The notes below the pieces were generated by a model. The model saw nothing but the letters and a program-made list of their open reading frames with translations, was not told where the DNA came from and made no database searches. A stretch of 20,000 nt of DNA from an uncultured virus (IMG/VR IMGVR_UViG_3300045256_000415) (taxonomy: Duplodnaviria > Heunggongvirae > Uroviricota > Caudoviricetes). The stretch lies in the IMG/VR virus record IMGVR_UViG_3300045256_000415, one strand, 5' to 3'. Of the stretch, positions 1-20,000 are shown one piece after another (position 1 is the first letter of the stretch; each line of letters opens with the position of its first letter). A program made the position numbers and the translations under genes.

Positions 1-1
1 C

Positions 2-331
2 TTAATTGCTGCTCGTGGTCAGTATGTGGTATTCTGGGATGATGACAACATCTACTACCCACATGCCGCCGCCAGTCTGTTCTGCACTGCTGTCGGTCAC
101 GACGTGGGGATCGTGAGAGTGCGGCATCAGGGGCTCGTCATCCCCTCCGGACCGCACGTGAAACCGGGCGATATCGATTCAATGTGCTTCTGCGTCAGAA
201 AGGACTTGGCGGTTCAGGTGAAATGGACGGACGGGCAGGGCCGATACAACGACTTCCGGTGGATAACTCGACTGTTGGCCCTGTCTGAACGAATGAATCG
301 CTCTCCGGTGATTGTCGGAGAACACCTATAG
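2..331 (+). CDS. Glycosyltransferase family 2-like protein, 5'-truncated by the window edge
   Basis: Frame is open from position 2: LIAARGQYVVFWDDDNIYYPH matches the GT-A 'A.G.Y+.F+DxDD' motif; downstream IDSMCFCVR and YNDFRWI fit the GT2 C-terminal motifs. Confidence 0.8.
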   Translation, partial: LIAARGQYVVFWDDDNIYYPHAAASLFCTAVGHDVGIVRVRHQGLVIPSGPHVKPGDIDSMCFCVRKDLAVQVKWTDGQGRYNDFRWITRLLALSERMNRSPVIVGEHL

Positions 332-559
332 ACCGTCCGGAATGTACTCCTTGAAATCGCACTTGTGGTTGGGATCACCCCACTTCTTGCAGACCAAGTC
401 CCAGGAGTCACCCAGATCCCCGCGATAAATCTCCACGATGATCCGACCCTTCCCGCACTTTGGGCACTTGTCGTAGTCCGGCCCCTCGGAAAATCGCTTC
501 ATCTTCTCCCACTCCGTGGCGGGCAACTCGTCCAGGTGCGGGGTTGGCCCGGCGAACAT
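326..559 (-). CDS. Small zinc-ribbon protein
   Basis: CPKCGKG...C...C pattern resembling topoisomerase-type C4 zinc ribbons; ATG start; convergent overlap with the GT gene. Confidence 0.6.
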   Translation of the reverse strand: MFAGPTPHLDELPATEWEKMKRFSEGPDYDKCPKCGKGRIIVEIYRGDLGDSWDLVCKKWGDPNHKCDFKEYIPDGL

Positions 560-598
560 GCCGTAGCTATTCTCACCGTCACCTTTATGCCCAGCGGC

Positions 599-1819
599 TT
601 AAACGGTGAGTCCGTTGAACTCATCGCTGTCCCCTGGCTGGCGATGGGCAGACGTGTCGATGTTTAGGGCCGCGACATCCTTCTCCCACTTCTCCAGATA
701 CCGCTTCTTGACCGCGTGCGTGTATCCGGTAGTGCCGGCCCTTAGCTCCGGCGGCACCCGGACTTCGACATTGTTCTCAATATCGTCCATGATTTTCTTG
801 ATGGCAGTATACCCAGCCTTGTTCCGTTTGCTCTTGCCCATCTCGGCGGTAGCTACCGCCATTGGGATCATACACTCTGGCAGGCCAGTCTTCTCGGTAG
901 TGTAGCACGCGGCCATCGCCGCGAGCCACGCAAACGGGTTGCCGGAGCAGTCCTCGAAAGCGGTAATAAGCATCCGCCGACAGATGTAGGCAGGGTCCTC
1001 GCCAGACACGACCCACTTACCCAACCAGTATAGAGCACCATCGGTGTCAGAATTCTGGATGGCTTCCTGGTAAGCGTGGGCCAGATCGAAATGCTCGTTC
1101 CCGCTGGCGTCAAAGACTATGTGCTTGTCCGGGATCGCCTGATTCACATGTTCCACAGTGATGTGCTTGTCATCCGACAGGATTTCAATGCACGTCTCCA
1201 TGGTGGTGATAGCCTTACGAGCATCACCACTGCAGCGGGTGATGAGAAGCTTGGCGGCTTCGGGGTCAATGACAACCTTATCGCCCTTAGCCTTATAGTG
1301 GGTCTTCACCCGCTTGATAAGGACAATCATCTCCTGAGGGCTGAGGGGCTTCGTCTCCAGGACGATGCACCGCGACAGGATCGTGGAATTGACCGCAAAC
1401 TTGGGTTTCTCAGTGGTGGCACCAAATAGGACAATGGTGCCGTCTTCGACGACGGGGAGCAGCACATCCTGCTGGGATTTCGAAAAGCGGTGGATTTCGT
1501 CTACGAAGACGAAGGTGTTTTTGGCCGCTTTCTGAGCAGCGGCGATGATTTTGCGGAGTTCTTCGACTTTAGCGTTGGTGGCATTGACGGCCACAAAGAT
1601 GGCATCCACTTCCTTGGATAGTGCCCGGACCAGCGTGGTTTTGCCGGTTCCGGGCGGTCCCCAGATGATGGTGCTTTGAACCCGCTTCTTGTTTGCCATG
1701 CGGCGGAGTGGTTGTCCGTCGCCGACCAAGTGTGCTTGGCCGACGACTTCATCAAGACTCTGTGGCCGGAGTTGAGCCGCTAGCGGCGTTGTCCTCGCTG
1801 GCGGGTCGATTGTTGGCAT
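599..1819 (-). CDS. rarA: Replication-associated recombination protein A (RarA/MgsA AAA+ ATPase)
   Basis: PLAAQLRPQSLDEVVGQ, Walker A WGPPGTGKTT, Walker B FVDEIHRFSKSQQD, GATTE, GDAR and GEDP..I.RR motifs. Start taken at MPTIDPP (1819); C-terminus appears shorter than in cellular RarA. Confidence 0.93.
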   Translation of the reverse strand: MPTIDPPARTTPLAAQLRPQSLDEVVGQAHLVGDGQPLRRMANKKRVQSTIIWGPPGTGKTTLVRALSKEVDAIFVAVNATNAKVEELRKIIAAAQKAAKNTFVFVDEIHRFSKSQQDVLLPVVEDGTIVLFGATTEKPKFAVNSTILSRCIVLETKPLSPQEMIVLIKRVKTHYKAKGDKVVIDPEAAKLLITRCSGDARKAITTMETCIEILSDDKHITVEHVNQAIPDKHIVFDASGNEHFDLAHAYQEAIQNSDTDGALYWLGKWVVSGEDPAYICRRMLITAFEDCSGNPFAWLAAMAACYTTEKTGLPECMIPMAVATAEMGKSKRNKAGYTAIKKIMDDIENNVEVRVPPELRAGTTGYTHAVKKRYLEKWEKDVAALNIDTSAHRQPGDSDEFNGLTV

Positions 1820-2075
1820 TATCAGGCCCATGTAGCACGTAGGGAGCAGCGATATCGAGGAAGGCTTCGACCTTATCCAAGTCCAGAGGGTGAGCCAGAG
1901 TGTCGTTAATCCACTCAACCGGCGGGTAGCGATTGTCTTGGCCCGCCTTGGTGGACGACAGGAGTACACCCCATTTGACGAAGGGGTGGAACTGTTGGAT
2001 TGGCTGCAACCGCATTCGGTTGGTGAACTGGTCGATACCGGTGATCGTGACTTTGCGGATCGGTTCATGTACCAC
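1752..2075 (-). pseudogene. Internally deleted remnant of a phage TrpF/PRAI-like TIM-barrel protein
   Basis: N-terminal motifs KVTITGID...PFVKWGVLLS...RYP..EWI are joined directly to the C-terminal motif LDLDKVEAFLDIAAPYV. The middle of the family (including the GYAGG and WIDMES motifs as I recall them) is absent. Confidence 0.6.
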
Positions 2076-2481
2076 TCAATACGGTCCAGCTAGTCTCATC
2101 AGGGTGGCGAATCGCCAAATGGTCGATCCTATCGATCTTGAGGATCACCCGCCGGACCACAGGATCGGTGTCCTCCGGAACGATTGTGGCAACCGCAGCC
2201 GCCCTGACAACCCGATGACCTTCTTTGAGGAGAGAGGCGAAGTGAGGGCAGTATACGACGATTTGAGCTTTGAACCAGCCGTCGTCATAGCTCCATGCTA
2301 TGACCTCCCCGACGACAGGGTTGTTCTCTTCATCTACTACGAAGCCGCCGTCTTCTCCCGCTTTGCAGTAGGCCGGGTAGACCTTGCATAGCGGGAGTTC
2401 GGCGGCGGCTTTGAGGGCTGCTTCGGGGTAGACGTTGTTGTTGAGGGAGGGCGTATCAGCCTTGATTACTTCCACCCACAT
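2065..2481 (-). CDS. Hypothetical protein with prohead-protease-like N-terminus
   Basis: KADTPSLNNNVYPEAAL resembles the ADxxNxNGRxYP motif of T4 gp21-like proteases; RBS AAGGAG upstream. Confidence 0.55.
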   Translation of the reverse strand: MWVEVIKADTPSLNNNVYPEAALKAAAELPLCKVYPAYCKAGEDGGFVVDEENNPVVGEVIAWSYDDGWFKAQIVVYCPHFASLLKEGHRVVRAAAVATIVPEDTDPVVRRVILKIDRIDHLAIRHPDETSWTVLSGT

Positions 2482-2513
2482 GGCCGGCTCCTTTGCCAGT
2501 GCAGACTATCTAC

Positions 2514-3119
2514 CTAGACGCTGGCGAGGATGCTCTGGACCGTCTGTTCTGAAATCCCCTGCTGCTCCATGATCTCGCCAATGCGGTCACTGTTCAGGAG
2601 GGTGGCCTGCTTCCACACACCGACGAAATGTTCGAACAACCGCATGCTGCTCATTTTGTCCAGTTCCACCGTCACGTCAGCCCAGGACGAATCGGTCAAA
2701 TTCCGACCGCCGGCCACGCCGCGGATTTCGCCGCCGGGGTAGGTGAAGAGGGCACACTTGATGTGGGAACCGCTAGAGATTCGCCACTTGAACTCAGGGA
2801 ATTTCTCGGCGTGGTTGATGTGCCGGACGAGGCCCAGGACGTACTGCTTTTCGCAGTCCACGCAGGCGGTCTTTTTCCCCTTGCAGGACTTGTGCTCATA
2901 GTTGCCAACGAGGATACGGACGTCTTTGAGGCTCCGCATCCGTTCCAGGAATTCACGGGTTTCGGAGCGGTACTTCTCGCCCCATTCGCGAGAGTCGCCG
3001 CCGTCGGGCTGGATGCCGGCGTAGAGGTTGTGGGTGGCGATGAGCACCTTTTCCGGCTTCTCGTCTACGCACTCGTTGAGGAACTTGAAGTGGTCGTCGT
3101 TGGTTAGGAGCAGTCGCAT
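2514..3119 (-). CDS. Phospholipase D-like (HxK) domain protein, possible nuclease
   Basis: SHIKCALF...GGRNLT corresponds to the HxK...GSxN motif; GGAGG lies upstream of the ATG at 3119. Confidence 0.65.
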   Translation of the reverse strand: MRLLLTNDDHFKFLNECVDEKPEKVLIATHNLYAGIQPDGGDSREWGEKYRSETREFLERMRSLKDVRILVGNYEHKSCKGKKTACVDCEKQYVLGLVRHINHAEKFPEFKWRISSGSHIKCALFTYPGGEIRGVAGGRNLTDSSWADVTVELDKMSSMRLFEHFVGVWKQATLLNSDRIGEIMEQQGISEQTVQSILASV

Positions 3120-3149
3120 GGAGCCTCCGGAATGGTACGAGGCCCTCCT

Positions 3150-3196
3150 AAAATACAGCAACGGGCGAGGGTCCCGTATCCCTCGCCCGTTGCCGC
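3150..3196 (-). terminator. Probable intrinsic terminator hairpin
   Basis: Perfect 14-bp inverted repeat GCAACGGGCGAGGG (3158-3171) / CCCTCGCCCGTTGC (3180-3193), extended by G-U pairs on the minus strand and followed by ATTTT. Confidence 0.55.
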
Positions 3197-3285
3197 CGCA
3201 ACCCCAGCGTCGTGCTGAGTGTCTCTACCGTACTTTTTAATACGTTTGCAACGTTTCGAAAGTTCGGGTGTTACTTTCCGAACCA

Positions 3286-3756
3286 CTAAACGCCGTTTTC
3301 GGCTTTCTCCGGTTTCTTAGCCAAGTGGGTCCGCTTCTTCGCCCCCTTCTTGACAACGAAGTCGTTGACGTTGCCGATTTCGTACCAGTGTTCCAAGGCG
3401 ATCCATAGCCCCTCTTCGCCCTGAAACAGACCTTTCCGCTTGAGAACGGTGAAGTTGTTGGGGATCTTGACCTCGCCCATCTTGATGACCACCGGGATCA
3501 CCAAGCACAGAACCCGCCCACAGCCCATCCGGTAGAAGATGGTAACGTAGGGCTTCTTACTAGCCCGAATCTCGTCAAACGAGATGAACAGACCAGGAAC
3601 CTCCCAATCATGGGCACTCTCGTACGTGCTGCGACAATCCTTGACGATGTAGGTAGTCCAGCCGTTGTAACCGTGGTAGAGGGCGGTGGTGGTGCCGGCG
3701 TGCTTAACATCCTTGGCGAAGTGGTCCATCAGAATTATTGCATCATCACGCTTCAT
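3286..3756 (-). CDS. Hypothetical protein
   Basis: Gene-like codon usage from MKRDDAIILM; basic C-terminus; start uncertain. Confidence 0.6.
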   Translation of the reverse strand: MKRDDAIILMDHFAKDVKHAGTTTALYHGYNGWTTYIVKDCRSTYESAHDWEVPGLFISFDEIRASKKPYVTIFYRMGCGRVLCLVIPVVIKMGEVKIPNNFTVLKRKGLFQGEEGLWIALEHWYEIGNVNDFVVKKGAKKRTHLAKKPEKAENGV

Positions 3757-3799
3757 ACAGCTTTTCCGTGTTGGGTGATGTCCTACCATCCAAACACGG

Positions 3800-4300
3800 T
3801 CAGCGACCGAAGATTGATTCCTGATCCTCGTTATCATCCCAGATGGAAGAACCCGGTGGATCGGGTTCAGTAGCAGGCTTGCCCTGTCCGATGCGGCCAA
3901 TCATGGTGGTGAGATTTTGGAAGGTCCGATCGAGCTTTCTGTCGATGGCCGATACCGCTCCGGCCGTCCGGTGAGCGATCTTCTCGGCGTTCTCGGACTG
4001 TTTCAGGGCGAGGTCGATTTTCTGATCGACGCTCAATGCCCCGATCTTCGCGGCTTTGGCCTGCTCCCGCATCTTCTCGACTTCCTGCCACTGTTGCACT
4101 GTCCCTATATGGTTGTTGCCGCCACCTGGGGCAGGACCATGGTAGGTGGCAGTGACTCCAGCCGGGTCATTGGGGGTGGCGGCGACTGCTTGGCTTGGTG
4201 GCAGGGAGTTGTTGAAACTGCCCGTATCGGAGCCGTTCGACTGCGGGGGTACGGTACCACTTTCAAGCACCGTATCGAGCATCTTTGTGAACAGCCCCAT
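3800..4300 (-). CDS. Hypothetical protein with low-complexity N-terminus and central coiled coil
   Basis: 166-aa ATG ORF with P/G/N-rich N-terminus and heptad-like middle region. Confidence 0.7.
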   Translation of the reverse strand: MGLFTKMLDTVLESGTVPPQSNGSDTGSFNNSLPPSQAVAATPNDPAGVTATYHGPAPGGGNNHIGTVQQWQEVEKMREQAKAAKIGALSVDQKIDLALKQSENAEKIAHRTAGAVSAIDRKLDRTFQNLTTMIGRIGQGKPATEPDPPGSSIWDDNEDQESIFGR

Positions 4301-4354
4301 AGTAGCCGCCTGTGTTGTGATTTCCTTACCTACCCTTTATCTTTGGAGGGACAG

Positions 4355-4574
4355 ATGCTTCCAGTAATTGGTAACGACAGCGAAGACATCTACATCACCG
4401 GAGACACCCACTTCGACCACGGGAACATAATTAGATAACGCGGCAGAGATCCTAGGTGAGCACCGGCCGTTCACCCTCAAGGAGGTCGTGAGCCTCCTCA
4501 AGGACAAGCCGGGTTTCGGGCTCAATCCGAACGTGCCCCTCTTCTACAAGGGGCCATCGGAACACAACCACTAA
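4355..4574 (+). pseudogene. Calcineurin-like metallophosphoesterase with most of its interior deleted
   Basis: GGAGG RBS then MLPVIGNDSEDIYITGDTHFDHGNIIR* (motif I DxH). The +1 frame from 4434 reads DNAAEILGEHRPFTLKEVVSLL...*, resembling the C-terminal GVD...RP motif of this phage family. Confidence 0.75.
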
Positions 4575-4798
4575 GCTCTAGTATTGGGCCGAGCAACGGG
4601 AACCTCCTGTTGCCCGGCGAATTGGTTAGCGATATGAATCAGACGTCGAATCAGGATGGGCTTCGCCAGATGAAGGACTTCCTGGCCTTCCATTTCTCCC
4701 ACATATCCTAGTATCTCCCCCGTCTGGGTGTCGATCAGCTTATAGACACTACTACCCAGACCGCTGATGCCGGTCGTCGGTTCCATCTTAAAACGCAT
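4571..4798 (-). CDS. Small hypothetical protein
   Basis: MRFKMEPTTGISG...; start uncertain (4798 or 4786). The longer ORF call runs into the structured region upstream of the tRNA. Confidence 0.5.
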   Translation of the reverse strand: MRFKMEPTTGISGLGSSVYKLIDTQTGEILGYVGEMEGQEVLHLAKPILIRRLIHIANQFAGQQEVPVARPNTRA

Positions 4799-4848
4799 AC
4801 TACACCGTGGGTTCCGCCTTCGGGTCGCGAATCCAGAGAACAACACAA

Positions 4849-4920
4849 CTGGCGTGTCCTCCGTGGAGGAGGGCCAGTCTTATGAGCTGGTATTGCGGGG
4901 TTCGATTCCCCGACGCCCGA
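4849..4920 (+). tRNA. tRNA-Ile(UAU), atypical, no encoded CCA
   Basis: Cloverleaf: acceptor CTGGCGT/ACGCCCG (one mismatch), D stem CCTC/GAGG, anticodon stem CCAGT/GCTGG with loop CT-TAT-GA, T arm CGGGG-TTCGATT-CCCCG, discriminator A; 72 nt. Confidence 0.75.
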
Positions 4921-4939
4921 TTTACTTTCGAACGCCAAC

Positions 4940-4968
4940 TTGACACAAACACTGGCGTGTTCTAGATT
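4940..4968 (+). promoter_or_regulatory. Sigma70-type promoter
   Basis: TTGACA (4940-4945), 17-nt spacer, TAGATT (4963-4968), upstream of the plus-strand gene run starting at 5004. Confidence 0.65.
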
Positions 4969-5003
4969 TGGATGTCCCGTCCGGATCTAACCCTGAGAAA
5001 AAT

Positions 5004-5258
5004 ATGACAGCCATCTGTGCATGGTGCAAAAAGCATCTGGGCGAGAAGGAACCGCTCGAAGTCCGAACCGAAACCCACGGCATCTGCGAGGCGTGTTTCG
5101 CCGAAATGGCGGAGCGAGTGCGACATGATGAAACACCATACTTGGCAGAAGAAACTCTTGGAGAGCCCCAAGCATGGGGAACCGGGTTCCAAGAGGAAGA
5201 AACCACAGTCCACCACGGAGGAGCGGCGAATCGAACGGAAAAGGCAACGGCGAGCTAG
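5004..5258 (+). CDS. Small zinc-binding protein (CAWC...HGICxxC)
   Basis: MTAICAWCKK...THGICEAC motif pair, common in small phage and bacterial proteins. Confidence 0.65.
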   Translation: MTAICAWCKKHLGEKEPLEVRTETHGICEACFAEMAERVRHDETPYLAEETLGEPQAWGTGFQEEETTVHHGGAANRTEKATAS

Positions 5259-5292
5259 AAAAGTAGCCCAGCAGGCCAAGAAAAAGAAGTAG
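5125..5292 (+). CDS. Small highly basic protein
   Basis: GGAG upstream of ATGATG at 5125; K/R-rich 55 aa; overlaps the previous ORF in another frame. Confidence 0.45.
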   Translation: MMKHHTWQKKLLESPKHGEPGSKRKKPQSTTEERRIERKRQRRARKVAQQAKKKK

Positions 5293-5306
5293 CGTATTTG
5301 AGCAGG

Positions 5307-5471
5307 ATGCTCAGCAACACCAAGCCAGAGGACCTAGTGGCCTGGATCATCGAGAAGGATATCAAGGTACTGAATGTGGCCGGGAACTCCGAGAAGTTTG
5401 CTCCCGGTATTGGAGAATTCGTGCGACTATTCCTACTCGAAACAATCGAGCAGCTAAATGCCAGGGCGTAA
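5307..5471 (+). pseudogene. C-terminal fragment of a SLOG / putative molybdenum-carrier family protein
   Basis: My translation: MLSNTKPEDLVAWIIEKDIKVLNVAGNSEKFAPGIGEFVRLFL...; the W....IKVLNVAG..E...PGI motif is the family C-terminus; the N-terminal SGGQTGAD motif is absent. Confidence 0.6.
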
Positions 5472-5706
5472 GCTAGTCAAAATCCGCGGCCAGAAGTTCA
5501 AGATGAAGAGTCGGCCGGGGAAGTCGTACCGCAGTTATCACCTGTCAGTGCCACCGGATATCGCCAAGAAGATCCCGGAGGCCATGCGGTTCACCGTCGA
5601 ACTCACCAACGACGGCATCCTGTTCAGGCCGCACAAGGAACCGGACCCGGTTCCACCCCCTCAACCGGCATGGTTAACCGACGCCTCCCGTCCTGCCACA
5701 GGCTGA
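5458..5706 (+). CDS. AbrB/SpoVT-like DNA-binding protein
   Basis: SYHLSVPPDIAKKI...FTVELTNDGILFRP fits the swapped-hairpin pattern. Confidence 0.55.
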   Translation: MPGRKLVKIRGQKFKMKSRPGKSYRSYHLSVPPDIAKKIPEAMRFTVELTNDGILFRPHKEPDPVPPPQPAWLTDASRPATG

Positions 5707-5757
5707 CAGCAAAACTAGGCTGGGTGGGTAAAACCTCACACAACCAGCCAGGTAGCT

Positions 5758-6288
5758 ATGGAAACTAAGAATTGCATGGACTGCGGTGAGCCTAAGCCAT
5801 TACAGAATTTCGAGAGCATCGGGTGGCGTAAGGGCGTGCACCGCCGCAGGGCCGCGTGCCGTTCTTGTATGAAAGAACGACGAGCGAAAGAGGTCAAGTG
5901 CAGCCAGTGTGGGCGACCGAATGACTCCGACGGGAAGACTTGTTCGCATTGTCGGACCCGCCACAAAGAGCGGGCCTTGGCCGATCGACAAGCCGTATTC
6001 CAGCATTATGGACACCAATGCTCGTACTGTGGGTTGGCTGACGAGATGTTTCTCACAGTCGATCATGTTCACAACGACGGAGCCACCCACCGACGGGAGA
6101 TCGGCAGGCAGAGTGGATCGCGGTTATGCCGATGGTTAAAAGCACGCCGCTTTCCGCCAGGATTCCAAACATTGTGCTTCAACTGCAACTGTGCTAAAGC
6201 GATCTACGGCGAAGAGGTTGTGAAAGAGAAATGGAAACTATTACGTTTACCAAAGTCAAGCTCCAATGGGGATTCTTCTCCAACATGA
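5758..6288 (+). CDS. Free-standing HNH endonuclease with N-terminal Cys-rich zinc motifs
   Basis: Several CxxC pairs; CSYCG...LTVDHVHNDG...FQTLCFNCN is the HNH core. Confidence 0.8.
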   Translation: METKNCMDCGEPKPLQNFESIGWRKGVHRRRAACRSCMKERRAKEVKCSQCGRPNDSDGKTCSHCRTRHKERALADRQAVFQHYGHQCSYCGLADEMFLTVDHVHNDGATHRREIGRQSGSRLCRWLKARRFPPGFQTLCFNCNCAKAIYGEEVVKEKWKLLRLPKSSSNGDSSPT

Positions 6289-6737
6289 GCCCACACCCTG
6301 TCACCTACGAGGGACAGGTGTGGCGGACCACCGAAGCCCTGTTCCAGGCTCTCCGGTTCCCGAAGAACCCAACCATCCAGGAAGCCATCCGGCGTGAGAA
6401 ATCGCCGATGACCGCCAAGATGGTGGCCAAGCGGGAGCGGAAGGAACGGACCATCGAGCCCGGCTCCGACCAGGACCTCGCCAACATGCGGCTGGTCCTG
6501 CGGCTCAAAATCGACCAGCACCCGTCTCTCCGGAAAGCCCTCCTGGAGACGGGTGAGGCTACCATAATCGAGGACTGTTCCAGTCGGCGTGCCTCCATCT
6601 GGGGTGCACGTTTTGTGGCTGGCGGGTGGGAGGGCGACAACCTGCTCGGAAAGCTGTGGGTAGAGTTGCGAGAGCAGCTTAAGGACCATGACCGCCAACG
6701 ACATCTTGCAGGAGCTACTGGCGGAACTCCCGCCTAA
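6231..6737 (+). CDS. NADAR (YbiA-like) family protein
   Basis: WGFFSNMSPHPV...W.TTEALFQA.RF...LKIDQH..L...LLETG.A.IIE...WG...GDNLLGKLWVELRE motifs. Confidence 0.9.
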   Translation: METITFTKVKLQWGFFSNMSPHPVTYEGQVWRTTEALFQALRFPKNPTIQEAIRREKSPMTAKMVAKRERKERTIEPGSDQDLANMRLVLRLKIDQHPSLRKALLETGEATIIEDCSSRRASIWGARFVAGGWEGDNLLGKLWVELREQLKDHDRQRHLAGATGGTPA

Positions 6738-6915
6738 ACCAACCTGCCTACAGATCGAAGCCTACCTCGACCAGACGTTCTTCCGTCTCCGATCTTACGT
6801 AGGTCCCATGGAACGGGAACGGCGGTCGGAGATCACAGTCGATCTGCAGGAGCCAGACAGCTTGACTAAAGCCAAGGAATGGTTGGAAGGTCTGATCGCC
6901 GAACTGATCTACTAA
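6688..6915 (+). CDS. Small hypothetical protein (L-x-[DE]-P-x-S family)
   Basis: AAGGA RBS and ATG start; contains VDLQEPDSL. Confidence 0.6.
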   Translation: MTANDILQELLAELPPKPTCLQIEAYLDQTFFRLRSYVGPMERERRSEITVDLQEPDSLTKAKEWLEGLIAELIY

Positions 6916-8288
6916 CCCATGTAGAACGGCGAGAAAATAACCACTTCACCGGCTCCACGCTCTTTCACGAGGGCGTGGAGCATCTGCATTGTCGAAGAAT
7001 TATCCACGTTATCATCGACGATCAAGACCCGCTTCCCCTTCACGTCGTCGAGTCCTTCCCCACTATACAACTGCATGTACTGCTTGTAGTCGTCCATCTG
7101 CAGGGCCTTAATCGGTGGCTTCTTGTCTTGGTACGGCCCCAGCCCGGCGTCAAGGAACCCAATCTTGCTCTGCACCCAATAGTCGGCCCAACGCGGGTCC
7201 AGCGGCGTCAGGGATTCGCCGGGATCCACTGCCGGCAGCGTCTTCGCGTCCATGGTGCGGGTTTCTTGCTGAGCCTTGGCGATCCGTTCCGGTGTGAAGA
7301 CCATGTTCTTGAGGTACTTGCCAGTCTGCACAGCCTCGTCGTGGTACTGCCACGCCCGCTCGTAGAGCGAACGAAAGTCGATAGCCACGTCCCGACCCAA
7401 CAACTTATTCAAGGTCACTACCGGCGTCCCGGCCCCGCCCCTAGCCTTGAGAAGCCCAATCAGCTTACCGTTGAAGTCCGATGAAGACTCCGGGGCGACA
7501 ATGAAGTCGAAAGGCTGAGGAAATAGACGAACGAAGTTGTTGACGGCCCGTTCCAGGACCTGACGCGACATCTCCTGTTCGCCAGCCGCGGTAGGATTCT
7601 TGATCTTCTTGGCCAAAGACTCCTTAGCATAATCCAGGATCTCACCAGAAAACTTGCCACGATCAAGCTCAGCATCCCGCAGCAGTGCCCTGGTAAGACC
7701 GGCCACCCGCCCGACCTTAAGCTTGGTCATCGCGTCAAGGTACGATGGCAATAGCGTCTTCAACTCCTGGAGTGCTGGCCAGTGCTCCTGAAACTCCGGA
7801 TCACCCAGGTAGTTCTTATCCATCGTCTTGATGATGCCGCGTAGATCTTTCCGGGTGAACTGGCCGGCATCGTCGAAGATCTTCCCCAGCATCTTCTGGA
7901 CACGCTCGGCGTCGTCCTTACTGATGTTGATAGAAGGGAACTGAGACTCCACTTCTGGGCCGCGGTAAGATTCTCTCGGCACAACCGAGAAGGCGTAGTA
8001 AATCTTGGCCCCGCGGAAGCTAGCCCTGGCGTATGGCGAATCGGGCAGAACCGGTAATTGAGTTACACTGTTGAGTGGGTTGAGGTGAACAAGATCTTCG
8101 GGACTGTCCTCATCACGATACTGGTACGGGCGGTTCATGAAAAGGTCTACGAGCCCACCCGAACCCCTAGCACCACCGTGCTGGCCTTTACCGGTGGCAG
8201 CTTTCTTACGGGCGGCCTCGATCCCCGCTGGGTCGAGGCCGGTTGTATTGCCGAAGAAGATGCCTTCACGGATAGTACGTAGTCGCAT
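6912..8288 (-). CDS. Large protein with C-terminal phosphoribosyltransferase-like motif
   Basis: KGKRVLIVDDNVDNSSTM resembles the PRPP-binding loop; FDFIVAPESSS upstream; GGAGGAGG before the ATG at 8288. Confidence 0.65.
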   Translation of the reverse strand: MRLRTIREGIFFGNTTGLDPAGIEAARKKAATGKGQHGGARGSGGLVDLFMNRPYQYRDEDSPEDLVHLNPLNSVTQLPVLPDSPYARASFRGAKIYYAFSVVPRESYRGPEVESQFPSINISKDDAERVQKMLGKIFDDAGQFTRKDLRGIIKTMDKNYLGDPEFQEHWPALQELKTLLPSYLDAMTKLKVGRVAGLTRALLRDAELDRGKFSGEILDYAKESLAKKIKNPTAAGEQEMSRQVLERAVNNFVRLFPQPFDFIVAPESSSDFNGKLIGLLKARGGAGTPVVTLNKLLGRDVAIDFRSLYERAWQYHDEAVQTGKYLKNMVFTPERIAKAQQETRTMDAKTLPAVDPGESLTPLDPRWADYWVQSKIGFLDAGLGPYQDKKPPIKALQMDDYKQYMQLYSGEGLDDVKGKRVLIVDDNVDNSSTMQMLHALVKERGAGEVVIFSPFYMG

Positions 8289-8317
8289 GTGGGGTGCCTC
8301 CTCCACCTATATTTGGC

Positions 8318-9070
8318 CTACCCCACCGCCTTCGCCACGAACATCACATCCCGGTCCAGGTCCTCGATCGGCCGATAGGCGTGACCCGGCCGTCCGAATC
8401 GGAACAACTGGAATCCCGTCATCTCCAACAGGAGCTTGACCTCATTCGGGAAGAAATACCGCTGGGTGTGCCACTCCTCCCGCGTCTCCAGTTTCCCCTC
8501 AGTCGGCACCCACCACTTGTAATGGCAGGTGACGGTGCTTTTCTCGGCACACAACTTCGGGGTCATGCTCCGAAGGATGTGGGTGCCGTTGTAAGAAATC
8601 TCGCGGAGCCGCGGAGCCGGCTTCTCCAGAAGAATAGCCGGGCCGTACCAGACGTCAAACACGAACATACCACCCGGCCGGAGGTGGCTGCGGACGTTGC
8701 GGAGGGTGGCGATAACCTCCTCGTTGGCGTGCTGGTAGCCCAGGACCGCCGACATCATCGCCACCACATCGAACTGCTGGTCGAGGTTGAACGTCCGGGC
8801 GTTGCCCTGTTGAAACTTGACCTCTGGCACCTTCTGGCGGGCGATCGCCAGCATCTCATCAGAAAGGTCCACGCCGACGACGTTGAAGTCCTTCTTGAAG
8901 TATTGACTGTGGTTGCCAGTACCGCACCCCAGGTCCAGCAGGTCGGCCTTCCCGGACTTCTGCACAAGCTCAGCCGCAAGCTCCGAGACAGCACGGGCCT
9001 CGGCCAAGAACTGCTGGTCCTTGTATAGAGCGTCATAGATGGCTGCGTAGTCCTTGCCGAACAGATTCAT
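8318..9070 (-). CDS. Class I SAM-dependent methyltransferase
   Basis: LLDLGCGTG, VGVDLSDEML, FDVV, HLRPGGMFVFDVW motifs; ATGA overlap with the upstream gene. Confidence 0.92.
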   Translation of the reverse strand: MNLFGKDYAAIYDALYKDQQFLAEARAVSELAAELVQKSGKADLLDLGCGTGNHSQYFKKDFNVVGVDLSDEMLAIARQKVPEVKFQQGNARTFNLDQQFDVVAMMSAVLGYQHANEEVIATLRNVRSHLRPGGMFVFDVWYGPAILLEKPAPRLREISYNGTHILRSMTPKLCAEKSTVTCHYKWWVPTEGKLETREEWHTQRYFFPNEVKLLLEMTGFQLFRFGRPGHAYRPIEDLDRDVMFVAKAVG

Positions 9071-10155
9071 AGGATCTCCAGGAGTGTGGTTGCGACCGTT
9101 CGAATCTGCTCTTCAGTGAGAGCTACGCCGGATGGCAGATACAAGCCATTCCGGGACAACCGATCCGTTACCGGGAAGTTGTCACCATCGACCAGGATAT
9201 CGGGTTGCTCGTGGAGCCCGATGAAAAATGGCCGTGTCTCGATCCCCTTCTCACGGAGGGCCTTGATGACCGGCTTGGCGGGCCTGTCCAGGACAATACC
9301 GTACATCCAGTAGACGTTGGTCGCCCATTCTCGTTCAACCGGCCGCTGAATCGACGGGTGGTCCAGTAGCTGATGATACAGCTTGGCTATCTTCCGCTTA
9401 GCCTTGATATTCTGATCCAGCCGCTTGATCTGAGCCACACCAACCGCCGCTTGCAGATCGGTCATGCGGTAGTTGTGACCGAGAGCGGTATGTCGGAATC
9501 GGTCATCACCCTTTCCGAAGCATAGGTTGCGGAAAGAACGGAGATGGTCAGCCCAATAATCGGCATCGGTTAGGATCATCCCACCTTCGCCTGTGGTCAC
9601 CAACTTATTGGAGTAGAAGCTGAAGCAGGACATGTGCCCGGCACTACCGGCCTTCCCGCGGCCATCCCATCGTTGGTATTCGCCGCCGTGAGCTTGGGCC
9701 GCGTCCTCAATGACGTACAACCCTTCGCTCTCGGCATACTGCATCAGACTTTCCATATCCACCGGGTGCCCGTACATGTGCACCGGCATGATGGCTCTGG
9801 TCTTGTTAGTTCGGACCTGGGAGAGTTGCTCCAGATCCATACACCAAGTATCTGGGTCCACGTCCACGAGAACGGGCTGGAGTTTGTTGCGAATGGCGGC
9901 TAGGGCACAAGAGATGATGGTGAACGAGGGCATAATGATCTCGCTGCCCGGCGGTAGCTCCAGGGCAGCGACGGCGAGTTCGAGGGCGACGGTGCCATTG
10001 GCGACGGCGACTCCGTACCGCTTGCCGCAGTAGTCGGCCCATTGCTGCTCGAATTCCTGAACGTAACGACCGGCTGCGATCCAATTGTCCTCTACGCATT
10101 TGCGGAGGTTCTGCCATTCCTCATCGCCTATGAGGGGTTCGCATACCGGAATCAT
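9067..10155 (-). CDS. DegT/DnrJ/EryC1/StrS PLP-dependent sugar aminotransferase (perosamine synthetase-like)
   Basis: NGTVALELA, PVHMYGHP, VIEDAAQAHG, SFYSNKLVTTGEGGM (PLP lysine), GHNYRMTDLQAAVG, GLYLPSG. Confidence 0.95.
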   Translation of the reverse strand: MIPVCEPLIGDEEWQNLRKCVEDNWIAAGRYVQEFEQQWADYCGKRYGVAVANGTVALELAVAALELPPGSEIIMPSFTIISCALAAIRNKLQPVLVDVDPDTWCMDLEQLSQVRTNKTRAIMPVHMYGHPVDMESLMQYAESEGLYVIEDAAQAHGGEYQRWDGRGKAGSAGHMSCFSFYSNKLVTTGEGGMILTDADYWADHLRSFRNLCFGKGDDRFRHTALGHNYRMTDLQAAVGVAQIKRLDQNIKAKRKIAKLYHQLLDHPSIQRPVEREWATNVYWMYGIVLDRPAKPVIKALREKGIETRPFFIGLHEQPDILVDGDNFPVTDRLSRNGLYLPSGVALTEEQIRTVATTLLEIL

Positions 10156-10550
10156 CAGAACCGCTCCTTTTCAGCCACACCGGAGTAGGGGCCTTGCTTC
10201 ACTTCAAGCATTACGGTATCTTCTTCCATGCGGAAACCGTGGCCACCGGCAACAATGATGATGAGGTCGCCTTCCTTAAGTTCCCGACTGGCGATGAGTG
10301 TCTTGTCATCGTCGTAGAAGTCCACGTAGCACTTCCCTTTAAGAATGAGAAGGACTTCTGTGGTGCCGGTTAGTTCACGCTTGACAGGGTTGTGGAAGTG
10401 CCTGGGGACTTCACCGCCAGCTGGGTAGACGATATAGCCTACCTGCTGGCCGACCTCATCAGAAGTAATGAACGTAGTCTTGTTGGGAAGCGGGGCCTTA
10501 GGCACAATATAGGCCAGGGTCCGACACTTGTAGTCCACTTGCTGGTACAC
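10155..10550 (-). CDS. Cupin-fold protein of sugar-nucleotide clusters
   Basis: H-x-H...E...GGHGF...EVKQGPY cupin motifs; TGATG coupling to the aminotransferase. Confidence 0.8.
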   Translation of the reverse strand: MYQQVDYKCRTLAYIVPKAPLPNKTTFITSDEVGQQVGYIVYPAGGEVPRHFHNPVKRELTGTTEVLLILKGKCYVDFYDDDKTLIASRELKEGDLIIIVAGGHGFRMEEDTVMLEVKQGPYSGVAEKERF

Positions 10551-10551
10551 G

Positions 10552-11256
10552 TTATCTCTCGTGTGATGGTGGGATATGCTGGCCCTCTCGCGGGTGGTAG
10601 ATGGCCAGAAGCGGGTCCACCCAGATTTGAAAGCCTAGTTCCTTGATATTCTGGCAGAGGCTGCGAACCTCTTCGTTGCCACAACGAGCCCCCTTCGCCA
10701 GAACTTCGTATTTCATGAAGGCACATCCCACCCCATCCACCTCGAACAGTTGGTTGTTCTTGTAGCAGCGATGGTAAGGAGAGCGATTGATGAAATTGAT
10801 ACCGTCTTTGTGGTAAGCCCACGAATCCCGGAAAAAGACGCTTTTCTCGAAGTAGAGCATCGGCGAGATGACATGCTTGTCCCGAAGGATCATTTTCGAG
10901 ATCACATCCGGACCCACTGTGATGTCAGAATCTAAAATCCAGGTGTAGTGGGCCTTCTCCATGACGGCGATATCGAGTGCCCGGTTCCAGAGTTGAGCAA
11001 GAGCTTGGAGCCGGCCAGGTTCGGCAAAGCTGCCGATTTTTGGGGTGCCTTGGTCGATCTTCTCGACGATGGTTCGGAAGCCGTTGACCTTTTTCAGTTG
11101 CTCGTAGGTGTCATCCTTACTGTCGCCCTCTATACAAATGTGCAAAACCTGCTTCCTGTCCAGTTGCCAGCGCGCCCTTTCGATAAAGGTACGGCGGACA
11201 TCTGCTGCGTTGTCCCGAAACAGGCTACAGATAGCGACTTTATTCATGATGACCAT
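10552..11256 (-). CDS. GT-A fold glycosyltransferase
   Basis: EGDSKDDT, LAQLWNRAL, WILDSD (DxD), G+GC, IWVDP...YH motifs. Confidence 0.8.
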   Translation of the reverse strand: MVIMNKVAICSLFRDNAADVRRTFIERARWQLDRKQVLHICIEGDSKDDTYEQLKKVNGFRTIVEKIDQGTPKIGSFAEPGRLQALAQLWNRALDIAVMEKAHYTWILDSDITVGPDVISKMILRDKHVISPMLYFEKSVFFRDSWAYHKDGINFINRSPYHRCYKNNQLFEVDGVGCAFMKYEVLAKGARCGNEEVRSLCQNIKELGFQIWVDPLLAIYHPREGQHIPPSHER

Positions 11257-11285
11257 ACGTACCTAGCCATCACGAAGAGTGTGAA

Positions 11286-11525
11286 ATGACAACTTTCGAA
11301 CGGCTGCAGCAGATCATCGAAGAGTGCGTGGGCGCGGACATCAATGACACCCAGAGCCCGGAACAGGTGGGTCTGGACTCATTGCAAACTGCGGAGCTGT
11401 TTAGACTCATCCAACTTCGCACCGATCACCTTGACCCAACTCCCGAAAGATGACTCGTAGACGATCTCCGTGTACGGCAGATCGACCTTGAACTCATCAC
11501 TCAAGTCGACAAATCATCGCTTTGA
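11286..11525 (+). pseudogene. Acyl carrier protein gene interrupted by an internal 108-bp inversion (11403-11510)
   Basis: Plus strand gives MTTFERLQQII...GLDSLQTAELF. The reverse complement of 11403-11510 gives VDLSDEFKVDLPYTEIVYESSFGSWVKVIGAKLDES. Flipping it yields a 79-aa ACP ending KSSL* at 11525. Confidence 0.8.
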
Positions 11526-11832
11526 GCGTCCTAAATAGGCTCCATTCCTCTTCCATCTTCAAAAGCAGTCCAGTAATAGAGTTCGGGTCCTCTAAGTACC
11601 ATCGTGCGACTTGAGATCGTTCGGAAGGACCGTCGATTCGCCACAACTGCAACAGGCCATCTTCATAGTAGATGTGAAACTTCGGAAGAGAATCAAACCA
11701 TGTCACACTAAATTCAACAATCAGATACAGGATACGGCCCTGTACTCGACGGATATGCAATTCCTCGTCCTCCACGATCTTGTCGCGGAAATGGTCATAG
11801 ATTTTCTGCTCCAGTGCTGGAATGAGGTCCAT
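11497..11832 (-). CDS. Hypothetical protein (L-x-D-P-x-S family)
   Basis: Start at MDLIPALEQK avoids overlap with the divergent gene; contains WYLEDPNSI; last codons lie inside the inversion. Confidence 0.6.
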   Translation of the reverse strand: MDLIPALEQKIYDHFRDKIVEDEELHIRRVQGRILYLIVEFSVTWFDSLPKFHIYYEDGLLQLWRIDGPSERSQVARWYLEDPNSITGLLLKMEEEWSLFRTLKAMICRLE

Positions 11833-11845
11833 GTGTTTATAAACC

Positions 11846-12814
11846 ATGAACAAGCTTATCATCTATCACAGCAACTGCGGAGATGGATTCTGCTCCGCAT
11901 GGCTCTGCCACTTGGTATGGCCAGACGCCGAATTCGTCGCCGCTAATTACGGCTGGGAACCACCAGACGTACACGGCAAGGACGTGCTGATCGTGGACTT
12001 CTCCTACGATCGTAAAGTCCTGGAGAAGATGGCTAAGGAAGCCGCAACCATTAAGGTCCTGGATCACCACGAGACAGCCCGCAACAACCTCGAAGGGTTG
12101 AGCTTCTGCGTCTTCGATATGTCCAAGTCGGGTGCCCATCTAACATGGGATTACCTAATCGCTGAGGGGCTGCTCCGTCCACACGAACACTGGCCGGCCC
12201 TCGGCCCTAACTACTTCGCCCCGGTCAAGGGCGAACCCAAGCTTCACTGGCTGGTAGCCTACGTCGAAGACTACGACCTGCAGAACGAGGCTCTACCGAA
12301 CTACGACGAAATCTGCACGGCCATCCGTAACCACGACTTTACCTTCGAGGCGTATGACGCACTGGCGAAACGGTCGCCGGAGTCACTGGTGGAAGAAGGA
12401 CGACCGGTATCACGCTATCAGAACTGGTTGATCGATCATCACGTCAAGTACGCCGTGGTGGTCGAGATTAATGGCGTGAAGGGTATCGGTAGCCAATGCT
12501 CGATGAACAAGTTATGGACGAAAGTAGGGCGTGGGCTACTAAACGCTTACCCTGAGTTCCCATTCGCGGTAATCTGGCAGGATACAGCAGAAGGGCTCCG
12601 CCTTTACTCCCTGCGAGCTCGCAAAGGCGGGTTCAATGTGCGAGAGCTGGCCGAGAGTATGGGCGGCGGTGGACACACCAGCAGTGCCGGGTTCAAGGTG
12701 AATTACCAGACAAGCCTATCTGGTCCGGTCAGCCACTTGCGGCGTCCTAGACCCAAACCTGACGACCCGCGATCCGGGAAAGGTTCGAACGGCAATCAGT
12801 GTGAAGCCCATTGA
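11846..12814 (+). CDS. DHH/DHHA1 family phosphoesterase
   Basis: IYHSNCGDGFCSAW, IVDFS, LDHH, YVEDYDL, YSLR, GGGGH..SAGF motifs. Confidence 0.9.
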   Translation: MNKLIIYHSNCGDGFCSAWLCHLVWPDAEFVAANYGWEPPDVHGKDVLIVDFSYDRKVLEKMAKEAATIKVLDHHETARNNLEGLSFCVFDMSKSGAHLTWDYLIAEGLLRPHEHWPALGPNYFAPVKGEPKLHWLVAYVEDYDLQNEALPNYDEICTAIRNHDFTFEAYDALAKRSPESLVEEGRPVSRYQNWLIDHHVKYAVVVEINGVKGIGSQCSMNKLWTKVGRGLLNAYPEFPFAVIWQDTAEGLRLYSLRARKGGFNVRELAESMGGGGHTSSAGFKVNYQTSLSGPVSHLRRPRPKPDDPRSGKGSNGNQCEAH

Positions 12815-12910
12815 AAACCTTCGGATATCGGACATCCGAGTCTGGCACGCCCCTTGCGGGAGAGAAAAGCCACTCAAAATGCCCGACACCCCACGAGAAG
12901 GACAACCAAA

Positions 12911-13105
12911 ATGAGCCTCACTCTGAAGATGGCAAACGAGCAACTGACCCTATTCCAAAAGGGCGAAATGGGCCTCATCGCCATGTGGGATAAGATCGAG
13001 AATAACCTCGCTGCCACCCTGCGAAGCGACGAGCACCCCGACCCATTCGAGGACGATAAGGCCGAAAGACGTATCCGTCCAAACCGTCAGACGTTGAACA
13101 ACTAG
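12911..13105 (+). CDS. Small hypothetical protein
   Basis: AAGGA RBS before the ATG at 12911 (MSLTLKMANEQ...); gene-like codons. Confidence 0.55.
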   Translation: MSLTLKMANEQLTLFQKGEMGLIAMWDKIENNLAATLRSDEHPDPFEDDKAERRIRPNRQTLNN

Positions 13106-13443
13106 TCAGCATCAGGTTCGACATTTTCCTGGCCATCGCATTTGCGGATGATCTGGTGGGCCGTGTCTGTTACACCGTGCAGTCGCCCGATAAGCTCCGC
13201 GGATTCAATTTCGACGGCCTCAGCGACCTCATGAAAGTCTAGCTTCCCATCTTCATCGGTGCTGGTAATCTCCGCACCAAGCACAATCTTACGGATTTCG
13301 TCCGCCAGATCCGCTACGTCCATTGCGACAACGCATGCCTGGATGCGAGTAAGCGGCTTCCCACTGCGACCGATCACCGTATAGGCGACACGGTAGACTC
13401 GGCACTTCTCTAACCGCTCGTTCTTAGTGTTATGGATGCTCAT
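13102..13443 (-). CDS. Hypothetical protein
   Basis: 113-aa ATG ORF filling the interval between neighbours. Confidence 0.6.
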   Translation of the reverse strand: MSIHNTKNERLEKCRVYRVAYTVIGRSGKPLTRIQACVVAMDVADLADEIRKIVLGAEITSTDEDGKLDFHEVAEAVEIESAELIGRLHGVTDTAHQIIRKCDGQENVEPDAD

Positions 13444-13470
13444 AAAGAAAGGGGCGGCTCACGCCGCCCC
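13444..13470 (-). terminator. Intrinsic terminator
   Basis: Minus strand GGGGCGGC-GTGA-GCCGCCCC (8-bp stem, GNRA loop) followed by TTTCTTT, just after the DUF5662 stop. Confidence 0.8.
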
Positions 13471-13475
13471 TAATA

Positions 13476-13955
13476 TCAAGAGAAGGGTTCATCTAGCAGA
13501 AGTTTAAGGAACGCCTGCAGCCAGCGGTAACGGTCGCCATCGGTGTCGATCTTGTACCGTTCGACAGCCTTGGTGTTGATCCAGTCCCGCACGCTCGTTC
13601 CGAACTCGGTGGATCGGGCATATACGTCGCAGACAAACTCCGCGACGTCGATCTCGTCCATCTTGTCGAAACCGCCGTGGTACTCCGGGTGGTGACGGTT
13701 GGTGTTCTGGTGCTGCTTGATCGCCCGCCGCAGGTCTTCATCTGGCACTGTCCCCTTTGGGCGGTGCAGGAACTCCCATTCCACGCCGAAGAACTTCGAG
13801 TTGTCGTGCTCGTGAGCCCTGGCGATGAGCAGCCGCCCGAAATCCGGGCGTCCTTGAGCCATCAGACGCTTGCCGAGAAGGATGCCAGCTTCTCGAACGA
13901 GTTCGATGTGCCTGAGGAGGTTGTCAAGGTGCTGCTCCTGCGTCTGGGTACTCAT
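13476..13955 (-). CDS. DUF5662-family (HD-like) protein
   Basis: H..LV...HDNSKF...H...NRHHPEYH...MDEIDVAEFVCD..ARS motifs. Confidence 0.75.
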   Translation of the reverse strand: MSTQTQEQHLDNLLRHIELVREAGILLGKRLMAQGRPDFGRLLIARAHEHDNSKFFGVEWEFLHRPKGTVPDEDLRRAIKQHQNTNRHHPEYHGGFDKMDEIDVAEFVCDVYARSTEFGTSVRDWINTKAVERYKIDTDGDRYRWLQAFLKLLLDEPFS

Positions 13956-14455
13956 ACAGTGCCTTTTGACGCCGGGAGGACCGGTTGATCTTCAGGGAAG
14001 CTGCATGGTTCCGGCGTTTCAGCGTCGGTCACCGCGTTGTCTTCCTCGGCGTCACTTACCTTCTTGTAGCGAAGTTTGTGGGGTCCTTTCCCCACAACAA
14101 TCTGGAACTTCGCTCCAGCTTTCAGTTCCCTGAACCGTACCATCCCTGGCGGCATTTTACGCACCACAGGGGTTGGCGTATCTTCGGCTGGACTAGCTGC
14201 CTGCTGCTCCAATACTCTCTGCTCAATTTGTAACAATCTCTGCTGAGTCAGAAGGGTTTCTTTATTGAACTCCAGCCCCTCCTTGGTGTACTCCAGGAAG
14301 TAGCCCTGGTATCTAGGTCGCTGGACGATATCCACCATCTTGGCCTTCACCAGATGGAGGAGTTCCTGGTGGAAAGTGACTACGTAAGGGTGGTCCATCG
14401 GTAGACCATCGACCAGCATGGACGAAGGCGAAAGAAACAGTGGTTTGAGGTTCAT
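13952..14455 (-). CDS. Hypothetical protein
   Basis: AGAAGG RBS before MNLKPLFL; ATGA coupling to the next gene. Confidence 0.6.
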   Translation of the reverse strand: MNLKPLFLSPSSMLVDGLPMDHPYVVTFHQELLHLVKAKMVDIVQRPRYQGYFLEYTKEGLEFNKETLLTQQRLLQIEQRVLEQQAASPAEDTPTPVVRKMPPGMVRFRELKAGAKFQIVVGKGPHKLRYKKVSDAEEDNAVTDAETPEPCSFPEDQPVLPASKGTV

Positions 14456-14548
14456 CGTTGGCCTTCTCTTGAGCTTCTTGATCGGGGACGGCTCCGGCCG
14501 GATTCGGTGTCCGGAGGCCAAAGGAACGCAAAGGAGAGTCCTTCTTGG

Positions 14549-14785
14549 CTAATCTTCGAGCATCCAGGCCGGAGAACCCTCGTCCAGCACCCGGTCAAGT
14601 TCGTCGAAGCTGGGCATATCCTCCGCCAGCCGACAACACAAACTACACACCGCCGCCCCCAACGACCGGGGATCAGTCAGTTCGAACCTGGAGGACTGAT
14701 CGTGATGATTCGGGCCACCATTTACGAGGTTGACGTTACACCAGATGCGTAATTCTGGTCTTCCGGTTCCTCTTCGTGACCTCAA
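14549..14785 (-). CDS. Small hypothetical protein (L-x-D-P-x-S family)
   Basis: TTG start overlapping the upstream stop; contains FELTDPRSL. Confidence 0.45.
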   Translation of the reverse strand: MRSRRGTGRPELRIWCNVNLVNGGPNHHDQSSRFELTDPRSLGAAVCSLCCRLAEDMPSFDELDRVLDEGSPAWMLED

Positions 14786-15519
14786 GCAGTGACTTCTTCG
14801 CCCAGCTTTCCGATCAGGTCTTCGACGGCTTTTTCCTCGCTCACCGGTTCGGTTGCGGTAACGGCCTCTGCGGGCGTTTCGGTGAGCTTCGCCGCATCAG
14901 CCTCGGCCCGTGCCGCGGACCGCTCCCGCTCGTTCTCGGCCTCCTCATCGTCGAAGACCTTGACCGCCAGGTCCATTAGCCGCCGGGCTTGATCCAGGAT
15001 CAGGCACTCCGGGGCATGCTTGCCGTTCCGCTCGATGACCTCGCGGAAACCGCCCGGCACGAACAGGTCAGGCTTGCGGGGCTTGAGAATTGCCTTGCCC
15101 CCGGCATCTACTAGGAACTCCTGCTCCTCGTGCTGAGCGTTCTCCTCCTCGGAGCCGTGTTGAGCCGCGGAGTTCTTCTTTTTCTTCTTCTTCGGCTTGG
15201 GCTTCTTGATCTCCACCCGTTGCAGCAGGTGATCCACCTTGGCGTAGCGGGTGAGGTCACTGTCGGTTCCCCACTCGTCGCCGTCCAGCCATAGTTCCAC
15301 GTCGATGTTCTTGCGAACCCGGTCCTTGGGCGGGACGATCTTCGTCATCCCAAAGGATGGCTGGCCGTGCTCCTTGAGAGCCGGCTGGTTCTCCTTGGAC
15401 GAGATAGCGAAGGTGACCCCGACATCGACCCTGGCCTTGACCAGATCTTCGTGGTTATCCTTCATGACCTTTCGAACGAGAGCGAGTACGCTATCGTCGG
15501 CCGGGAAAAAGATGCTCAT
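14782..15519 (-). CDS. Putative phage metallopeptidase-family protein, catalytic motif degenerate
   Basis: H.DL..ARV...G..KI...D....LD.DEW...VDHLLQR...KPDL...GFREVIERNG pattern; strong AAGGAGG RBS. Confidence 0.6.
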   Translation of the reverse strand: MSIFFPADDSVLALVRKVMKDNHEDLVKARVDVGVTFAISSKENQPALKEHGQPSFGMTKIVPPKDRVRKNIDVELWLDGDEWGTDSDLTRYAKVDHLLQRVEIKKPKPKKKKKKNSAAQHGSEEENAQHEEQEFLVDAGGKAILKPRKPDLFVPGGFREVIERNGKHAPECLILDQARRLMDLAVKVFDDEEAENERERSAARAEADAAKLTETPAEAVTATEPVSEEKAVEDLIGKLGEEVTA

Positions 15520-15611
15520 CAGGCATTCCTCCTTATGCCGTATCTACCCACGGTGTGACCAGTCATCAAAACACGACTACCAACATCATCAGACTACTAT
15601 ATTGATCGAAC

Positions 15612-15962
15612 ATGGACATCTTCTCCAAGCCTTACTTCACCAGTCTCGTCCACTGGGGAACCAGTGACATCAGCGATCCCAAGACCAAACCGGTAATCGC
15701 ATGTGATATCGGCACCGACATCTTCCGGAAGAGGACCAACATAGTAGCCCATTTCAAAACGATCTCAGACGGCTCCCTATGGTGGGAAGAGGGCTTGCAG
15801 GCATGGGTGGTGCACATCCTCACCGACAACCTCGACGAGGGCGTATATTGCGGCTACTGTGCTATGAACGACCCAAAATACTTCAAGCTGCTGGGCAAAC
15901 TCAAGGATGGGGATAAATTCACTGAGGAGGCGAGGAAGGTGCTGGCGAGTTACGAGGCATAG
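15612..15962 (+). CDS. Hypothetical protein
   Basis: 116-aa ATG ORF with gene-like codons; AMNDPKYF near the C-terminus. Confidence 0.6.
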   Translation: MDIFSKPYFTSLVHWGTSDISDPKTKPVIACDIGTDIFRKRTNIVAHFKTISDGSLWWEEGLQAWVVHILTDNLDEGVYCGYCAMNDPKYFKLLGKLKDGDKFTEEARKVLASYEA

Positions 15963-16170
15963 GTTTCCTACCTAGTGTGATGTTGGGCTGAATCCGGACC
16001 TCGCTATTACGAAATGACCAGCATTCACCACTGTCGTCGATGAACACCACCCAGATCAGATCGAACTCAGGCCCATAATCAATGACCAGATGAGCCCAGC
16101 CATTTCCTTTTGGGGTGGTTAACGGTATTGGTGGGTTTAGCTGTAGCATAGTGAATGGTGGGTAGGTCAT
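15919..16170 (-). CDS. Small conserved phage protein
   Basis: MLQLNPPIP..TPKG.G.AH.VIDYG.E.DL.WV....GE.W...N..VR...NIT.GR is a pattern I recognise from small phage hypotheticals. Confidence 0.7.
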   Translation of the reverse strand: MTYPPFTMLQLNPPIPLTTPKGNGWAHLVIDYGPEFDLIWVVFIDDSGECWSFRNSEVRIQPNITLGRKPMPRNSPAPSSPPQ

Positions 16171-16179
16171 GGTTCAACA

Positions 16180-16317
16180 TCACTTCTTGTTGCGGAAGTA
16201 ATCGAAGAACTCCTTGAGGTTGGTCATGCCGACCGTGTGGCAGTCCTCGCAGATGAACCCGTCAAAGGTTTGCTGGGCCCCCTTGGAATCAGGGGCACAA
16301 CCAGCGAACTTTTTGGG
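16180..16317 (-). pseudogene. Start-less coding fragment with CxxC
   Basis: PKKFAGCAPDSKGAQQTFDGFICEDCHTVGMTNLKEFFDYFRNKK*, strongly C/G-ending codons, in frame behind the TAG of the upstream gene. Confidence 0.4.
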
Positions 16318-16533
16318 CTAGCGTCCGCCCCATAAACAAATTTTGGCGAGCACTATACCCAAGAGAATTCCGAGTGCAAACCACCACCCACTCCCGACTT
16401 GCGTTCCCACCCACGCTCTCTTGACCGCTTCCGGGTCATCGACACAAGTGTCGCAGAATTTGGCTCCGTGCTTCTTGTTGGGCTCGTTCCACTGATATTC
16501 GCAACCGCAACCAGCACATTTCCAAGGAGTCAT
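16318..16533 (-). CDS. Small zinc-finger protein with C-terminal transmembrane helix
   Basis: CAGC...CDTC plus hydrophobic WWFALGILLGIVLAKICLW. Confidence 0.6.
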   Translation of the reverse strand: MTPWKCAGCGCEYQWNEPNKKHGAKFCDTCVDDPEAVKRAWVGTQVGSGWWFALGILLGIVLAKICLWGGR

Positions 16534-16536
16534 AGG

Positions 16537-16743
16537 TCAACCCGGAATGATGATTGGCGACCCCTTGTGAAATTCCCAGAAGCCACCGGTGGGACCGCCT
16601 TGCTTGAACTCTATGTAGCCCTCTTCACCTTTGCGGACGGGGTTGGACATTCCCAGCAACACGAATGCCTCGCTACCCTCGCACTGTTCCACACAGATGG
16701 CGAGTGGGTGCCACTTCTCGACACCAGCCCCCTCCACCTTCAC
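16537..16743 (-). CDS. Small hypothetical protein
   Basis: Only the 3' part of the 204-aa ORF is free of overlap with the next gene; GTG start at 16743 is tentative. Confidence 0.45.
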   Translation of the reverse strand: MKVEGAGVEKWHPLAICVEQCEGSEAFVLLGMSNPVRKGEEGYIEFKQGGPTGGFWEFHKGSPIIIPG

Positions 16744-16864
16744 TGGTTTGCGGGTGCCGTAGGGCCAAATACGAGTAAGTGCATTACACCATAAGAGGAT
16801 AGAATTTGTAGGCGTTGGCACCGCAATACCAGGATTTCGTAGACCGCCTCGGCTTGTGCCTTGG

Positions 16865-17170
16865 TCATATGACGTACTCCGCTCCATCGTCCTCCGGCAG
16901 CGGCTGCATGTACTCCGGCAGATAATCAGCGAATGGGTCTTTGTCCCAAACCTTGATGAATGGCGGGTCCTCATCGTCGATACCGAGTTCGCATACCCGG
17001 TAAGACTTACCTTTGAAGCTGGCAAACTTCCAGTCTTCGGAGACGAAGAGGACTCTCTCTCGCAGATGCTCGTCCATCCAGTCGCCGTCAATTCGCGATT
17101 CCTCGATCCAAAAGTACCGGATGTTGAGGACGCGATCACCGCCACCGTCACGGACTTGGTAGATGTTCAT
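16865..17170 (-). CDS. Hypothetical acidic protein
   Basis: 101-aa ATG ORF with gene-like codon usage. Confidence 0.65.
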   Translation of the reverse strand: MNIYQVRDGGGDRVLNIRYFWIEESRIDGDWMDEHLRERVLFVSEDWKFASFKGKSYRVCELGIDDEDPPFIKVWDKDPFADYLPEYMQPLPEDDGAEYVI

Positions 17171-17340
17171 GTCAGGCTCGCAGGGCGGCGACTACCTGTT
17201 CAAAACAGTCTGGTTGAGCCAACGGCAGTCTGGCAACTACTTCGGCATGGCCGCGGTCCATTGTCCGGACTGGATCAACAGTCAGTATCTTCTATACAAA
17301 AATAGCCCCAGCGTGGGTGGTAGCCCAGCCAGGATCACTC

Positions 17341-17907
17341 TTACCATTGAGCTTGACATAGAGTTTTCCGGAAGCCGACGGGACTGGGGTGAGTGGGTGA
17401 AACGTGAGCTGACGGAATGCTCGCCTTCAAATTTTCGCGTGTTACGGGACTGTCGCAGTGGGGGCAGTACGTTCCATAAGGCTGGCGGTGCTTGCAGTAC
17501 AAGGATAGGACAGTCACACCGGCAGGGTGGTATACGGCGACTGGGCGGAAGAAGACGTCGCGGTAGTTTGCCCGCCACACGAGCTTATAGCCGCTCAGGA
17601 GCATTGCGGCCGTCGCCTCGTCCGCGGAGAGGTAGCCCGTCTCTTCCTCGATGATGTGCTTGAGCTCGTAGGCCGAACACTTGCCGCCGATATCGTAACC
17701 CCAGAGCCAGACCATTGCTTTCGCCACCGCCGAGAGTCGGACTGGTCGGTCGGCGTCCACCTTCCATGCGACCAGCCGCTTGATTCTGGCGTCGAGCAGC
17801 AGGGCGATCTTGGCTAGCTTAAGGATGTGCTCGCTGCAGCTGGGGTGTTGGGCGATGTTCCAGATGTGGTCGAGCTTGTTGAGGTCGTCCAGGGTGGCTG
17901 GTGTCAT
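17341..17907 (-). CDS. Hypothetical phage protein with SxYxLKH motif
   Basis: SAYELKHIIEEETGYLS....AAMLLSGY resembles the SSYGLKH...Y..N...IAA...GF motif of phage hypotheticals; GAGGA RBS. Confidence 0.65.
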   Translation of the reverse strand: MTPATLDDLNKLDHIWNIAQHPSCSEHILKLAKIALLLDARIKRLVAWKVDADRPVRLSAVAKAMVWLWGYDIGGKCSAYELKHIIEEETGYLSADEATAAMLLSGYKLVWRANYRDVFFRPVAVYHPAGVTVLSLYCKHRQPYGTYCPHCDSPVTRENLKASIPSAHVSPTHPSPVGFRKTLCQAQW

Positions 17908-17934
17908 CGGGTCCTCAGAGCGATAGAATCACGA

Positions 17935-18407
17935 ATCGCCGTCCTGGCCCGTATGGTTAAAACGCTCCGAGTAAGTCCCTGGGCCGCACCCACTTCAACG
18001 CTGCACCCCATGGGTGACCAAACCCAGGGGGTGCAGCCGGAGCCAGAGAACCGATGCACCAAAGTGCTTTGGAGGCGTAGCCAGGAACTACGCCGTGATC
18101 TGGTTACAACACTTTGGGGATGTTTTCTCGTACAGTAGCAGTGTTCCGTCAGTTGTTTATCGTCCACCACTCGCGGCCCTTCGCTTTTCAGACTAGGCAC
18201 CGTCCCGTCCGGGGACTCAATACCATCCGCGAGACCCAAGACCCCACCCATCGGAAAATAGGCTGCGACGTAGCATCGCAGGGGACTTAGGAACCAGGGG
18301 TGGATCGGCGTCGGAGCCGGGTAGTACACTAAACTCCCTTGGCGACCGTCCCGACGTTGCGGCTCGCAGGTTTTAGATTACACGACCGCCTCCTGTTAGA
18401 ACGTCAG
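17935..18407 (-). ncRNA. Candidate large structured non-coding RNA, family unassigned
   Basis: At least nine complementary stem pairs, nested and long-range, with non-Watson-Crick positions reading as G-U on the minus strand; no credible ORF. Ends are approximate. Confidence 0.7.
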
Positions 18408-18520
18408 TGCCGGGAGGGGGAATCGAACCCCCATGCTTTTTGGCGGCAGGGTTTCTTATTGGTCCCGTTCCGGCGAGTAGGCTGGCGATCACCGATCCAG
18501 CGGAGTCGTTTTATCTCGGC
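18408..18520 (-). tRNA. tRNA-like element: 3' half resembles a class II (Leu-like) tRNA, 5' half non-canonical
   Basis: GGGGG-TTCGATT-CCCCC T arm, TCCCGGC-A acceptor strand and a long variable-arm-like segment. The acceptor can pair with GCCGAGA (18520-18514, one mismatch), but there is no normal D arm or anticodon stem. Confidence 0.5.
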
Positions 18521-18542
18521 AGCAGGTTGAGCGTTTTTCATC

Positions 18543-18584
18543 GAACCCTCCACCGCATATCTTCTTAAATACGGTGGAGGGTTC
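18543..18584 (-). other. Perfect 13-bp hairpin at the HNH stop codon
   Basis: GAACCCTCCACCG / CGGTGGAGGGTTC; extends inward via a G-U pair on the minus strand; no U-tract follows on either strand. Confidence 0.7.
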
Positions 18585-19200
18585 AATGTTGCTTCTGGAG
18601 TTCTACCTGCCAGTACATCTCGCTGATGATGGCGTCAATGTCCGGAAGGACCTTCCCCCATACCGGCTTGATGACTCGCGTACGGAACATCGGGCTCCAC
18701 CTGGGCTTCACCGGCTTCCTGATGAGGACCATGCCGACCTGCTTCGGAGTGCGACCGCCCTTACGGACGTTGCAATCGACGCAGGCGATCACGCAATTTT
18801 CCCAGGAGCTAGGACCACCCTGGCACTGCGGAATCACGTGGTCCACCGTGCAGTTGCTCGAACTCATCCGCTTGCCGCAGTATTGGCAAGTGTTGTTGTC
18901 GCGAGCGAACAGGTTACGACGGTTGAACATCAGGCTACGGGAGTGGACCTTCTCGTAATAGTTCAAAACGATGATATCGGGGACCTTGAACTTACCCCTG
19001 ACAGTCGTGACGAATTCCTCGCCATCGTCAACCTGGAGTTCACTCCACTTCGCCCAGGAATACGTCTGAAAGTCGTGCGGGTCGAGAATCTTGGCGTTCT
19101 CGGAGCAGACCTTGGTGATGGCGTCACGCACCGGCTCGACGTCGATAGCGGTCCAGTTCTTGTTGAGAACCAAAGTCGGCTGATCGAGTACAGCAGGCAT
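18583..19200 (-). CDS. HNH endonuclease (McrA-like, 'TLVLNxxW' subfamily)
   Basis: PTLVLNKNW...VPDIIVL..Y...FNRRNLFARDNNTCQYCG...TVDHVIP...GG.SSWENCVIAC..CN.RKGGRTP..VGM.L...P..P. Confidence 0.92.
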   Translation of the reverse strand: MPAVLDQPTLVLNKNWTAIDVEPVRDAITKVCSENAKILDPHDFQTYSWAKWSELQVDDGEEFVTTVRGKFKVPDIIVLNYYEKVHSRSLMFNRRNLFARDNNTCQYCGKRMSSSNCTVDHVIPQCQGGPSSWENCVIACVDCNVRKGGRTPKQVGMVLIRKPVKPRWSPMFRTRVIKPVWGKVLPDIDAIISEMYWQVELQKQH

Positions 19201-19272
19201 GATTCACCACTCTTTCAGGAGCCCATGGTCTGTATGGGTAGTCCTCCTTATTTTCTTGGTTGACCGGTTAAA

Positions 19273-19845
19273 TTATGCGGCGGATTTCACCATTTTCACG
19301 TACGCCTTGGCGGGAGTGGTATCCACCGTTTCACCACGCTCGCTCAGCATCAACCTCATGTACCAGTCGGGCACGTTACCAGTCCGCCACTTAGCGAACC
19401 TGGACTTATACCTGACATAATACAGGCGGTAGGCGATCACCGGGTCCTGGTGGTAGCAGTCGTCGGCTACCGCCTGACGGAAAGGCGTCAGACCCGCTTG
19501 TCGAATTGGCGGGAGGTTTACGGCGAGCCAGTTCATCAGTGACTGGCAGTTGTGTACCTTACCGTACCGATCTGTGTACTCTTCGCAGAGTGTCAGGCCG
19601 TGCCGGGCTGTCCACTCGTAGTTGCCGGTCGTCTCACGTACCCAGATGGAGACGTGGTTGTTCTTGTGCGTCTTGGCGTTCCACAGTTCCGTCTCCACTC
19701 CGCCGATGCTGGCGTGGGTGGTGCCGTGGATGATGTGAGCGAGGCTCATCATCTGCACAGCTTCCAGGATGATCTTGTTGACGTGCTTGTCACAGTTCAT
19801 CCTGGCGGATATTACTGGATCGCGATCTAGAACGAACAGATTCAT
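19273..19845 (-). CDS. Pyrimidine-dimer DNA glycosylase / endonuclease V-like protein
   Basis: MNLFVLDRDP..SA...CDKHVNKIILEAVQMMS.AH...THKN....WVRET..NY.W...EYT.RYGKVH...DPVIAYR.YY...K.RFAKW motifs; GGAGG RBS. Confidence 0.85.
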   Translation of the reverse strand: MNLFVLDRDPVISARMNCDKHVNKIILEAVQMMSLAHIIHGTTHASIGGVETELWNAKTHKNNHVSIWVRETTGNYEWTARHGLTLCEEYTDRYGKVHNCQSLMNWLAVNLPPIRQAGLTPFRQAVADDCYHQDPVIAYRLYYVRYKSRFAKWRTGNVPDWYMRLMLSERGETVDTTPAKAYVKMVKSAA

Positions 19846-19914
19846 AGTGCCTCCGGTTTCTTAACACAGCTTTTTTGTTAGTGATAAAGGTCGCGTTTGG
19901 AAAGACGGTGTGCA

Positions 19915-19944
19915 AATTTACGATAAGACCCTTTTCGTCGTCAA
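19915..19944 (-). promoter_or_regulatory. Possible sigma70-type promoter
   Basis: Minus strand TTGACG, 18-nt spacer, TAAATT, in an AT-rich intergenic region upstream of the glycosylase-HNH-RNA run. Confidence 0.4.
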
Positions 19945-20000
19945 TGAAGAAGTCAAGAAAATCGCCCAAACTCTCATGGATTAAATGGCCACACGTGCTC

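Follow-up and report, generated by a model that had tools for sequence, protein, structure and literature searches.

Modules shaped like tRNA act as processing handles for longer RNAs, as in the stable RNAs of the phage T4 tRNA cluster, the mascRNA of MALAT1 and the permuted tRNA genes of red algae. Phages also carry large RNAs, GOLLD and ROOL, which are described as unexplained and as located near tRNA islands (PMC12286853). Permuted tmRNA genes, in the account of PMC11915505, place the T-arm and 3' acceptor strand first, followed by an intervening segment and the 5' acceptor strand, and two-piece tmRNAs carried by phages are described in PMC9004378. Here we analyze a non-coding element on the minus strand of a 20,000-nucleotide stretch of viral DNA (the window), which is part of a large phage genome with a probable planctomycete host. 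The element runs from 18434 to 18105 (~330 nt) between an HNH endonuclease gene and an orphan ORF, and consists, in order, of the T-arm and 3' acceptor strand of a tRNA-Leu (the head), a 43-nt hypervariable spacer and a core of ~257 nt (Table 1). The original prediction had placed an ornate structured RNA of ~470 nt at 18407-17935. It was right that a non-coding element lies here on the same strand as the flanking genes, and wrong about its extent, as conservation sets in at 18434, in the tRNA-Leu T-arm and ahead of the start that it gave, and similarity to other samples ends at 18105.

Table 1. Features of the element and its surroundings, in minus-strand order
Feature	Position	Strand	Basis or remark
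HNH endonuclease gene, 205 aa, McrA-like	18583..19200	-	Pfam HNH 1.6e-13; phrog_16726 2.1e-28
Hairpin overlapping the HNH stop codon	18541..18586	-	sequence
Decayed tRNA-Leu-like 5' part, GCCGAGAUA..., with ~25 extra bases	18437..18520	-	alignment with six tRNA-Leu genes
T-arm GGGGG UUCGAUU CCCCC, 3' acceptor strand UCCCGGC, discriminator A	18408..18436	-	CCA not encoded
Hypervariable spacer, 43 nt	18362..18404	-	listed differences in X15 and X5
Conserved core	18105..18361	-	contigs of X5, X6, X13 and X15
GUCGGGA, proposed closing stem of a permuted tRNA-like minihelix	18349..18355	-	complementarity to 18409-18415
Interrupted hairpin CGG/CCG, GCC/GGC, GGGAGU/ACU-CCC, 7-nt loop UUAGUGU	18312..18348	-	folds
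Terminator-like hairpin, then CCUAUUUUCC	18263..18281	-	terminator scan
Helix CCAAAGUGUU/AGCACUUUGG (18108-18117/18059-18068), one G-U	18059..18117	-	sequence
Tail with stable hairpin 18000-18037	17935..18104	-	zero depth in 4/4 compared runs
Orphan ORF, 188 aa, downstream	17341..17907	-	self-match alone in a 5.8-billion-protein search

With E ≤ 1e-10 as the limit, the HNH protein has 1166 homologues. Planctomycetota carry members of its family within tRNA arrays, and the homologues at four loci (L120, L089, L099 and L102) are ringed by tRNAs. This context fits the known setting of GOLLD and ROOL near tRNA islands. A guide RNA of the IscB/HEARO type was rejected, as the protein has HNH domains alone. 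The hairpin at the end of the HNH gene is followed by no U-tract on the minus strand. The 188-aa ORF has no Pfam or PHROG family and no tblastn match in phage records, and no relatives of the neighbor proteins (the 188-aa ORF, DHH, the 204-aa ORF and HNH) were found in IMG/VR. A split phrog_624 gene around an intron was also considered and rejected, the gene being whole (219 aa in the Cr30 homologue vs 190 here).

Searches with the element itself returned nothing of use for classification. No Rfam family was matched at the gathering score or, with permissive filters, at E ≤ 10, the covariance models of GOLLD, ROOL, HEARO, RNase P, tmRNA and group I and II introns included. On this point the original prediction is supported, and the resemblance to RNase P RNA that it suggested gains no support from Rfam. 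A group I intron in a tRNA was dismissed on the same result and on the misfit in the order of the parts. There was no blastn match for 17880-18600 among 50,697 phage records, none for an unchanged 20-mer in IMG/VR, JGI metagenomes and 185,579 species genomes, and none for a second such 20-mer in IMG/VR alone. An nhmmer search of 812 kb from 160 HNH-homologue loci gave a single match at noise level (E 1.7). No promoter-like site was found for the element.

The evidence for conservation comes from contigs of four other runs (X5, X6, X13 and X15) on unrelated environmental samples. X13 is recorded as RNA, and for X6 this is a guess; another 12 runs with small shares were left out. These contigs span 18105-18270 and 18288-18434 with 2-11 differences per 100-166 nt, spacer excluded, and core identity is 93-98%, record by record, in all four. 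The core is thus present in a contig of an RNA-recorded run and in one guessed RNA, which is weak evidence of expression, as contigs are uninformative on RNA strand, ends or level. In X13 the core is the sole piece matched, both X13 and X15 have it without a closely similar HNH contig, and in X6 the core contig has a depth of 18.4 vs 3.1 for the HNH contig. The core is not better conserved in X6 (6 differences in 109 nt against 5 in 262 for the HNH contig), although only one of the six core differences lies away from a contig end. Beyond the contigs, a loose end of X6 before 18571 keeps both arms of the hairpin at the HNH stop codon with a different loop, and a loose end of X15 before 18290 differs in sequence just upstream of the terminator-like hairpin. 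Similarity to the window ends at 18105 in three runs, and the continuations are of two different kinds.

The changes are concentrated in the spacer, where X15 has 15 substitutions and one deletion and X5 has 13 substitutions and four insertions. The covering runs, X5 and X15, have no listed difference in 18290-18361 or 18405-18434 (18405-18430 for the head in X5), so that the spacer differs from ~100 flanking bases with Fisher p = 1.6e-9 for X15 and 3.8e-8 for X5, figures to be read with the one or two unlisted differences in these contigs that could fall in the spacer flanks. Most of the changes are common to X5 and X15, which indicates diverged homologues and led us to reject guide-type spacers. 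The HNH genes of X5 and X6 are likewise 93-98% identical to that of the window, and 11 of the 12 listed differences between the HNH gene and its relatives fall at third codon positions; the five listed core substitutions favor the third position in no frame. Since the flanks are unchanged, the spacer is variable and the HNH gene diverges at third codon positions, we regard the element as a constrained non-coding unit, and to judge from these alignments the constraint is strong and follows no codon pattern. Neither of two open frames that were tested has a credible homologue. A 58-aa plus-strand ORF was discarded, both of its matches being tandem-repeat products, and the 141-aa ORF at 17904-18329, which the original prediction had named as the coding alternative, has no homologue, and of the five listed substitutions only one affects a third position of its codons.

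The head is identical to the 3' ends of bacterial tRNA-Leu, with 28 nt from the T-stem to the discriminator at 100% identity to the tRNA-Leu(CAA) of a planctomycete genome. Its 25-mer has six exact matches in IMG/VR, two of them inside called tRNA-Leu genes and the other four in shorter pieces of viral contigs that resemble a tRNA-Leu 3' end and draw no tRNA call from ARAGORN. Some hosts encode CCA in tRNA-Leu, whereas the phage head does not. Upstream, the remnant of the tRNA 5' part is decayed: the Rfam tRNA model scores 20.8 bits over 18408-18520, below its cut-off of 29, and ARAGORN at default settings calls no tRNA there. The sequence of this part is not common to X15, which has a loose end behind 18434 unlike the window, and the part itself shows no significant pairing with the core.

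For the folds, the X15 and X5 variants were rebuilt and folded by minimum free energy (MFE). The interrupted hairpin 18312-18348 was recovered each time the window, X15 or X5 was folded, and no difference within it is listed in X5 or X15. Further along, the core holds a helix (18227-18233/18170-18176) enclosing the hairpin 18195-18224, together with an A-rich segment (18118-18169) that is mostly unpaired and is left open in the centroid fold. At the core boundary, the tip of helix 18108-18117/18059-18068 bears in the window a 37-nt insert with the hairpin 18074-18094, and X5 and X6 have the same 5' arm with a 7-nt loop and a complementary 3' arm, as judged by eye in the loose end before 18105. 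The 3' acceptor strand of the head is predicted to pair with GUCGGGA in a stem of seven pairs, one of them U-G (18409-18415/18349-18355), and both strands, which lie on either side of the variable spacer, show no change in X5 or X15. Unconstrained folding of the rebuilt X15 variant gives this stem as the MFE (7/7 pairs); it lies above the MFE by 2.5 kcal/mol in the window, where a competing hairpin is better, and by 2.0 in X5. Finding a 7-nt complement within 100 nt has a chance of ~0.08 by our own arithmetic rather than a tool's output, and this counts against the minihelix.

The element most likely acts as a stable RNA. Our best reading, which we hold tentatively, is of a stable RNA of the phage, joined to a permuted tRNA-like minihelix at which tRNA-processing enzymes cut. 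The head would be the relic of a tRNA-Leu gene in which the T-arm and 3' acceptor strand alone are intact, and its strand would pair with GUCGGGA 53 nt downstream to form a 12-bp T-arm/acceptor minihelix. As this minihelix would enclose a freely evolving spacer, the head could be described as a circularly permuted tRNA-like module, followed by the unchanged 12-bp hairpin with its 7-nt loop and then by the core. The element may be transcribed with the HNH gene or directly after it, given that no promoter-like site was found. RNase P would cleave 5' of G18355 and the tRNA 3'-end enzymes after A18408, and these cuts would release the core RNA from the HNH message, still paired to the tRNA-like piece. 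The open, unchanged segment is likely a working surface for pairing or protein binding.

An alternative that we consider unlikely is that the locus functions as DNA, the tRNA-Leu 3' fragment being an attP core or the end of an integrated element directed at the T-loop of a host tRNA-Leu and the conserved core a recombination arm. Blocks identical to a host tRNA are typical of tRNA integration sites of the T-loop type, and the 28-nt identity to the planctomycete gene is such a block; four of the six 25-mer matches in IMG/VR are like fragments in viral contigs. The outline of the similarity, which starts at the T-stem in X15 and stops sharply at 18105 before differing continuations, resembles the ends of an element, and the core shows no thermodynamic fold signal. 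Against this, no integrase family was detected among the 26 window ORFs scanned, the core is not duplicated within the window, and the direct repeats amount to two 9-mers, near chance. An integrated copy was equally elusive: in 401 Planctomycetota genomes all significant matches (best E 4.7e-7 to ~1e-3) fall in the tRNA part, the rest of the query giving short matches no better than chance (19-45 nt, E 0.001 or weaker), and the species genomes contain no match to the unchanged 20-mer. A recombination arm made up of separate short protein sites is expected to show patchy conservation, whereas here conservation is unbroken over 70-100 nt. The core also occurs in the RNA-recorded run and in one guessed RNA, and the head lacks the CCA that some hosts encode.

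Less probable still is the single RNA of ~470 nt drawn in the original prediction, a new class akin to GOLLD and ROOL with a pseudoknot, closed by 18311-18317/17964-17970 and 18282-18289/17972-17979. Every helix exists: all of the listed pairings are in place (CUGACGUU/AACGUCGG with one G-U, GCUCCGA/UCGGAGC, UAAGUCCC/GGGACUUA, CCGAUG/CAUCGG and CUCGCGG/CCGCGAG), as are the hairpins 18263-18281, 18074-18094, 18000-18037 and 18195-18224 and both pseudoknot strands, GCCGAUCCACCC and GGGUGCGGC. The G-U bias toward the minus strand was also seen correctly (GGUAUU/GGUGCC with three G-U pairs; MFE -192.3 minus vs -173.4 plus). The tRNA-island setting is like that of GOLLD and ROOL, and two C-to-U changes in X15, placed by eye within the UAAGUCCC strand and right before it, would keep the pairing as G-U. 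As one unit, however, the helices are not supported. Long-range windows of at least 7 bp with at most one G-U number 13, against 17.3 +/- 5.6 in 60 shuffles, and 83% of the shuffles hold at least 13. The stacked closure, two adjacent perfect helices of at least 7 bp, was reproduced by 5 of 150 shuffles and is mildly unusual in a test that was chosen once the helices had been seen. Folding was better than shuffles for the whole 473 nt (minus z -2.11, 2/100 shuffles as good; plus z -1.25) and not for the conserved core from 18361 to 18105 (z +0.08, 93/200 shuffles as good). The signal of the whole region stems from the 170-nt tail (18104 to 17935, z -2.97), which supplies the 3' strands of the closure (17964-17979), the pseudoknot partner (17983-17991) and the most stable hairpins, and which has no match in the four compared runs, where zero cover is proof of nothing; three of the runs diverge at 18105. 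One closing helix uses a 5' strand that overlaps the unchanged local hairpin 18312-18348. The helix 18400-18407/18351-18358 is in the MFE of the window only, with 0/8 pairs in X15 and X5 and complementarity lost at two of eight positions in X15, and for 18249-18254 no 3' partner appears in the 30 letters of X5 and X6 given beyond 18105. The 470-nt fold as drawn should not be taken forward.

We regard as very unlikely a circularly permuted two-piece tmRNA analogue, with an acceptor piece ending at A18408, a coding piece starting at G18355, and a short frame that lies in the open A-rich segment and ends at the tip of hairpin 18108-18117. The parts are ordered as in a permuted tmRNA gene (T-arm and 3' acceptor strand, variable segment, 5' acceptor strand), the predicted T-arm and 7-bp acceptor stem are present with the 3' strand upstream and the 5' strand downstream, and the segment is open and unchanged. 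The frame ...RNTATVRENIPKVL stops with UAA at 18106-18104, directly after the 5' arm of the hairpin, and in X5 and X6 the codon at that stop is UAG, in the 7-nt loop. In E. coli tmRNA the stop codon lies in the loop of helix 5, which the stop of the window frame resembles. The acceptor, however, is of leucine type, with C-G at positions 3:70 in place of G3-U70 and a wobble at 2:71. RF04321, RF01849-51 and RF00023 gave no match at E ≤ 10 in two scans, in which clan competition would mask a tmRNA match weaker than the overlapping tRNA match (13-21 bits). ARAGORN is silent at default, 95% and 90% and makes a call at 85% of threshold alone, a call that we rejected as evidence, given that 812 kb of unrelated loci produce 193 calls at this setting. 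No helix joins the coding piece to the sequence upstream of the T-arm, the frames end in ...NIPKVL and ...NQITA, neither like a known tag, X13 reads UAU where the stop stands, and the sole substitution in the candidate resume codon changes GCU to ACU. Fainter again is the chance of a leucine-type analogue in particular, a phage-borne permuted two-piece RNA with its tRNA-like domain taken from tRNA-Leu rather than tRNA-Ala, which would be cut by RNase P and 3'-end enzymes, charged by LeuRS and, at stalled ribosomes, append a short peptide that the phage specifies in a frame ending at the tip of hairpin 18108-18117.

It is also very improbable that the locus has no dedicated function, being a decaying phage tRNA-Leu gene followed by the ordinary intergenic leader of the downstream operon and similar in other samples through recent transfer with a mobile HNH gene: the decayed tRNA 5' part, the similarly high identity of the X5 and X6 HNH genes and the core without a fold signal agree with it, but recent transfer would leave spacer and flanks alike, whereas 13-15 changes plus indels fall in 43 nt against none listed in ~100 nt, and X15 and X13 have the core without a closely similar HNH contig.

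A stable RNA released through a permuted tRNA-like minihelix would add a smaller, strongly constrained member to the unexplained large RNAs of phage tRNA islands. Its head would be unusual, a remnant of tRNA-Leu in a new order that would let tRNA-processing enzymes excise the RNA; if this is true, phages can turn a tRNA gene in decay into a processing handle. Were the tmRNA-like reading true instead, the element would be the first non-alanine analogue of trans-translation.

Among known systems, the two-piece tmRNA genes (RF04321, RF01849-RF01851) share with the element the order of the parts, the expected processing by tRNA enzymes, an open segment with, after it, a hairpin whose tip holds a stop codon, and a location in phages near tRNA and HNH genes. 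The element differs from them in its leucine-type acceptor without G3-U70, in having no covariance-model match, no recognizable tag and no ARAGORN call at default, and in pieces that would be linked by the acceptor stem alone. The attP sites of tRNA-integrating phages and islands similarly combine an exact host-tRNA 3' end in a phage genome with a conserved non-coding flank; unlike them, the element has continuous conservation, occurs also in an RNA-recorded run and one guessed RNA, and came without an integrase among the window ORFs, a second copy or an integrated form. GOLLD and ROOL are likewise phage-borne, non-coding, conserved at the nucleotide level, unexplained in function and located beside tRNA-related genes, whereas the element is smaller (~330 nt conserved), lacks an Rfam match, and has predicted helices and a core whose folding energy is not unusual. 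In contrast to the tRNA-like handles named at the start, the module here is a putative permuted minihelix derived from tRNA-Leu, with no D-arm and with processing that is proposed; what it would have in common with them is a tRNA-like shape embedded in a longer transcript, which would draw in RNase P and the 3'-end enzymes and thereby set the ends of the neighboring RNA.

The window looks like a piece of a large phage genome. The majority of its genes lie on the minus strand, their content includes a clamp-loader-type ATPase, a DHH phosphoesterase, a NADAR protein, a sugar-modification cluster and two HNH-type nucleases, and one protein lies on a contig of 133,465 bases. Runs holding the stretch completely are labelled as hot-spring and microbial-mat metagenomes. 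The element studied here sits in a 675-nt minus-strand gap between an HNH endonuclease gene and an orphan ORF without any relative except itself among 5.8 billion proteins.

Features of the window, with positions and strands
Feature	Position	Strand	Remarks
HNH endonuclease gene	19200-18583	minus	205 aa
Hairpin	18541-18586		14-bp stem; overlaps HNH stop codon
tRNA-Leu 5' portion, apparently decayed	18520-18437	minus	extra bases
tRNA-Leu 3' part	18436-18408	minus	perfect T-arm, 3' acceptor strand, discriminator A
Terminator-like hairpin	18281-18263	minus	
Repeated 9-mer CGGGACGGU	18345-18353, 18199-18207	minus	copies 146 nt apart
Orphan ORF	17907-17341	minus	188 aa
Possible phage sugar or nucleotide modification module	8318-11256	minus	SAM-methyltransferase, DegT-type aminotransferase, cupin, glycosyltransferase-like genes; adjoined by 464-aa protein with phosphoribosyltransferase end
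Second nuclease-like ORF	5758-6288	plus (opposite)	zinc ribbon; PHROG HNH endonuclease / endonuclease VII
tRNA-Ile (anticodon UAU)	4849-4920	plus	within ~4300-5750, short ORFs only

The comparison drew on short contigs of four further sequencing runs, one on record as RNA (X13) and one guessed to be RNA (X6). These contigs span 18105-18270 (2 to 11 differences per 100-166 nt) and 18288-18434, and in two runs the HNH gene as well. Within 18288-18434 every listed difference falls inside a spacer at 18362-18404 and none is listed in the ~100 flanking bases; the spacer holds 15 substitutions and one deletion in run X15 (Fisher p 1.6e-9) and 13 substitutions and four 1-nt insertions in run X5 (Fisher p 3.8e-8), with one or two differences per contig unlisted that may fall close to where the contigs end. 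Of the 12 differences listed in the HNH gene, 11 are at third codon positions, so divergence in this neighbourhood has had time to build up wherever selection permits it. The five listed core substitutions show no preference for the third position in any frame, the 141-aa ORF whose coding conservation would have told against a non-coding RNA has no homologue, and a 58-aa plus-strand ORF matches only two tandem-repeat products. The conserved blocks are therefore constrained as nucleic acid and not as protein. Run X6 counts against this simple picture, with 6 differences in 109 nt of core versus 5 in 262 nt of the HNH contig, only one of the six lying away from a contig end. Three runs lose similarity at 18105, where they go on in two different ways, and X15 loses it at 18434; 17836-18103 has no contig from any of the four runs. 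The constrained non-coding element, with a tRNA-Leu remnant at its head, is real, but it is displaced relative to the extent originally predicted (17935..18407) and shorter (~330 nt). After each copy of the 9-mer in the core, GCC comes 0-1 bases later; chance alone would give about one such repeat in 700 nt.

A 25-mer of the head has six exact matches in IMG/VR, two inside called tRNA-Leu genes and four in shorter pieces resembling the 3' part of tRNA-Leu, in which ARAGORN calls no tRNA. A search with 18105-18440 in 401 sampled Planctomycetota genomes gave its best matches inside tRNA-Leu genes; these cover the head piece only, and one is 100% identical over 28 nt. The HNH family numbers >1,100 proteins, mostly planctomycete, and in several genomes its gene lies within arrays of dozens of tRNA genes. 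The phage thus probably infects a planctomycete, and the locus resembles what is left of a tRNA island. Very dense Planctomycetota tRNA arrays enclose HNH homologues in four fetched loci (L120, L089, L099 and L102; HNH at ~3001-3590 of each), with ~40 tRNA hits inside 4.5 kb of L120, and tRNA islands of that phylum seem to harbour this nuclease regularly. In the locus of the closest fetched HNH relative (L009, 66% identity) the gene is followed by hairpins and an odd tRNA-like sequence at 480-625 (acceptor GUCCUAU/AUAGGAC, T-arm, Asp-like GUC loop) that draws no Rfam call at gathering score; its layout is that of the window, its sequence is not. The hairpin overlapping the HNH stop codon keeps both stem arms in X6 with its loop replaced; it has no U-tract after it and is therefore not a plain terminator.

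Rfam gave no match at gathering score anywhere in the window, and permissive filters (E<=10) around the region returned noise only, besides a sub-threshold tRNA match at 18408-18520 (20.8 bits, cut-off 29); no Rfam family thus matches the element. ARAGORN at default settings made a single call, the tRNA-Ile. Relatives were not found in phage records, IMG/VR, JGI metagenomes or species genomes, and literature searches on phage two-piece tmRNA and on tRNA arrays that contain HNH endonucleases, neither aimed at the element itself, yielded no description of it. Both structure and function are inferred. The leading reading, which we hold tentatively, is that the element is a stable phage RNA coupled to processing of the tRNA type. 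Minus-strand G-U pairs were borne out and behave like RNA structure, as does the 5' arm CCAAAGUGUU: as read by eye, X5 and X6 have after it another loop, of 7 nt, and then a 3' arm that complements it, versus a 37-nt insert at the helix tip in the window. Two unchanged complementary strands, the tRNA 3' acceptor strand (18415-18409) and GUCGGGA (18355-18349), bracket the spacer with 7 pairs, one of them U-G. Together with the T-arm, this stem would form a 12-bp minihelix that closes off the spacer and amounts to a circularly permuted tRNA-like module; an unchanged 12-bp hairpin with a 7-nt loop directly follows. In the rebuilt X15 variant this stem belongs to the unconstrained MFE, whereas it lies 2.0-2.5 kcal/mol above the MFE in X5 and the window. 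By our own arithmetic such a 7-nt complement arises by chance within 100 nt in ~8% of cases, and we therefore treat the minihelix as a hypothesis, not a finding. No promoter-like site was found upstream on the minus strand.

An attP arm would fit the exact tRNA 3' block, the sharply bounded similarity and a core free of fold signal, yet it is unlikely: the 26 window ORFs scanned include no integrase, the window holds no second copy, the genomes searched hold no integrated form, conservation is continuous and not patchy, and the core occurs in the run on record as RNA and in the one guessed to be RNA.

Still less probable is the large fold originally predicted. All its listed pairings are present where they were placed, and its stacked closure (7 bp and 8 bp, with a single base between them on the 3' side) is uncommon, recurring in 5 of 150 shuffles by a test picked after the fact, but long-range helices are not in excess (13 windows of >=7 bp observed vs 17.3 +/- 5.6 in shuffles). 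For the whole 473 nt the folding z-score was -2.11 on the minus strand and -1.25 on the plus strand, the conserved 257 nt giving +0.08; the signal sits in the last 170 nt (z -2.97). It is on this tail, matched in none of the four runs, that the closing helices, pseudoknot partner and strongest hairpins rely, and in one closing helix the 5' strand shares bases with an unchanged local hairpin (18312-18348) seen in every fold (window, X15, X5). The proposed helix 18400-18407/18351-18358, whose 5' strand lies inside the spacer, did not survive: 0 of 8 pairs form in the MFE of the rebuilt X15 and X5 variants, and two of its positions are no longer complementary in X15.

That the element has no dedicated function is very unlikely. 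A tmRNA analogue is equally hard to credit, and as a two-piece tmRNA the element failed its tests: G3-U70 is absent and the acceptor is of leucine type, permuted-tmRNA models gave no match (Rfam, E<=10), ARAGORN made a call only at 85% of threshold (a level yielding 193 calls in 812 kb of unrelated DNA, with 18 in the window at 80%), and the region upstream of the T-arm forms no helix with the core in window or X15. The peptides of its candidate frames do not look like known tags; one frame, in an open, unchanged A-rich segment, does stop at the tip of hairpin 18108-18117 (UAA in the window, UAG in X5 and X6; X13 has no stop codon there). What favours the comparison besides is arrangement: phages carry two-piece (permuted) tmRNA genes (PMC9004378), and the gene order of such genes (PMC11915505) is that of the element.
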